A DNA stretch of 64,000 nucleotides from Candidatus Saccharibacteria bacterium CPR2 (GCA_021404905.1 QWHN01000001.1:130162-194161), one strand, 5' to 3'. Shown: positions 1-64,000, counted from the first letter of the stretch. Program-made: numbers and translations. The notes: generated from the letters alone by a model not told the origin.

Positions 1-927
1 GGCGCCCAGGGCAGTCACTCCTGCTGGAGTAAATGTACAGTTCGAAGAATTTGGAAGCGTGTTAATAGTGTAGCAATATGTCAGGTTACCCGCGCTTCCT
101 ACGAATGTGTTAGGCACGTCCCAATCAAAGGCGAATGAATTGGTTGTGTTACTAGTGGGTGAGGCGATTAGGTTAGTTGGTTCCGAAGGTGCACCGGAGG
201 TATTGATTTTTAACGCTGCTGTCACGTAACTTGTTGATACGTTGCCGGCGTTATCCCAGGTTCTAAAGTAGACGGTATTGATTCCTTCCGCCAAATTATC
301 ATAGTCTGGTGGATCTTGAGTTTGATAACTACCGTCATTCGTTAGCAAGTCGGTTTGGTCTTGGTTGCCATTGTGAGTATCCCCATACCATGGCGTACTT
401 GTACCGATTCGATATTGAAGGCCTTGTATTCCTGAGTTCGCGTCTGATGGAGCGTCTCCACCGCTCGTCGCCCAGGTCAGGGTCGCGCTTTTGGTGTTAA
501 TAAACCCAGATGGCGCGGTAATATACCCTGGGTTGCTTGGAACAGTGTTGTCAAACCTAAAGTAAAATTGAGCGCTAGAACCACTAAAGACATTACCAGC
601 GTTATCCATGGCTTTAATATTCAAATAATATGGGGTGCTCGAAGACGTCATGGCCGTTTGGATATAGCCCGAAACAACCGTGTCGATATTAGTCGGGGAA
701 ACCAGGAATTGGCAATGTCCGCCTGTGTACACTGGACTCGTGCCCAAAATGCCTTTTGTAGTTATGGGATCAGCCGTATCGGTTTGACCTAGATATAAAC
801 AATAGCCTTTTATCCCAGACCCGGCATCAGAACCCGCCGTCCATGAAAAATAAGGAGATGAGCCGTTAGTCCAAGCGTTTTGGCTCAAAGACGCTCCTCC
901 GTTGCTTTTCTTAACGTTACTCGCTGG
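1..927 (-). CDS. Partial ORF (309 codons, open to the window edge) encoding FN3/Ig-like repeat surface-protein sequence. It is either the frame-shifted continuation of the 885..4385 protein or a translationally coupled downstream gene starting at TTG 888.
   Basis: My own minus-strand translation, frame with codon starts at 927, 924 and so on: PASNVKKSNGGASLSQNAWTNGSSPYFSWTAGSDAGSGIKGYCLYLGQ...NTVPSNPGYITAPSG...ATLTWATSGG...SGIQGLQYRIG...PSEPTNLIASPTSNTTNSFAFDWDVP. There is no stop from 927 down to 1. The ORF track omits it because it has no in-window stop. A TAG at 930-928 closes the frame upstream. Confidence 0.6.
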
Positions 928-3900
928 CTACCATTTCCCTGCAAGACTGCCTGCCATTTAATGCCATAAAACGTCACCGGAAATGTCGGGATATTCGTGT
1001 TTATGGTACTAACTGAGTTTGAATCGCTATACGAAGAAGATGTTGCCCACGAGCTACCATTCCAATATTTCCAGGTTGTACCGCCGTCATCTGAGAGACG
1101 ATAAGTTATTGTACCGCCATTGGTAGTTTCGCTATCCCCGAACGTATCCCAACTGGCAACACCTTGCGTGCGCACAGCAGTCCCCAGAGTCACACCTTGG
1201 GCAGAAGTACTATATGGGGTTGTTTGGAAAGATGACCGAACATTGTCGCTAATCCTTATTTCATCCAGCAATCCTTGGAAATATCCGCGCGCTTTGCCTT
1301 GTTCTCGTCCTCCCCAGCTTGCGCCAACATATAAAGCCTTTGTGCTATCAGGCATTGTTAAGGAAGCGCTTTGCGAACCTACTTCACTACCGTCAATATA
1401 TATTTTCATGGTCGATCCATTATAAGTCGCGCCGATATGATGCCAATTGGTGTCAAAACTGGCGGTAGAGGATTGTACGAATCCATTATTGCCCCAAGAC
1501 CAAATTGATGGATCTTCAGTATTACCACTGTTACCATTACCAACGTAGAGCTTGCCTTTATATACGCTCAAGGCTTTGACCTCTTCGACATTCCCATCCC
1601 ACCCATTATTTAGCGTGTCGCCACCGATTTGTGTCCAGTCGTCAGTACCATTAAACTCCCATAGCTCCCCGTCGCCGTTTGGCGTATAACCCAATCCAGC
1701 GTAGAGTTTGCCATTATAAACGGTCATTGTTGGAATATATTCATAGGTGCCTGAACTCCAACTGCTGTTAACAGAGCTGGCGCCACCGCCAATTAGTTCC
1801 CACGTGCTACCATCATAAGTCCAAACTTCGGCATCACCGGCAGCATCACCTAAACCAACAACTAGCTTATCTCCAAAGTTTGTCATTGTCCGAATCGTTT
1901 CGTAATTGGTATTCCAGCTAGAAGAAACTGCATCGCCACCAACTTTTGTCCAGGCGGTTCCGCTACCGCTCCACTCCCATACTTCCGATTCGTTGGTTGT
2001 AACTCCTAGCCCAGCGTAGAGTTTTCCGTTATATACTGCCATAGACTGAACTCTATCAAATCCGGATGCGCCCCAGTTATCAGCGTTCAGTCCACCAATT
2101 TGAGTCCAGGCGGTTCCGCTACCGCTCCACTCCCATACTTCAGCGTCTCCAGCTCCTGTGCCAAGTCCAGCGTATAACTTTCCATCCATTACTGACATTG
2201 AAAGTACCATTTCATGAGTTGATGTGCCCCAGTTCCCACTTGAAGTGCCACCAATTTGAGTCCAGGTAGAGCCATCCCATTCCCAAACCTCACCATCACC
2301 AGCCGGGGTATAGCCAAGCCCCACGTAAAGCTTACCCCCTAAACTTGCCATGGAACTGACAGATTCGTAAGTAAATGCCGACCAGCTGGAATTAACACCT
2401 TGGCCACCAACAAGCTCCCAGTTGGAGCCATCAAAACGCCAAACCATGGCGTTTCCGGCCACGGTATAGCCCGTACCCGCGTAAAGATAGTCTCCAACCC
2501 ATTGCATTACTTCTAAGCTTTGCAGGTTATAACAACACCAGCTTTTATTCACGCCATTTCCACCCAAACGCGTCCAAGCCGATCCATTCCAGCTCCACAT
2601 TTGGCCAGTTCCTGCCGAATCGTAAGTACCGGCATAAACGGTCGTGCCATCATTGACCATTGTAAAGACGACGTCCCCTTCATTGGTGCTCCAACTGGAA
2701 TTAGATCCATCACCGCCCACTTTAGCCCAGCTTGATCCATTCCAACTCCAAACCTCACCATCACCATTACCGCTACCTAAACCCGCGTATATGTTTGTAC
2801 CGTCAGAAGCAATAGACTTAACATATTCATATGTACTAGCCGCCCACCCACTATTTAAACCATCACCCCCTATTTGCGACCAAGAAGGTGAGCTGGCGCA
2901 ATTAGTGCAACGATATATATCGGCGTCGTAGTCAGTACTTGTATTATTGTCACCCACACCTGCGTATAAGTACGTTCCATCGTGATATAAGCTTCTTACC
3001 ATTTCTAAGTTAGCGCCAAAACCACTGCCACTATCGGCCACTTTTGTCCAGGTAGATCCATTCCAGCGCCAGACTTCGGCTTCGCCAGCCGTGATGCCCA
3101 AACCTACGTATAGATTTGTGCCATCATTGGCCATCGAGTAAACATAATCGTAATTTGTCATCCACGCCGTGGTGTCACCACCAATCTTGGTCCAGGAACT
3201 ACCATTCCATCGCCATACCTCAGCGTCATTGGCACTAGCTCCTAAGCCCGCGTAAAGATTGCCTCCAAAATAATCCAAAGAGTAAACGCCCTCGTGCGTA
3301 CCAATACCCCACTGTGCGGGCGTTGCGGTGTCACCGCCAATTTTACTCCAGCTGCCGCTTGTAAATTTCCAGACTTCGGCGTCACCAGTTCCAGTACCCA
3401 AGCCCGCATAGATGTTAGTGCCGTCAGTCTCTAGGCTGAGTACATACTCATGCTCGCCAGACCAACTACTGTTTACCCCATCACCACCAACCTTACTCCA
3501 GCTACCACTACTGAATTTCCAGACTTCAGCGTCTTTTGTCCCAACACCTAGGCCCGCGTAAACGTCAGAACCCATCACTACAGATGAAGCAACTGCCGTC
3601 ATGCCATCCCAGTTCCAGCTATTATTTACGTCATCACCAGCCGCTTTGGTCCACCCACTAGCTGAACTATTTGCTAGTTCATAGGTTACTTTACCGGTTT
3701 CGTTATCAAAATAAAGCTGATAATCGCCCTTGTCGACAATGGTTTGTCGTTGAGTGTGTGAGCCGGCAGAAAAAGACGAATCAAATTTTGCCCAGCCTTC
3801 AATGGTGTTGTTTTGAGAAAGAGATAATGAAGCCGAATCCGGCACTGATATCTTTGATGTTGTCCCGTTTAGACTAAGCCCGTTATTAAGGTTGCCCGCT

Positions 3901-4385
3901 TGCCAGTTTTGACTGGTTACTGTGCCGTCGTTATTATTGCTTGAAGCATCATCGACAGGCGTGCCACTGGATTCATCCAGGTGATAAAGTGCCATAGTGT
4001 TGGTGTCTGATGTATAGTTTTGCGCTTTTAAGCGTGCTACTGTTCCAGATGCTTCCACCCCCGAGTCAAAACTATAATTTCCAGGAGTAGAAAAATCCCA
4101 GTTATCGTTTAAGTCTCCGGCAAACACGCCTTTCATGTTTGACAACAATACCGCGCCAATAATTAACAAATAAATTCCGAGAGTACCAAAATGAACATGT
4201 TTGTGATAATCCCAGTTGTGCCACCAGTTGTACCACTGCCATTTGTCCATAAATCGTTCATGATGCTTGCCAGCCGCATGCCAGTGTACTTTTTTTAAAT
4301 GGGGATGTACAAATACAGAAGCTGTCATTAGCCACTTTTTAATATTTGCTATGACTTGATCAAAAACTAAACCAAGTTGCCCCAT
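885..4385 (-). CDS. Giant membrane-anchored surface protein. It has a Trp/His-rich N-terminus, one TM helix, a LamG-like domain, about 14 beta-propeller-type repeats and a second LamG-like domain.
   Basis: 1166-aa ORF. TM segment FGTLGIYLLIIGAVLLSNM. About 14 repeats of 50-55 aa with the signature YAGLG..GDAEVW.W.GS.W..IGGDG.N..W. The C-terminal WHHIGATYNGSTMKIYIDG...GLLDEIRISDNVRS is typical of the concanavalin/LamG (Laminin_G_3) fold. Confidence 0.85.
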   Translation of the reverse strand: MGQLGLVFDQVIANIKKWLMTASVFVHPHLKKVHWHAAGKHHERFMDKWQWYNWWHNWDYHKHVHFGTLGIYLLIIGAVLLSNMKGVFAGDLNDNWDFSTPGNYSFDSGVEASGTVARLKAQNYTSDTNTMALYHLDESSGTPVDDASSNNNDGTVTSQNWQAGNLNNGLSLNGTTSKISVPDSASLSLSQNNTIEGWAKFDSSFSAGSHTQRQTIVDKGDYQLYFDNETGKVTYELANSSASGWTKAAGDDVNNSWNWDGMTAVASSVVMGSDVYAGLGVGTKDAEVWKFSSGSWSKVGGDGVNSSWSGEHEYVLSLETDGTNIYAGLGTGTGDAEVWKFTSGSWSKIGGDTATPAQWGIGTHEGVYSLDYFGGNLYAGLGASANDAEVWRWNGSSWTKIGGDTTAWMTNYDYVYSMANDGTNLYVGLGITAGEAEVWRWNGSTWTKVADSGSGFGANLEMVRSLYHDGTYLYAGVGDNNTSTDYDADIYRCTNCASSPSWSQIGGDGLNSGWAASTYEYVKSIASDGTNIYAGLGSGNGDGEVWSWNGSSWAKVGGDGSNSSWSTNEGDVVFTMVNDGTTVYAGTYDSAGTGQMWSWNGSAWTRLGGNGVNKSWCCYNLQSLEVMQWVGDYLYAGTGYTVAGNAMVWRFDGSNWELVGGQGVNSSWSAFTYESVSSMASLGGKLYVGLGYTPAGDGEVWEWDGSTWTQIGGTSSGNWGTSTHEMVLSMSVMDGKLYAGLGTGAGDAEVWEWSGSGTAWTQIGGLNADNWGASGFDRVQSMAVYNGKLYAGLGVTTNESEVWEWSGSGTAWTKVGGDAVSSSWNTNYETIRTMTNFGDKLVVGLGDAAGDAEVWTYDGSTWELIGGGASSVNSSWSSGTYEYIPTMTVYNGKLYAGLGYTPNGDGELWEFNGTDDWTQIGGDTLNNGWDGNVEEVKALSVYKGKLYVGNGNSGNTEDPSIWSWGNNGFVQSSTASFDTNWHHIGATYNGSTMKIYIDGSEVGSQSASLTMPDSTKALYVGASWGGREQGKARGYFQGLLDEIRISDNVRSSFQTTPYSTSAQGVTLGTAVRTQGVASWDTFGDSETTNGGTITYRLSDDGGTTWKYWNGSSWATSSSYSDSNSVSTINTNIPTFPVTFYGIKWQAVLQGNGSQRVTLRKATEERL

Positions 4386-4524
4386 ATTATTGTTTGTCTC
4401 TCGCTAAACGAATATACCTAAACATAGTATCAAAATGATTCAGCTAACTCAATCCGTTAATGGTTTTTAATTACAGATGTAAAAATATTTTTTCACAAAT
4501 ATTATGAGCAAATGCTAAAATTGG

Positions 4525-4761
4525 GTGATGTCTGAAAAAATTCTAACTTCTCTAAACTCAATTGACAAAAAATTAACCAAGCTCCTCAGCAAAAGGCAAG
4601 TTTTCATCAGGGGTGTCATTAGGGGCGTTGGATTTGCCATTGGCGCCGGTGTTGTTGCGGCAATAGTGTTATCTATTTTGGCTTGGGTGCTAAACGCAAT
4701 TGGCCACGTTCCTTTTCTTGACAAAATTATAGAATCAATGAATATTAAAGATTCTTTATAA
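4525..4761 (+). CDS. Small membrane protein (DUF5665-like)
   Basis: 78-aa ORF with a central hydrophobic segment, RGVIRGVGFAIGAGVVAAIVLSILAWVL. The family name is from memory and was not searched. Confidence 0.55.
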   Translation: MMSEKILTSLNSIDKKLTKLLSKRQVFIRGVIRGVGFAIGAGVVAAIVLSILAWVLNAIGHVPFLDKIIESMNIKDSL

Positions 4762-4763
4762 AA

Positions 4764-6953
4764 TTAATTAGCAAGTTTTTCAAGCAAACTCAGTACTTGG
4801 TCAACTCCCCGAACTCTATATTTAGCACAGGAATTACCTATTCCAACTTTGATAGAAATAGCTTTCTTTGGCAGAGCTAAAAACAAGTCTTCATCTGTAT
4901 AATCATCGCCTATTCCCATAACAAAATCGCTTGATTTATCTTTAAGCAATTTACGAACCGCGTCTCCTTTATTGATGTTAGTCGGTTTAATCTCAAGTAT
5001 TTTGCTTCCTTCATAGACCCCAAGATTCAGAGTATTGGTTAAATAATTCAGCTCTTCTTTTAATTCCTGTGTTCTAACGTCAGCTAAAGATTTTTCTACC
5101 TTACGGTAATGCCAAACCAGTGAAAATTCTTTTTCTTCCACAAACGAATTAGGCGTTCTGTTCGTAAAGTAAGCGAGGATTGGTTGAAGCGCTTTCTTCC
5201 AATCTTGTTTTTTCGTAAGCTCGGTGCTCCAGCGTTTTTTACTTTTACTTTTTATCCATGCGCCATGCTCAGCAATCAATGAAATAGGTAAGTGGCCAAG
5301 CCATTTTTCTAGAGTGTATTTATCCCTACCACTGACAATAACTGCTTCACAACCCTTTATTTTAGCCAGCTTAGATATGAGATTCACCAGATCCTTAGAA
5401 GGCGAAACTGCACCTGGATTTGATGAAAATTCTACTAAAGTACCGTCATAATCTAGAAATAAAAGCTTGTTTTTAGCATCCTGAAAATCTTTTTTAGTCT
5501 TGTTAATTTCCTTGGGGCCAATCATTACCGGGACATTTTTCTTGTTAGACTTTATTTCCTTGAGCGCTCGCATAAAATCATATGCCCAGCTCGAAACATC
5601 ATATTGTGATATTCGTTTTTGCATATGTTTCACTCTGGACTTTTGCTCAGCTGAAGGCATTTCAATAGCCTGCTTAATCGCGCTTGCTATGTCTACCTTG
5701 TCATTTGGATTCACGGTGATGGCCTCAGAGAGTTCGCTGGCAGCACCGGCCATTTCGCTTAATATTAACACTCCAGGAGACTTTTGTTTTGAGGCAATAA
5801 ATTCTTTAGCTACAAGGTTCATGCCGTCGCGAAGCGGTGTTATTAAGGCTATGTCTCCCACACTGTAAAAAGCCGTGACTTGTTCAAACGGAACCGAGCG
5901 AAACAAGTAATGCACCGGCGTCCAATTAACAGAAGAGTATGCTCCATTTATACGGCTAATTAATTGTTCAACGTTTTTTCGTAAATCCGCGTATGCGTTC
6001 ACGCCAGTCCTAGAAGGAACAGCCAGTATAATCATCATTATTTTTTTGTGATACTGAGGGTTTTTTTGTAGAAACATTTGATATGCCTTAAGACGCTGTA
6101 ATATCCCCTTGGTGTAATCAAGCCTGTCTATGGATACAATCACTTTCTGCTTTTTCGTGATCGCCCTTAATGCTTTTATCTCATTTTTTACAAGCTTTGA
6201 TTTTGATGCATTCGCAAATTTTTCATAGTCAATTCCTATTGGAAACGCATCAACCTTTACTTTATGATCCTTTACTAAAATTGTGCCCAGTTTATGTTCA
6301 TACCCAAGTAGTCTTGACGTGCTGCTTAAAAAATGCCTTGCATAATCATAAACGTGGAATCCCAGCAAGTCCGCGCCAAGTAGACCGTTAAGCAATTCTT
6401 TTCTGTAGGGTAAAAGACGGAATATTTCAAAAGACGGAAAAGGCACATGAAGGAAAAATCCAATTTTCTGCTCTTTTAGCTTCTTCCTTAGCTCTTGGGG
6501 CAAAAGCATTAAATGATAGTCGTGAACCCAAATCAAGCTGTCTTTGTTGGCGTATTTAATTGTCACGTTGCAAAATTGTTGATTAATCTTTTTATAAGCC
6601 TGCCAGTATCTATCTTCATACTCCGTGTAAAGTGAAAAATAATGGAACAGAGGCCAAAGAGTGCCATTGCAAAAGCCAAGGTAAAATTCTTTTATTTGTT
6701 TTTGGGAAAGAAAGACCGGTACGCAGTTTTGTTTTAATAATTCTTTAGTGATTTCCTTTTTCTCTTGATTGGTAAGGTCGTCTTCCGCGATACCCGGCCA
6801 CCCAATCCAGAGTTTTTCCTCTATATTGTCCACTGAAGCAAGGGCTGTAGCTAAACCTCCGCTACTAGAGGAATATGATATTTTATTGCCCACTTTACTT
6901 ACCGTAATTGGCAGACGATTTGAAACTATTATGAGCTTTGGCATACAAAACAA
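4764..6953 (-). CDS. otsA: Bifunctional trehalose-6-phosphate synthase (GT20) / trehalose-6-phosphate phosphatase (HAD) fusion
   Basis: 729 aa. The N-terminal part has OtsA hallmarks: IIVSNRLP, FCNGTLWPLFHYF, LIWVHDYHLMLLP. The C-terminal part has the HAD motif I, LFLDYDGTLV, and GIGDDYTDEDLF. The start is probably the Met of MPKLIIVSNRLP (about 6944). Confidence 0.9.
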   Translation of the reverse strand: MFCMPKLIIVSNRLPITVSKVGNKISYSSSSGGLATALASVDNIEEKLWIGWPGIAEDDLTNQEKKEITKELLKQNCVPVFLSQKQIKEFYLGFCNGTLWPLFHYFSLYTEYEDRYWQAYKKINQQFCNVTIKYANKDSLIWVHDYHLMLLPQELRKKLKEQKIGFFLHVPFPSFEIFRLLPYRKELLNGLLGADLLGFHVYDYARHFLSSTSRLLGYEHKLGTILVKDHKVKVDAFPIGIDYEKFANASKSKLVKNEIKALRAITKKQKVIVSIDRLDYTKGILQRLKAYQMFLQKNPQYHKKIMMIILAVPSRTGVNAYADLRKNVEQLISRINGAYSSVNWTPVHYLFRSVPFEQVTAFYSVGDIALITPLRDGMNLVAKEFIASKQKSPGVLILSEMAGAASELSEAITVNPNDKVDIASAIKQAIEMPSAEQKSRVKHMQKRISQYDVSSWAYDFMRALKEIKSNKKNVPVMIGPKEINKTKKDFQDAKNKLLFLDYDGTLVEFSSNPGAVSPSKDLVNLISKLAKIKGCEAVIVSGRDKYTLEKWLGHLPISLIAEHGAWIKSKSKKRWSTELTKKQDWKKALQPILAYFTNRTPNSFVEEKEFSLVWHYRKVEKSLADVRTQELKEELNYLTNTLNLGVYEGSKILEIKPTNINKGDAVRKLLKDKSSDFVMGIGDDYTDEDLFLALPKKAISIKVGIGNSCAKYRVRGVDQVLSLLEKLAN

Positions 6954-7057
6954 ATATTATTTATAAACATATTATCGGGAACTATTATATGCCTTTGGGC
7001 AATACTTACCAGAGGTTTATTGTAGCCACGTGTTTCGTGCTGTAGTAAGATGGAATC

Positions 7058-7282
7058 ATGATTAAACATTTACCGCTATTTGTCTATGGCATCATTGCAA
7101 CTTTTGGCGGTTTTCTGCTTATACTTACAGCCCGTTCAATTCAACAAACGGCTTTGCATACTTTCATAGATCAGCAACTTCTAGAAGCAGCAGTTTTATT
7201 TTTTGGAATATTCATAGGCGGTTTAGGATTATTTATGATTTTGATTTCACTGTTTATACAACAAACTAGCAAGCCTAGCTAA
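7058..7282 (+). CDS. Small two-TM membrane protein, hypothetical
   Basis: 74-aa ORF with two hydrophobic helices; no recognisable family. Confidence 0.45.
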   Translation: MIKHLPLFVYGIIATFGGFLLILTARSIQQTALHTFIDQQLLEAAVLFFGIFIGGLGLFMILISLFIQQTSKPS

Positions 7283-7310
7283 CACTTCCAACCTTCTCTT
7301 TGTAAACATA

Positions 7311-7850
7311 CTAAGAGTTACGTGAACGCAATGCAACCGCAACACTCACAGGACCAGCAACCAAAGCATAGACTCCTAGTACCCATACAAACGCCACGCC
7401 ACCCTCTAGAGGCTGCCTTAATAATATAATTCCAGCCAGTATGCCGATCACGCCTGTAACTACTAGAAGTGATTTTGTTTCTGAGTCCGTATTTGGATCG
7501 AACGCGTACGCTAATTCTAAGATCCCCCTAATCAAAAAGAATAAGCCAGTTATCAATATGAAAAGGCTGAGAGTGATTAGAGGACGACGCATCAAATACA
7601 CCCCAACACCTATTTGCGCCGCGCCAATCAAGATCTTTAACCACCAATAACTTCTTCCACCAATACCAAAGACCCCGCTCACTAAATCGACAATACCGAC
7701 TACCAGCACATATGCTGCCGTTAGCCACGCCAGAACCCCTAAAGTTAGCGCTGGCCACGAAATTGCTACTAATCCAAAAATGACTAGAGCAAAGGCTTTT
7801 ACCCAGGTTGCCCACATAGGCTCCTGAAGACCTGCTACGGATTCGTTCAT
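7311..7850 (-). CDS. HdeD/DUF308-family membrane protein
   Basis: 179 aa with repeated hydrophobic pairs and the pattern FGLVAISWP...VVGIVDLVSG...WWLKILIGAAQIGVGVYLMRRP typical of DUF308. Confidence 0.7.
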   Translation of the reverse strand: MNESVAGLQEPMWATWVKAFALVIFGLVAISWPALTLGVLAWLTAAYVLVVGIVDLVSGVFGIGGRSYWWLKILIGAAQIGVGVYLMRRPLITLSLFILITGLFFLIRGILELAYAFDPNTDSETKSLLVVTGVIGILAGIILLRQPLEGGVAFVWVLGVYALVAGPVSVAVALRSRNS

Positions 7851-7957
7851 AAAACCCTCCTCATTGTTTTAATGTCTATAGTATGCGTTATTTATGCAAA
7901 TAGCGCAATTATCTTATGCGGATAGTATTTACTTTCCAGTAGTATTATTGTGGATAT

Positions 7958-9037
7958 CTAGTGCTGAAGGGATTTCTTAAACGCTATATATGATTCGATG
8001 GTTGTCATAATCAAAATCATAATAATCGGCCCGTAGACCACACCCAGTAAACCAAAGAGTCTCACACCTGCCAACGCTGAAAGTATAGTCAACGACGCTG
8101 ATAACTTCGCTTCCTTTGGAACAAATCTTGGCCTAATGAAATTGTCTATGTTGGTAACAACAACGAAGTGAGTTAGCAAAATTACTAAACCTTGCCAAAT
8201 ATCACCAAACAAAATCGCGGCAATACCAATAGGTATTGTCATAATCCCGCTGCCAAGAGGTATCAAATTCATAACCGTAAACAGCACAATTAATATCGCC
8301 AGGAAATTTTCCCAACCTAGCACGATCAAACTAAGCGCTCCGGCAACTCCTTGAATAAACGCGATAAACAACTGGCCCTTAACCATGGACTTTGTCATTA
8401 AACCAACTTTTTGCAGATATATATCAGTCGTTTTTTTATCAAACGGAACTAAACCTCGAATATTATAAAGAAGTTTGTCCTGCCCTAAAAGAATTCCAAA
8501 ATAAACAAATAAAAATATTACTAGTTGCATAAAGAAAGTTGGAATGCCGCTAACAATGCCGATCACTAAATTTGCTAGTGCTTTAAATACTTGAGGTAAG
8601 TTACTTTTAACAAATTCCAGGACACTTTCTGCTTTAATTGCATTCGCTATTCCCGATACTTTTTCAATAACAACATTGATGCTATCTACGGATTTAAGTA
8701 TAAATTCCGAGATGTCTACATCACCGACAATAATTTGATTTAACCCTAACCGATCAACCAATTCTAAAGCTTGAAGCGCCATCAACGTAATTAAAATTAT
8801 TAAAGGTAAACCAACCAGCGCAAAAGCAATTAACCCAGTCATCGCTGCCGCTAATGTTTTTCGTTTTTTAAATTTCCGGCTTAACTTTTTATAAAGCGAG
8901 TTGGAAAGGTATGCGCTTAAAAGCGCTAGAGCTATTACATTAAGAAATGGTTTTAGGAATAAGTAGCCCCCGATTAAAGCGGCACCAATAGCAAAGACCC
9001 AAGCCCTTCTTAGTGAAACTTCTTCATTAGCACCCAT
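7958..9037 (-). CDS. AI-2E family transporter (PerM/UPF0118)
   Basis: 359-aa polytopic protein. The C-terminal IPLGSGIMTIPIGIAA...VVVTNIDNFIRPRFV matches the family signature. Confidence 0.85.
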   Translation of the reverse strand: MGANEEVSLRRAWVFAIGAALIGGYLFLKPFLNVIALALLSAYLSNSLYKKLSRKFKKRKTLAAAMTGLIAFALVGLPLIILITLMALQALELVDRLGLNQIIVGDVDISEFILKSVDSINVVIEKVSGIANAIKAESVLEFVKSNLPQVFKALANLVIGIVSGIPTFFMQLVIFLFVYFGILLGQDKLLYNIRGLVPFDKKTTDIYLQKVGLMTKSMVKGQLFIAFIQGVAGALSLIVLGWENFLAILIVLFTVMNLIPLGSGIMTIPIGIAAILFGDIWQGLVILLTHFVVVTNIDNFIRPRFVPKEAKLSASLTILSALAGVRLFGLLGVVYGPIIMILIMTTIESYIAFKKSLQH

Positions 9038-9080
9038 GTCTTGATGATACTCTAAAGTGTAATATCAAAAAACGACATTT

Positions 9081-10793
9081 TTAAAATCGTTTTCTCATAT
9101 GTTTTTTTGACCACTGCCAGTTAGAATCAGTCTTTTTGTGCGGATTAAATATATTCTGCGGATCAAAGACTGTTTTTACCTCCCTGAAAATCTTGACTAT
9201 CTTAGGGCTATAAATACGATCCAAAAATGGACTCCTTATCAGCCCGTCGTTGTGCTCTCCTGAAATTACACCATTATACTTTTTTACCAAATCAATAACT
9301 TCATTCAAACAAGGTTCGATCTTTGCCCTTTCTTTTGAATCGGCAAGATCCATAAGAGGAATTATGTGAAAATTACCATCACCTAAGTGCCCGGCAATGG
9401 TATAAAGAAGTTCATAACTATCCATAATTTTTTTTAATTTAGGCCAAAATTCCGCTAGATTTTCCGGTGGCACCACCAAATCATCTATAAATGGAGCTGT
9501 ATGTTTGTCTTTTACGTTATCGCGCAATAATTTAAAGCTTTTGCGTCTCATCATCCAGAATCGTTCGCTTTTTTCTTCATTTTCCGCTTCCTCCAAAGTT
9601 ATGCGCCAGTGTTTGATTTTTATATCTTTTCTTAAAGAGTCTATTTTGTGTTTAATATCGTCGTAGCTATTGCTATCAAAACTTGCTAAGAATATCATTC
9701 TGGGTATGCCGCGAAGTAAAATTAACGCGTCAGGTATAAGCCTTATAGCTAGTTTTGCAAGCCCAAGCCAACCAATGCCCTCACGAAATTGTAAAAAGAA
9801 TTTAAATGCGAATTTAAGCGTATACTCATCAAACGCTTCAACTGAAGTGGGGTTATGTCTCTTTAGAATTTGGATAATTTCCGCCATGTGGTCTAAATCT
9901 CTGGCATAACCAACTAAGACTCCCGAGTGTTTGGGCGCATCAACAAGTTTAAAATTAATCTCAGTTATCAAACCTAGAGTCCCTTGCGATCCAACAAAGA
10001 TTTGTGTTAGGTCAAAAATACCTTTATCTCTATCCCAAACATCCCAAATTTTATATCCAGTAGAGTTTTTCGAAACATTTGGTTTTGCTTTCTTAATTTC
10101 GTCGTAGTGGTTTTCTATTAACTGAAACGTTTTTTTATAGATTTGCCCCTCAAAATCTTTTTGCGCCATCTTTTTAGACAGTTCTTTTCTACTTAGAGGT
10201 TTAATTTCATATTCATTGCCATCGGCAAGCACTACTTTTAAGCTTTTGATGTAACTTTCTACTTTTCCATAAATTAGCGACTTTTCTCCGCCCGCATTAT
10301 TTGCCACCATACCCCCAACGGCACATAAATCTCTTGAAGCAGGATAGGCTGGCATTAACTTTCTTTTCCTGAGAGTTTTTTTCTCAAAGTCTCTATAATA
10401 AGCCCCTGGGCGAACTTTTATGCTATTACCGTTAACCTCGCCAATCTCATTAAAATATTTTTCAAAAACTAATATCAATGAGTCATTAATGGCACCGCCA
10501 GACATATCCGTGCCTGCGCTTCTTGGTGTTATTGAAAGACTGGGGTGGCTTTTTTTGTTTTCGGAAACGAACTTTACAAGTTTTTTAACATCCTCAACGT
10601 TTTTCGGAAATATTACTGCCTGGGGTAAAACCTCAAATAAGCTTGTATCGTGAGAAAAGTTATATAAAGTATTCTCGTCGGTATAAATATCTCCGTTAAT
10701 TTTAGAACTCATTGTTATAAAACTCTTGGTTAACCCAACTTCATTATTTATTTTTGCAAAACTTAAGCACAATGAAACTATATAAGATTGCAC
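9081..10793 (-). CDS. FAD-binding oxidoreductase (GlcD / D-lactate dehydrogenase-like FAD-linked oxidase)
   Basis: FAD_binding_4-like ITPRSAGTDMSGGAI and NAGGEKS motifs, plus a C-terminal FAD-oxidase_C-like ISGEHNDGLIR. The start is more likely Met-28 (MSSKING, about 10712). Confidence 0.85.
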   Translation of the reverse strand: MQSYIVSLCLSFAKINNEVGLTKSFITMSSKINGDIYTDENTLYNFSHDTSLFEVLPQAVIFPKNVEDVKKLVKFVSENKKSHPSLSITPRSAGTDMSGGAINDSLILVFEKYFNEIGEVNGNSIKVRPGAYYRDFEKKTLRKRKLMPAYPASRDLCAVGGMVANNAGGEKSLIYGKVESYIKSLKVVLADGNEYEIKPLSRKELSKKMAQKDFEGQIYKKTFQLIENHYDEIKKAKPNVSKNSTGYKIWDVWDRDKGIFDLTQIFVGSQGTLGLITEINFKLVDAPKHSGVLVGYARDLDHMAEIIQILKRHNPTSVEAFDEYTLKFAFKFFLQFREGIGWLGLAKLAIRLIPDALILLRGIPRMIFLASFDSNSYDDIKHKIDSLRKDIKIKHWRITLEEAENEEKSERFWMMRRKSFKLLRDNVKDKHTAPFIDDLVVPPENLAEFWPKLKKIMDSYELLYTIAGHLGDGNFHIIPLMDLADSKERAKIEPCLNEVIDLVKKYNGVISGEHNDGLIRSPFLDRIYSPKIVKIFREVKTVFDPQNIFNPHKKTDSNWQWSKKHMRKRF

Positions 10794-10826
10794 TTAATAA
10801 ATCCACATTGTCAACTTAGAACAATT

Positions 10827-11846
10827 TCAGAAAGGCAGTTGAATGACCGGTTGCCACGCTGGATCTGTTTCAGAATAATTCGGATCGTTGGTAAGAAACT
10901 GCATATTCTGACCATTTGCGTCCGCTATGGCTATATCCAGTTGAGCTGTGGAATTTGCTCTCCAGCCAAAAATAACTTTCATCCCGTCAGGCGACCCAGA
11001 CGGTGTGCGAATATGTCCGGTTGTCGGAACCTGCACTCCGTTGTTAACCGCGCCGTCTGGATCAAGCCTATACATCTTTTGATTACTGCCTTCGCGATAC
11101 AAAACTTTTCCAGATACCTCAACTGAAGGCGTGCCTTGATACTTACTGAGGTTAGTAAGTTGTTTTAGGTTTGAAGCTTTTTCGTTTTGCTGGCTGTAAT
11201 CAATTTTATATCTGAAAATATCAAAATTTCCATTTCTGTTTGAAGCAAATACAACATATTGGCCGTCTGGCGTAAAGCTTGCGCAACAATCTTCATAGTA
11301 TTTACCCGAGCCCTTCTTACCTGCGACATATTGAGGACTCGAGCCATCAGAATTCATAACCCAAATATCCAGGTTATTACTTCCTTTTCTCTGATTATAG
11401 ACAATCTTCGTCCCGTCAGGAGAGAACACTGGCCAACGCTCATTGCCTCCATTATCGAGAGCATCAGTTAAGTTTGTAGTTTCGCCGGTTGTTAAATCTT
11501 TAACCCATATATCAAAAGTGCCTGCAACGTTAGAAGCCCACACAATTTTGTTACCATCCGGAGAAAAACTTGGGCTAATATCTGCCTTATTGTTTGGAGC
11601 ATTTACCATTGTCGGAACCGCACCTAATGTTGGTTCTTGGATGAAAACATCAGTTGTGTTTTCCTCCGCGCTCCCACCGTCAAAAATTCCATTTTTGTTA
11701 CTATCAATTCCTTTTGTGTAGGCGATTTTTCCATTTGTAATTGCAGACTCAGCATGTGATTTGGAGCTTTCAAAGTTAAACGCATTAAAAACTAACAAAC
11801 TCATAACTGCCATTAAGACAGCCAAACTCACGAACAGATTCTTCAT
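10827..11846 (-). CDS. Secreted PD40/TolB-like beta-propeller repeat protein
   Basis: N-terminal signal-like helix. Repeated SPSFSPDGNKIVW, WPVFSPDGTKIVY, ASFTPDGQYVVF and SGSPDGMKVIF motifs (WD40-like PD40 repeats). Confidence 0.8.
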   Translation of the reverse strand: MKNLFVSLAVLMAVMSLLVFNAFNFESSKSHAESAITNGKIAYTKGIDSNKNGIFDGGSAEENTTDVFIQEPTLGAVPTMVNAPNNKADISPSFSPDGNKIVWASNVAGTFDIWVKDLTTGETTNLTDALDNGGNERWPVFSPDGTKIVYNQRKGSNNLDIWVMNSDGSSPQYVAGKKGSGKYYEDCCASFTPDGQYVVFASNRNGNFDIFRYKIDYSQQNEKASNLKQLTNLSKYQGTPSVEVSGKVLYREGSNQKMYRLDPDGAVNNGVQVPTTGHIRTPSGSPDGMKVIFGWRANSTAQLDIAIADANGQNMQFLTNDPNYSETDPAWQPVIQLPF

Positions 11847-11925
11847 ACGATTACCCCAAATATTTTAATTCAGTATAATAATATAACTATTAATGACTCT
11901 GGTCAATTTTATGCTAAAGATATTT

Positions 11926-12465
11926 CTAGCTGACAGTGGGTTGGGGTGGTTTAGGAGCCTGGGGAGTCTGAGGTGTATTTGTCATGTTAGAATTTATGGG
12001 AGGTTGATCACCAGATTGTGTTCCAAGTTGATATTTAGCATTTCCAAATCCCAAAATTGCATATCCAATAAAGCTAAATATTGTTAAACCTAAAATACCA
12101 AACACCTCACTTTTACCAAATGCTTTTGCAATATCTATAGAAACTAGGACTATCGCTACCAAATTAACTAATGGGATAAACATCAATAAGAACCAAAGAA
12201 TATCTCTCCCTGATATTTTTACAAGAATATACTGATTATAAATAGGGATAATTGCAGCCCAACCAGGCTGGCCAGCCTTCTCAAATACTTTCCACATTGC
12301 TATAACAGCTACAATGCCGACAGCAAGCCAAAAAAACAGCCAAATACCACTAAAGATTAGTATCCCTCCAATTACGCTATCATCCACACTAACATCACTG
12401 GTGTCCACTCTATATGATGTGTTTGTGTTGACTTGCGCTACCCAATTTAATAATGACATATTCAA
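11926..12465 (-). CDS. Membrane protein (DUF5684-like)
   Basis: 179 aa. PGWAAIIPIYNQYILVKISGRDILWFLLMFIPLVNLV is typical of that family (from memory). Pro/Gln-rich C-terminal tail. Confidence 0.55.
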   Translation of the reverse strand: MNMSLLNWVAQVNTNTSYRVDTSDVSVDDSVIGGILIFSGIWLFFWLAVGIVAVIAMWKVFEKAGQPGWAAIIPIYNQYILVKISGRDILWFLLMFIPLVNLVAIVLVSIDIAKAFGKSEVFGILGLTIFSFIGYAILGFGNAKYQLGTQSGDQPPINSNMTNTPQTPQAPKPPQPTVS

Positions 12466-12540
12466 ACTCCATTAATGCTGTAATTATAACATTATGCTTA
12501 AGGTTTGAATAACCTGTACTTCTATCGTCAAAATTTCACC

Positions 12541-12600
12541 GTTAATCTTTACTGATTCCTAGTTGCTATTTTCTAGTTGCCAATTCCCAGTTCCCGTACC
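12541..12600. repeat. Solo block of the dispersed 7-8-nt word repeat (reverse orientation)
   Basis: The reverse complement of ctgattcctagttgctattttctagttgccaattcccagttcc reads GGAACTGG GAATTGG CAACTAG AAAATAG CAACTAG GAATCAG. The same word family occurs at 59.7-60.0 kb and 63.1/63.6 kb. Confidence 0.6.
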
Positions 12601-12605
12601 GGGCT

Positions 12606-13235
12606 TCAACTAACCGAACTAATTGCCCACGCCAGAAATAAAATCATGCCAGCGATTGCGGATACATCAACGACAACATTCTTCCATTTCGGCAAAAGCT
12701 CAGGATCATGATGCTTTTGATCTATAATCTCATACACCCATAGCCCCGCCAAAGCAAAAATCCCCAGATAAATAACTCCTGCCAGCCAACTTTTAGATAG
12801 AAACAGTATTGATAACGCCATAATCACAATTATTGACTCGAGCGTAATGGCGCTATAAAGACTCAATTTTTGGCTATGAAACAGCCCTAAGTTTTGATCA
12901 AAATCATAATCGGGTTCGTGAACTCCCGGAAGCTCGGAGCGAATTTTAATAGCAATTTTCGACACTAGATGCCCGCCGTTTTCTTTTATTACTTGCATTG
13001 CGTCCTCAATAAATTCGCTTGCTAAAACTTGGTCGCCTCGAGCTTCATGCAAAATTGCCTGGAATTCATACAAGCAAGACTTTTTCGCCGAAGACACCCT
13101 ATGTTTGTTGTGGCTTGCAAATCCATCCAGCCAGGTTTGGTAATCCCTGATTTGTTGCGCGCTAATATCACGACCCATAAATTTAGAGTCAAATTCAATT
13201 AGTTTATCTTCGAGTTGATTATCAACTTCTTTCAT
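12606..13235 (-). CDS. Hypothetical membrane protein (soluble N-terminal domain plus about 3 C-terminal TM helices)
   Basis: 209-aa ORF in the same direction as its neighbours, with hydrophobic C-terminal helices. Confidence 0.55.
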   Translation of the reverse strand: MKEVDNQLEDKLIEFDSKFMGRDISAQQIRDYQTWLDGFASHNKHRVSSAKKSCLYEFQAILHEARGDQVLASEFIEDAMQVIKENGGHLVSKIAIKIRSELPGVHEPDYDFDQNLGLFHSQKLSLYSAITLESIIVIMALSILFLSKSWLAGVIYLGIFALAGLWVYEIIDQKHHDPELLPKWKNVVVDVSAIAGMILFLAWAISSVS

Positions 13236-13330
13236 AGAACTTATGTTTATATTAACATGGTGAACGTTGGAAATTTACGCGATCCTCCATTAAGAAATTT
13301 TTTTGCGCGTAGATATAACTCATTTTCAAT

Positions 13331-13663
13331 TTATTTGTTCAACCTAGCCGCAATTGCCATTTGCATAAAATAATTTTCTAACATCTTACTGTCTTCATTA
13401 TTAAACTCCTCCCCATAAATGTTTTGCAAAAATTGATCTTTTGCTCTGAGTATTTCCTTAACTCGATAGGGTTTTGTGGTTATTAAAACACTGACTGTCG
13501 CATCAAATAAATCTAAAGCTCTGCCAACCGCATAATTACAACTTTCTTCATCGCTTAGGCGCTTAGCCTTAAAAGCTCTGCCAACTTCACTGCCAATATT
13601 ACCCATTTGCTCAAATATACTCATCTTGGACCAGCGTTTTATATCAACGTTATACCCACTCAT
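13331..13663 (-). CDS. Hypothetical small alpha-helical protein
   Basis: 110-aa ORF. Its start overlaps the stop of the upstream gene by 4 nt (13660-13663), which indicates translational coupling. Confidence 0.5.
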   Translation of the reverse strand: MSGYNVDIKRWSKMSIFEQMGNIGSEVGRAFKAKRLSDEESCNYAVGRALDLFDATVSVLITTKPYRVKEILRAKDQFLQNIYGEEFNNEDSKMLENYFMQMAIAARLNK

Positions 13664-14001
13664 GCTGTAACAATTTCGTTTACAATATTAGTAATTTTTT
13701 TTCTGATTGATTCATCTTCAACGTCTCGTGACATATTTTGTTGTCGAGGACGAATATTTATCATTGAATCAAATTCGATAAAATCACCTTGGCCAAATTT
13801 ACTTGGGTATAGGTTTATTCCCCAGAGATCTTGTTGTTTTGAACCTCTTTCCAATAAGTATTGTTCTTCATCAACATGCAATTCAGCGTCAACTACGAAT
13901 GCTTTACTATTCACATCTACTACAGCTTTAACGAGATTTCCATACATTTTCTCTGCCATAACTGATAGTTCTTTAACGCTAATCGAATTTACTTGTTTCA
14001 C
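13660..14001 (-). CDS. DUF5674-like protein
   Basis: 113 aa. LVKAVVDVNSKAFVVDAELHVDEEQYLLERGSKQQDLWGINLYP resembles the DUF5674 pattern (from memory). Confidence 0.5.
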   Translation of the reverse strand: MKQVNSISVKELSVMAEKMYGNLVKAVVDVNSKAFVVDAELHVDEEQYLLERGSKQQDLWGINLYPSKFGQGDFIEFDSMINIRPRQQNMSRDVEDESIRKKITNIVNEIVTA

Positions 14002-14093
14002 AATATGATTTTATCACCACTACTGGCATGGTGAAATAATCGTTCCGCGTAAATGAAAGCTTTGAGGAACACTAAGACAAAACTATACTAAAA

Positions 14094-16127
14094 ATGGAGT
14101 TTAATATGCATAAGAACCACGAACACCGCCATATTCAAAAAGAACATGACAAACATGCTGGCCACTCGGTCGCTATGTTTCGCAGTAAATTTTGGGTTAG
14201 CCTTGTCCTAACCATCCCAATTCTTATCTATTCACCCAGTATTCAAGAATGGCTTAACTTTAACCCTGTAAATTTTCCAGGAGCCAATTATGTCCCCTTT
14301 ATTTTAAGTACTCTTATATTCTTTTATGGCGGTCTGGTGTTTCTTAAAGGCGCTGTAGCTGAGATAAAAGTACGGCTGCCTGGCATGATGACACTTATTG
14401 GCATGGCTATTACAGTTGCCTTTGTTTACAGCACTTTTGTGCAATTTGGTTTGGCAGGAGAGCCATTCTTTTGGGAGCTGGCAACGCTAATTACGATCAT
14501 GTTGCTTGGCCATTGGCTGGAAATGGTTTCAGTAAGTAAATCCGAAAATGCTCTTGAAGCTATATCAAAACTCTTGCCAGATAAAGCTGAGAAGCTGGTA
14601 AACGGCAAACCTCAGACTGTTTTGGTAAGCGATCTAAAAGTTGAAGATTTGGTTTTAATACGCCCAGGCGCAAACATTGCCGTTGATGGCGTTGTTGTTA
14701 ATGGAACGTCTTCAGTCAACGAAGCTGCTATTACTGGAGAATCCAAACCGGTTAATAAAACGGTTGGTGATGAAGTTGTAGCGGGAACTATAAATCAGGA
14801 CGGCTCATTAACGGTAAAAATAACCAAAATTGGCGAAGACACGGCTCTTGCGGGAATTAAACGGCTGGTCGCGGAGGCGCAAGTTTCAAAGTCTCATGTC
14901 CAAATTTTGGCAGATAAAGCTGCCCTTGTTTTAACCGTCATAGCTATAGTTGCTGGTTTAATTACCTTCATTGTATGGTTGGCTGTTAAAGATACCGGTT
15001 TTGCTCTGGAGCGTAGTGTAACAGTGCTTGTTATTGCCTGTCCTCACGCCCTTGGCTTGGCAGTTCCTTTAGTCGTATCTATCTCAACCTCTCTATCTGC
15101 TCGTAATGGTTTGCTAATACGAAGGCGATTGGCTTTAGAATCAGCCCGTAACCTTGATTGGGTGTTGTTTGATAAAACAGGCACTTTAACTCGCGGCGAA
15201 CATGGCGTAACCGATATTTGGCCGAGCAGCGGTTTTACGGAAAAAGACATTTTGCACATCTCAGCGAGTCTTGAGCAAAAGAGTGAACATATTATTGGCC
15301 GAGGAATTGTCATAGAAGCGCAAAAAAAGGGCATTGATTTAGATAAAGTTGAGAATTTTTCTGCTTTGCCAGGTTTAGGGGTTAAAGGCAGGTTGCACGG
15401 TAAAGATAATTTTGTAGCAGCTAGTTACCATTATGTTACTGAGAACAACTTAACTGTCCCTAAAAAAATTGAGCTTAACATCAAACAAGCAGCAAAAGCA
15501 GGCAAAACTGAAGTTTATATCGTAAAAGATAGGCAAGTTATAGGGGCTATTGCACTCGCTGACATTATTCGCAATGAATCGAAGCAAACTATATCAACAC
15601 TTAAGAAACTCGGCATAAAAACCGCTATGATAACTGGCGATTCAAAAGACGTTGCTAATTATGTTTCAAAACAACTGGGCTTGGATCATTATTTTGCTGA
15701 AGTTAAGCCAGAAGATAAAGCCGCCAAAGTTAAGGAATTGCAAGCAAGTGGTGAAAGTGTGGCCATGGTCGGAGATGGCATAAATGATGCTCCCGCTCTA
15801 ACACAAGCCGACATTGGCATTGCCATAGGCGCTGGAACTGATGTGGCTATTAAGTCGGCAGACATAATTTTAGTTAAAAGTGATCCTCGTGATGCGGTTA
15901 AGATTATTAAGTTATCCCAGGCTACCTACGGCAAAATGAAGCAAAATCTTATTTGGGCCACAAGTTATAACATATTCGCCATACCTCTCGCAGCAGGTGT
16001 ATTTTATAAATCAGGTATTATACTCGCGCCGGCTATGGGCGCGGTTTTGATGTCGGTTTCTACGATTATAGTAGCTCTAAATGCCCAGCTTCTTAGACGA
16101 TTAAGTTTACTTGAAATAAAAAATTGA
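14094..16127 (+). CDS. copB: Heavy-metal (copper) translocating P1B-type ATPase, CopB-like
   Basis: His-rich N-terminus HKNHEHRHIQKEHDKHAGH, TM CPH motif (VIACPHALGLAVP), DKTGTLT phosphorylation site, TGES, and the GDGINDAPAL hinge. Confidence 0.92.
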   Translation: MEFNMHKNHEHRHIQKEHDKHAGHSVAMFRSKFWVSLVLTIPILIYSPSIQEWLNFNPVNFPGANYVPFILSTLIFFYGGLVFLKGAVAEIKVRLPGMMTLIGMAITVAFVYSTFVQFGLAGEPFFWELATLITIMLLGHWLEMVSVSKSENALEAISKLLPDKAEKLVNGKPQTVLVSDLKVEDLVLIRPGANIAVDGVVVNGTSSVNEAAITGESKPVNKTVGDEVVAGTINQDGSLTVKITKIGEDTALAGIKRLVAEAQVSKSHVQILADKAALVLTVIAIVAGLITFIVWLAVKDTGFALERSVTVLVIACPHALGLAVPLVVSISTSLSARNGLLIRRRLALESARNLDWVLFDKTGTLTRGEHGVTDIWPSSGFTEKDILHISASLEQKSEHIIGRGIVIEAQKKGIDLDKVENFSALPGLGVKGRLHGKDNFVAASYHYVTENNLTVPKKIELNIKQAAKAGKTEVYIVKDRQVIGAIALADIIRNESKQTISTLKKLGIKTAMITGDSKDVANYVSKQLGLDHYFAEVKPEDKAAKVKELQASGESVAMVGDGINDAPALTQADIGIAIGAGTDVAIKSADIILVKSDPRDAVKIIKLSQATYGKMKQNLIWATSYNIFAIPLAAGVFYKSGIILAPAMGAVLMSVSTIIVALNAQLLRRLSLLEIKN

Positions 16128-16139
16128 ACTTTGCTATTG

Positions 16140-16265
16140 CTAAACAGCCCTATAAAAATTTTCTAAAAGTTTATAGACAACATAGGCAGCACACCATTCC
16201 TTCCAGTCATCCGCGCCACTAAGCTTCGCTTTTATCTCGAACCCAGGATCTTTTGCTTTTGTCAT
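16140..16265 (-). CDS. Possible 41-aa small protein
   Basis: MTKAKDPGFEIKAKLSGADDWKEWCAAYVVYKLLENFYRAV, preceded by a strong SD (AAGAGGAAGG, 6-nt spacer). The longer track ORF 16140..16424 would overlap the zinc-ribbon gene. Confidence 0.3.
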   Translation of the reverse strand: MTKAKDPGFEIKAKLSGADDWKEWCAAYVVYKLLENFYRAV

Positions 16266-16333
16266 AACATACCTTCCTCTTACTCCTCCATTTACTCCCT
16301 TGAGAGGTGTATAATTAAACACGTAAGGAGCTA

Positions 16334-16603
16334 ATGAATGTGACAAAGCAATGCCAAAGTTGCGGAATGCCACTTCAAACCAAAAAAGCTGGCGACTGTA
16401 GAGGTAACGAAGCAGATGGAACAAAAAGTGAGAAGTGGTGCAAGTTGTGCTACGAAAACGGTAGCTTCATTACGCCAAACTGCTCGCTTGATGAGATGAA
16501 AACAATAGTAGACAACGCGCTGAAAGAACAAGGCAGTGGCAGGTTAATGCGCTGGATGGCCCAGAAACAGCTTCCTCGACTTGAGCGATGGAAAGAAAAA
16601 TAA
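16334..16603 (+). CDS. Zinc-ribbon domain protein
   Basis: CQSCGMPL...(x)...WCKLCYENGSF is a two-CxxC-pair layout typical of the putative zinc-ribbon family. Confidence 0.7.
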   Translation: MNVTKQCQSCGMPLQTKKAGDCRGNEADGTKSEKWCKLCYENGSFITPNCSLDEMKTIVDNALKEQGSGRLMRWMAQKQLPRLERWKEK

Positions 16604-16646
16604 GTTAATCATTGAGTGGTTTAGTGGTTTCGCGTAACTATAAGTG

Positions 16647-16892
16647 TCACTTTTTGTATTTACGCAATCGGAAAAGCCCTTTAGATGGTTTGTAAACTTC
16701 ATCGGGAAATTTTTCTACGAGCTTCCAAACGCATCCGTTGACTGTTTTTGGGTGAAGGTTGGGGTCGGATTGCTTGATTTGCGTCAGGAGATCAGTCCAG
16801 CGAATTCCTTGCGGATTTTGTTCCAGCAACTCAAGCGCCTTTGCATTAATTCGCCCTGTAATTGTGGCAGTATTTATTCTTCTGTCTTTCAC
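16647..16892 (-). CDS. Small winged-helix DNA-binding-like protein (Mrr_N-like)
   Basis: 81 aa. ALELLEQNPQGIRWTDLLTQI...TVNGCVWKLVEKFPDEVYKPSKGLFRL resembles an N-terminal wHTH of restriction-system proteins. Confidence 0.5.
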   Translation of the reverse strand: MKDRRINTATITGRINAKALELLEQNPQGIRWTDLLTQIKQSDPNLHPKTVNGCVWKLVEKFPDEVYKPSKGLFRLRKYKK

Positions 16893-17068
16893 GCTATTAT
16901 CATACCCTAAATCGGATCCAGAAACTTTTTACCTTTACTTTAATCACAGCCAGGCTTACCACAACAGGTGATTGATCTAATAGAAAAAGCACTTTGACTC
17001 TTTAAATATTCTTGGAGAGCCTGACTCCCTGTACAGATCATGGATTAAAGTAAAAATTTAGACAACGA

Positions 17069-17887
17069 TTACTCACATATATCATCAATAATTTCTTGAT
17101 CCCCGTCCGAATTTGAATCGTATAGTGCTTGGTACACTTTTTGCTTATCTGAGCTATAAAGGTTATAAGGACAAGTAGCGTAACGATATTTGTCAGATGT
17201 TTTGACTATTGGATCGTCTTTGAATCTAGGGTTGGTTGTTAGAGATGTTTCCGGGCCTTTCAGATTTATGGCACCAAAATCAAAGCGAGCTTGGCCCTCT
17301 TGATTTGAATAGCCAACCAACTCACCGGCTTTGAGATCAAGTTTTTTAACTTCTACGCTTTGGGTGCCATTTTGTGGTTCAGCGGGAAAAGCTTCTTTAA
17401 TCTTTTCGGGTACGTCCACGATGTGATCAAGCCAAAAATTAACATCACAGCCATCATTAAAAGACAAAATATACTGAACTTTCGTTACCGGCTGTGGTCC
17501 CATGGTTTCCATGTAATTTGCTCCACCGCTCAGAGTAGCGTCCATGGGAGCATATACGGGAGATTTCTTGGACACCTCAATATATGAGTGAGTTTTTATA
17601 TTACTCCCACCAATAATTCTGATTGGGTTTTGTATCAATGTGACATTCGATAAATCAGTAACGTCACTGGTGAATAACCCAGCACTGGCAGGCTTGCAAC
17701 CAGTATCTGTTGATTTTTGGGAGTTATTATTTTGGATGTTATCCTGGGAGTCGTTGATTTGGACACTTTTTTGATCTTGGTTATTATTTTTGTAGTATAT
17801 CCGATAGCCGACGCCTGCAACCGCGGCGATAACAAGAATTATGATAATTAGCACCAAATGAGCGAAACCATGTTGATTCTTTCGCAT
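17069..17887 (-). CDS. Membrane-anchored extracytoplasmic protein, hypothetical
   Basis: 272 aa with an N-terminal anchor (HLVLIIIILVIAAVAGVGY) followed by an Asn/Gln-rich linker. LKAGELVGYS weakly recalls M23/LytM barrels, but no HxH motif is present. Confidence 0.6.
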   Translation of the reverse strand: MRKNQHGFAHLVLIIIILVIAAVAGVGYRIYYKNNNQDQKSVQINDSQDNIQNNNSQKSTDTGCKPASAGLFTSDVTDLSNVTLIQNPIRIIGGSNIKTHSYIEVSKKSPVYAPMDATLSGGANYMETMGPQPVTKVQYILSFNDGCDVNFWLDHIVDVPEKIKEAFPAEPQNGTQSVEVKKLDLKAGELVGYSNQEGQARFDFGAINLKGPETSLTTNPRFKDDPIVKTSDKYRYATCPYNLYSSDKQKVYQALYDSNSDGDQEIIDDICE

Positions 17888-17994
17888 AGTTTAAGCATAA
17901 GCGATAATGAGTATTGGTTCAATAAGTATGAAATAAATTCACTAATCCCTGCCCTAAATGCAACTTAATGGCAATGGCCACAAATGAACCTTCG

Positions 17995-18546
17995 CTATCC
18001 CTTATAGTTGTCAGGCTCTTCGTAATAATACGATTGTTCTATGCCTTTCATAAATACTTCGCGATCATCTATTTTGTCTGTTAATGCCGTACGTAGGAGC
18101 TCACGTAATTCAAGGTCGTTTACTGGGCTACGCTCCATAGCGTTAAAATAGTCATTCTTGTCAATTTTTTGCCAATCCACACATTGTTTTAGATTTTTCT
18201 TTAGAATTAAATCAAGCCAAATTCGTGTACTACGACCATTGCCCTCCATAAATGGGTGGGCAATATTCATCTCGACATACTTTTTGACGATTTCCTCAAA
18301 AGTTGTTTCAGGCATTTTCTCTATCTCAGACAAGCCTTTTCGTAAATAAATAGCAGATGCAAATGTAAAGCCACCTTTGCTAATGTTTTTTGAGCGAATT
18401 TTACCTGCGAACTTATATAATCCACCAAAAAGATATTTGTGAATTTGCTGTAAACCCTTTATTGTACCTACCTCAAAAGACGACAACTCTAGGCTACCAA
18501 AGAGTTTTATAGCTCGCTGTTTACTTATTTCGTCAATGTTTTGCAT
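17995..18546 (-). CDS. fic: Fic-family protein (AMPylase-type), probably class III with a C-terminal inhibitory helix
   Basis: Canonical Fic motif [12 protein letters not shown]. The C-terminal [10 protein letters not shown] fits the S-x-x-x-E inhibitory motif position. Confidence 0.9.
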
Positions 18547-18636
18547 GTCTATATTATAACAGAAAACGATAGAATTAACCCCTGTTAGATTGATCGATCA
18601 ATTCAGGAACCCAATCAGGTTTTTCACGACTCAATC

Positions 18637-18651
18637 TGGCTCCCGGGGCCG
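18637..18651 (-). repeat. Distal att core (displaced 3' end of tRNA-Asn)
   Basis: Exact 15-nt match to 28185-28199 in the same orientation. Identity stops on both sides. Confidence 0.8.
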
Positions 18652-18707
18652 AGACAAAGCACATCTTCAGCCGTGCTCAATGCAAGCATTGGCGCGCGGC
18701 TTTGATG

Positions 18708-18890
18708 ACCGAACCTCCGGTTCGATGTTCAGCTTCGCAGAACTTCAAAAGAAAAACCCAACCACAAGGGTCAGGCGTTTCTTTTGGCTCCCCCTACACT
18801 ACTCAATCAGCAACCTAACTTTGGAATACCAAGTGGATGGTGGCTACCTCAAAGATTTGACCAAACGGTTACGGGGCAGTACCATTTTAC
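18708..18890. repeat. Conserved non-coding left-end module, copy A (about 183 bp)
   Basis: Aligns with 19648-19830. The first 110 nt or so are near-identical (one 1-nt indel, one substitution); the rest is diverged. Contains the hairpins CGAACC-TCC-GGTTCG and CAAAAGAAA...TTTCTTTTG. Confidence 0.75.
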
Positions 18891-19147
18891 CCATATAACT
18901 GTGAATGCGTTCCTATTAGAGAAAAAATTATTACTTCACTGCCCTCTCTATAAAAAAGCGCTCGCAAATCGCCTGAAATATTTATGCTGTAATAGCCCGC
19001 GTACTTACCTCTTAACGGATGGAGTCTTAGGAGAGGATTGGTTTGATCGATCAAAAAAAGCTTTAAACGCTCATCAAATTGACTCTGAATTTTTGTCGGA
19101 AGTTTCTCGTATTGCTGTTTAAATTTTTTATCAAATCTAAGTATCAC
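18887..19147 (-). CDS. relE: Type II toxin, RelE/ParE superfamily
   Basis: 86 aa. LHPLRGKYAGYYSINISGDLRALFYREGSEVIIFSLIGTHSQLY fits the RelE/YafQ-type pattern. GTG start overlaps the antitoxin stop (GTGA). Confidence 0.85.
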   Translation of the reverse strand: MILRFDKKFKQQYEKLPTKIQSQFDERLKLFLIDQTNPLLRLHPLRGKYAGYYSINISGDLRALFYREGSEVIIFSLIGTHSQLYG

Positions 19148-19413
19148 GATTTAAGTTCTTTTAGAAAATCATCAACGTTATCGAAAGGCTTGCTTATCTC
19201 GCCATTTTCTCTGTCTCTTTCTACCTGCTCAATTAAACTTTCAAGCTTAGGTGTCATTTGTTCGGGAGCATATATCTCAATTCGTCTAGTAGCCACAATC
19301 TGCTTTAAGTAACTGTTAACTAAACTACTAAGTGTAATCCCAGCGTCACGTGCAAGCTGTTGAGCAGCTCTCTTAGTTTCGTCATCGGTCTTGATAGTAA
19401 TAACTTTACTCAT
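19144..19413 (-). CDS. relB: Type II antitoxin, RelB/DinJ family
   Basis: MSKVITIKTDDETKRAAQQLARDAGITLSSLVNSYLKQIV is a ribbon-helix-helix N-terminus. The track ORF extends to 19479, but the internal Met at 19413 gives the canonical N-terminus. Confidence 0.8.
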   Translation of the reverse strand: MSKVITIKTDDETKRAAQQLARDAGITLSSLVNSYLKQIVATRRIEIYAPEQMTPKLESLIEQVERDRENGEISKPFDNVDDFLKELKS

Positions 19414-19560
19414 AATACCGAGTATACACAAGGTATTACGTGTGTCAAGGAAAGCATGTATCTTTAATGGCTTCTTCATGACGACTGGTTCCTTGCAAGG
19501 ACGGTCCTTGCAAAACCAATTAACCAGTTTGGATTTGAATGGTAGTTATGTGATTTACGC

Positions 19561-19603
19561 CTCGCTTCATCTCTTGATAGTTATATATGGCACCGAGGCC
19601 GGA
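19561..19603 (+). pseudogene. Remnant of a recombinase 3' end plus a degenerate att-like core (right end of a decayed sibling element)
   Basis: ctcgcttcatctcttgatagttatatatggcaccgaggccgga aligns with 28158-28201, ctcgcttcgtgtcttgatagttctatatggctcccggggccgga. The encoded LASSLDSYIW compares with the recombinase C-terminus LASCLDSSIW. Weaker homology continues about 40 nt further upstream. Confidence 0.65.
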
Positions 19604-19647
19604 TATCGCGTTCACTCTATTCATACTCCTTCCTGCGCTCCTCGTCC

Positions 19648-19830
19648 ACCGAACCTCCGGTTCGATGTTCAGCTTCGCAGAACTTCAAAAGAAAAACCCA
19701 ACCACAAGGGGTCAGGCGTTTCTTTTGGCTCCCCCTACACCACTCAATCAGCAACCTATCTTTAGAGTATCAAGTTGATGGTAATTACCTCAAGGATTTG
19801 GCTAAACGACTAAGGTTACGGGGCAATTTA
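19648..19830. repeat. Conserved non-coding left-end module, copy B
   Basis: Direct repeat of 18708-18890; see that feature. Confidence 0.75.
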
Positions 19831-19860
19831 CTCGCTGGTGCAACTGTTTAGCGGACTAGT

Positions 19861-20130
19861 TTATAGCCCCTTGAACAGTTGTTCTAGCGAAATATCCAGC
19901 GATTTAGCAATCTTAAAGAGCGTTGATAGTGTTGGTTTACGGCGACCTTGCTCAATAAAGCCCATATGTGAGCGGTCAATTCCGCTGTTAGCCGCCAGTT
20001 TTTCTTGGCTCATACCATTAGAATTGCGAGCTTTTACGATACGCTTTCCTAGTTCAGTGTAGATTTGGTCAACAGATGATGCTTTCACATCTTTAGCGTA
20101 TTGATTACAATTGTAAGTAACCACTGACAA
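19861..20130 (-). CDS. XRE/Cro-CI-type HTH transcriptional regulator
   Basis: LGKRIVKARNSNGMSQEKLAANSGIDRSHMGFIEQGRRKPTLSTLFKIAKSLDISLEQLF is a canonical HTH_3 domain. The start is uncertain (TTG at 20130 or GTG at about 20088). Confidence 0.8.
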   Translation of the reverse strand: MSVVTYNCNQYAKDVKASSVDQIYTELGKRIVKARNSNGMSQEKLAANSGIDRSHMGFIEQGRRKPTLSTLFKIAKSLDISLEQLFKGL

Positions 20131-20137
20131 ATGTCAG
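20124..20137. promoter_or_regulatory. Candidate operator: perfect palindrome CTGACA-AA-TGTCAG in the XRE/ltp divergent region
   Basis: Read directly from the sequence. It sits between divergent genes and overlaps the longest XRE start; TATACAAT follows 9 nt downstream. Confidence 0.35.
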
Positions 20138-20171
20138 CAAAAGGTATACAATGTTATCAACTTAATATGTA

Positions 20172-20690
20172 ATGAAAGGTTTTGAAATGGCAGATAAAAA
20201 GCAAGGTAATTGGTTTGGAAGGCATAAAATCTTGACCGTCATTGGTGTAATTGTTCTTTTGGCAATTATCGGCGGTGCTGCTGGCGGCGGTAATACAAAT
20301 ACTTCAACAAGCAGTACGCCAACAAATAGCCAAACTACCCCAACTGCTGAAAGTAAGCCAGCTGCAAAAGAAGAACCTAAAGTACCTGCTGAATATAAAT
20401 CGGCATTAGCCCAAGCTGATACATATGCCAATCAACTACACCTGTCAAAGAAGGGTCTATACGACCAACTGGTTTCAGAGTATGGCGGTAAATTTAAGCC
20501 CGAAGCAGCACAATACGCAGTAGATAATGTTAAAGCTGACTGGAATGCCAACGCACTTGCCCAAGCAAAAACCTATCAAAATGATTTGCACCTATCGCCA
20601 GCTGGTATTCGTGACCAGTTAGTATCTGAACACGGCGGTCAATTTACGGCAGCAGAAGCCGATTACGCTGTTGCACACCTCAACGACTAG
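20172..20690 (+). CDS. Ltp-family surface protein (two Ltp repeats), membrane-anchored; phage-type superinfection-exclusion family
   Basis: TM anchor ILTVIGVIVLLAIIGGAAGGG. Two repeats: AEYKSALAQADTYANQLHLSKKGLYDQLVSEYGGKFKPEAAQYAV and NANALAQAKTYQNDLHLSPAGIRDQLVSEHGGQFTAAEADYAV. No lipobox Cys. The likely start is ATG 20187, preceded by an AAAGG SD. Confidence 0.8.
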   Translation: MKGFEMADKKQGNWFGRHKILTVIGVIVLLAIIGGAAGGGNTNTSTSSTPTNSQTTPTAESKPAAKEEPKVPAEYKSALAQADTYANQLHLSKKGLYDQLVSEYGGKFKPEAAQYAVDNVKADWNANALAQAKTYQNDLHLSPAGIRDQLVSEHGGQFTAAEADYAVAHLND

Positions 20691-20738
20691 GGGGGTAGTC
20701 GCCCTTCTTTTCTGTTATAGGTACTCCGCAGTGTAAAT

Positions 20739-20754
20739 GCCGAATTTTTTCGGC
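20739..20754. terminator. Bidirectional hairpin between convergent genes
   Basis: The palindrome GCCGAATTTTTTCGGC (GCCGAA + TTTT + TTCGGC) is flanked by A/T runs. Confidence 0.5.
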
Positions 20755-20782
20755 TGCAAAAATACCAAGCGTTTTTGGCGGC

Positions 20783-21424
20783 TTAATTTGATTGCTTTTT
20801 AGGCTTAGCTTTCTTTGCTTCTTCAATCAGTTTAGCTTCGCTAATCGCACATCTGTGAATTGGTCCATCGGCGTTTTCTCTATCAAATAGCAAGGACAGG
20901 TAGTGTCTGTCTTTACCGTTAAACCCAAAGATATTGACGATATTGAACCTACCCTCAGAAACTATTTTTGCTAACTCAGCTTCGTGTAAATCACCATCCA
21001 TATTGCAAAAGACGATTAAATGTCTATTTGCGGCATAGTTTTCGCCGTTAGACGATTTATCCTGAACACGGTCGGCAACGGTTTCAAGCAAGGTGTTATG
21101 CTTCTTGTTTCTATGTGTAGCAAGTGTCTGTTCCACATACACTGCTTCGCTTTCGCCCCGAACTAAACCGCCATCATCATTGTCTAGCATTTTGGCAACT
21201 CGCAAACTATCACCAGTCTTGTCCATAAGTGCAATGGCGTGGATGATAAGCCCAATCCATTCCCGTTTGCTCATATTTGTGTCAGTTATCTTGTCGCTAT
21301 CCTCAATCCAGTTTGGGTCATTTAAGCCAGGCAGCACGAACAATTTAAATGCTAGGTATGGGTCAATGGCAATGCCTTGTGCCTTTATGGGTACGCCTTT
21401 GGGTTTCCAAGTGTAGTCAGTCAT
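20783..21424 (-). CDS. Hypothetical protein, last gene of the element cargo operon
   Basis: 213-aa ORF. Its start (ATG 21424-21422) overlaps the stop of the upstream gene by 1 nt. Lys-rich C-terminal tail; no motif recognised. Confidence 0.6.
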   Translation of the reverse strand: MTDYTWKPKGVPIKAQGIAIDPYLAFKLFVLPGLNDPNWIEDSDKITDTNMSKREWIGLIIHAIALMDKTGDSLRVAKMLDNDDGGLVRGESEAVYVEQTLATHRNKKHNTLLETVADRVQDKSSNGENYAANRHLIVFCNMDGDLHEAELAKIVSEGRFNIVNIFGFNGKDRHYLSLLFDRENADGPIHRCAISEAKLIEEAKKAKPKKQSN

Positions 21425-21903
21425 TAGCCAACTTCAAACTCAACTACTGGCAAGCCTGATGATGCCATTTCAGTTTCAATGTGCTGTTGCATATTTTTGG
21501 CATCCTCAAATGATACGCCTCTTGCAGCAGTCCGTTCACGCAACAAATCATCGCCAATTTTCAAATGTACGATACGGTCAGCGTCTAATACCACTGTACC
21601 GAAGACAGGTTCGCCAGGTTTTACTTTGACCCGCTCTTTGGTCAATCGTGTCATAGTTTCACCAATTTCAGGTGTCCACGGTGTTTGGCAAACATAGTCG
21701 GCTTCGTCTTTGGTCAGTAGCGGAAACACCAGTTTGTCCATATCCTTAGCGTCAGCAAGATGTTCAATCAGTGTACTTTTGCCAGTGCAAGTACCGCCAA
21801 GCACCACAACTCGCTCGTCTTTGTACTGGTCTAAAACTGATTGAAGCTCGGCTGCCTGTCGCTGTTTTGCAACTTCTAACGACTGCTCACGCTCTGACAT
21901 CAC
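21424..21903 (-). CDS. Small P-loop NTPase / kinase-like protein
   Basis: Walker A motif VVVLGGTCTGKSTL. At 159 aa it has the size and layout of small nucleotide/nucleoside-kinase-like P-loop proteins. Confidence 0.65.
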   Translation of the reverse strand: MMSEREQSLEVAKQRQAAELQSVLDQYKDERVVVLGGTCTGKSTLIEHLADAKDMDKLVFPLLTKDEADYVCQTPWTPEIGETMTRLTKERVKVKPGEPVFGTVVLDADRIVHLKIGDDLLRERTAARGVSFEDAKNMQQHIETEMASSGLPVVEFEVG

Positions 21904-22663
21904 TTAATCTCTCAATGTATTCGGAAAATCCATCCTCAGTTACTAAGCCAATAACTTCGTTGGAAGCGGCTTTTAGTTCATCCACGGCGTTACCCATCGC
22001 CACTTTATGCTTTACCGCATTGAACAAATGAATATCGTTATGACCGTCACCAACACCAATAGTATCTTCTTGTTTGATTTTTAGTATTTTGAGTAGCTCG
22101 GCAATAGCGTGTTCTTTCGTGGCGTTACGATTTGTAACGTGAATATCATTAAAGCCAGCTCGTTGAGCAACAACCAAAGTAACCGCAACGCCGTCTATTT
22201 TTGATAGCTCAGCTACAATTTGGGGTGCAATCTCTTGTGGCACGAATATCAGTTCAAAGAAATATACTGGTTCGGTAATTTGTAAGTTAGCTACATCAAG
22301 ACCACCATTAAGGTAAGCGTCCTCATCGTTATCGTTATAAAGCACCTTATATTTTGGGTATTTTTTTGCAATGGCTAACGTAGCTGCTAGGTCAGCTTCG
22401 TCTATGTCACACTGCCACATAATTTCACCTGTTACTGGATTGCAAATCTGTGTTCCAGCCGAGATGATACAAGGGTCAACCAGCGACAAACCTTTTAATA
22501 CTGGCTCAGCAAATGTCCACACTCTGCCAGTAGCAGCACAGGCATAGTAGTCTTCCTCTAACTTGCGAATAGCTTGAACTAACCGCTCACTCGGCACTTT
22601 TTGTGAAGGTGAATTGATAGCAGTACCATCAATATCAAAAATCAGTGCTTTGTATTTTCTCAC
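21887..22663 (-). CDS. Cof-type HAD-IIB phosphatase
   Basis: Motif I FDIDGTAI, a cap-domain-sized insert, and motif IV GVGDGHNDIHLF. Confidence 0.85.
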   Translation of the reverse strand: MRKYKALIFDIDGTAINSPSQKVPSERLVQAIRKLEEDYYACAATGRVWTFAEPVLKGLSLVDPCIISAGTQICNPVTGEIMWQCDIDEADLAATLAIAKKYPKYKVLYNDNDEDAYLNGGLDVANLQITEPVYFFELIFVPQEIAPQIVAELSKIDGVAVTLVVAQRAGFNDIHVTNRNATKEHAIAELLKILKIKQEDTIGVGDGHNDIHLFNAVKHKVAMGNAVDELKAASNEVIGLVTEDGFSEYIERLSDVRA

Positions 22664-23115
22664 TTTCCTGCCTCAAAAATCTTTGCCTGAATAGCTTTGA
22701 GCTGTTCAGCTGACATTTGTGGACCTTCGGCTGTCGTAATATAGCCTTTATATTCTTCGGTAAATTCAGTATGGTCAGACCAAACATCGGTTTTGGCTGC
22801 TAACTCGCCGTGAAGCGGTATCAGTTTTGCGTGAACATAAGCAACGCCTGTGCCTTCAAACACCAAAGCAACCCTTGGCACACCCAGTGCTTCTTCAAGT
22901 ATCCTTGCTACATTCTTTGCTGCCAGCATCAAGTCTGAGTAGGCTTTATCGTCTAGGGTAAAAATATAGTCGCCGATGTTGGTTTTAGGTATTAGAACGG
23001 TAAATCCTGGCGTATTTGGAAATGGCGTTAAAAATGCCAGGTGCTTATCATCTTCCCAGACTTTGTAGCTATCCATTTCACCACGAACAATTTTGTCAAA
23101 AATAGTGTCACTCAT
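22660..23115 (-). CDS. HIT-like domain protein with a degenerate histidine triad
   Basis: The N-terminal IFDKIVRGEMDSYKVWEDDKHLAFL...GFTVLIPK matches the HIT fold. The triad position reads YVHAKLIPL instead of H-x-H-x-H-x-x. Confidence 0.65.
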   Translation of the reverse strand: MSDTIFDKIVRGEMDSYKVWEDDKHLAFLTPFPNTPGFTVLIPKTNIGDYIFTLDDKAYSDLMLAAKNVARILEEALGVPRVALVFEGTGVAYVHAKLIPLHGELAAKTDVWSDHTEFTEEYKGYITTAEGPQMSAEQLKAIQAKIFEAGK

Positions 23116-23501
23116 TACGCTAAGTTCTCGTCTAAGAATTGTTTTAGTGCGTTCATATCTTCTTTCGTGTGGTCATAGAAATATGTGGTAATACCAACCG
23201 ACTGAGCAGTCTTAGCCGCTTCTGCATTGTGTTCAAAATAGACAACATCTTCTGCTTTAAGTCCATATTTTTCAAGAAGTATTTTGAAGTATAGCGGGTC
23301 AGTCTTTTCAGGGTCGTGTTTAAGCGTAAATACCTCATACGGCACTTGGTCTAGCTTGAAATGTTTAAATTGCTCGTCGTTTGCACTCGTTAAAACCAAC
23401 TTTTTATTAGGGTAACCTTCTAACAGCTTGTGCATCGGTTCAAGGATGCTGCCATCTTCTAACACCAATCCATTTATAGCGTCTACTAAAATCGTTTTCA
23501 T
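23115..23501 (-). CDS. Small HAD-like protein (motif I D-x-I instead of D-x-D)
   Basis: 128 aa. The N-terminal ILVDAINGLV sits at the position of HAD motif I, and VVYFEHNAEAAKTAQSVGI resembles the motif III/IV region. First gene of the 5-gene operon. Confidence 0.5.
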   Translation of the reverse strand: MKTILVDAINGLVLEDGSILEPMHKLLEGYPNKKLVLTSANDEQFKHFKLDQVPYEVFTLKHDPEKTDPLYFKILLEKYGLKAEDVVYFEHNAEAAKTAQSVGITTYFYDHTKEDMNALKQFLDENLA

Positions 23502-23518
23502 TACTTCTTCACTCCTTC

Positions 23519-23701
23519 CTATTTGTGTTCCATAAATTTCACTAAATCTTCACGCTTGTATCGGCGTAAACCACGCTCGCCAATTCGCACTGCTCTCAAA
23601 ATACCTTTCTTGTCCCAGGCACGAAGTGTGTTGGGATGGACTTTTAGCAGCTCGCTGGCTTGCTTTAGGGTTAGTAATTCTTGCAATGGTTCTTGTGACA
23701 T
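23519..23701 (-). CDS. Excisionase/MerR-type HTH DNA-binding protein (candidate recombination directionality factor)
   Basis: 60 aa. LLTLKQASELLKVHPNTLRAWDKKGILRAVRIGERGLRRYKREDL is an HTH_17-type pattern. Confidence 0.75.
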   Translation of the reverse strand: MSQEPLQELLTLKQASELLKVHPNTLRAWDKKGILRAVRIGERGLRRYKREDLVKFMEHK

Positions 23702-23762
23702 ATTTACTCACTCTTGATAACATTATTATACAGCCATAAAGATGTAGTGAAAGTAGTAAAAG

Positions 23763-24788
23763 GTGTTACACGGCGAAGAAAAAATCTGGTTTCTGGTAAA
23801 TACGCTTGATAAAGAGCGTAAGGTCACGCCCAAGGGCAAGCCCGTGGCATTGCACCCAATGAATGACCTAAACAATCACTACTCCAAATTGGATTTTATT
23901 GACCTGTTTGAAACGCTTGAACAAGACAAAGTCGCCAAGTTACTTAACCAGCTACCGACTGACCAAACCTACGGCAAGTACCAAATCCAGCTATTACCAG
24001 GATTTGATGGCTATGTTGAAAAGCTAGAAGAAAACCCAGAATATCTTGAATGGTCAGGCAAAAAGCCCAAACCTAAAAACTACTTTAGCCCAGAACGGCG
24101 TGTTGACTTTTCTAAGCCCAAAGAAGAAAACAAGGATAAGTACATATCGGTTGGTCAGATTGAAGAATTGATGAAAATGCCCAAGGATGAACGGGCAAAG
24201 ATTGAAAAGAATAGCCTGACCCAAGAACACCTTAACGACATTACAGAGTTTCAAGATGGTTTGGCAAAAGCCAGCAAAGCACTTAAACAAAAGATGGATG
24301 CAGCAGTTAAAGACCTAGTACCTAAAATTAACTTCCCCGATGTTATGAAAACCGACCACATAGCCATAACTCCACCACCAAACTATCAGGCACAATCCGT
24401 CGGGCTTTTAAAGCAGCTTGTTGAGCAGCAAAAGCAGCAAGACAAGCAGGATAATAAAGCTGTGCTAAAAATAACCTACACCAGCTCACGCCAGGTTATG
24501 TTGAACGGCGTATTTCAACTTGCAAGACCATCCCTCAATGGTACAAATGACCTTGTTTTCAACCATCTGTACCAAAACCCAGGCAAGTCATTTTCCAAGC
24601 AGCAGTTAGAAGCAGCTATCGGACAAAAAATTAGCAAGACCCTACATAAGATAGTTGAAAACCTTGGCTTTAAAGGTGATTTAGCCAAAGCCTTCTTTTC
24701 GGTATCAAAAAATAACATTGTATTTAGAAACCCGATTACCCGTGATGAACTAAACGATATGGGCTTGGGCAATATAAAGTTAAGCTGA
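23763..24788 (+). CDS. Hypothetical protein (GTG start); Lys/Gln-rich centre, possible C-terminal winged helix
   Basis: 341-aa ORF divergent from the Xis-like gene; no motif recognised. Confidence 0.6.
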   Translation: MLHGEEKIWFLVNTLDKERKVTPKGKPVALHPMNDLNNHYSKLDFIDLFETLEQDKVAKLLNQLPTDQTYGKYQIQLLPGFDGYVEKLEENPEYLEWSGKKPKPKNYFSPERRVDFSKPKEENKDKYISVGQIEELMKMPKDERAKIEKNSLTQEHLNDITEFQDGLAKASKALKQKMDAAVKDLVPKINFPDVMKTDHIAITPPPNYQAQSVGLLKQLVEQQKQQDKQDNKAVLKITYTSSRQVMLNGVFQLARPSLNGTNDLVFNHLYQNPGKSFSKQQLEAAIGQKISKTLHKIVENLGFKGDLAKAFFSVSKNNIVFRNPITRDELNDMGLGNIKLS

Positions 24789-24860
24789 TAACCATTCCCA
24801 AATGTTCCCATCTTTGCCCGCTCAGGCGAGCAATTGCTTCTATTTAGTTAAGTTGGCTGT

Positions 24861-25031
24861 ATGGATAAGCAGCCACCAAGTAGCACAGCAAAAGCCAGCC
24901 AAGAAAAACCTTGGTCTGATGCTGAACTGCGGCGTGTTGCCCGTGTGTTTGACTTGCTCATAAGGATAGACCAGCGTAAACGAGGAAAAGGTAATGAAGA
25001 AAAACCAGTCAGCAAGCCCAAAACTAGTTAA
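24861..25031 (+). CDS. Possible 56-aa ORF (below the ORF-track cutoff)
   Basis: My translation is MDKQPPSSTAKASQEKPWSDAELRRVARVFDLLIRIDQRKRGKGNEEKPVSKPKTS. It overlaps the next ORF by 38 nt, so only one of the two starts may be real. Confidence 0.25.
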   Translation: MDKQPPSSTAKASQEKPWSDAELRRVARVFDLLIRIDQRKRGKGNEEKPVSKPKTS

Positions 25032-25269
25032 GAAGTGCAACGACTGTAAGTTAATTGAAGCAAAAGCTATCATCTGGAATAACGAAGCTGAAACGCTCAG
25101 CAAAATTATAGACGAAATACAAGGCTTTATGCCGACCTACGGTATTGATGTAAAACTTATCAACCGAATTAAGGAAAGCTGTGAAGAATTGCTTGAAGAA
25201 AGATTGAACTTTCTAGATGGCTACTTAGATTTTTGGCAGGAATGTACTGATGAGCATCACCGAAATTAA
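24994..25269 (+). CDS. Hypothetical small protein
   Basis: 91-aa ORF with an AGGAAAAGG SD upstream. Overlaps the next gene by 20 nt. Confidence 0.45.
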   Translation: MKKNQSASPKLVKKCNDCKLIEAKAIIWNNEAETLSKIIDEIQGFMPTYGIDVKLINRIKESCEELLEERLNFLDGYLDFWQECTDEHHRN

Positions 25270-25549
25270 CATTACGGCCGTCAAGCCAAAAGACGGGCTT
25301 GTTGGCTTTGCCAGCTTCGTGTTTGCTGGTGCGTTGTACTGCGGCTCTGTCGGCATATTTAGCCGTCCTAGCGGCGGTTATAGGCTCGTATACCCTACCA
25401 AGCTAGTTGCAGGTCGTCAGCTAGATGTGTACCACCCAATAACGGGTGCTGTCGGCAGACAGATTGAAGAAGCTGTAATAACTAAATTTGAAGAAGTAAT
25501 GAACAATGCTCGGAATAGACACAGTAGTGCTGAACTTTTATCCCAATGA
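25250..25549 (+). CDS. SpoVG-like protein
   Basis: ITEINITAVKPKDGLVGFASFVFAGALYCGSVGIFSRPSGGYRLVYPTK...YHPIT parallels the SpoVG N-terminal pattern (..KLKAFASVT.D..F.V.DI.V..G..G.FVAMPSRK...HPI). Confidence 0.65.
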   Translation: MSITEINITAVKPKDGLVGFASFVFAGALYCGSVGIFSRPSGGYRLVYPTKLVAGRQLDVYHPITGAVGRQIEEAVITKFEEVMNNARNRHSSAELLSQ

Positions 25550-26660
25550 GTTTGCCATATTGCGACCTTGGGATTTTACGCCCAACACAAACCGCATTAC
25601 GGCTATTGAGCCGAAGGATTTGGGAAAAGGACGCTATATGCAAGCAACACGCAACCCAAACAAGCAAGAAACAGCCCAGACAGGTTATCTACCGTACCTG
25701 ACCTTTTATAAAGGCATACGGGCTGGCGGCGTTACCACGGGCTTGCGAGTGCAGTTTTCTGTGCCAAAGCTGATTTACGGCAATAACTTTGATGAACTGG
25801 TTGAAGCTGACCTAGACCAAGTCTATGAGCGGCTGTTTGAAGGTTTAAAGTTCTATGGCGTACGGTTCTTCAAGGGCATAGAAACGGTCAAAAATGCCAA
25901 GGTAGCCACAATCCACTTCGCCAAGAACTTTCCGCTCAGTAACTATATGACCGCTCACGAAGCGATTACCGAAATACAGAAGTGCGATGTGACGACCTGG
26001 CGTGATGTAAGCCAAAGCGATTATGTGAACAATGGACACGGCTTTAAGACGCACTCCAAGCACTACGAGCTGGCTTTTTACGACAAGATAGCCGAGTACC
26101 ACAAAGGCAAACGCAACCAGCCTGTGTTTGATACAGACTTGCAGTTGCAGATGGATTTGTTTGGCAACAATCAAATTGTTCAGCCTTTTGAAGTGCTTCG
26201 TATGGAAGCTCGTCTAAATAACCAAAGAATTATCAAATCAACACTCAAAAAGGCTGGCTTTGAAGGTGCAGAAGTTACGCTTGCGGCACTCTGCAAAAAG
26301 GATATTTCACAAGCCGTCTTGAAGCAGCAGCTTGCCGAGCTATATTCACGCTACCCAAAAATCAGCGATGCCAAAGCACCTGATTTACACGCCCTATTTA
26401 GCCAGCTGTATGTTCAAAATCCAGGTCGCAATATGACCACACTACTTTCGGCTGTCGGGTTACGAGCCTTAAATCAAGAACACGGCACACGAAGGCTTAA
26501 AGACATAGTTGGTCCACGGGGCAGCCCAGCACTGCTCCGCCAAGCCAAAAAGATAAACCACGAATTAGCTTACAGGTTTGAGCAACCAGAGGTATTTCAA
26601 ATGCTAGATGAGCAGCTGGATAGGTTCTTGCCCGTTAAGTTAGCTAACTTCGTAAATTGA
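25506..26660 (+). CDS. Putative replication initiation protein (phage/plasmid gene II/X or CRI-like); function uncertain
   Basis: 384-aa ORF. The N-terminus MLGIDTVVLNFYP.. resembles the MIDxLxLxxP start of rolling-circle/filamentous-phage initiators. It sits in an operon with the SpoVG-like gene directly upstream of the recombinase. Confidence 0.4.
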   Translation: MLGIDTVVLNFYPNEFAILRPWDFTPNTNRITAIEPKDLGKGRYMQATRNPNKQETAQTGYLPYLTFYKGIRAGGVTTGLRVQFSVPKLIYGNNFDELVEADLDQVYERLFEGLKFYGVRFFKGIETVKNAKVATIHFAKNFPLSNYMTAHEAITEIQKCDVTTWRDVSQSDYVNNGHGFKTHSKHYELAFYDKIAEYHKGKRNQPVFDTDLQLQMDLFGNNQIVQPFEVLRMEARLNNQRIIKSTLKKAGFEGAEVTLAALCKKDISQAVLKQQLAELYSRYPKISDAKAPDLHALFSQLYVQNPGRNMTTLLSAVGLRALNQEHGTRRLKDIVGPRGSPALLRQAKKINHELAYRFEQPEVFQMLDEQLDRFLPVKLANFVN

Positions 26661-26693
26661 TGACAAATGTAAGTTATAATAGGAGTAAATACT

Positions 26694-28226
26694 ATGAAAA
26701 AAGCCGTAATACTAGCAAGAGTATCAACTAAGAAACAAGAGCAAGAAGGCTTATCGCTGGAAGAAATTCAGCTCCCAGCAATGCGTGAATACGCTGAGCT
26801 ACACGACTTTGAAATTGTAAAGGAATATGTGTTTAGCGAAAGTGCTGATATGGGCATACGCAAGAAGTTCAACGAAATGATGGACTATGTAAAAAAGCAC
26901 AAAGACATTGAAGCCATTATAGCGTTTCGTGTTGACCGAGCTACCCGCAACTTTGCCGACCACGTTGCTATGGATAACCTGCGGACCGAGTACAACAAGG
27001 AATTACATTTTGTTCACGATAGGCTAACTATAACTGCTCGCTCGGTTGGGCGTGATATTACCGACTGGGACACTAAAGTATACCTAGCCAAACAAATCAT
27101 AAATCGTCTTAAAGAAGATGCCCATAACTCACGCTACGCCAAGCTGCGTGATGGCGAGCTGCCAGGTATTGCACCGTATGGCTATAAGAACGAAGCGATT
27201 GATAAACGCAACAAAACTGTTGTGCCTGTGCCCTTCAAAGCCAATATCGCCCTCAAAACATTTGAGCTGTACGCTACTGGTACATTTTCGTACAAATCCT
27301 TAGCCAAACGAATGAAGACTGACTACGGTGTTGATATGCCTTGGAGCAGCTTCGGCACGATACTCAAAAATCGCTTCTACATTGGCGAGATTTACGATAA
27401 GGCTACGGACAACTACTATCAGCATCACTACGAACAATTCGTGCCATACGAGCTGTTTTGGCAGGTTCAGGATGTAATTGCTGGTCACGGCAAGAAAAAG
27501 ATTAAGTACAAAGGTTTGCCGTTTACTTACCGTGGCTTGCTGCACTGTAAAAAATGCGGCTGTGCCATCACGCCCGAAGCCAAGCACAAGAAACAGAAGA
27601 ACGGTAACAAGCACAGCTACGCCTATTACCACTGCACGGGCAAAAGCAAAGCCTACGGCAAACACAAGGACACTGAATGGCTTGAAGAAAAGGAACTGGA
27701 TGGCATACTCGCCCAGCTGTTTGACGACTGCAAAATACCAGAAAACGAATTACCACGCCTTGAACAAATACTAAAGGAAGCCCACGGCGGCAAGGTTGTA
27801 TTCAATAAAGAACAGGTTAAATATCACAATACCGAAATTTCAAAGCTACAAAATCGGATTGAAGTAGCCTATGAGGATAAGTGCGATGGTAGTATTACCC
27901 AAGCAGAATATGACAAGAAGCGTTCTAAATGGCGTCAGCAGCAGAAGCTACACGAACGCAAATTGGCACGGCTCTCGGAAGTTGATGAACAATACTATGT
28001 TACGGTTGCCTATCTGTTAGAAATAGCTGCCCGTGGTAGCGAGCTATTTATAGCTGCTGAACCAAACGAAAAGCGAGAGTTAATTGGTTTGCTTGGTCAG
28101 AACCTGCTTTTGGATGGTAAATCCGTGCAAATAACCCTTTACAAACCGTTTGATACTCTCGCTTCGTGTCTTGATAGTTCTATATGGCTCCCGGGGCCGG
28201 ACTCGAACCGGCAACCTCGAAGTTAA
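26694..28226 (+). CDS. Large serine recombinase (resolvase catalytic domain, recombinase domain, zinc ribbon, coiled coil)
   Basis: AVILARVSTKKQ holds the catalytic Ser. AFRVDRATRN is present. Zinc ribbon CKKCGCAITPE...YYHCTG. AGGAG SD upstream. The last 14 codons run antisense through the att core and tRNA-Asn. Confidence 0.93.
   Translation: MKKAVILARVSTKKQEQEGLSLEEIQLPAMREYAELHDFEIVKEYVFSESADMGIRKKFNEMMDYVKKHKDIEAIIAFRVDRATRNFADHVAMDNLRTEYNKELHFVHDRLTITARSVGRDITDWDTKVYLAKQIINRLKEDAHNSRYAKLRDGELPGIAPYGYKNEAIDKRNKTVVPVPFKANIALKTFELYATGTFSYKSLAKRMKTDYGVDMPWSSFGTILKNRFYIGEIYDKATDNYYQHHYEQFVPYELFWQVQDVIAGHGKKKIKYKGLPFTYRGLLHCKKCGCAITPEAKHKKQKNGNKHSYAYYHCTGKSKAYGKHKDTEWLEEKELDGILAQLFDDCKIPENELPRLEQILKEAHGGKVVFNKEQVKYHNTEISKLQNRIEVAYEDKCDGSITQAEYDKKRSKWRQQQKLHERKLARLSEVDEQYYVTVAYLLEIAARGSELFIAAEPNEKRELIGLLGQNLLLDGKSVQITLYKPFDTLASCLDSSIWLPGPDSNRQPRS
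28185..28199 (-). repeat. Proximal att core (3' end of the intact tRNA-Asn)
   Basis: Identical to 18637-18651. Confidence 0.8.
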
Positions 28227-28259
28227 CAGCTTCTTGCTCCACCATTGAGCTACCCGGGA
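28185..28259 (-). tRNA. tRNA-Asn (GUU), CCA encoded
   Basis: Manual fold of TCCCGGGTAGCTCAATGGTGGAGCAAGAAGCTGTTAACTTCGAGGTTGCCGGTTCGAGTCCGGCCCCGGGAGCCA. It has a 7-bp acceptor stem with U1-A72 and G73, D stem GCTC/GAGC, anticodon loop CU-GUU-AA and T arm GCCGG-TTCGAGT-CCGGC. There is one A27:G43 mismatch. Confidence 0.92.
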
Positions 28260-28321
28260 ATACTACTGAATCTAGGGTAAAATTATAGATACCGCAACAG
28301 ATTTGGTCAATTCGCTATTTT

Positions 28322-28609
28322 TCAGGCGATTAGTTTCAATTTCAAATGTGCTGCAATTTGTTCAATTTGTCGCTCAAGCCTATCAACCTTTTTCCCCAAT
28401 GCCAGCATCTCTTGCATGTACGTTTCCGCTTGTTTTGCATACGCATCAACCGCCCGCGCATAAACATCGATGGACTGTTTTACTTCATCACGAACATTTT
28501 GTCTATCTTTAGCAGCATCAGCAAATCCTTTGACCATCAGCTTTGCCATACGCTCTAGATGATCGTCGATGTTATTTAGTCTTTTTTCTAGTGTATTAGC
28601 AGTTGACAT
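28322..28609 (-). CDS. Hypothetical coiled-coil protein
   Basis: 95-aa ORF with heptad-like charged/hydrophobic periodicity. Confidence 0.5.
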   Translation of the reverse strand: MSTANTLEKRLNNIDDHLERMAKLMVKGFADAAKDRQNVRDEVKQSIDVYARAVDAYAKQAETYMQEMLALGKKVDRLERQIEQIAAHLKLKLIA

Positions 28610-28658
28610 ACTATTATTTTATCACCTGTTCTATTTACTCAAAGCACAAGCGTAAATA

Positions 28659-29099
28659 TTATTTATTTTTCAAGTTAGACAAGCGCGAGGCAAAAGCTAC
28701 GTATGCTCCATCCAGTTCCAATACTTTAAGAGCACCAACCAAGACGTAAAGCTTATCGATATCCTTTTGAGTCGGTTTACCTTTTTCGGCTTTTTCAAAA
28801 TCTTTATCAATTTTATTTACCAGCCATTTTTCCTGGCTTTTATTAGGCATATCTGCCCCGCCTGAGCTCATACTGGTATTCTTCACAACCTCAAGTGAAC
28901 GCGCTGAATAAGTTCTTTTTTGCAAATGGCCGCGCTTTATTAAATTATTTACGTGAGTTGCCACGGTAGAGACAGAGTTATACCCCAACCCAGATCTAAT
29001 TTCGCGAAAACTTGGGCTGTATCCATGCCCGGCAATGAAATTTTCAATAAAGCTAAGTATTTCTTTTTGTTTTTTCGTCGGACGAACTGATTGAGCCAT
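28659..29099 (-). CDS. LexA-N-terminal-domain DNA-binding protein lacking the S24 peptidase domain
   Basis: KKQKEILSFIENFIAGHGYSPSFREIRSGLGYNSVSTVATHVNNLIKRGHL is a LexA_DNA_bind wHTH. The remaining 75 aa or so are helical with no Ser/Lys dyad region. Confidence 0.75.
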   Translation of the reverse strand: MAQSVRPTKKQKEILSFIENFIAGHGYSPSFREIRSGLGYNSVSTVATHVNNLIKRGHLQKRTYSARSLEVVKNTSMSSGGADMPNKSQEKWLVNKIDKDFEKAEKGKPTQKDIDKLYVLVGALKVLELDGAYVAFASRLSNLKNK

Positions 29100-29122
29100 A
29101 TCTTAATTATATCCTGCTCAGT

Positions 29123-30439
29123 CTACAGCCTGTACCACAACCCAGCCATACCCCACCAAGTGAGCGCAATTTCTTCGTTTGCCCAACCATGGAGAAAGAG
29201 ATTTACGACTAAAATTCCCGTGAAACTTGCCATTAACACCCTGGGCCAAGTTTGGCTTTTTTGTTGCCATAAATTAAGCATTACTAACCAATTGATTATC
29301 AAAAATAATGTCAGCCCAATTATCCCTACCTCTTGCGTGATTTGTAGATAATAATTTTCGCTGTAACGAGTCACCTCGCCATTGTGCGCGGATGCAGGAC
29401 CGGCCGTACCCGGCCCATCGCCCATTGGATTTTTAATTACATCTTTAGTCGCATCACCGAGAGCCCTAAAATGCACTTGTGTTGAATCTTCGTCTTGCGA
29501 TTCGGACGGGTTAGTGTGTAAAAAAATATTTTGTAAATAGTAAGAACTGCCTACCGATTTAATCGCAAAGGGCAGTAAAATAACAAACACAATAAAAATC
29601 CCCACCAAACTTTTTTTTAACAAACCCTTGTTCAAGTAAAAGAGGGCCAAGACCAAAGCGCTCACCAAAGTTCCCAACCACGCGCTCCTGGAATGCGAAC
29701 CGAACAAAGTGATGAGGTAAGGAATTAGTATGAACAGATATCTCCAGTCTTTTTTCTGAAAGGCAAATGCAATAATCATCGATATTGGAAGTATTAGATA
29801 CATCCCTAGGGGGTTTGGGCCACGTAAAGTTGAATTAATGCGAGCGAATTCCTGGTTTTCATCGATAGTATAAAACGGTTTTATGGTTTCGCTACTGTAT
29901 CCAAAATTACTTAAAAAGTTGTTTGGCAAAACAAAAATTTGAAGTGCCCCAAAAAGCACCACAATCATCGAAGTTATGAAAATAATCTTGGTAGCCGTTT
30001 TTTGAAGTTTGACTCTGCTGTAATAATGAACTAGCACCTGCGCTAAAACAAAAAATATCAGAAACCGAAGGTTAAGCATGATCCCAGCAGCGGCGGCGTC
30101 CGCTTCCGGTCGCCATAATATCCACCAACCTAAATGTAAAAGAGAATATAAAATTATTGCTCTGTTTACCCTCCTTTTTAGAAGTTTTTTACGTAGTTTT
30201 TCATCTCTTGCTAATAAGGAAACAAGCAACAGACAAAAAAGAAATAGCAAAATCTCTTTCCAAATTTTCGTAAGAAGCAAATTTCCACTGAGAGTTCCGA
30301 TCCACGTGCTTAAGAAACCATGAAAAGGTATGAGCACAAGAATCAAAAAAAATAATGCGTAAAAAGTTTTTTGAGCACTTATGCTTTTTTGCATGATAAC
30401 AGTGTACTTGATAAGTGTTACAATATCGACTATAGGCAA
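29123..30439 (-). CDS. O-antigen ligase/polymerase-family (Wzy_C-like) polytopic membrane protein
   Basis: 10 or more TM helices with a loop containing GSHSRSAWLG, typical of the O-antigen ligase family. The likely start is Met-16 (about 30394). Confidence 0.7.
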   Translation of the reverse strand: MPIVDIVTLIKYTVIMQKSISAQKTFYALFFLILVLIPFHGFLSTWIGTLSGNLLLTKIWKEILLFLFCLLLVSLLARDEKLRKKLLKRRVNRAIILYSLLHLGWWILWRPEADAAAAGIMLNLRFLIFFVLAQVLVHYYSRVKLQKTATKIIFITSMIVVLFGALQIFVLPNNFLSNFGYSSETIKPFYTIDENQEFARINSTLRGPNPLGMYLILPISMIIAFAFQKKDWRYLFILIPYLITLFGSHSRSAWLGTLVSALVLALFYLNKGLLKKSLVGIFIVFVILLPFAIKSVGSSYYLQNIFLHTNPSESQDEDSTQVHFRALGDATKDVIKNPMGDGPGTAGPASAHNGEVTRYSENYYLQITQEVGIIGLTLFLIINWLVMLNLWQQKSQTWPRVLMASFTGILVVNLFLHGWANEEIALTWWGMAGLWYRL

Positions 30440-30444
30440 AGAAT

Positions 30445-31890
30445 ATGCGAAAAAACACCGTACTTATATACACAGTTTTATTGCTGGCCGGTGATTTCCT
30501 GGCAATACTCAGCTCGTTCGTTATAGCCTACATTTTGCGCGTCTCTATTGACCCAAGGCCATTAATCGAACAGGTTCCGGCACTAACATATTTGAGATTA
30601 TTTTTGTCGTTGCTGCCTTTTTGGCTAATAATATTCGCTTTCTTGGGGCTATATCGCCAAGAAGTTTACACAAGACGCGTTAAAGAAATGGTTTTAGTCT
30701 TTGTTGGGACGTTTATTGGAATTTTATATATCATCGCCTACGAATTTGTTTCGGGCGAAACAATAATTCCAGCTCGGCTCATAGTAGTTTACGCATTTAT
30801 TCTGGGTTTTTCTCTTTTGGTGCTGGTACGAAACGTTCTTTGGCAAATCAGAAAATTATTCTTTAAGCGCGGGATTGGGGTAAATCGAACTATGATAATC
30901 GGTTCAGCCGAAACAACCAAAGAGATTGCTAACCTGTTACACAACACGCCGACTTCGGGTTACTACATTGCGGCAATTGTAGGCGGAGAGTCGATAATAC
31001 CAAAATGGTTTAAGGGATTTCATTACACAAAAATTGAGAGAGCGCTAAAAGACATTGCTCAGCATAAAATTGACACGGTTATCCAAACAAAACTTTATGA
31101 CTCAAGTGAAATTAATCGAAAGATACTTGATGCAGCACGCAATAATCATGTTGATTACAAATATATTCCCGCGGAAAGTGAGTTTTATGCCGGCAAGAGT
31201 TCTATTGAACTTTTCCATTATTTCCCCGTTATATCCGTGCATCCAACTCCATTGCTCGGTTGGGGGCGAGTAGTAAAGCGTGTTTTTGATTTAGCAATGA
31301 GCTTTGTTTTTTTAGTAATCACCTCGCCTCTGATGTTGCTGACAGCCGTAGCTATAAAAATTACTGATTCAGGCCCGATTTTTTTCAAACAAAAACGGCT
31401 GAGCAGGTATGGCAAAAAAGTGTATGTTTATAAATTTAGAACCATGAAGCAGGAATTTTCCGGTAAAGATCCAAAAAATGTTTTCAAGCAGCTTGGCCGA
31501 GACGACTTAGTCAAACTTTTGGATAACGGAGAAGATTCCCAAATAGAAAATGATCCCCGCCTGACAAAAATTGGAAGCTTTTTAAGAAGAACCAGTATCG
31601 ACGAGTTGCCCCAATTCATTAATGTATTTAAGGGAGATATTAGCCTGATAGGCCCAAGGGCGATTACGCCCGAAGATATGGAGCTATACAGCAAAGGCGC
31701 CGGAGCGTTAATGCTCAATGTTAAGACTGGCATAACCGGACTTGCTCAAATTGCCGGACGAAGTGATCTTTCTTATGAAGAGCGTGCCAGGCTAAATCTA
31801 TATTACGTCCAAAATTGGACGTTTTGGTTAGACATCAAAATCCTATTAAAAACCATTCCGGTAGTATTGCTTGGTAAAAATAGTAAGTAG
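30445..31890 (+). CDS. Polyprenyl glycosylphosphotransferase (WbaP/CpsE-type initiating sugar transferase)
   Basis: N-terminal TM bundle plus a Bac_transf domain: KRVFDLAMSFVFLVITSPLMLLTAVAIKITDSGPIFFKQKR...DELPQFINVFKGDISLIGPR. Confidence 0.9.
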   Translation: MRKNTVLIYTVLLLAGDFLAILSSFVIAYILRVSIDPRPLIEQVPALTYLRLFLSLLPFWLIIFAFLGLYRQEVYTRRVKEMVLVFVGTFIGILYIIAYEFVSGETIIPARLIVVYAFILGFSLLVLVRNVLWQIRKLFFKRGIGVNRTMIIGSAETTKEIANLLHNTPTSGYYIAAIVGGESIIPKWFKGFHYTKIERALKDIAQHKIDTVIQTKLYDSSEINRKILDAARNNHVDYKYIPAESEFYAGKSSIELFHYFPVISVHPTPLLGWGRVVKRVFDLAMSFVFLVITSPLMLLTAVAIKITDSGPIFFKQKRLSRYGKKVYVYKFRTMKQEFSGKDPKNVFKQLGRDDLVKLLDNGEDSQIENDPRLTKIGSFLRRTSIDELPQFINVFKGDISLIGPRAITPEDMELYSKGAGALMLNVKTGITGLAQIAGRSDLSYEERARLNLYYVQNWTFWLDIKILLKTIPVVLLGKNSK

Positions 31891-31905
31891 TAATAAGTAT
31901 TTAAC

Positions 31906-33042
31906 ATGAAATACAAATCTTTAGAAAAAAGCCCTGCGAGTTTAAAGAATCTTAAAGTCGCTATAGTTTGTGACTGGCTAACTAACATGGGCGGTGCCGA
32001 GAGAGTTGTTTATGAACTTCACCAAATGTTTCCCGATGCCCCAATTTATACTTCACTTTTTAATAAACAAAAAATGCCACTATTCAAGAATGCGAACATT
32101 AGGACTTCTTTTATTCAAAGGATTCCCGGCGCATACAAAAAACACCAGCTATTCCCGCTTTTAAGAGAACAATATTTTGAAAACTTAAATTTAGATAAAT
32201 ACGACCTTGTAATTAGTTCGTCAGGAGCAGAAGCAAAGTCTGTCAAAACAGGAAGCAGTACACTACACATCAATTATTGCCACTCGCCTACTCATTATTA
32301 TTGGGTTCGTCCAGATGAGTATATAAAGAACCCTGGTTTTGGCCCTTTAAATCCATTTATGAGAGGCTCCTTAAAAACTTTACTCAAACGTCAGCGAAAT
32401 TGGGATTTTGAAGCCGCACAAAGGCCGGATTACATCGTTGCCAACTCAAGTGTTGTAAAAGAACGAATAAAAAAATTCTACAATCGAGACTCTAGTGTAA
32501 TTCACCCACCCGTAGATATTGACCGTTTCAAATCAAAGAGAGAGGTAAAAAGAAGTGGGTTGTTAGTTGTAGGGCGACAGGTTCACTACAAACGCATTGA
32601 TCTGGCTGTTAGCGCATGCACTAAATTGAGTTTGGATTTAACAGTAATTGGCAATGGGCCGGAACATAACAAGTTAATAAAATCCGCAGGGCCAACCATT
32701 AGATTTTTAACTAATGTAACGGACGGAGAAATAATTAAACATTTTCAAGGAGCAGAAGGTTTTATATTCCCCGGAGAGGAGGATTTTGGGATAGTCGCGG
32801 TTGAAGCGCTCGCAGCCGGCATTCCAGTGATAGCTTACAAAGCCGGGGGCGCTCTTGACTACATTCAGGAAAACAAAAACGGCTTGTTTTTTGATGAACA
32901 AACCGTTGATTGTCTAGTATCGAAGCTTAAAGAATTTCAAGCAATTAAATTTGATAATAAAAAAGTGTCTAATTCGGCAAAAAAATATTCAAGAGACGAA
33001 TTTCACAAAAATATAGAAAAATTTATTCTAGCCAAGCTTTAA
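31906..33042 (+). CDS. Glycosyltransferase family 4
   Basis: N-terminal VAIVCDWLTNMGGAERV and C-terminal FIFPGEEDFGIVAVEALAAGIPVIA (E-x7-E region). Confidence 0.85.
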   Translation: MKYKSLEKSPASLKNLKVAIVCDWLTNMGGAERVVYELHQMFPDAPIYTSLFNKQKMPLFKNANIRTSFIQRIPGAYKKHQLFPLLREQYFENLNLDKYDLVISSSGAEAKSVKTGSSTLHINYCHSPTHYYWVRPDEYIKNPGFGPLNPFMRGSLKTLLKRQRNWDFEAAQRPDYIVANSSVVKERIKKFYNRDSSVIHPPVDIDRFKSKREVKRSGLLVVGRQVHYKRIDLAVSACTKLSLDLTVIGNGPEHNKLIKSAGPTIRFLTNVTDGEIIKHFQGAEGFIFPGEEDFGIVAVEALAAGIPVIAYKAGGALDYIQENKNGLFFDEQTVDCLVSKLKEFQAIKFDNKKVSNSAKKYSRDEFHKNIEKFILAKL

Positions 33043-33076
33043 AATACGCAGACAGAAATTCGAAACTTTACAGTAA

Positions 33077-34099
<1,023 letters not shown>

Positions 34100-34101
34100 T
34101 T

Positions 34102-34677
34102 ATGTCAGAATTTGAACCCAGCCAATATTCAGAGCTTAAAGTGAGAGAAACTTCAATCCCCGGCTTACTGGAAGTGTGTTTAGTTGTGCACGGAGATAAT
34201 CGTGGTTGGTTCAAAGAAAACTACCAACGCGAAAAGATGGTCGAACTTGGTTTGCCTGAGGAGTTTGTGGTTGTGCAAAACAACATTTCTTTTAATGCCG
34301 AGCGGGGCGTAACTCGCGGTATCCACGCTGAACCGTGGGAAAAATTTATTTCGATAGCCCATGGATCAGTTTTTGCCGCAATCGTAGATTTCCGCGAAGG
34401 CGAGAGTTTTGGAAAAGTTGAAACTTTCACGCTTAATCCGGGCAAGGCAATCTTCGTGCCAAGGGGTTGTGGTAACTCATTCCAAACACTAGAGCCAAAC
34501 ACGGTTTATACTTATCTGGTTAATGAACACTGGTCAACTGACGCAAAATATACCCTAGTAAATTTAGCTGATGAAGATATAGCTATTGATTGGCCTATTT
34601 CTCTCGAGGAAGCAATAATTTCCGACAAAGACAAAGGTCATCCTCGTTTGCGTGAAATCAACCCAATGGAGGTTTAG
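34102..34677 (+). CDS. rfbC: dTDP-4-dehydrorhamnose 3,5-epimerase
   Basis: GDNRGWFKENY...RGIHAEPWEKF..VPRGCGNSFQTL is the RmlC cupin pattern. Confidence 0.92.
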   Translation: MSEFEPSQYSELKVRETSIPGLLEVCLVVHGDNRGWFKENYQREKMVELGLPEEFVVVQNNISFNAERGVTRGIHAEPWEKFISIAHGSVFAAIVDFREGESFGKVETFTLNPGKAIFVPRGCGNSFQTLEPNTVYTYLVNEHWSTDAKYTLVNLADEDIAIDWPISLEEAIISDKDKGHPRLREINPMEV

Positions 34678-34679
34678 AA

Positions 34680-35531
34680 ATGAATCAGGAAAAGATGCTT
34701 ATTCTTGGAGCAAATGGTCAACTCGGCAGAGCTTTGCAAGAACAATATCCCAACGCTCAAAAAACAAGCTCTGAGGAACTAGATATTACTAATGAAGAAG
34801 CTGTCAGAAACTACGATTGGTATTCCGTAGAAACTATTATCAATGCCGCTGCTTACACTAATGTAGATGGCGCCCAAACACCAGAAGGCCGCGTAGCTGC
34901 TTGGGATACTAATGCTAGAGCGGTCACTTTGCTTGGCAATATTGCTATTTCAAACGGCCTAACTATTGTTCACATTTCTTCCGATTATGTATTTGATGGG
35001 ACTCAAGATAGGCATACTGAGGATGAGCCACTCAGCCCACTTTCTGTGTATGGAGCAAGCAAAGCTGCTGGGGATATTGCCGCCAGCATGGTTCCCAATC
35101 ATTATATTCTTCGGACTTCTTGGGTAATTGGTGAAGGTAAAAATTTCGTGCGCACAATGCTGGGACTTGGCCAAAAAGGGGTTGAACCATCTGTGGTAGC
35201 CGATCAAGTTGGCCGTCCTACATTTACCAATGAACTCGCGAGAGGCATTGACCACCTGTTGACTCAAAAGTCACCTTACGGCACTTATAACATTAGTAAT
35301 GATGGCGACAAGACGAGCTGGGCTGATCTCACACGAGCTATTTTTGAAATAGCGGGATTTGATTTAAAAGTCACCGACACCTCAACAGCCGAATATTTCG
35401 CCAGCAAACCAGAAGCCGCCCCAAGACCCTTACAAAGCACCTTGGAGCTGAGTAAAATTCAAGGAACAGGTTTTAAATCAACTGACTGGAGAGATGGTTT
35501 ACAAAAGTACATTCAGAAGGAATCCCGTTAG
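34680..35531 (+). CDS. rfbD: dTDP-4-dehydrorhamnose reductase
   Basis: ILGANGQLG, INAAAYTNVD, HISSDYVFDG and YGASKAAG motifs. Confidence 0.92.
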   Translation: MNQEKMLILGANGQLGRALQEQYPNAQKTSSEELDITNEEAVRNYDWYSVETIINAAAYTNVDGAQTPEGRVAAWDTNARAVTLLGNIAISNGLTIVHISSDYVFDGTQDRHTEDEPLSPLSVYGASKAAGDIAASMVPNHYILRTSWVIGEGKNFVRTMLGLGQKGVEPSVVADQVGRPTFTNELARGIDHLLTQKSPYGTYNISNDGDKTSWADLTRAIFEIAGFDLKVTDTSTAEYFASKPEAAPRPLQSTLELSKIQGTGFKSTDWRDGLQKYIQKESR

Positions 35532-35535
35532 AGCC

Positions 35536-35799
35536 ATGTTCTGCGTATACGTGCTGCGCAGTGAAACTAACAATCAATTCTACACCGGATATACTGCGGA
35601 TCTGAGAAAACGATTCCTACAGCACACAGAAGGTAAAAGTACCTACACAAAAAATCGTGGACCGTATCAACTGATATACTATGAAGCATGTCTAAACAAT
35701 AAAGATGCATTGGCACGAGAAAGATACTTAAAGTCAGGAATGGGTAAAAGATACTTAAATAATCGTATGAAGCGTTTTTTGGAGGCTCTAACGGGATGA
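35536..35799 (+). CDS. Small GIY-YIG nuclease-family protein wedged between rfbD and rfbA
   Basis: [30 protein letters not shown]...[24 protein letters not shown] is the GIY-YIG (UPF0213-like) pattern. It starts 5 nt after the rfbD stop, and its stop overlaps the rfbA ATG (ATGA). Confidence 0.85.
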
Positions 35800-36665
35800 A
35801 GGGAATTATTTTGGCTGGTGGTTCCGGTACACGTTTATATCCAATAACCAAGGGAATTTCAAAACAGCTAATGCCTATTTATGACAAACCGATGGTGTAT
35901 TATCCGCTAAGCACACTTATGCAAGCAGGCTTGAGAGATATTTTGATCATTACAACCCCGGAAGATCAACCGCAATTTCAACGTCTCCTGGGAAATGGGT
36001 CTGACTGGGGTATAAACCTTTCTTATGCCGCACAATCCGCTCCTGAGGGGTTGGCGCAAGCTTTCATTATCGGGGAAAGCTTTATTGGCAACGATAAGGT
36101 TGCGCTTGTTTTAGGCGACAATATTTTTCATGGAAATGGGTTTGACGAAGAGTTAAAAAGTTGTACTGATCCAGATGGAGGCATAGTTTTTGCATACCAG
36201 GTTGCCGACCCTGAACGTTATGGCGTAGTTGAATTTGATGAAAACATGAAAGCACTTTCTATAGAAGAAAAACCAGCTGATCCTAAGTCTAATTATGCAG
36301 TTGTAGGATTATATTTTTATGACAACGACGTCATTGAGATAGCAAAAAGCCTTAAGCCTAGCGACAGAGGAGAACTGGAAATTACATCTGTAAATGAAGA
36401 ATATCTAAAGCGCGGCAAGCTTCAAGTCAAGCCCATGAGCCGAGGCTCAGCCTGGCTCGACACTGGTACATTCGAGAGCATGAACGCCGCGAGCGAATAT
36501 GTACGGGTAATAGAAAAACGTACTGGCCTCAAACTTGGCTGTGTCGAAGAAGTTGCTTATCGACAGGGTTTCATACAATCTTCGCAACTTAAGGAAATCG
36601 CCCAACCTCTTATAAAATCTGGTTATGGTAGATATATGATGCGCATCATAGAAAACACTGATTAA
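35796..36665 (+). CDS. rfbA: Glucose-1-phosphate thymidylyltransferase
   Basis: [36 protein letters not shown] is the canonical RmlA N-terminus. Confidence 0.95.
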
Positions 36666-36742
36666 AAGCTAGTTCTCTAATCTAGACAGATAAAATATTT
36701 GTTATTATGTATACATAAAAGAAACGAGAGGTTTGCGCTTCC

Positions 36743-37453
36743 ATGCACAAGAATAGCACTATAGCTATAGTTATTCCGGCATACAATGAAGGTGTTGCGA
36801 TAAAAGAGGTTATAAAAAAACTTAGAGAAACATTGGCGAAAAGAAAGCTTAACTTTGAAATTATTGTCGTTGATGACGGATCAAAGGATAATACTGCCGA
36901 GCAAGCCCGTGAAGCAGGAGCGCATGTTATTCAACATATATTAAATGCTGGTACTGGAGCAGCAACAGCGACAGGTTTATATTACGCGCAGCAAAATCAG
37001 TTTGATATTGCAGCTACATTAGATGCCGATGGGCAACATGATCCTGAAGATGTTATTACAGGAATTAAACTTATGCTTTTTAAAGAAGGAGATTTATTAA
37101 TTGGTAGCAGGCTTATAAATTCTGAAGGTATGTCAAAAGTTAAGATACTCGGCAATAAGGGCTTAAGCTTTATTACCTATATGCTTTTTGGTATTAGTGT
37201 CACTGACTCGCAATCAGGTTTGCGCATATTTTCGAGAAATGCGCTTGACCATTTAAAATGGAGAACTAATGGGTTTGAGTTTTGCTCAGAAATGTTATGG
37301 CGAGCAAAACAAAAAGGCATGGTAATCAAAGAATATCCCATAAAAGCAATTTACACCGACTACTCAAAAGGTAAAGGCCAAAATAACTGGAACGCTGTGA
37401 ATATTATTAAGTCTCTTATACAAAGACGAGTTATGGAGCTATTCGGTGAGTAG
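36743..37453 (+). CDS. GT2 polyprenol-phosphate glycosyltransferase (DPM1/GtrB-like)
   Basis: IAIVIPAYNEG..VVDDGSKDNT..DADGQHDP. Confidence 0.87.
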   Translation: MHKNSTIAIVIPAYNEGVAIKEVIKKLRETLAKRKLNFEIIVVDDGSKDNTAEQAREAGAHVIQHILNAGTGAATATGLYYAQQNQFDIAATLDADGQHDPEDVITGIKLMLFKEGDLLIGSRLINSEGMSKVKILGNKGLSFITYMLFGISVTDSQSGLRIFSRNALDHLKWRTNGFEFCSEMLWRAKQKGMVIKEYPIKAIYTDYSKGKGQNNWNAVNIIKSLIQRRVMELFGE

Positions 37454-37808
37454 ATATTTTATTTTAATTATCTTGAATACGCCTCTTATTGTCGCAGCAA
37501 TTTTAAACGCGACAGTTGCTTATAAACTCAAGCGCACAAATAAACGGCGGTTTATATTTAGAGTTTTATTTTGGCTAAGTATATTTGCCGGATTAATTTT
37601 CGCCCAACCAATTTACGTGTTTTTGTTTTCCAATAATCTTACTCAAACCGAACCCTTAAGTCTTTTTGATGTTATACAAATTACTGGTATAATTTTTTCT
37701 CTATTCATTGTTAATCAAGCCTACGCAAAAGTAGATCGTCTGGAGCAAAGGTTTCAAAACCTTCATCAAGAGCTTTCTATTATGTTGTCTAGGATAAAAT
37801 CAAAGTAG
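37446..37808 (+). CDS. Small membrane protein (DUF2304-like) coupled to the GT2
   Basis: 120 aa, 3-4 TM helices plus a C-terminal amphipathic helix. 8-nt overlap with the GT2 stop; the family pairing is recalled from actinobacterial loci. Confidence 0.55.
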   Translation: MSRYFILIILNTPLIVAAILNATVAYKLKRTNKRRFIFRVLFWLSIFAGLIFAQPIYVFLFSNNLTQTEPLSLFDVIQITGIIFSLFIVNQAYAKVDRLEQRFQNLHQELSIMLSRIKSK

Positions 37809-37849
37809 TATTTGGCAAAAAATTGTATTAAATCTTACAATAACTGCGC

Positions 37850-38836
37850 TTATTCATAAAATATCCGCATGAGTTGCCGACCGACTTGATATGCATCATG
37901 TCTAATCAAGGTGCGACGAATAACTTTATCATTCGGATCTTGCAAAGCTAATTCTTTAGCCACCAAAGAAGCTCCTATAGTAATGGCTCCGATTTCGCTG
38001 AATCTCTCAGGATTTGTATCAACCGGAAATTCACCTTCCGCTGCATATTTTTCCAATAGTTCTTTACTTGGCGGCTCATTATTATATAAAGCATAATCAA
38101 TTTGATCCTTGCCAATGCGTTGCTCAAAGGCTTTTACATAATCAGCTACGTGCCAGCCATCAGTTTGGCCAGGCTTATTAACAAGATTTGATATAGCAAT
38201 TTTTTTGGCGCGAGATGCTTCGAGTGCTTCCTTTAAACCATCGACCACCATAACAGGCAAAAGTGAGCCATACAAATTACCTGGGGCAATAACAACTAAA
38301 TCAGATTTTTCGATCGCTTGGGCTGCTTCAGGGTTAATATTGGCTGGTGGATCAAGCTTAATGGTTACTTCAGGGTTTTTTATTTCCCTGTGACCTATTA
38401 TATATTCCCCTCTCACAGTCTCATCACCATCTTGCATGACCAAAGTATGGTTTTCCAGTGTCGCAGGTATAACCTGGCCGGTAATATGAAGGATCGCACT
38501 TGCTACTTTTACAGCCTTTGCGAAACTTCCGTGTTGGAGTTCAAGCCCTGAGAGAATGATATTACCCAGTGATTGGCTCTCAAACCTTCCTCGGTCAAAA
38601 CGATAGCTAAACAAATCCCGGACTTCCGGAGTATCACTCAGAGCAACTAAGCATTGTCTTACATCGCCGGGAGGTAACACACCAAGCTCATCGCGCAATA
38701 CTCCTGTTGAACCTCCATCGTCGCACATATTAACAATAGCTGAAATATTAGGCGTAAATTCCTTTAGCTCTTGTAACAACGTAAAGCTGCCAGTACCCCC
38801 ACCGATAACTGTAATTTCTGGCTGATTAACACTCAT
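37850..38836 (-). CDS. yvcK: YvcK/CofD-family (UPF0052) gluconeogenesis-factor-like protein
   Basis: VIGGGTGSFTLLQELK...VNMCDDGGSTGVLRDELGVLPPGDVRQCLVALS. Confidence 0.88.
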   Translation of the reverse strand: MSVNQPEITVIGGGTGSFTLLQELKEFTPNISAIVNMCDDGGSTGVLRDELGVLPPGDVRQCLVALSDTPEVRDLFSYRFDRGRFESQSLGNIILSGLELQHGSFAKAVKVASAILHITGQVIPATLENHTLVMQDGDETVRGEYIIGHREIKNPEVTIKLDPPANINPEAAQAIEKSDLVVIAPGNLYGSLLPVMVVDGLKEALEASRAKKIAISNLVNKPGQTDGWHVADYVKAFEQRIGKDQIDYALYNNEPPSKELLEKYAAEGEFPVDTNPERFSEIGAITIGASLVAKELALQDPNDKVIRRTLIRHDAYQVGRQLMRIFYE

Positions 38837-38906
38837 AGGGTATCAATGTATCAATAAATTAATAAGAATCAAGCTTAAGCATGTATAAAATATTAATAAT
38901 TTTCAG

Positions 38907-39998
38907 TTATTCTGGTATAGAACGATAATAGCTGAGTACAATTCTAACTACCGTATCGCTTACGTTTGATTTTAAATAATCAGTTGGGGCGATCCAGTTA
39001 TTGTCCGCATTTACTACCGTATCTATAGCTAATTTTATTTTTTCTGGGTTGGCACCGGACAGAAAAATACTGCCAGCATCAATAGTTTCAGGTCGCTCAA
39101 TGGCATCTCTTAAGGCCACAGCAGGAACCCCAAAAATACTGCATTCTTCGGGCGCAGTACCGCTGTCGCTAAGTACACAATAAGCATTTTTTTGTAAATT
39201 ATTAAATTCAAAGAAACCAAGTGGCTCAGATACCACGATGCCGCTACGGACTTTGAGTTTAGGGTTCTCGTCGAGGCGTTTTCTGGTATGTGGATGAACG
39301 CTCCATATCATTGGTAATTTATACTTGTCGTAAACTTCATTAAACGCTTGAACAAATTTAGCCAGTCGTTCTTCTTTATCAACGTTTTCTGAGCGATGCA
39401 AAGTCATTAGAAAAAACTTGCCTTTTTCTAGGTTCAATTTTTCCATAACATCGCTTCCATCAATTTGCGGCATGAAGTGGTCTATTACCTCTTTAATGGG
39501 ATTGCCAGTTACATAAATTCGATTACTAGCTATTCCGTCGCGAATTAGATGTTCATGGCTACGTTCAGAATATGGCAACAAGATATCACTTTGGCTATCA
39601 ATAATTCGGCGATTGTTTTCTTCTGGAATTCTATCATCAAAACTTCTGTTGCCAGCTTCCATATGAAAGACGCGCACGCCCATGCGTTTTGCCATAATAG
39701 CACCGAGGCTGCTATTGGTGTCGCCAAGTACCAAAAAAGCATCTGGTTTTTCTTTAGGAATAATTTTTTCCAGCTTGCTTAAAATAATGCCAGCTTGCTC
39801 GCCAAAAGAACCCTTCGCATTTAGGTAATAATCCATTTTGCGGTAACCTAGCTGATCTAAAAAGACATCGTTCAAATTCGGGTCGTAATTTTGGCCGGTA
39901 TGGACCAAAACCTGGTCACATAATTTGTCTAGTTTCTTAACTATCAAACTCAAGCGAATTAACTCTGGGCGAGTACCTAAAATAGTCATTACCTTCAC
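38907..39998 (-). CDS. UDP-N-acetylglucosamine 2-epimerase-family enzyme (WecB/FnlC-Cap5G type)
   Basis: ILGTRPELIRLS...VHTGQNYD...LGDTNS...HMEAGNRSFD...TLHRSENVD. Confidence 0.87.
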   Translation of the reverse strand: MKVMTILGTRPELIRLSLIVKKLDKLCDQVLVHTGQNYDPNLNDVFLDQLGYRKMDYYLNAKGSFGEQAGIILSKLEKIIPKEKPDAFLVLGDTNSSLGAIMAKRMGVRVFHMEAGNRSFDDRIPEENNRRIIDSQSDILLPYSERSHEHLIRDGIASNRIYVTGNPIKEVIDHFMPQIDGSDVMEKLNLEKGKFFLMTLHRSENVDKEERLAKFVQAFNEVYDKYKLPMIWSVHPHTRKRLDENPKLKVRSGIVVSEPLGFFEFNNLQKNAYCVLSDSGTAPEECSIFGVPAVALRDAIERPETIDAGSIFLSGANPEKIKLAIDTVVNADNNWIAPTDYLKSNVSDTVVRIVLSYYRSIPE

Positions 39999-40927
39999 TA
40001 TTTTTGACCTTTCTTTGGAAAGCCATAGCTTGCTACTTCGAACACCATTTGCTCAATTGTCGGCGGAATACTATAACCGGCCGCAGACCAAATTTCTTTA
40101 TTCAGTTTTTCGTTACTGGTCGCGAGAGTACGGTCTACAACTGTTGGTGCTTTTACTGAGTTAATCTTAATGTCGCCGCGCCCAAATTCTTTAGCAAAAC
40201 TTTTAAGTAAATCTGATTTTGCAATGGAGTTGCCTGGAATTACATGCTGAATATGGGGCAACTTGATGCTGTTTTTGATTATGCCTTGGCAAATGCGAGC
40301 AAAATGCAGTGTTGTTACACCATTCCATTGATGATTGGTGAAACCATTAAGTTCAGCTTTCTTTGGGTTGCCCAGAAACCAATCCATTAATGATAGATGT
40401 CCTTTAAGTTCTGGCCCGATAATAGAACATCGTACATGATGGATGTTGTCAAAATGAGCTTCACCTAAGCTTTTAGTTTTACCATAAACATCCAAAGCAT
40501 CGTGCGCATCGGATTCTACATACTGACCTTTTTGCCCGGAGTAAACACAATCAGTAGCAATTTGGATAATTTCGGCTCCAGTTTTTTGCGCCGCTTTGGC
40601 TAACAAGTGTGGGAAAAGAGCATTGATGCGAGTAGCTCGCTCTACCTCAGCAGCATTATCATCGTGAATATATGGCTTGATCACGCCAATGGCATTAACT
40701 ACCCAATCAATCCCGTTAATTGTTTCGGCAATTTCATCTTCAGTACCTTTCTCAGTATCAAGAACCCGAAAATCTACACCCAAATAACCCTTTATAAATT
40801 CTTCGGCTTCAGCGCTTTTTCGATAAGTTGCCACCACTTCAAAATCACCGCTCTGCACAAAAGAATCAAGCGTGATGGCCCCTAACATACCTGTGCAACC
40901 TAGTATTGCGACTTTGAACTTTTGCAT
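39998..40927 (-). CDS. SDR-family sugar-nucleotide reductase (RmlD-substrate-binding-like)
   Basis: N-terminal VAILGCTGMLG Rossmann motif and a YGKTKSLGE catalytic Y-x3-K. The start overlaps the downstream epimerase boundary at 39998. Confidence 0.72.
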   Translation of the reverse strand: MQKFKVAILGCTGMLGAITLDSFVQSGDFEVVATYRKSAEAEEFIKGYLGVDFRVLDTEKGTEDEIAETINGIDWVVNAIGVIKPYIHDDNAAEVERATRINALFPHLLAKAAQKTGAEIIQIATDCVYSGQKGQYVESDAHDALDVYGKTKSLGEAHFDNIHHVRCSIIGPELKGHLSLMDWFLGNPKKAELNGFTNHQWNGVTTLHFARICQGIIKNSIKLPHIQHVIPGNSIAKSDLLKSFAKEFGRGDIKINSVKAPTVVDRTLATSNEKLNKEIWSAAGYSIPPTIEQMVFEVASYGFPKKGQK

Positions 40928-40967
40928 GATTATTAATTACTCCTTATATCAACCCTAAAACTTAAAT

Positions 40968-41432
40968 TTATCTTTCCTCTACTGTCCAAATATCCCAATG
41001 ACGAGCGTGGTAGCGAATATCATCGTTTAGTGATTCTTCAAGTGTTGATGTCGAGAAAAATATTATTTGAGTATCGCCCGTTAGGGACATAAACCCATTA
41101 GCATAACCCGCAGGTATGTATAGAATTTTTGGAGTCTTTTCTGACAATACAAAACGCTTAACTTCAGTTTGCTTCGAGGGCGTATTCCAATCATCAATTT
41201 CTACCGCCCCTACTAAAGCAGAGCCCTTTACAACAAGCACGTATTTAGCTTCTTTCTTGTGAGCGTGCCAAGCACGTACGAATCCTTGCCCGTGATTTGA
41301 CACCATGTAAAATCTTTTTACATCACTGAAATCAAACTCGTTAGCAAAAGTAACCTGGCCACGATCATCAACCGCCAAACCTCCTTCAATAATTTCTGCG
41401 TTCTTGGGTTTTTGCTTCGACTTATCAGCCAT
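40968..41432 (-). CDS. Cupin-fold sugar-nucleotide isomerase/epimerase (WxcM/FdtA-like)
   Basis: VKRFYMVSNHGQGFVRAWHAHKKEAKYVLVVKGSA...LYIPAGYANGFMSL. Confidence 0.68.
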   Translation of the reverse strand: MADKSKQKPKNAEIIEGGLAVDDRGQVTFANEFDFSDVKRFYMVSNHGQGFVRAWHAHKKEAKYVLVVKGSALVGAVEIDDWNTPSKQTEVKRFVLSEKTPKILYIPAGYANGFMSLTGDTQIIFFSTSTLEESLNDDIRYHARHWDIWTVEER

Positions 41433-42389
41433 TTATTTCTCCTCTCCAAAATAATGATGTGTGTTAAACATTGTTAAGAAGCTTTGGTTTGAATATCGTG
41501 GATTGTTGACATCTTTAATGCGCCTTTCTTCAATTAGTTTTTTAACCTCCACAATTCCGTCTTCAGCTGTAAATTTAGGGTTGAAACCAAGAGTTTTGCG
41601 AGCTTTGTCGCTGTTAACTTTGTAGTTGCGGGCATCCTGGAATTTTATGTCAACGATTTCCATCTTGACGCTCGGAATATGCTTCTTAACTTGATTGGCC
41701 AGATCAATTATTTTAACGTTTTCCTGGTGAAGGTTATAAACGCCGGTGTGCTTAGTTTCTAGGTTGTCGGCCACAGCTTGCGCGGCATCTCTGACATGCA
41801 AAAGTGGTCTCCATTGCTCACCACCAAAAACCTTAAACTCTCCGTCTATAATTGCGCGGGTAGTAAGCGTGTTAAGCACCAAGTCCAATCTGATTCGGGC
41901 AAAATTGTCGCCAAGACCAAAAATCGTACCAAGTCGAAATATAATTGCATTCTTGTTTTTCAAGTAATCTTCAGCAGCCAATTTGGTGCTAGCGTAAACC
42001 GATAGAGGGTTGGTTGGAGCATCTTCGTCAAGCACTTTATCGTGTTCTCCATAAACTGAACAGGTAGACATAAAGACAATGCGGCCATCATAGTTATCTG
42101 CCAGCCATTTGACCATATCTTGATTAAGCTCAGTCGAAATTTCAGGGTTTAGAGCGCAAGCACCATCACCTACTAAAGCTGCTAACCAAACTACAGCATC
42201 AGCCCACTTTAATTGTTCTTTCAAATGTTCCTTGTTTCGTATATCGCCAAAAACGAAAGGTACGTCTTTTAAGTATGATTCTTCAAATAACAATGCGTCG
42301 TAAACACGGACTTCATGCTTAGTTTTAAGTAAAATGTCAGTTAAAGCGCCACCAATATAACCAGCGCCGCCAACAATTAGTATTTTCAA
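41433..42389 (-). CDS. NAD-dependent sugar-nucleotide epimerase/dehydratase (extended SDR)
   Basis: ILIVGGAGYIGG Rossmann motif, MSTCSVYG and YASTKLAAE (Y-x3-K). Confidence 0.85.
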   Translation of the reverse strand: MKILIVGGAGYIGGALTDILLKTKHEVRVYDALLFEESYLKDVPFVFGDIRNKEHLKEQLKWADAVVWLAALVGDGACALNPEISTELNQDMVKWLADNYDGRIVFMSTCSVYGEHDKVLDEDAPTNPLSVYASTKLAAEDYLKNKNAIIFRLGTIFGLGDNFARIRLDLVLNTLTTRAIIDGEFKVFGGEQWRPLLHVRDAAQAVADNLETKHTGVYNLHQENVKIIDLANQVKKHIPSVKMEIVDIKFQDARNYKVNSDKARKTLGFNPKFTAEDGIVEVKKLIEERRIKDVNNPRYSNQSFLTMFNTHHYFGEEK

Positions 42390-42417
42390 GACAGGCCTCC
42401 TTTAGTTCGCTTTATTA

Positions 42418-43254
42418 TTGCATAAATTAATTTGGTATATCAAATGCCAACATTTTTGCATGATTTCGTATGATATTATTGTTTACAAAACAGTGAGGGA
42501 AACTAGATTGGGAAGTAAAGAAACCAACAAGGAATATTACGAAATTTATTGGAACGAAAACATGGTCAAGTATCTACGCCAAAGCGCAGGCGGGAGATGG
42601 TTTGACTATCTTTTAAAGTTAACACTGGCTGAAATACCGCGTAAATCTATAACATCGGTAGCAGACATCGGTTGTGGAGTGGGTAATAAAACAGCATTTA
42701 TGGCTAGCTATTTTGGAAATGCTCATGTTGAAGGTTACGATTTTTCTAAAACAGGAGTTAGAACTGCAAGAAAGTTCCATAAAAGAAAAAACCTTAAATT
42801 CGCCACCCAAGACATTACTGAATCAAATTACAATAGAACGTTTGATTTAATAACGGCTTTTGATCTTCTAGAACATATTGAGGACTGGAAAGGTCTAACT
42901 AAGAAATTAATTAAGGCTAATAACAAGTATATGTTGATATCATCTCCGGTAGGCAAAATGCGTCCTTATGAAGTGCATATTGGTCATGTCAGAAATTTTA
43001 AGGTAGGTGAGATTGAAGAGTTTATGGAATCCCAAGGCTATAAAACAAAGAAAACTTTTTATGCTGGCTTCCCTTTCCATGACCCAATACTAAGAGAGCT
43101 AACAAATATTTTCTACAAGAATTATGCCCAGCTTCCTCAAGCTGAAATGGGATTTTTATCAAGACGGCTACATGACATTTGGTATTTCTTGTTTCGCTAT
43201 TGCTCCTCGAAAAAACGCGGCGATATTTTTGTAGGATTATTTGAAAAAATATAA
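42418..43254 (+). CDS. Class I SAM-dependent methyltransferase
   Basis: Motif I VADIGCGVGNKT and motif II-like FDLITAFDLLEHI. The real start is probably TTG at about 42508, preceded by a GAGGGA SD. Confidence 0.8.
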   Translation: MHKLIWYIKCQHFCMISYDIIVYKTVRETRLGSKETNKEYYEIYWNENMVKYLRQSAGGRWFDYLLKLTLAEIPRKSITSVADIGCGVGNKTAFMASYFGNAHVEGYDFSKTGVRTARKFHKRKNLKFATQDITESNYNRTFDLITAFDLLEHIEDWKGLTKKLIKANNKYMLISSPVGKMRPYEVHIGHVRNFKVGEIEEFMESQGYKTKKTFYAGFPFHDPILRELTNIFYKNYAQLPQAEMGFLSRRLHDIWYFLFRYCSSKKRGDIFVGLFEKI

Positions 43255-43264
43255 AGTATGAAAA

Positions 43265-44503
43265 GTGGCTTCTAAAAATAACCCAAAAAAAATATTAATA
43301 GTAACCCAGCACTTTTGGCCGGAGAATTTTAGGGTTAACGATATCAGCGATTTTTTGATTGAGAAGAACTGCGAAATCGAAGTGCTTTGTGGCATCCCAA
43401 ACTACCCTAAAGGCCAGTTTTTTGACGATTACAGCTGGTTCAAAAACCGCCGGCAAACACATAAAGGAATTAAAATCCGGCGTGCCTTTGAAATTCCACG
43501 CGGCTCAAACACTAACTTTAGGGTTTTTATTAACTATGTTTCTTTCCCTTTGGCCAGCCTATTCCATATACCACGTCTGCTTACTAAAAAATACGACCGG
43601 ATTTTTATTGCTCAATACTCGCCGGTTCTGATGGGTATTGCCGGTATTCTCGTTGGAAAAATCAAGAAAATTGACACTACTATGTATGTTTTTGACCTAT
43701 GGCCGGAAAACTTATTTTCGGTTCTACCCGTTAAAAATAAATTTTTGTGTGATTTAGCCACCAAGGTTTCGCACTGGCATTACAAAAAAGTAAATAAACT
43801 GGTAGCTTTGAGCGAAAGAATGAAGAATCACTTGCAAGAGATCACTAAATTGCCAGATAACAAAATCATGGTTTTACCGCAAGTGTGTGAAAAATTATAC
43901 GAGCAAGATATTGAAGACAAGGATTTAGCTAAGCGATTCAAGAATGGTTTTAATATTCTATTTACCGGAAGCATTACGCCAGCTCAATCTTTCGAAACTA
44001 TAATAAATGCTGCAAAGTTACTAAAAAAAGATGGTATAGACGACATTAACTGGATAATTGTAGGTGATGGTATGTCTCGAAAATGGTTGGAGGGGGAAGT
44101 AAAAAAAGCTGGGCTTTGGGATAGTTTTTATTTTGAAGGCATGAAGCCAATGGAAGACATCCCGCGTTACACCACTATGGCTGATTTACTGGTTGGCTGC
44201 CTGGTAAAAAGCGATCTGCTTGAAGCTACCATTCCAGCTAAAGTCATGTCATACTTCGCAGCAGGACGCCCTATGGTGCTAGCCATGGACGGCGAGGTTC
44301 GAGATCTAGTAAACAACACTGTCAAATGCGGTTTAGCTGGACCAACTGAAGACTTTAAATCTCTAGCTGAAAACATTAAGAAAATCCACGCCTTATCAAA
44401 GACAGAAAGAGAAAAAATGGGCCAACGCGGCCGGGCTTATCACTTCAAGCACTTTGAAAGAAACATGAATCTACAGAAACTGTACGATTTTACCTTTAGC
44501 TAA
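43265..44503 (+). CDS. Glycosyltransferase family 4 (WbuB/WcaI-like)
   Basis: KILIVTQHFWPENFRVNDI N-terminus. GTG start. Confidence 0.82.
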   Translation: MASKNNPKKILIVTQHFWPENFRVNDISDFLIEKNCEIEVLCGIPNYPKGQFFDDYSWFKNRRQTHKGIKIRRAFEIPRGSNTNFRVFINYVSFPLASLFHIPRLLTKKYDRIFIAQYSPVLMGIAGILVGKIKKIDTTMYVFDLWPENLFSVLPVKNKFLCDLATKVSHWHYKKVNKLVALSERMKNHLQEITKLPDNKIMVLPQVCEKLYEQDIEDKDLAKRFKNGFNILFTGSITPAQSFETIINAAKLLKKDGIDDINWIIVGDGMSRKWLEGEVKKAGLWDSFYFEGMKPMEDIPRYTTMADLLVGCLVKSDLLEATIPAKVMSYFAAGRPMVLAMDGEVRDLVNNTVKCGLAGPTEDFKSLAENIKKIHALSKTEREKMGQRGRAYHFKHFERNMNLQKLYDFTFS

Positions 44504-44525
44504 ATTTCTCGTACAATGATCTAAA

Positions 44526-44882
44526 ATGTCAAAAATAATTTTACCTTTATATGTACTGACCACATCTTTTGGTTTAGTCTTGTTAAAATTAGGCTCAGCC
44601 GATGGTTTACCTATAAAGTACTTAAACAGTAAACTACAGTTTAATATCAACTTGTATACAATTGCTGGCATCGTTCTTTATGGAATAAGTTTCTTGCTTT
44701 ACATGTACTTAATTTCAAAAAATGACCTTGGTTATATAATTCCAGTAACAGCTTCTTTCGTATATGTGCTAATTTTTGTTGCTTCTTACTTTATCTTTCA
44801 CGAAGTCTTCACGGCATTAAAAATAGTGGGCATCTCATTAATAGTTATTGGGTTGGTTTTTCTTAACTACAGCCGCAAATAA
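44526..44882 (+). CDS. Small 4-TM membrane protein (EamA/SMR-like; possible lipid-linked sugar flippase subunit)
   Basis: 118 aa with four hydrophobic helices. The functional guess rests on context between a GT and large membrane proteins. Confidence 0.5.
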   Translation: MSKIILPLYVLTTSFGLVLLKLGSADGLPIKYLNSKLQFNINLYTIAGIVLYGISFLLYMYLISKNDLGYIIPVTASFVYVLIFVASYFIFHEVFTALKIVGISLIVIGLVFLNYSRK

Positions 44883-44887
44883 ATGTA

Positions 44888-46885
44888 ATGAGCTCTGATA
44901 AAGCTAGTATAAGTATCCTTAGTAGACTAATGGAATTGGTTAAAAAGTTTGGAAAAAGCGTTTGGGTTTTTCCTGCACTTCTTCTTATAGTAGTAGTGGG
45001 ATTAACTTTATTTGAGGTTAACGGAAGCTCTATTGGCGCTTTTCGTAAAATTTTGTACGGGAATATTAGCGAGGATCCTTATTTAATAGCTAATGAAGCA
45101 AGACCTATCCGCTCAGATGAATGGCTCGTTAATACTCAGGAAACTATAGCCCAGTCTCAAAATGACTTTGTTCGAATCAACAAAAATATAGGTGAGGGGC
45201 AGGATATGTCCACGGTAGACGTTCCTTATAAAGACTGGAGCACGATATTTAAGCCGCATAACTTGGGTTTTCTTGTTCTGTCTCTAAACAAAGCATTCGC
45301 GCTTAAATGGTGGTTAATGGGCTATTTACTAATTATTAGTTGTTACTTTTTTGTTTTAGCTTTGCTGCCCAGAAAAAGACTATTGGCTAGCTTACTGGCT
45401 TTGTCTTTATTTTTTAGCACTTTTGTGCAGTGGTGGTATGCCTATGGAACAATCGGTCCACTTTATTATTCACTTTTTATTGCCGCAAGTATTATATATC
45501 TATGTCAGCAAGACAATAAAAAGAAAAAACTTTTTTGGTCAGTTTTGTTGGCTTATTTGATAACTTGTTTTGCTCTGGTACTTTACCCACCATTTCAGAT
45601 TGGCTGTGGCTTGGTTCTCGCTGCATTCTTAATAGGCTACGGGATACAAAATTACCCCAAATGGGGCAAGAAAAAATTCTTACAAAATACCCTATTTTTA
45701 ATGTCCGCCGGAATTGTTGGTTTGGCTATTGTTGGTTTATTTATATTTACGCGCCTGGAGGTTGTCAGAACCATTAACAACACTGCCTACCCAGGACAAC
45801 GTTCTGTGAATAGTGGCACATTTTTCCCGTTACACTTTATGTCCTCGCATCTTGGTTATCAATTTTTATCTGAAAAAAATACTGCTAAATACTTAATAGA
45901 TGACAAGAATCCTTCAAATCAAAGCGAAACGTCTAATTTCCTTCTTTTAATACCGTTTTTGATACTGCCGTCTTTATTTTTGATCTACCAAAGTTATAAA
46001 AATAATCGCAAAGTTGATTGGCCTCTTTTGGGACTTTTGGCATTATTTATAATCTTTTCATTACACCTTTTTGCCCCATCATTTACCCCACTAAATAAGT
46101 TTATTATGTTGAACAAAGTTGGCGACGCTCGCCTTTTGCTGGGCATGGGACTATTAAATTTTTTCGCAGTAACTTTATTTATCCATAATTACTCTAAAAC
46201 AAAGCGCACTCTACCATCTGTTCTAATCGTGATTTATTCTTTGAGTATATTAACTATCGAGTTGCTGCTAAGTCTACGCGCCTACCAAAATTTTGATGGT
46301 TTTATTTCTTTAAAAAGGGCTATTTTGTTTTCTTTGCCGCTGCCTTTAGTCACTTATCTTTTGCTTAAAAAGTATTTTGTGTGGGCGATAGGAGTTTATT
46401 TAGCTTTTTCGGTTTTCATATCAATTCATGTTAATCCCTTATACAAAGGCCTGGATGTGATAACTAAAGACCCTCTAAGTACTGCGGTAAAAGATTTGGG
46501 TATAAAATCCGACAAAAAATGGATAAGTGATGGCGGATATTTGGAAAATATTGCGTCTATTAATGGCGAACCGTCTATAGCAGGAACTTATTTATACCCT
46601 CAGTTTAACCTCTGGTCAAATATTCCTGGTGTGCAAGAATCTATTTATAACCGATATGCTCATGTTGGCTTTCAATTCCTCGATAATACTACTGGCCCTA
46701 CGCAATTGACTTTAGTTACCTACGATAGTTTTGTTGTCAAAACTCCGGTTTGCGGAGAGTATCTACAAAAACTAGATGTAGGTTTTGTAATCAGTTCTGC
46801 TGTATTAAAAAACACCTGTGCCAAATTACAAAAAACAATTTCTTATCCACTTAACACACTCTATGTGTATGAATTACAGTTCTAG
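44888..46885 (+). CDS. Large polytopic membrane protein, paralog 1 (possible GT-C-type glycosyltransferase/polymerase)
   Basis: 665 aa with 12 or more TM helices. It has a first-loop acidic motif IRSDEWLVNTQ, a conserved YPGQRSVNSG loop and a C-terminal soluble domain. Confidence 0.75.
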   Translation: MSSDKASISILSRLMELVKKFGKSVWVFPALLLIVVVGLTLFEVNGSSIGAFRKILYGNISEDPYLIANEARPIRSDEWLVNTQETIAQSQNDFVRINKNIGEGQDMSTVDVPYKDWSTIFKPHNLGFLVLSLNKAFALKWWLMGYLLIISCYFFVLALLPRKRLLASLLALSLFFSTFVQWWYAYGTIGPLYYSLFIAASIIYLCQQDNKKKKLFWSVLLAYLITCFALVLYPPFQIGCGLVLAAFLIGYGIQNYPKWGKKKFLQNTLFLMSAGIVGLAIVGLFIFTRLEVVRTINNTAYPGQRSVNSGTFFPLHFMSSHLGYQFLSEKNTAKYLIDDKNPSNQSETSNFLLLIPFLILPSLFLIYQSYKNNRKVDWPLLGLLALFIIFSLHLFAPSFTPLNKFIMLNKVGDARLLLGMGLLNFFAVTLFIHNYSKTKRTLPSVLIVIYSLSILTIELLLSLRAYQNFDGFISLKRAILFSLPLPLVTYLLLKKYFVWAIGVYLAFSVFISIHVNPLYKGLDVITKDPLSTAVKDLGIKSDKKWISDGGYLENIASINGEPSIAGTYLYPQFNLWSNIPGVQESIYNRYAHVGFQFLDNTTGPTQLTLVTYDSFVVKTPVCGEYLQKLDVGFVISSAVLKNTCAKLQKTISYPLNTLYVYELQF

Positions 46886-48875
46886 GGTAGCTAAAAAATT
46901 AAGCGCTATAAAAAATCTAAAAGACAGTATTTGGCTGTTCCCAGTAATTATGGCTATTCTACTTATACTCCTTACTGTCTTTCGAATTAGTGGCAGCTCT
47001 ATTGGAACCTACCATAAAGTTTTCTATGGCGGCGTAAAAGACCCACATTTATTATTCGGCATTCCTCGAGATATACGCTCAGATGAATGGCTTGTAGATA
47101 CCCAAATGACCATTGCTCAAAAAAATAACAGTTTCGAGGAAATCAATCAGAATATAGGCAATGGTGAAAATCTTTCTTTGCTGGCCGATGCTCCATATAA
47201 AGATTGGTCGGTGCTATTCAAGCCACATCTTTTAGCATATTTTGTTTTACCCTTCGATAATGCTTTCGCCTTTAGATGGTGGTTTATGGCGTATTTATTG
47301 ATTATGAGTTGTTATTTTCTGGTTCTAGAAATTTTGCCTGGCAGACGACTCTTCGCCAGTTTAATTTCTCTGGCGTTCTTTTTGAGTCCTTTCATTCAGT
47401 GGTGGTATCTATTTGGAACATTGGGTGTAATTTACTATAGCTTGCTTGGAGTCGTAGTATTTTTGAAGCTAATAAAAGAAAAGGGGTTAACAAAAAGAAT
47501 TTTTTGGGGCCTAGCGTTGTCATATTTGGCGACTTGTTTTGTTTTGGTGCTTTATCCCCCGTTTCAAATACCTTGCGCCATTGCAGTTTTGGTTTTTGTT
47601 GCAGGTTACTTAATTGAAAAATTCAAAGGCATACCCCGACGTATTATTTTTCAAAAATTTTCTATTATTGTTGGTTCTTTGGTAGTTGCAGGTTTTATAT
47701 CATTTACTTTTGTGCGCTCAAGACAAGACATAATAAATACGGTCCAAAACACAGCCTATCCAGGTAATCGCATAGTAAAAAGTGGGGGCTTTGATGCGCC
47801 CCACTTATTCTCTAGTCATCTTGGGGCACAGTTTCAGTTTGAGTCTAAATCTAAGAACCATTCATTGCCAAAAGTTGGTTTAACAAACCAAAGTGAGAGT
47901 TCAAATTTTATTTTACTACTGCCCTTTTTGTTGTTGCCAAGTCTATATTTAGTTTATAAGTATCGCAGCAAGGAAGGTCGTCTAGATTGGCCTCTAATAC
48001 TTATGCACTTGGCTTTTTTATTCTTGCTAGCCTGGCTATTTGTTCCAAATTTAGATTTTCTTGGCAACCTAACACTGTTAAAAATCGTTCCTCATCAGAG
48101 ACTGCTGATTGGCCTTGGAATATTAAACATCCTGCAGCTGATACTTTTTGTGCGACGTTATGAAAGTTTTAAGTCAGCCATAATAAGGAAAAATTGGATT
48201 ATATTTTACGTGCTTATCGTATTTTTCATTGAAGTCGTTTTGGGGTTATACGCTCATTACAAATTCCCGGGGTTTATTAGTATAGGACGTATTTTAATAT
48301 TTTCACTGCCGATTCCTTTATTAATTTACTGTCTTTTTCAGAAAAAGCTGGTGTTGGCTGGTGGAATATTTTTGGTTTTTTCACTTATGATGACTTTTCG
48401 TATCAATCCAATCTATCAGGGCACGGATATTATAACCAATGGGCAACTATCTAAAAAAATACAAGAAATTGGCGCAAATGATAATTATGTTTGGGCAACG
48501 GATCAATTATTGCTTGAAAACTTTGCTGCCATGAACAATGAACGTTCATTGTCGGGTGTATACACTTACCCTCAAATGAAAATATGGCAGACAGCAGATC
48601 CCGAAGCGGATCAGGATATTTATAATCGATATGCCCATATTGTGTTTAGTTTTGATCGCGACTTAGCAACCAACATACCGACGCGTTTATCGCTTGTAAA
48701 CGGAGCGAGTCTTAATGTTAACACAGAGCCATGCAGCCAATTTTTAAAGGACTACGGGGTGCGTTATTTACTTAGCTCATCCACACTAAACCCGGCAGAA
48801 AAGTGTTTATCACTTATAGATCAAGTTGATTATCCAAATCAAAGATTCTATATTTACCAACTTAGTTTCAATTAA
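46818..48875 (+). CDS. Large polytopic membrane protein, paralog 2
   Basis: Collinear with paralog 1: IRSDEWLVDTQ, PYKDWSVLFKPH, FIQWWY, YPGNRIVKSGG, NRYAHIVF. By eye, roughly half the residues are identical in the best blocks. The likely start is ATG 46869 (MNYSSRV). Confidence 0.75.
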   Translation: MPNYKKQFLIHLTHSMCMNYSSRVAKKLSAIKNLKDSIWLFPVIMAILLILLTVFRISGSSIGTYHKVFYGGVKDPHLLFGIPRDIRSDEWLVDTQMTIAQKNNSFEEINQNIGNGENLSLLADAPYKDWSVLFKPHLLAYFVLPFDNAFAFRWWFMAYLLIMSCYFLVLEILPGRRLFASLISLAFFLSPFIQWWYLFGTLGVIYYSLLGVVVFLKLIKEKGLTKRIFWGLALSYLATCFVLVLYPPFQIPCAIAVLVFVAGYLIEKFKGIPRRIIFQKFSIIVGSLVVAGFISFTFVRSRQDIINTVQNTAYPGNRIVKSGGFDAPHLFSSHLGAQFQFESKSKNHSLPKVGLTNQSESSNFILLLPFLLLPSLYLVYKYRSKEGRLDWPLILMHLAFLFLLAWLFVPNLDFLGNLTLLKIVPHQRLLIGLGILNILQLILFVRRYESFKSAIIRKNWIIFYVLIVFFIEVVLGLYAHYKFPGFISIGRILIFSLPIPLLIYCLFQKKLVLAGGIFLVFSLMMTFRINPIYQGTDIITNGQLSKKIQEIGANDNYVWATDQLLLENFAAMNNERSLSGVYTYPQMKIWQTADPEADQDIYNRYAHIVFSFDRDLATNIPTRLSLVNGASLNVNTEPCSQFLKDYGVRYLLSSSTLNPAEKCLSLIDQVDYPNQRFYIYQLSFN

Positions 48876-48981
48876 TATAAATGGACATGTGCCGACAAAG
48901 CGGGGTTACCCCTTAACATGTACTTGACAAAACGCTTATATTAAATTATTGTAGAATTAGTTGTTAACTTAACACAAAAAT

Positions 48982-49584
48982 ATGAAAAAATTTCAATCAA
49001 ATCGAGCCTTACACTCAAGAAGACCTTACAAAAAGTTAACCATCTCTGTTTTGGCTATTGTTGTAGTTGCTGGCAGTTTAATTATTTTAGATGCTTTTAA
49101 TGTTTTGGACTTACCCTTTTTCAAAGATAAGATTAAGGTCCAAGAATCAACCAATACCAACAATGGTATAAATTATGGTCCTCCTACCGAAGAAGAAAAG
49201 AAAGAGACTGAAGCATTCAAAGAAAGTCAGGGTTCAGGCAATGACAGCCCATCAATAACCCCGTCAGTGCCGGGGCAAATAAAAACCGTAACGCCCGTCA
49301 TTACAAGCTGGGGGCAAAATCCTCAAACAAAAGATGTTGAGGTTAGTGGTTTTGTCCCTGGGGTTATAGAAAATGGTGGCTCTTGCACTGTGACACTAGA
49401 AAAAGACGGGCAAAAGGTCACTAAATCTGCTACTGGAACTGCCAATGCTCAAAATGTTAGTTGTGGGTTGATAACAATTCCTTTTAGCGAAATCAGTGCA
49501 GGAACTTGGAATATACTTTTGTCATATAGTTCTTCAACAGCAAGTGGTAGTTCATCACAAAATGTAAGTCTAGAGGTACAATAA
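48982..49584 (+). CDS. Membrane-anchored extracytoplasmic protein, hypothetical (beta-sandwich-like C-terminus)
   Basis: 200 aa. N-terminal anchor LTISVLAIVVVAGSLIIL, then a low-complexity linker. Confidence 0.6.
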   Translation: MKKFQSNRALHSRRPYKKLTISVLAIVVVAGSLIILDAFNVLDLPFFKDKIKVQESTNTNNGINYGPPTEEEKKETEAFKESQGSGNDSPSITPSVPGQIKTVTPVITSWGQNPQTKDVEVSGFVPGVIENGGSCTVTLEKDGQKVTKSATGTANAQNVSCGLITIPFSEISAGTWNILLSYSSSTASGSSSQNVSLEVQ

Positions 49585-49588
49585 AGAT

Positions 49589-51313
49589 ATGTTTAAGCGT
49601 TTTCACTACCTGATTGCAGCTTTGATAGTAAACATAGCGCTGTTTGTTTCCTTCACACAAGTCAACGCAGTTTCAGGCAGTGAATTTCAAGCTGGTCGAA
49701 TTATAGATGATAGCAAGTTTTTTAGCGGACCTACTATGTCTGTAAATGACATTCAGCTTTTCTTAAATGCGAAAGTGCCCGTATGTGACACGTGGGGCAC
49801 TCAGCCATATGCGGGCACAACTAGAGCAGCATACGCGGCGAGCCGTGGTGTATCAACACCTTTTATTTGTCTAAAAGACTATCACATGAGTATACCCTAT
49901 AAGGCACCTGAATCCGGGCTTTGTAACGGCATAACCGCGTCCGGAGCATTCGCTTCTGAAGTGATTTCTTGGGTAGCTCAAAGTTGCGGTATAAACCCAC
50001 AAGTATTGATAGTTCTTCTTCAAAAAGAACAGTCACTAATAACTGATGACTGGCCATGGCCAATACAATACCGTAGTGCTACGGGATACGGTTGCCCAGA
50101 TGGTGCTCCGTGTGACGAAGAATATTACGGTTTTTTCAACCAAGTTTATAATGCTGCCAGGCAATTCAAACGATATGGTAGAGATTCTTACTTATTTAAT
50201 TATCATGCAAACGCGAATAATTATATTCAATACAACCCAAACGCTGGATGTGGTGGATCAGTAGTGTATATACAAAATCAAGCAACCGCAGGTCTTTATA
50301 ATTACACGCCCTACCAACCAAATGCTGCGGCATTAAACAACTTATATGGTACGGGTGATGGCTGTAGCGCCTATGGTAATCGTAACTTCTGGCGTATTTT
50401 TAACGATTGGTTTGGCAGTACATTTGGTCCTCCAGATTACTCTTGTAAAAACAGTGTTAATGTAAGTGGAGCATCAACCGGTGAAAAAGTCATTCCAAAC
50501 CAATTTAATCATTCAGGTTACGCGACTTTTTCTCTAGTTCTTCCCAATAATACTGGCTCGGCATGTATGGAAGCACATACTTGGCATCCTAACCTACAAT
50601 CGTGGATTACGAATGTTGCCACAAATCACCCCTCTGTAAACCCGGCAGATGGCGAAGTAGTATCTGCTAATGTGCATGGCAGTACAAAATCTGAGCTCAA
50701 CTTCATCAAATACCGCAACACTGGCAGTGGACGCATTGAAATACACACGTGGGACGATTCATATCAAAGATGGGTTTACAATATTGCCACAAATCATCCG
50801 GCTATTGATCCCGCAGACGGTGAAGTAATTGCTGGAGATATGACGGGCGACGGACGTGACGAATTAATCTTCATCAAATACCGCAACACTGGCAGTGGAC
50901 GCATTGAAATACACACGTGGACGCCAGATAAACAAGGTTGGATTTCCAATGTTGCTACTAATTTACCGGCTATTGATCCCGCAGACGGACGAGTCATAGC
51001 AGCCAATCTTTATGGCGATAATCGTGACGAATTAATCTTCATCAAATACCGCAACACTGGCAGTGGACGCATTGAAATACACACGTGGGCTCCTGGTCAA
51101 CAAACATGGCTCAGCAATGTTGCGACTAATCATACAACGGTGAGTACCGATGATAATGAAGTTATATCTGCCAATATATTCGACAATGAAGCCGATGAAT
51201 TAATCTTCATCAAATACCGCAACACTGGCAGTGGACGCATTGAAATACACACGTGGGCTCCTGGTCAACAAACATGGCTCATGAATGCAGTTACAAACAT
51301 GAGTAGCTTTTAA
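49589..51313 (+). CDS. Secreted protein: N-terminal putative cell-wall/glycan-binding or hydrolase-like domain plus five FG-GAP/propeller-like 56-aa repeats
   Basis: Signal-like N-terminus. INPQVLIVLLQKEQSLITD resembles lysin/glucosaminidase-associated segments (weak). The C-terminal repeats end in ELIFIKYRNTGSGRIEIHTW. Confidence 0.7.
   Translation: MFKRFHYLIAALIVNIALFVSFTQVNAVSGSEFQAGRIIDDSKFFSGPTMSVNDIQLFLNAKVPVCDTWGTQPYAGTTRAAYAASRGVSTPFICLKDYHMSIPYKAPESGLCNGITASGAFASEVISWVAQSCGINPQVLIVLLQKEQSLITDDWPWPIQYRSATGYGCPDGAPCDEEYYGFFNQVYNAARQFKRYGRDSYLFNYHANANNYIQYNPNAGCGGSVVYIQNQATAGLYNYTPYQPNAAALNNLYGTGDGCSAYGNRNFWRIFNDWFGSTFGPPDYSCKNSVNVSGASTGEKVIPNQFNHSGYATFSLVLPNNTGSACMEAHTWHPNLQSWITNVATNHPSVNPADGEVVSANVHGSTKSELNFIKYRNTGSGRIEIHTWDDSYQRWVYNIATNHPAIDPADGEVIAGDMTGDGRDELIFIKYRNTGSGRIEIHTWTPDKQGWISNVATNLPAIDPADGRVIAANLYGDNRDELIFIKYRNTGSGRIEIHTWAPGQQTWLSNVATNHTTVSTDDNEVISANIFDNEADELIFIKYRNTGSGRIEIHTWAPGQQTWLMNAVTNMSSF
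50701..51280 (+). repeat. Intragenic tandem repeat, period exactly 168 nt, with an identical 52-nt core in four copies
   Basis: CTTCATCAAATACCGCAACACTGGCAGTGGACGCATTGAAATACACACGTGG occurs at 50701, 50869, 51037 and 51205. Copies 3 and 4 additionally share GCTCCTGGTCAACAAACATGGCTC. Confidence 0.9.
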
Positions 51314-51317
51314 CAAA

Positions 51318-52319
51318 CTAATAGCCTCTTCTCATTAATGTCCAGAGATATCTTTCGTCTACTTGGGCACGCTTTCGCATTTTAATACGTTTTAAAGAGA
51401 AAACTGGTAATCTCAGTAGTCCAACTAATCGTCCTTTTATAACCTTGTAGCTGGCTGATTTTTTCCCAATCTTTCGCAGCGTTCTGATTGTATCGATGTC
51501 TCCACGAATGAGTTTTGGTAAGATGCGCAAGATCATCATAAAAGAGAAATTCTTAAATAACATACAGCTGTTATTGCGAAAAGTCATATATAACGAAAAC
51601 CCTGGGTTTTTACCTGAAGATGCTGAACCCATATGATATGCCCGTGCTCCAGGTACCAGATAGTTATCCCAGCTCAAAATCGTTGCACGTGCTGCAAGAT
51701 CTATATCTTCTAGGTACATGAACATAGCTTCGTCAAATATTTCCCTGCCAAATGGTTGGGACTCAATGAATGAACGACTTATCATACAAGCTGCCGCATT
51801 GACTCCAAATACTTTTTTCGGACCTTTCTCATTTGTCACGTAGTACCGCCAGTTGCCTTGTGTGCCCTGTCCATTATGAGATACAAAAATATGCGTTGAA
51901 TCAATTATTCGATGGTTGTAGTAATCTAGGGTTGTTCCTTGGAATAATGCGCCCTTGGGTTTTTGTTTTGCAAAATTAACCATTGTTTCAACCCACCTTT
52001 TTTCAACTCGCGCGTCAGAATTAAGCAAAACTACGTATTTCACGTCTGGATCGTTCAGAGCATCTTCGATACCAATATTATTGCCTTTAGCGAATCCTGT
52101 ATTTTCTGGTTGAGCTAAAATTTTAACTGATTGATAGTTTTCCTGCACCCACTGAACAGATCCGTCCGCTGATGCATTATCAACATAAATAGTTGTAATG
52201 TTGCTATAGGTTTGCTCTTCAATGGAATCAAAGCATTCAGTTAGTAAATCTTTGTTATTCCAGCCTACAATTATAAAAGCTACTTTTTCATTTTCGTTTT
52301 CAATCTTTGGCGCGCTCAT
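51318..52319 (-). CDS. Glycosyltransferase family 2 (rhamnosyltransferase-like)
   Basis: FIIVGWNNKDLL..VDNASADGS..ENTGFAKGNNIG. Confidence 0.85.
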   Translation of the reverse strand: MSAPKIENENEKVAFIIVGWNNKDLLTECFDSIEEQTYSNITTIYVDNASADGSVQWVQENYQSVKILAQPENTGFAKGNNIGIEDALNDPDVKYVVLLNSDARVEKRWVETMVNFAKQKPKGALFQGTTLDYYNHRIIDSTHIFVSHNGQGTQGNWRYYVTNEKGPKKVFGVNAAACMISRSFIESQPFGREIFDEAMFMYLEDIDLAARATILSWDNYLVPGARAYHMGSASSGKNPGFSLYMTFRNNSCMLFKNFSFMMILRILPKLIRGDIDTIRTLRKIGKKSASYKVIKGRLVGLLRLPVFSLKRIKMRKRAQVDERYLWTLMRRGY

Positions 52320-54018
52320 ATCCTTCTCCCCAATTATCTACGTGCATGGTAACTGTAGGCGTGTATTTAAAAAGCTGGACATTATGAAAATGATCTTCTC
52401 CGCACGGCTTTAGAACGCCTTTATATTTGAATGGTGTATGCGACCAAACTACAAAATTAATCTTGTTTTTCTCTAGATTATTAGAAGATGTAAAAGCTCT
52501 TAAACTGTTTGTCCTTGCATAATTATGACTCGATTCTAGCAATGAAGAAAAATTCTCATGACGAGTTGCAATAATGTTTGTACTTAAGTCTGAGACATTG
52601 CGCACCCATTCTGTGGATCCAAAATATGTATTTTTTCCAAATTTATAACTTTCAAAAATATGTTTAGGTGAATATTTAGAACCGACCATGCCCGCATCTA
52701 GAATAGTTCTATCATCGCTGAATATTATGGGTGCAACTACTGTGTTTTTGCTGCCCGCCGCTACAGCTGCTAAGTGCGACAATCCATTGGTATCCATAGT
52801 CGGTAGCGCAGCCATTTTAAAGCAAACTGCTACTGGTTTAGTTACTTTTTTGGCAGCAAGTTGCCAAAATTCACTAGAATTATTGTGTTCAATATATATA
52901 ACTTTTGCTCTATTTTTAATGTTGTCTGGGTGTAGTTCATACCAATTACCAATGATTATTTCAATTTTACTGAGTTTTACGCTCTTTATTAGATCTTTAA
53001 GCCACAATGCACATGCAGTTTGATTGGAACGCGATACTGGGCCAACTATTATTGAAAAGGGTGTTTCCTCGTATATTAATTTATACCATCCCGGACGATT
53101 ACTAATTGAGGAAACTTTTGCGTTAATATTATTGCGCTCTAAATGATCACTAATTGCTTTTATGCCTGCCTTAAATATGTAAGTTTTAGTAGATATATCG
53201 CTTGCTGTTGATGTCTCTGCTGCCCGCCAATGGTATAAAACTCGTGATATGTGATTTATGCTTGCATTCTCAGGTTTTGTATCTATAGCTCTTAGCAGTA
53301 GGTCATAATCTTGAGCACCATCGCATTGCGCCCTCAAGCCCCCCACTTGGTTCAATAATGTACGTTTCATAACCACAAGGTGGTTTATATAATTAACATT
53401 TCTTAGCAAATCAGGAGAAAATCCTGGTTTGCAATTAGGCTCAAAATAAAGAGTGTTGTCAGAATTAACCTTATCTTCATCCGTATAAATAATTTCTGGC
53501 TTATTTTCGGATTGAAGACGGTCAACAACCGCATGAATAGCACAAGGATGAAGCATATCATCGTGGTCCAGAAATGCAACGTATTCACCCGTGGCATGTT
53601 TTATACCGTAATTGGTATTTCCTGAAATTCCTTTGTTGCCACCAGGATCTACTACTTTTATGCGATTATCAATCTTTGCACATTCGTCTATGTTGTTTTT
53701 GGATCGTTTATTAGTGGATGCATTAACTAAAATAAGTTCCCAGTTATCATAATGTTGGTTCACTACGGAATAAACCATTTCCAGTAAATGAAACTGGTCT
53801 GTATTAAAGGCTGGGCAAACAATACTTACAACAGGTTTAAAATGCTGTTCTTTTTCAACAAAACACATTTCTTCATTTTGTGTTGCCCAACTATTATATG
53901 TTTCATCAGGCAGCAATTCTTTATACTTATCATAGTATTTTTTGAATAGCCTCATTAGCGGTTTTAAAGGCTTAATAGCAATTTTTACCAGTTTCATTAA
54001 GCGGGGATGTTTTTGCAT
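52300..54018 (-). CDS. Glycosyltransferase family 2 with a C-terminal extension of about 300 aa and unknown function
   Basis: VSIVCPAFNT...NWELILVNAS...FLDHDDML in the N-terminal half. The C-terminal half is unassigned. Confidence 0.8.
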   Translation of the reverse strand: MQKHPRLMKLVKIAIKPLKPLMRLFKKYYDKYKELLPDETYNSWATQNEEMCFVEKEQHFKPVVSIVCPAFNTDQFHLLEMVYSVVNQHYDNWELILVNASTNKRSKNNIDECAKIDNRIKVVDPGGNKGISGNTNYGIKHATGEYVAFLDHDDMLHPCAIHAVVDRLQSENKPEIIYTDEDKVNSDNTLYFEPNCKPGFSPDLLRNVNYINHLVVMKRTLLNQVGGLRAQCDGAQDYDLLLRAIDTKPENASINHISRVLYHWRAAETSTASDISTKTYIFKAGIKAISDHLERNNINAKVSSISNRPGWYKLIYEETPFSIIVGPVSRSNQTACALWLKDLIKSVKLSKIEIIIGNWYELHPDNIKNRAKVIYIEHNNSSEFWQLAAKKVTKPVAVCFKMAALPTMDTNGLSHLAAVAAGSKNTVVAPIIFSDDRTILDAGMVGSKYSPKHIFESYKFGKNTYFGSTEWVRNVSDLSTNIIATRHENFSSLLESSHNYARTNSLRAFTSSNNLEKNKINFVVWSHTPFKYKGVLKPCGEDHFHNVQLFKYTPTVTMHVDNWGEGYERAKD

Positions 54019-55289
54019 TATGTCTTTGTTTTATTTGATTTTTTATAAGTAACTGTGCTGCTGTGATGAGGGTGGGTTGTGGCATGTGCAAGTTTGTGTC
54101 CGCCGATCATAAATTTATGCATGTATTCAATGCGGTCATAAATAAGCGTAAATTCCTCATTTTCTATAGCACACGTAATAGTAAATTCTCCATCTGTGAA
54201 AACATTATCTACAATAGTTTCATAGATTATCTCGTCGCTCTTATTTACCGGCTGTGTTTGAGTATCTGTTATCCAGTTGTTTGTGGCAAATACTGTGATG
54301 TCCTGTTGGTCTTGAAATATAAAACCAAGAGAAGGGCGTGGAATTGTTTTATTAACCTTAAAGGATATTCTTACTCCTATTTTTTCATCTTGCATGAATG
54401 TATTCTGTGATTTTTTACTATCAACATTAAATGTTTCAACCAAGCTAATTTCGGCTTCTCCTGTCCCCTGCCGTTTTTGTTTTAATTTATCCTTTTTTTC
54501 TTGTGGTTGTTGTAGTCGTTTCTCAGCAAGCCTAAGATTTATATTTTCGTACATTTCAGCAATTTCGTTAGCACTACCAATCTTTTTTATTTTTCCTTTA
54601 TCAATAAGGGCTCCTTTTGAACAAAAGCGACGAACAGCTGACATATCATGAGTAACCAATATTACGGTTCTATTTTTTCGTTTTAAATTATAGAAGTAGT
54701 TATAGCATTTCTTTTGAAAATCAAGATCACCAACTGCTAATACTTCGTCTATCAACAAGATGTCGGAGCGTGCACGAATTGCAATTGAAAAAGCTAGACG
54801 CACTTGCATGCCCGAAGAATAATTTTTAAGTTTCTGGTCCATAAAGCGCCGCAATTCTGAAAAATCAACTATGTCATCATACATTCCTAACATTTCTTGG
54901 CGTGTAAATCCCAGTAGCGCTCCGTTTAGGAAAATGTTTTCTCGGCCAGTGAGTTCAGGATTAAACCCAACACCAAGTTCTATAAACGGAGTCAGGCTGC
55001 CGTTAACCGTAATTTCACCGCTGTTTGGTGTGTAAATTCTGGCTAAAAGCTTTAGTAATGTGCTTTTACCGCTACCATTACGTCCAATAATTCCGAAAAA
55101 CTCTCCTTTTTTAACGTCTAAGGATATGTCTTCTAGCACGCATTGTGTTTCAAATTCTCTGTGTTTAAATATGTTGATTACGGTATCCTTAATTGAGCTG
55201 CGTTTCTCGTGTGGCAGTTGAAAACTCTTGCTAACATTGCTGACTTTTATAGCTATCTCTTGGTCAGACATTTTATATATTCTCCGCAA
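54018..55289 (-). CDS. Polysaccharide ABC exporter ATP-binding protein (Wzt/TagH-type) with a C-terminal extension
   Basis: Walker A GRNGSGKSTLLK, signature YSSGMQVRL, Walker B LLIDEVL. A C-terminal beta-rich domain of about 170 aa fits a glycan-binding Wzt_C role. Confidence 0.88.
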   Translation of the reverse strand: MRRIYKMSDQEIAIKVSNVSKSFQLPHEKRSSIKDTVINIFKHREFETQCVLEDISLDVKKGEFFGIIGRNGSGKSTLLKLLARIYTPNSGEITVNGSLTPFIELGVGFNPELTGRENIFLNGALLGFTRQEMLGMYDDIVDFSELRRFMDQKLKNYSSGMQVRLAFSIAIRARSDILLIDEVLAVGDLDFQKKCYNYFYNLKRKNRTVILVTHDMSAVRRFCSKGALIDKGKIKKIGSANEIAEMYENINLRLAEKRLQQPQEKKDKLKQKRQGTGEAEISLVETFNVDSKKSQNTFMQDEKIGVRISFKVNKTIPRPSLGFIFQDQQDITVFATNNWITDTQTQPVNKSDEIIYETIVDNVFTDGEFTITCAIENEEFTLIYDRIEYMHKFMIGGHKLAHATTHPHHSSTVTYKKSNKTKT

Positions 55290-56109
55290 AGTATTTTGAT
55301 TCTTTTCTGAAGTAAATAGTTCCGATAAAAATTACGCCTAGAGTAAATATAAAAGGAATAAAAGAATACCAACCGCCATCGAATACTTGATGTATTGTTA
55401 CGGCTTGATGAGTTACTACTTCATACCGAGCATCTTGTATGGTTTGTGTCATAGGGTTCATAAACAAAAGTTTCTGAACATTTTCATTGGTGATTAGTGA
55501 TATTGGGTAAAGTATGGGTGTCGCATAAAACCCTGCTTGCAAAACTACTTCCCATATATAGTTAACGTCACGGTATTTTACGAAAAGTGCCGCCAAAAAC
55601 AGTGAAACTCCTAAAGCAAAAACATATATTTGTATTAAGGTTAGGGGAAAGAATAATATTGTTCTTGAAACATCTACATCATTAACTACCATAAACACAC
55701 CTATAACTACTAGATTAAGCAACAAATTAATCAATGCCGATATACTACTAGAAAGCACAATGATCCACCTGGGTATACGAATTTTTCTTATCAAATCTCC
55801 CCTTCCGACAATTGACCCGAGGCTTTGAACTGTCATTTCTAAAAAGAAGTTCCAAATAACTATTCCTAGCAACAAATAGACCGGAAAGTGGGGAATATCG
55901 CCACCAATTTTAAGAAATTTCACGAAAACAATATAAAGAATTAGAAAAAGTAAAAGAGGGCGCAATAAAGACCATGTGTAACCCAAAACTGAACCTTGAT
56001 ATCGTAACTTAAAATCAGTCCTTACCAGTTCACTTAACAGCGCCCTGTTTTGCTTGGAAAAAATTTGTTTCATAAGACAATCACTAGATATACAGTATAT
56101 TCCATTCAC
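55273..56109 (-). CDS. Polysaccharide ABC exporter permease (Wzm/TagG, ABC-2 type)
   Basis: 278 aa with 6 TM helices; RTDFKLRYQGSVLGYTWSLLRPLL is an ABC-2 signature. Overlaps wzt by 17 nt. Confidence 0.85.
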   Translation of the reverse strand: MNGIYCISSDCLMKQIFSKQNRALLSELVRTDFKLRYQGSVLGYTWSLLRPLLLFLILYIVFVKFLKIGGDIPHFPVYLLLGIVIWNFFLEMTVQSLGSIVGRGDLIRKIRIPRWIIVLSSSISALINLLLNLVVIGVFMVVNDVDVSRTILFFPLTLIQIYVFALGVSLFLAALFVKYRDVNYIWEVVLQAGFYATPILYPISLITNENVQKLLFMNPMTQTIQDARYEVVTHQAVTIHQVFDGGWYSFIPFIFTLGVIFIGTIYFRKESKYFAENI

Positions 56110-56145
56110 AGCATTCGTTAAAGATATACTACAATTAAGCTATAT

Positions 56146-57159
56146 ATGAAAAAGCACCAGACCTATATCGTTATACCCAACTGGAATGGAGAGAGTTTAA
56201 TAGCTGCATGTCTTGATTCGCTGATACACCAAACCGTAAAAGCAAGCATTGTTGTGGTAGATAATGGCTCCAACGATAAATCCGTTGAGATTATTAAAAA
56301 ACACCCAGTAAAACCTGAGTTGATCCAACACGGTGTCAACAAGGGTTTTTCAGGAGGAGTCAACTCTGGTATTAAGCATGCAATGAAAAAAGGAGCAGAT
56401 TTTGTATTATTATTTAATAACGACGCAATCGCTCCAACAAATATGGTGGAGTTATTACAAAAAGCCTTGGATGAGCCGTTAGTCGGAATGGCAACAGCAA
56501 AATTTGTTAGTAGAGATGGTAGGTACTTGGATAGTACGGGTGACTTTTACTCAACTTGGGGGTTGTCCTTTCCTCGCGGCAGAGGAGAATCAGATTTGAA
56601 TAAATACGACGATAAACGGGATGTCTTCGGTGTTTCTGGCGGAGCAAGCATTTATAAAGTTGTTATGTTGAAACAAATTGGATTATTTGACGAAGATTTC
56701 TTTGCCTATTATGAGGATGTTGATGTAAGTTTCCGTGGGCAACTTGCCGGCTGGAAAGCAAGGTTTGTTCCAGAGGTAGTAGTAAAGCATCATATTAGTG
56801 CAACAACAAGTAAATTTAAGGGGTTCTCTACATATCATACATTCAAAAATTTACCCCTGCTTTATCTAAAAAATATGCCTCGACCTTTATACTGGAAATA
56901 TATGTTTAAATTTAAAACCATTTATACACTTCTTTTCTTGAGTGCTGTTAAAAATGGTAAAGGATGGTACGCCTTAAGGGGTGGGTGCGTAGCTCTTATT
57001 ATGCTCATACCAAAAAAAATAAAAGAACGATTAGCAATACAACGGTCTCGAAAAGTTACCGCTACTTACATAGACAATATCCTGTACCACGGGATACCGC
57101 CAACTGCAAAAAAGTTAAGGAAAGCGTTTCCATTTGCCCGCCATGAAGATTGTAATTGA
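56146..57159 (+). CDS. Glycosyltransferase family 2 (WbbL-like)
   Basis: YIVIPNWNG..VVVDNGSNDKS..NKGFSGGVNSG..FAYYEDVD. Confidence 0.85.
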   Translation: MKKHQTYIVIPNWNGESLIAACLDSLIHQTVKASIVVVDNGSNDKSVEIIKKHPVKPELIQHGVNKGFSGGVNSGIKHAMKKGADFVLLFNNDAIAPTNMVELLQKALDEPLVGMATAKFVSRDGRYLDSTGDFYSTWGLSFPRGRGESDLNKYDDKRDVFGVSGGASIYKVVMLKQIGLFDEDFFAYYEDVDVSFRGQLAGWKARFVPEVVVKHHISATTSKFKGFSTYHTFKNLPLLYLKNMPRPLYWKYMFKFKTIYTLLFLSAVKNGKGWYALRGGCVALIMLIPKKIKERLAIQRSRKVTATYIDNILYHGIPPTAKKLRKAFPFARHEDCN

Positions 57160-58237
57160 TGCGCGAGAATTAAGATCAAGCACAGGGAGATATATTGAGC
57201 GCTTGCTTTACTATTTGCAGAAGATAAATTCAAACCATCAATTTGTTGTTTTGTTGAAGCCTGGTGATTTTGATAGTTGGACCCCATCGGGAAGTAATTT
57301 TTCTAAGTTGGCCTGCCCCCATAAAGAATTCGGGGCTGGGGAACAGATTGGGTTTTTAAAGCAGCTAAAAAGTATTGATGCTAATTTGGTTCATTTTGGC
57401 ATGGTTCAACAGCCGGTATTTTATGGTGGCCCTAAAGTTACAACAATTCACGATTTAACTACGACCAAGTTCAACAATCCCAGCAAAAATCCTATTGTTT
57501 TTAAATTTAAGCAAGAGGTATACAAATGGCTGATAAAAAAGGTCTCCCGAGATTCGCGCTTTATAATCACCCCGTCAAACTTCGTAAAAAAAGATTTAAT
57601 TCAATTTACAGGTGTTAGTGAAGAAAAAATATTCGTCACTTATGAAGCGGCTGATAAAATATCGGATTCGCCCCAGCCGATTAATGAATTAGTAAACAAG
57701 AAATTCTTAATGTATGTTGGCAGGCCAAACCCGCACAAAAATTTAGCCAGGCTAATCGAGGCATTTGAAATTGTTAGATCTAATAATCCAGACTTAAAGC
57801 TTGTTATCGCCGGAAAAAAAGACTTTCTCATGCAAAAACACGAACAAGACGCGCAAAAACGAGATTTATTAGGCAGTTCGGTTGTTTTTACAGGTTTTGT
57901 CAGCGAAGGAGAGCTGAGATGGCTTTATGAAAATACTCTCGCGTATGTGTTCCCCTCTTTGTCTGAAGGGTTTGGCCTGCCTGGGCTCGAAGCTATGACG
58001 CATGGAGCTCCGGTTATTAGCAGCAACGCGACTTGTTTACCTGAAATTTATAAAGATGGAGCACATTATTTTAATCCAAACGACAAAAACGACATAGCAA
58101 GCAAGATAAAGGATGTTATCAATAACGAAAAACTAAGAAAAGAGCTTATTAATAAGGGAGGTGCTATTGCTGAGAAATATTCATGGCAAAAAATGGCAGA
58201 ACAAACTTTAAATATTTATGAAAAAGCTTTGTCTTAG
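57134..58237 (+). CDS. Glycosyltransferase family 4
   Basis: The likely start is MKIVIDAREL (about 57143). C-terminal FPSLSEGFGLPGLEAMTHGAPVI. Confidence 0.85.
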   Translation: MPAMKIVIDARELRSSTGRYIERLLYYLQKINSNHQFVVLLKPGDFDSWTPSGSNFSKLACPHKEFGAGEQIGFLKQLKSIDANLVHFGMVQQPVFYGGPKVTTIHDLTTTKFNNPSKNPIVFKFKQEVYKWLIKKVSRDSRFIITPSNFVKKDLIQFTGVSEEKIFVTYEAADKISDSPQPINELVNKKFLMYVGRPNPHKNLARLIEAFEIVRSNNPDLKLVIAGKKDFLMQKHEQDAQKRDLLGSSVVFTGFVSEGELRWLYENTLAYVFPSLSEGFGLPGLEAMTHGAPVISSNATCLPEIYKDGAHYFNPNDKNDIASKIKDVINNEKLRKELINKGGAIAEKYSWQKMAEQTLNIYEKALS

Positions 58238-58253
58238 GGCAAGCTATTCTTTT

Positions 58254-58736
58254 TTATTTATCATTTCCTTCAGGAAGCAGCTCTGGCTTTATTACAATGT
58301 GTCTTTCCCTGCCCTCACCCATGGATTCGGTTGTGACTCCACCTATATCTGATATAGTTCGGTGCACTATGCGCCTGTCGGCTGAGTTCATGGGCCTTAG
58401 TCTCATCTCTTCTTCGCTGCTCTTCACGTCTTCGGCCCATTTCTCCACTTTTCGGGCCAATCTTTCGTTGCGATGCTGTTTGTAATCGGCAACATCAATA
58501 TTAACCCGAGTTATCTTATGGTCATTGTTCTTCAGGGCCGAGCCAACTAGAAATTGGATAGATCTTAGTGTTTCACCTCTTTGGCCTATTAAGAAACCAT
58601 TCAGATGAGTAGAGGGTATGGATAATTCTATTATCTCCTCATCTTCGTCGCAGGTTGCTTTGACATCTATATTAAGACCAAAAAATGTTAGCAAATCTTC
58701 CAGATATTGCTTTGCGTAAGAAATTGGGTCTTGCAT
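58254..58736 (-). CDS. jag: Jag/KhpB-type RNA-binding protein (KH + R3H)
   Basis: FLIGQRGETLRSIQ (KH GXXG) and ADRRIVHRTISD (R3H); conserved position downstream of yidC. Confidence 0.88.
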   Translation of the reverse strand: MQDPISYAKQYLEDLLTFFGLNIDVKATCDEDEEIIELSIPSTHLNGFLIGQRGETLRSIQFLVGSALKNNDHKITRVNIDVADYKQHRNERLARKVEKWAEDVKSSEEEMRLRPMNSADRRIVHRTISDIGGVTTESMGEGRERHIVIKPELLPEGNDK

Positions 58737-58739
58737 GGT

Positions 58740-59669
58740 TCATCCTTTCTTTTTCTTAGAGGATGAGCGCTTTTTCTTTTTAGTTTTTTGATTTTTGGGT
58801 TTGGATGTATCGTCAGAGCTTTGATTCGCTTTATTGTTGTCGCTGTTAGCTTTAAGTTTTTCCATATCTTCGACATCTTTATTCAAAATAACTTTTTGCT
58901 GCCAGACGGCTACTGCAGAGCTTGCCGTCCAGTATAGGGCCAAGGAACCCGGAAATGTAGCAGCAAAGAATCCTGACAACAATGGAAAAAAGAAGCGCAT
59001 GTTTCTACCCATAGCCGCATTGATTTCTGATTGAGAGTTTTTTTTGCCCTGGGACTCTTCTTTTAATATTTGCCTAAGTGTCTTTGAGTCTTTTTGCTCC
59101 GGCATTAGCTGCTTGGACTGATAAAACTGCAGGATTACAGCGCCAATCGCAAGAACAAGTAATGGAATATATACGCTTCCGTTACTGATTGCGGTTTTTG
59201 ATAGATCGATAAAGCCAAAAAGGGTTTGCTGAAACTCAACGTTTCCGTTGATTATGTCCGGCAAAATACCTAGTTTCTTAATGAATCCGTAGGTAAAGTC
59301 CGTAAAGTGGCTTGGGTCGTTAGTGATTTTCCGCATTCCCTGAAACAGGCCGATAAGTATTGGGATTTGTACAAACAAAATCCCAATCGAGCTAAATGGA
59401 TTGATTTCTCGTTCTTTATAAAGCTCCATTAGAAGTTGAGATTCTTTTTGTTTATCACCTTTGCTCTTTTGCTTTATTTTTTGTATTTCAGGCTGAAGTT
59501 CACGCATAGCCCGACTGTGGTGAAGTTGTTTTTTAACAAGCGGCCACATTAGTACCCTTATTAATATTGTAAAGATAATAATTGCCAACCCAAAGTCATG
59601 CCCGGGAATCACGGCATAAACAAAAACGAGCAAATTAAAAATAGGTTGGACTATAAAAGTTTCCCACAT
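58740..59669 (-). CDS. yidC: Membrane protein insertase YidC (short form) with a Lys-rich C-terminal tail
   Basis: GLAIIIFTILIRVLMWPLVKKQ...ELQPEIQKIKQK...EINPFSS. C-terminal KPKNQKTKKKKRSSSKKKKG. Confidence 0.9.
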   Translation of the reverse strand: MWETFIVQPIFNLLVFVYAVIPGHDFGLAIIIFTILIRVLMWPLVKKQLHHSRAMRELQPEIQKIKQKSKGDKQKESQLLMELYKEREINPFSSIGILFVQIPILIGLFQGMRKITNDPSHFTDFTYGFIKKLGILPDIINGNVEFQQTLFGFIDLSKTAISNGSVYIPLLVLAIGAVILQFYQSKQLMPEQKDSKTLRQILKEESQGKKNSQSEINAAMGRNMRFFFPLLSGFFAATFPGSLALYWTASSAVAVWQQKVILNKDVEDMEKLKANSDNNKANQSSDDTSKPKNQKTKKKKRSSSKKKKG

Positions 59670-59690
59670 ACTGAAATATATAATAACGCA

Positions 59691-60030
59691 TAAACTGAAA
59701 ACTGAAAATTAGCAATCAGCAACTCAACTAGCAATTGGGAATTGGAAAATAGGAACTAGTTAGAAGTTATAAAGTTCCTAAAGCTATCAAGCCCATAAAG
59801 ACTTACCATTTCTCATTTGCCACTTCTCAATTATCAATTAACATTCATTGGTTCAATAAAACATTTATCATTATTATATTAAAGTATCTCATTAGTTAAA
59901 TGACTAAATAAATGGCAACTGGTAAATGATAAATAGGAACTAGGAATTGGCAATTAGGAAATAGAAAATAGTATATTTTTAAAAACTAATTACTAGTTTC
60001 TAATTGCTGTTTTCTAATTTCTATACTCTA
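59691..60030. repeat. Non-coding gap filled with blocks of the 7-8-nt word repeat in both orientations (imperfect long hairpins)
   Basis: Forward blocks lie at 59691-59768 and 59921-59975, for example AGGAACTAG GAATTGG CAATTAG GAAATAG AAAATAG. Reverse blocks lie at 59808-59840 and 59981-60026. Stops occur in all six frames. Confidence 0.75.
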
Positions 60031-60036
60031 TAAGAT

Positions 60037-60174
60037 CTAGTGTGTTAGTCGAACACGGCTTTTTAGTTTTCGCGCCTTAATAACGGCCCGGCCTGCTTTT
60101 GTAGCCATGCGCGCCCTAAAACCGTGCACCTTTTTCTTGTGTCTGACTTTTGGTTGAAACGTTCTCTTTGGCAT
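60037..60174 (-). CDS. rpmH: 50S ribosomal protein L34
   Basis: My translation is [45 protein letters not shown] (45 aa, TAG stop at 60037-60039). It is below the ORF-track cutoff and sits in the canonical position upstream of dnaA on the opposite strand. Confidence 0.93.
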
Positions 60175-60234
60175 AACTTGTGTTAGTTTACTTTAATTAT
60201 TTATAAGTGACAAACTCTAGTAAATTATATCAAC

Positions 60235-60353
60235 TTTTCCACAGTAATCAACAAGGTTTCCACATAATAACTGGGGTGGCTTGTTTCTGTGTACAAATTT
60301 ACCCTTGTTGTTTTTTGCTGATTCACAAAAACACATTTTTGGGTTGTGGAAAA
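60235..60353. promoter_or_regulatory. DnaA-box-like cluster upstream of dnaA
   Basis: Compared with TTATCCACA: TTTTCCACA at 60235-60243 (1 mismatch), GTTTCCACA at 60256-60264 (2), TGATTCACA at 60319-60327 (2) and TGTGGAAAA at 60345-60353 (reverse box, 1). Confidence 0.5.
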
Positions 60354-60407
60354 ATTAGAAGTTTGTGTATATTCTATTAGTATAAGTTTATTTTTGGATG
60401 GAGGGAG

Positions 60408-61778
60408 ATGGATAACGCCGTTTGGCATACTGTTTTGGGTGAAATTGAGTTGACTGTGTCCAGAGCGACTTTTGCGACTTGGTTTAAAAATACGCACTTT
60501 TTAGGATACGATGGCGGTAATGTTCGTGTTGGTGTGCCTAATGTTTTTGCTAAACACCAGCTGGAAGTAAAGTTTAATCAGCAAATAGTCGGAATCTTAA
60601 AAAAGAATGGGGTTAAATTTGAGTCAGTCGAGTATATAATTCATTCTTTACCTTCAAAGAAATCAACCGGTTCAAGTTATTTAAAAAGTAATTCAACTTT
60701 AGCTTCCACATTATCTTCAAGTAATAAATATTCCCTCGCTTCAAGCAAGCTAACAAAAAAAACTCCTCACACGCTTAATAGAAGATATACTTTTGATGAG
60801 TTTATTGTTGGGTCCGGCAATGATTTGGCTTATACGGCCTGCCAAGCAATTGTTAAATATCCGGGTACAAAATATAATCCCCTTTTTGTTTATGGTGGAG
60901 TCGGCCTTGGAAAGACACATTTAATCCAGGCCGTGGGTAATGCGGTCTTGGACAAAAACCCTGACGCGAAAGTCTATTACATTAGTACGGAGACATTCGT
61001 TAATGAGTTTTTGGAAAGTATTAGATTTAAGAAAAAATCATTTTCTGGAAAATACCGAGATGCTGACGTTTTGATAGTTGACGACATGCAGTTTATTACA
61101 GGAAAAGAAAAAACCCAGGAAGAATTTTTCCATACTTTTAACGCCCTGCATCAAGCAAACAAGCAAATCATTATTTCCAGCGATAAACCGCCAAAGGCAA
61201 TCCCTACTTTAACAGAAAGGTTACGATCCAGGTTTGAGTGGGGAATGACTGTTGATATACAACCGCCGGATTTTGAAACTAGAGTAGCTATTTTACAAAC
61301 TAAGGCAAATGTAAGTGGCGTTACTTTACCGCCGGACTGTGTAGAGTATTTAGCGACTCATATCCAAACAAATATCAGGGAGCTAGAGGGCGGGTTAAAC
61401 CAACTACTAGCATATTGTGAGATGCGCGGTATAGAGCCAGATCTTCAGATCGCCATGGGGTTAATTGAAAACACCAGGTCACGACCTCGACACATTACTC
61501 CGAAACAAGTTATAGAGAGAACCGCTAGACATTTTCAGCTTGATCTTGATGATATTTTGGGGCCAAAGAGAGATAAAGATATTGTTCTGCCGCGTCAAAT
61601 CGCAATGTATCTGCTTCGAAGCGAATTACACCTCAGTTTTCCTAAGGTGGCTAAAGAACTGGGGAGAAAAGACCACACAACCGCTATACATTCGGTTGAC
61701 AAAATAGAAAAAAATATAAGACTAGATCAAATAATTAGACAGCATGTAAATGAGATTAGGGATAGAATTTATGCTTAA
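60408..61778 (+). CDS. dnaA: Chromosomal replication initiator DnaA
   Basis: YTFDEFIVGSGNDLAY, Walker A GGVGLGKTHL, the box VII region, and C-terminal DNA-binding domain DHTTAIHSVDKI. Confidence 0.96.
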   Translation: MDNAVWHTVLGEIELTVSRATFATWFKNTHFLGYDGGNVRVGVPNVFAKHQLEVKFNQQIVGILKKNGVKFESVEYIIHSLPSKKSTGSSYLKSNSTLASTLSSSNKYSLASSKLTKKTPHTLNRRYTFDEFIVGSGNDLAYTACQAIVKYPGTKYNPLFVYGGVGLGKTHLIQAVGNAVLDKNPDAKVYYISTETFVNEFLESIRFKKKSFSGKYRDADVLIVDDMQFITGKEKTQEEFFHTFNALHQANKQIIISSDKPPKAIPTLTERLRSRFEWGMTVDIQPPDFETRVAILQTKANVSGVTLPPDCVEYLATHIQTNIRELEGGLNQLLAYCEMRGIEPDLQIAMGLIENTRSRPRHITPKQVIERTARHFQLDLDDILGPKRDKDIVLPRQIAMYLLRSELHLSFPKVAKELGRKDHTTAIHSVDKIEKNIRLDQIIRQHVNEIRDRIYA

Positions 61779-62033
61779 TAGTTGTGTGAAACTTGTTGAG
61801 AGTTTGTGTATAAGTTTTAAGGATTTTAAAAAGTTTGGAATTTTAAAATTTATATGTGGAATAAACATGGTTTATTCACAAACTTATTCAGGACTTTTAA
61901 ATAGTTTTTTCTCAGCTTTTTCACAAAAGAATAAAGATTTTTCAGATGTAATTTTTAGTAATCCACAAAATTTACAAAAACTACTATTACTACTACGAAG
62001 TTTTAATTTAATTAATATTTATGGAGAAAATTT
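61779..62033. promoter_or_regulatory. Candidate oriC (dnaA-dnaN intergenic): DnaA boxes plus an AT-rich unwinding stretch
   Basis: TGTGTATAA at 61805-61813 (1 mismatch to TGTGGATAA), TGTGGAATA at 61855-61863 (2), TTATTCACA at 61872-61880 (1) and TAATCCACA at 61959-61967 (1). An AT-only run lies at about 62001-62020. Confidence 0.55.
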
Positions 62034-63137
62034 ATGAAACTTTCCACCACGCAAGAAAACCTTTCAAAAGCACTTAATATTGTCTGTAGAGTCGCTGGCA
62101 GCAAAACTACTTTACCGATATTAGCGAATATAATGCTTAAAACCGTAAAAAACAGGCTTCAAATATCAGCAACTAACTTAGAAGTTGCTATCACTCAATT
62201 TATTGGCGGAAAGATTGACAGTAATGGTTCTATAACCGTACCAGCAAGGTTGATGAGTGACTTTGTGTCTAGTCTTCCTAAAGATACAATCAATATGGAG
62301 CTTGAAAAAAACAAACTACATATAAAAACCAAACAATACCAATCAACCATTAATGGAATAGCGGCTGATGATTTCCCTTCTATTCCAAAACTCCAAAATA
62401 AAAATACTATAAAAATTCCAATTTCAGATTTAAAAAAGGCTCTGCAACAGGTTATATTTACAGCTTCAAATGACGATTCCAGACCGGTACTAACGGGAGT
62501 GTATTTCTCCTCACAAAATGGAAGGCTGTTTATTACAGCAACAGACAGCTATAGGTTAGCGGAAAAACAAATAATAAAAATCCAAGAAAACTTATCTTGC
62601 ATCGTGCCTGTGAGTTCACTTCAACACCTACTTCGAATTTTAAGTGAAGACATAGAGGAAAATGAAGTAAATATTTCTTACGACCAAGCACAAATCCTGT
62701 TTACCTTGCAAGACATAGAGCTTGTTTCAAGATTAATAGACGGGCAATATCCAGATTATCAGAGGCTTATACCATCTAAAAGTGACGTCAACATTACATT
62801 AAACAGAGAGGATTTTATAAACATTACCAAAGTCGCGAGTTTATTTGCAAAAGAGAGCGCAGGCAGTATAACGATATCTGTTTCGGAAGAAGACCAAGAA
62901 GTCTCTATAACATCAGTGGCTTCACAAGTCGGTGAAAATATATCCAGAGCAGAAGCAAAAATTAAAGGTAGCGGTGAGGTTACACTAAACTCGAGGTATT
63001 TACTGGAGGCTTTGAACGCCATTAATGACGATAAAGTAACATTTAGGTTTAGCGGAAAGATTAGCCCGTGCGTGCTAACCCCAGCTGATTCAAAAAACTC
63101 AGACTATCTTCACATTATAATGCCTCTGAAAAGCTAG
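62034..63137 (+). CDS. dnaN: DNA polymerase III beta sliding clamp
   Basis: 367 aa. MKLSTTQENLSKALNIV...LPILANIMLK...DSYRLAE...LIDGQYPDYQRLIP. Confidence 0.95.
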   Translation: MKLSTTQENLSKALNIVCRVAGSKTTLPILANIMLKTVKNRLQISATNLEVAITQFIGGKIDSNGSITVPARLMSDFVSSLPKDTINMELEKNKLHIKTKQYQSTINGIAADDFPSIPKLQNKNTIKIPISDLKKALQQVIFTASNDDSRPVLTGVYFSSQNGRLFITATDSYRLAEKQIIKIQENLSCIVPVSSLQHLLRILSEDIEENEVNISYDQAQILFTLQDIELVSRLIDGQYPDYQRLIPSKSDVNITLNREDFINITKVASLFAKESAGSITISVSEEDQEVSITSVASQVGENISRAEAKIKGSGEVTLNSRYLLEALNAINDDKVTFRFSGKISPCVLTPADSKNSDYLHIIMPLKS

Positions 63138-63140
63138 GCC

Positions 63141-63180
63141 ACCAGGAGTTAGGAATTAGCAATTAGAAAACAGGAAATAA
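63141..63180. repeat. Word-repeat block (forward) flanking the four-helix-bundle gene on the left
   Basis: ACCAGGAGTTAGGAATTAGCAATTAGAAAACAGGAAATAA. Confidence 0.65.
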
Positions 63181-63184
63181 TAAA

Positions 63185-63571
63185 ATTTTAAATAATAAAA
63201 TAACATCTTTTAAAGATCTCGAGACATGGAAGCAGGCGCATAATCTTGTTAAATTAATATATGAGATCACAGATAATTTTAATAGGGCTGATATGTTTGG
63301 AATTACATCTCAAATGCAAAGATCTTCTCTCTCAGTATCTTCAAATATAGCCGAGGGGTTTGGCCGCCAATCCAAAAAAGACACTCTACACTTTTATATA
63401 ATGGCAAGAGGGTCATTAACAGAGCTACAAAATCAGCTGATTGTTTGTAGAGACACAAATAAAATTTCTACCGAACAATATGTCGAACTGGAGAAACAAT
63501 CTGTTCTTACTCATAAACTATTACATGGATTAATAAGATCAACAGACAGGAACAATACTAGTGATAACTAA
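63185..63571 (+). CDS. Four-helix-bundle protein (23S rRNA intervening-sequence protein family); no ATG at the family-typical N-terminus
   Basis: The track ORF (63293..63571) starts mid-domain. The frame is open from 63167 and encodes ..ITSFKDLETWKQAHNLVKLIYEITDNFNRADMFGITSQMQRSSLSVSSNIAEGFGR.., the full family pattern. The only plausible start is ATT 63185 (AGGA SD 8 nt upstream) or ATA 63200. Confidence 0.6.
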   Translation: MLNNKITSFKDLETWKQAHNLVKLIYEITDNFNRADMFGITSQMQRSSLSVSSNIAEGFGRQSKKDTLHFYIMARGSLTELQNQLIVCRDTNKISTEQYVELEKQSVLTHKLLHGLIRSTDRNNTSDN

Positions 63572-63604
63572 TTTCTTTTTCCTAGTTCCTGTTTCCTAGT
63601 AGGA
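63572..63604. repeat. Word-repeat block (reverse) flanking the four-helix-bundle gene on the right
   Basis: The reverse complement of TTTCTTTTTCCTAGTTCCTGTTTCCTAGTAGGA reads ..CTAGGAAACAGGAACTAGGAAAAAGAAA. It forms an imperfect inverted repeat with 63141-63180, with about two-thirds of positions matching by eye. Confidence 0.6.
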
Positions 63605-63607
63605 ATA

Positions 63608-64000
63608 ATGTATTCATCTCTTCGTCTTCAAAACTTTAGGTCATATAAAGACTACTCTTTAGAGTTGGGGCCTGGTGTAAATATAATTGTTGGGCCAAAT
63701 GCCAGTGGAAAAACCAATCTGCTAGAGGCGCTTTACGTTATTTCAACCGGAAGATCCTTTCGTGTAAAAGATGAGGATCTAATAAATTTCAATTCTGATT
63801 GGTCTAGGCTTGACAGTCGTTACGGAAGCACAGAGAGGGTCATTAAAATTGCAAGAAACAACGGTCGCCTTAACAAAACACTTACGATAGATGATTTACC
63901 AAACAATAAGATAAAACCAACCAATCTTATACCAATAACTCTGTTTGAGCCTCAAGATCTAAGGTTGTTTGGCGATCCCCCCGAAGCTCGTCGGAATTAC
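63608..64000 (+). CDS. recF: DNA replication and repair protein RecF (partial; continues past the window)
   Basis: My translation is MYSSLRLQNFRSYKDYSLELGPGVNIIVGPNASGKTNLLEALYVISTGRSFR..., a RecF N-terminus with Walker A. It is in frame to position 64000. Confidence 0.9.
   Translation, partial: MYSSLRLQNFRSYKDYSLELGPGVNIIVGPNASGKTNLLEALYVISTGRSFRVKDEDLINFNSDWSRLDSRYGSTERVIKIARNNGRLNKTLTIDDLPNNKIKPTNLIPITLFEPQDLRLFGDPPEARRNY

Follow-up and report, generated by a model that had tools for sequence, protein, structure and literature searches.

The spacer between dnaN and recF in a Saccharimonadales (CPR) genome houses a gene of the four-helix-bundle family named after the intervening sequences (IVSs) of 23S rRNA, and this gene is enclosed by two inverted arrays of a degenerate heptamer, a layout that a survey of related loci showed to be the norm of the family. 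The element, at 63144-63599 (or from 63143) of the window, by which we mean the whole 64-kb stretch of DNA that was analyzed, is on balance probably a compact cassette of the IVS type inserted in the spacer, with a stem that would be cut by RNase III by analogy with the rRNA elements.

CPR bacteria, cyanobacteria and Bacteroidetes have many members of the S23p, or 23S IVS protein, family. To our knowledge, no function has been found for this large family since the 1990s, and the tandem heptamers of cyanobacteria and Beggiatoaceae have gone unexplained for about as long. The present locus, together with the survey of 80 loci, ties the family to tandem heptamer repeats: the gene is almost always wrapped in arrays of a word specific to its cassette, usually inverted and of 4-5 units, and the gene-plus-arrays unit appears to be exchanged between genomes at conserved operon spacers. 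The IVSs of rRNA would then be reframed as one landing site of a far more widespread cassette.

The Cassette and Its Heptamer Arms

The replication-origin region occupies the last 6 kb of the window, where the gene order is jag and yidC on the minus strand, a 367-nt spacer, rpmH (also minus), dnaA, a small conserved ORF, dnaN, a 471-nt spacer and recF. By gene call, dnaN extends from 62034 to 63137 on the plus strand and recF starts on the same strand with the ATG at 63609. The 471 nt that separate them house the cassette, whose right-hand edge is the forward-type word GTAGGAATA (63600-63608, plus strand), the AGGA of which is the Shine-Dalgarno (SD) sequence of recF. The region is AT-rich, with a GC content of about 36%.

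The forward arm (63144-63178, plus strand), delimited by period-7 array analysis and by its duplex with the reverse arm, begins 7 nt past the stop of dnaN, and the open frame of the gene starts within it. It consists of five degenerate heptamers that read, in the AGGAATT register, AGGAGTT, AGGAATT, AGCAATT, AGAAAAC and AGGAAAT. The reverse arm (63565-63599, minus strand), located by inverted-repeat search and duplex energy, holds five units of the forward word in reverse complement, and the TAA stop of the gene falls within it. The word consensus of both arms is T[A/G]GNAAN, present in the reverse arm as its complement. Forward and reverse blocks of a repeated word had been noticed on both sides of the gene in the first-pass annotation, and they prove to be these two five-unit arrays.

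The best inverted repeat of the arms is 30 nt long with 73% complementarity. Paired as RNA, the arms give a duplex of -28.2 kcal/mol, against -14.6 ± 3.3 kcal/mol for dinucleotide shuffles (z -4.1), and none of the 500 shuffles was as good, so that the complementarity clearly exceeds that of shuffled controls; genomic segment pairs of equal geometry matched the arm duplex in 15 of 1500 cases. When the segment 63130-63615 was folded, the arms were paired in the MFE and centroid structures alike, and the z-score of the whole-cassette fold was -1.48. Scanning 59500-64000 for promoters and terminators returned 17 promoter-like sites where 15.3 were expected, with nothing specific to the arrays, and 2 terminator-like sites where 2.6 were expected. 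Across the whole window, the Rfam models matched one tRNA, no rRNA and nothing in the spacers, and the PADLOC defence-system models gave no family for the gene at E ≤ 0.01.

The Four-Helix-Bundle Gene

The open frame of the gene (63167-63574, plus strand, including the TAA stop at 63572-63574) is preceded by an in-frame TAG at 63164-63166 and is intact over 134 codons, with neither stops nor frameshifts; the part of it that encodes the protein core, helices 1-4, begins at 63209 and ends near 63559. By its profile scores the gene belongs to PF05635/TIGR02436 as an ordinary member, reaching 117.7 bits with the first profile (cutoff 33.8) and 109 bits with the second (cutoff 24). The proposal that a gene of the 23S-IVS-protein family lies between dnaN and recF was therefore correct, and all the other elements that had been pointed out at this locus were found, with only small refinements of their coordinates.

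An AlphaFold2 model (pLDDT 90) places the helices at frame residues 15-35, 40-66, 70-96 and 102-131, and among solved structures XCC0516 (2GSC, E 6.5e-16) and 2RLD come nearest, both of them deposited as five chains. The family motif GxxRxxxSxxxNxxE (PMC3936711) occurs in the window as SQMQRSSLSVSSNIAEG, with Q instead of G at the first position; Q49, R52, S56, N60 and E63 are invariant in the family alignment. The gene thus shares fold and motif with TIGR02436/PF05635 proteins such as XCC0516 and 2RLD, but it has no canonical start.

An ortholog was found on a short ENA contig (L011), which carries the end of dnaN, the array and a gene whose protein is 81% identical to that of the window. Between this ortholog and the window gene, dN/dS is 0.11 over the whole gene and also 0.11 over the helix-1 segment, with a dS of about 1.1. 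This comparison shows purifying selection, estimated from these two sequences, on the whole gene including helix 1, and the value for helix 1 implies selection at the protein level on that helix through most of the divergence. Ten contigs from the population of the organism (L001-L010) are identical throughout the gene.

Loss of the Start Codon

The frame contains no ATG, GTG, TTG or CTG between 63167 and the ATG at 63293-63295, the first in frame, which encodes residue 43. Profile matches start at frame residues 12-16, whereas the product begun at 63293 would start only at profile position 25-29 and would be devoid, according to the AlphaFold model, of all of helix 1 (residues 15-35) and of the start of helix 2. 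Because this ATG lies inside helix 2, its product is not full length.

Upstream of helix 1, the only near-cognate codons are the two that had been put forward as start candidates when the absence of an ATG at the family-typical N-terminus was first remarked, and both are indeed present. The ATT at 63185-63187 follows an AGGA at 63172-63175 with a 9-nt spacer, which makes it a candidate noncanonical start, and the ATA at 63200-63202 aligns with position 1 of NF008911, the usual place of the Met in the family. Both codons are very poor initiators in the bacteria studied.

The ortholog suggests a simpler reading. Its ATG sits inside the array, which reads TAGAAAATGGGAAAT there and TAGAAAACAGGAAAT in the window, so that ATG and ACA differ by two bases. 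As the ortholog has ATG where the window has ACA, the start was lost in the lineage of the window at 63170-63172. An in-frame ATG is present in 77 of the 80 relatives, while one relative (L013) has ATA in place of ATG at the family start position. Noncanonical initiation of the window gene is possible, but a lost ATG explains the same letters more simply, and the data lean slightly toward a present copy that is silent or very weakly expressed rather than one started at ATT or ATA.

The Arms as a Norm of the Family

The survey covered 80 loci encoding relatives of 42-54% protein identity, most of them in CPR MAGs and some in hosts labelled Gammaproteobacteria, Bdellovibrionales or Kiritimatiellales. 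At nearly all of them, by eye and by measurement, a heptamer array stands just 5' of the gene, often with the ATG inside it, and the reverse-complement array follows right past the stop. Both flanks stand out by a period-7 score far above background: over all loci, 0.8 is reached by 0.24% of the background windows, and the per-locus 99th percentile has a median of 0.57. Reverse-complementing the downstream word gives the upstream word in at least 6 of 7 positions at 48 of 78 loci, and in at least 5 of 7 at 73 of 78, while in the direct-orientation control a match of at least 6 of 7 was reached at 4 of 78. Arm-duplex energies, compared with those of shuffles, have a median z of -7 and fall below -2 in 53 of 55 loci.

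The arms have 4-5 units in most cases (44 of 55 upstream and 43 of 55 downstream), and the words vary by lineage, with GAATTAT, GTATTTT, GTAGTAA, GAGTCAT, GGAATAT and TAGGAAT among others. On cyanobacterial plasmids, four of five copies of the gene have heptamer arrays and the fifth has no clear upstream array. Two of these cyanobacterial copies, in Nostoc punctiforme and Geminocystis, have inverted arrays, and the Pseudanabaena plasmid copy, located between cas6 and cas4, has direct arrays of 16 and about 10 perfect units. The heptamer-armed layout is therefore the norm of the family: inverted flanks had been predicted for other members on the strength of the window copy, and they were found.

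The cassettes sit tightly between their neighbor genes, which are both codirectional with the gene at 55 of 73 loci and both opposed to it at none of the 73. None of the 80 related loci contained conserved 16S or 23S rRNA motifs.

Insertion and Exchange of the Cassette

Relatives of the host and empty sites came from a protein search followed by contig look-ups; scanning metagenomes with DnaN for close relatives and empty sites retrieved nothing. In two relatives whose DnaN is 58-59% identical, the dnaN-recF spacer measures 19 nt (L093) and 48 nt (L094) and contains neither cassette nor arrays. In a closer relative (L092; DnaN 81% identical), this spacer is occupied by a four-helix-bundle gene, but its protein is 42% identical to that of the window and its arms are built from AAAGGTT/TAAAGTT words. 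The contig with the ortholog (L011) and this relative are 89% identical across the final 120 nt of dnaN, yet they carry different cassettes, that of L011 being of the window's type with 79% nucleotide identity. Because two near-identical hosts have different genes together with different words at one site, the words belong to the cassette and not to the host or to the site. Furthermore, the rpmH-yidC spacer of L092 retains hairpin arms of the T[AG]GNAAN type.

A third Saccharimonadales genome (L066) likewise has the order dnaN-cassette-recF, and other spacers are repeatedly occupied in different lineages, such as porD-porA-like, atpG-atpD and atpD-atpC. As judged by comparison of genomes, the cassette was shown to be an insertion, and the gene and its words to be exchanged as a unit. 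The earlier suggestion of a mobile cassette is supported by the empty sites in L093 and L094 and by the replaced cassette in L092; a search of the cassette for a mobility enzyme or a target-site duplication identified neither.

The ORF-less Twin and Orphan Arrays

Directly 3' of rpmH lies a twin of the cassette (59910-60033) that is built from the same word family, with a forward array of about 9 units (59910-59972) and a reverse array of about 8 units (59978-60033); its spacer contains no ORF of 40 aa or longer. The hairpin at 59933-60024, with a 12-nt loop, reaches -28.7 kcal/mol (z -4.7; none of 200 shuffles as good), and it is stronger on the strand antisense to the neighboring genes (-28.7 versus -19.5 kcal/mol). 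A hairpin occurs at the corresponding position in the sister species L092. A second forward/reverse pair of heptamer arrays in the rpmH-yidC spacer (59692-59848; forward 59692-59770, reverse-type 59807-59848) is weaker, its duplex of -19.1 kcal/mol being equaled by 19 of 500 shuffles, and a tblastn search of this spacer for remnants of rnpA found none. Between two minus-strand genes, about 7 heptamers of this word family form a solo array (12549-12597, minus strand).

The hairpins near rpmH, which have no ORF, correspond to the arms of the cassette minus the gene. The twin had been likened to a MITE, and here the outcome is mixed: the hairpin is real, as the shuffles indicate, but neither a target-site duplication nor near-identical copies were seen, since the other arrays of the window share the word and not the sequence. 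Like MITE/REP-type hairpins, the twin is short, noncoding, intergenic and related to an ORF-bearing element, and its copy number varies between sister species, with two ORF-less forward/reverse pairs in the window and one in L092. Unlike MITEs, it has tandem heptamer arrays as arms rather than unique terminal inverted repeats, and no transposase is known for it. Such ORF-less pairs and solo arrays are common in other surveyed genomes, and of the 206 period-7 blocks in the surveyed loci, 138 abut the four-helix-bundle gene and 68 are orphans.

Comparison with Known Elements

The only published counterpart that was found is the IVS in helix 45 of the 23S rRNA of Coxiella burnetii, whose 5' arm contains an SD sequence, three tandem GACAGAT and one GACAGAA, followed by the ATG of S23p (PMC4990558). 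These heptamers lie inside the 5' arm of the RNase III stem, which is cut at the first repeat, and their copy number varies among strains; the authors (Warrier et al. 2016) concluded that S23p is probably not expressed (PMC4990558). The window cassette agrees with this anatomy, so that the stem-plus-ORF layout outside rRNA seen by the first-pass annotation holds. Like the ORF-bearing 23S IVSs of Coxiella and Leptospira, it has a PF05635 ORF between terminal inverted repeats; like that of Coxiella, it has an SD-like sequence and tandem heptamers in the 5' arm that reach the start codon, if the ATG of the ortholog, inside the array, is taken as such; and it shares with the ORF-bearing rRNA IVSs a size of about 430-460 nt, the existence of ORF-less versions and a doubtful production of protein. 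The differences are that the cassette lies in the spacer of a protein-coding operon rather than in a helix of 23S or 16S rRNA, that its arms are of five degenerate units with 73% complementarity, against a near-perfect stem of 28 bp in Coxiella, and that cleavage by RNase III has been demonstrated for Coxiella and is assumed here by analogy. Thus, by this comparison, the element resembles an ORF-bearing rRNA IVS but fails its defining feature, the location in rRNA.

The protein is also related to Avd, the pentameric, basic, RNA-binding cofactor of diversity-generating retroelements (DGRs), with which it shares a homologous four-helix bundle (PDB 4DWL; PF22296 21 bits, PHROG 3206 E 3e-7). Membership in DGR Avd was rejected, because the NF033474 score of 21.4 bits is well below the cutoff of 80 and because the neighbors are dnaN and recF, with no adjacent reverse transcriptase, template or variable repeat.

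Tandem degenerate intergenic heptamers of 2-6 units are likewise known as cyanobacterial STRR, as the TAACTGA repeats of Beggiatoaceae (MacGregor 2015, PMC4679880) and from Nostoc (bioRxiv 10.1101/2022.06.06.494920). These are usually forward repeats that end at or near a start codon, and they have been reported as direct repeats 5' of assorted genes, whereas here inverted pairs surround a four-helix-bundle gene. The Beggiatoaceae, cyanobacterial and Nostoc reports do not mention the four-helix-bundle family and call the partner of the repeats unknown. In the literature searched, heptamer repeats were linked to the PF05635 family only for Coxiella, though subscription literature and database comments may differ, and the papers on family genes in cas operons or on rRNA insertions of CPR bacteria leave the arrays unmentioned.

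A Possible Mode of Action and Its Alternatives

Because no promoter or terminator signal rises above chance, the cassette would have no promoter of its own and would be transcribed together with dnaA-dnaN-recF. In the transcript the arms could pair in an imperfect stem of about 30 bp, for which several registers are possible because the arms are tandem repeats. By analogy with the IVSs of Coxiella, Leptospira and Salmonella, this stem would then be a substrate of RNase III, and the cutting would release the RNA of the cassette, separate the dnaN and recF messages and limit the translation of the cassette gene. The signature motif of RNase III (rnc) was not found in the 64-kb window, which says nothing about the rest of the genome. 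The ATG-less copy of the window would be either weakly translated, with ATT 63185 or ATA 63200 as its start, or recently silenced, with its arms preserved.

Traces of selection on the RNA stem were sought in two ways. Mirrored units of the two arms do not match each other better than do arms with permuted units (z -2.5 with Watson-Crick pairs, -4.0 with G·U pairs included), and the sense duplex of the arms, which should profit from G·U asymmetry, has no advantage over the antisense one (-29.3 versus -30.7 kcal/mol). With neither covariation of mirrored units nor G·U asymmetry, selection on the RNA stem is undetectable beyond the shared word, and the stem may merely result from the presence of two arrays of one recognized word. 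The direct arrays of the Pseudanabaena copy and the greater stability of the twin hairpin on the antisense strand likewise weigh against the reading as a processed RNA stem. A stem of tandem repeats would outlast gain and loss of units without base-by-base covariation, but two independent arrays fit equally well.

The second case leads to another explanation, rather unlikely in our judgment, in which the encoded protein recognizes the arrays: by analogy with Avd, the protein would be a homopentamer reading, as RNA or as DNA, the roughly five heptamers of an arm, which would provide autoregulation and/or mark the ends of the cassette, with the orphan arrays as targets in trans. It would account for the sharp peak of the unit count at 4-5 per arm (5 + 5 in the window), for arms that behave as independent arrays, with no covariation of register and no G·U asymmetry between strands, for the direct arrays of Pseudanabaena and for words that move with the gene, as between L011 and L092. 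It also has on its side the five chains each of 2GSC and 2RLD, the properties of Avd, a positively charged pentamer with a defined RNA-binding surface and an Avd-binding RNA element, and the unidentified partner that the Nostoc study postulates for its heptamer repeats (bioRxiv 10.1101/2022.06.06.494920). Protein distance and word distance are correlated (Mantel r 0.175, reached in 7 of 2000 permutations), and orphan words are slightly nearer to the local cassette word than expected (2.40 versus 2.75 ± 0.09, 0 of 2000), but these correlations are weak and confounded by common descent, and 33 of 60 orphan arrays disagree with the local cassette word in at least 3 of the 7 positions. Furthermore, a reader of single-stranded RNA would meet the word in just one of two inverted arms, the window copy may make no protein, and S23p of Coxiella was reported as probably not expressed (PMC4990558). 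Less probable still is the extension of this idea to the whole family, again by analogy, according to which PF05635 pentamers would be the missing partner of bacterial tandem heptamer repeats, with one unit per subunit: the cassette would recognize itself, the arrays of CPR bacteria, the cyanobacterial STRR and the TAACTGA arrays of Beggiatoaceae would be targets in trans, and the IVSs of 23S rRNA would simply be the copies inserted in rRNA.

A further alternative bears on the state of the gene and not on the nature of the cassette. The chance that the window gene is a recently silenced relic, which lost its ATG and makes no functional protein, so that only the nucleic-acid arms matter, seems to us a little short of even. 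The ACA in place of the ortholog's ATG, the retention of the ATG in 77 of 80 relatives, the persistence of ORF-less versions nearby and the like conclusion of the Coxiella authors for S23p (PMC4990558) speak for it, whereas the frame is intact over 134 codons with a dN/dS of 0.11, helix 1 included, a well-spaced AGGA precedes ATT 63185, the identity of L001-L010 over the gene leaves no decay visible, and L013 likewise has ATA at the family start position. Against the view that the gene is incidental and the arrays are intergenic punctuation of the host, supplying stops in three frames (a TAG per 7 nt), SD-like AGGA and hairpin terminators or stabilizers, stand the near-identical hosts that have, at the same site, different words tracking the gene, the empty-site relatives with no such arrays in their dnaN-recF spacers, the words of other lineages, such as GTATTTT and GGAATAT, that contain neither stops nor SD, the 138 of 206 period-7 blocks that abut the gene and the promoter and terminator counts, which are not above chance. 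This view is very unlikely, even though the words of the window contain TAG and AGGA, the SD of recF is a forward word, solo and ORF-less arrays exist in the window and in other genomes, and regulatory roles have been proposed for the heptamers near start codons in Beggiatoaceae (PMC4679880) and Nostoc (bioRxiv 10.1101/2022.06.06.494920). Chance resemblance of AT-rich, low-complexity spacers is scarcely credible and was rejected: the GC content of about 36% and the modest whole-cassette fold (z just -1.48) would agree with it, but none of the 500 shuffles equaled the arm duplex and the same architecture recurs, with lineage-specific words, in most of the 78 loci.

From a practical point of view, metagenome assemblies of this organism break off at the arrays in its replication-origin region.

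Occupied Operon Spacers

Several divergent lineages carry four-helix-bundle cassettes in the same conserved operon spacers, and the heptamer words of the flanking arrays often differ from lineage to lineage. The spacer between the genes for a ferredoxin-type subunit and an oxidoreductase alpha subunit is occupied at four of the fetched loci (L017, L036, L048, and L054), and two spacers of the ATP synthase operon also carry cassettes, atpG-atpD at L016 and L018 and atpD-atpC at L027 and L063. The dnaN-recF spacer is occupied in the sister species (L092), by a cassette different from that of the window, and in a third Saccharimonadales genome (L066). In L092, a GC-rich hairpin (GTGTGCC CTC GGCACAC, 7105-7130) lies immediately 3' of the dnaN stop, between it and the cassette; this hairpin is absent from the window.

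Hairpins at the rnpA Position

The rpmH-yidC interval contains rnpA in two relatives that have no cassette between dnaN and recF (L093, 1523-1849, and L094, 1541-1885). In the window (59670-60036) and in the sister species L092, rnpA is missing from this position and heptamer hairpins occupy the spacer in its place. Furthermore, a tblastn search of the entire 64 kb window recovered no rnpA-like sequence (E > 6).

Logan contigs of the window organism, from at least 13 samples, start at about window 60002, a point within the reverse array that forms part of this spacer's ORF-less hairpin. The ENA contig bearing an ortholog of the window cassette gene (L011) ends at position 556, where the array downstream of that gene has its first unit. 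The heptamer arrays appear to interrupt short-read assemblies.

Unusual Arrays in Relatives

On a Pseudanabaena galeata plasmid (L097, NZ_CP112875.1, 46268-46627), a four-helix-bundle gene is inserted between cas6 and cas4, and the heptamer arrays at its flanks are direct, not inverted; one has 16 perfect AAAGCTA units and the other about 10 AAAGCCA units. At another relative's locus (L031, 3083-3272), a perfect CATAACG array of 14 units is followed, about 65 nt on, by an array of the reverse-complement type (CGTTACG). The two arrays make up an expanded ORF-less pair, which adjoins a locus with two four-helix-bundle genes.

Other Features of the Window

A small ORF of 95 aa (61750-62037), which overlaps both the 3' end of dnaA and the 5' end of dnaN, has no Pfam match. 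Because an ORF of 94-101 aa is predicted at the corresponding place in L092, L093, and L094, the ORF is probably an uncharacterized gene conserved in the origin operon.

Inside a 574-aa ORF (49589-51313) lies a tandem repeat (50701-51277) with a 168-nt unit, 3.4 copies, and 79% match, the encoded product of which would be a repeated 56-residue protein module. Finally, positions 1-4000 have a GC content of 47-49%, versus 36-44% across the remaining window, together with a strongly negative GC skew, and this high-GC stretch coincides with a 1166-aa ORF on the minus strand (885-4385).
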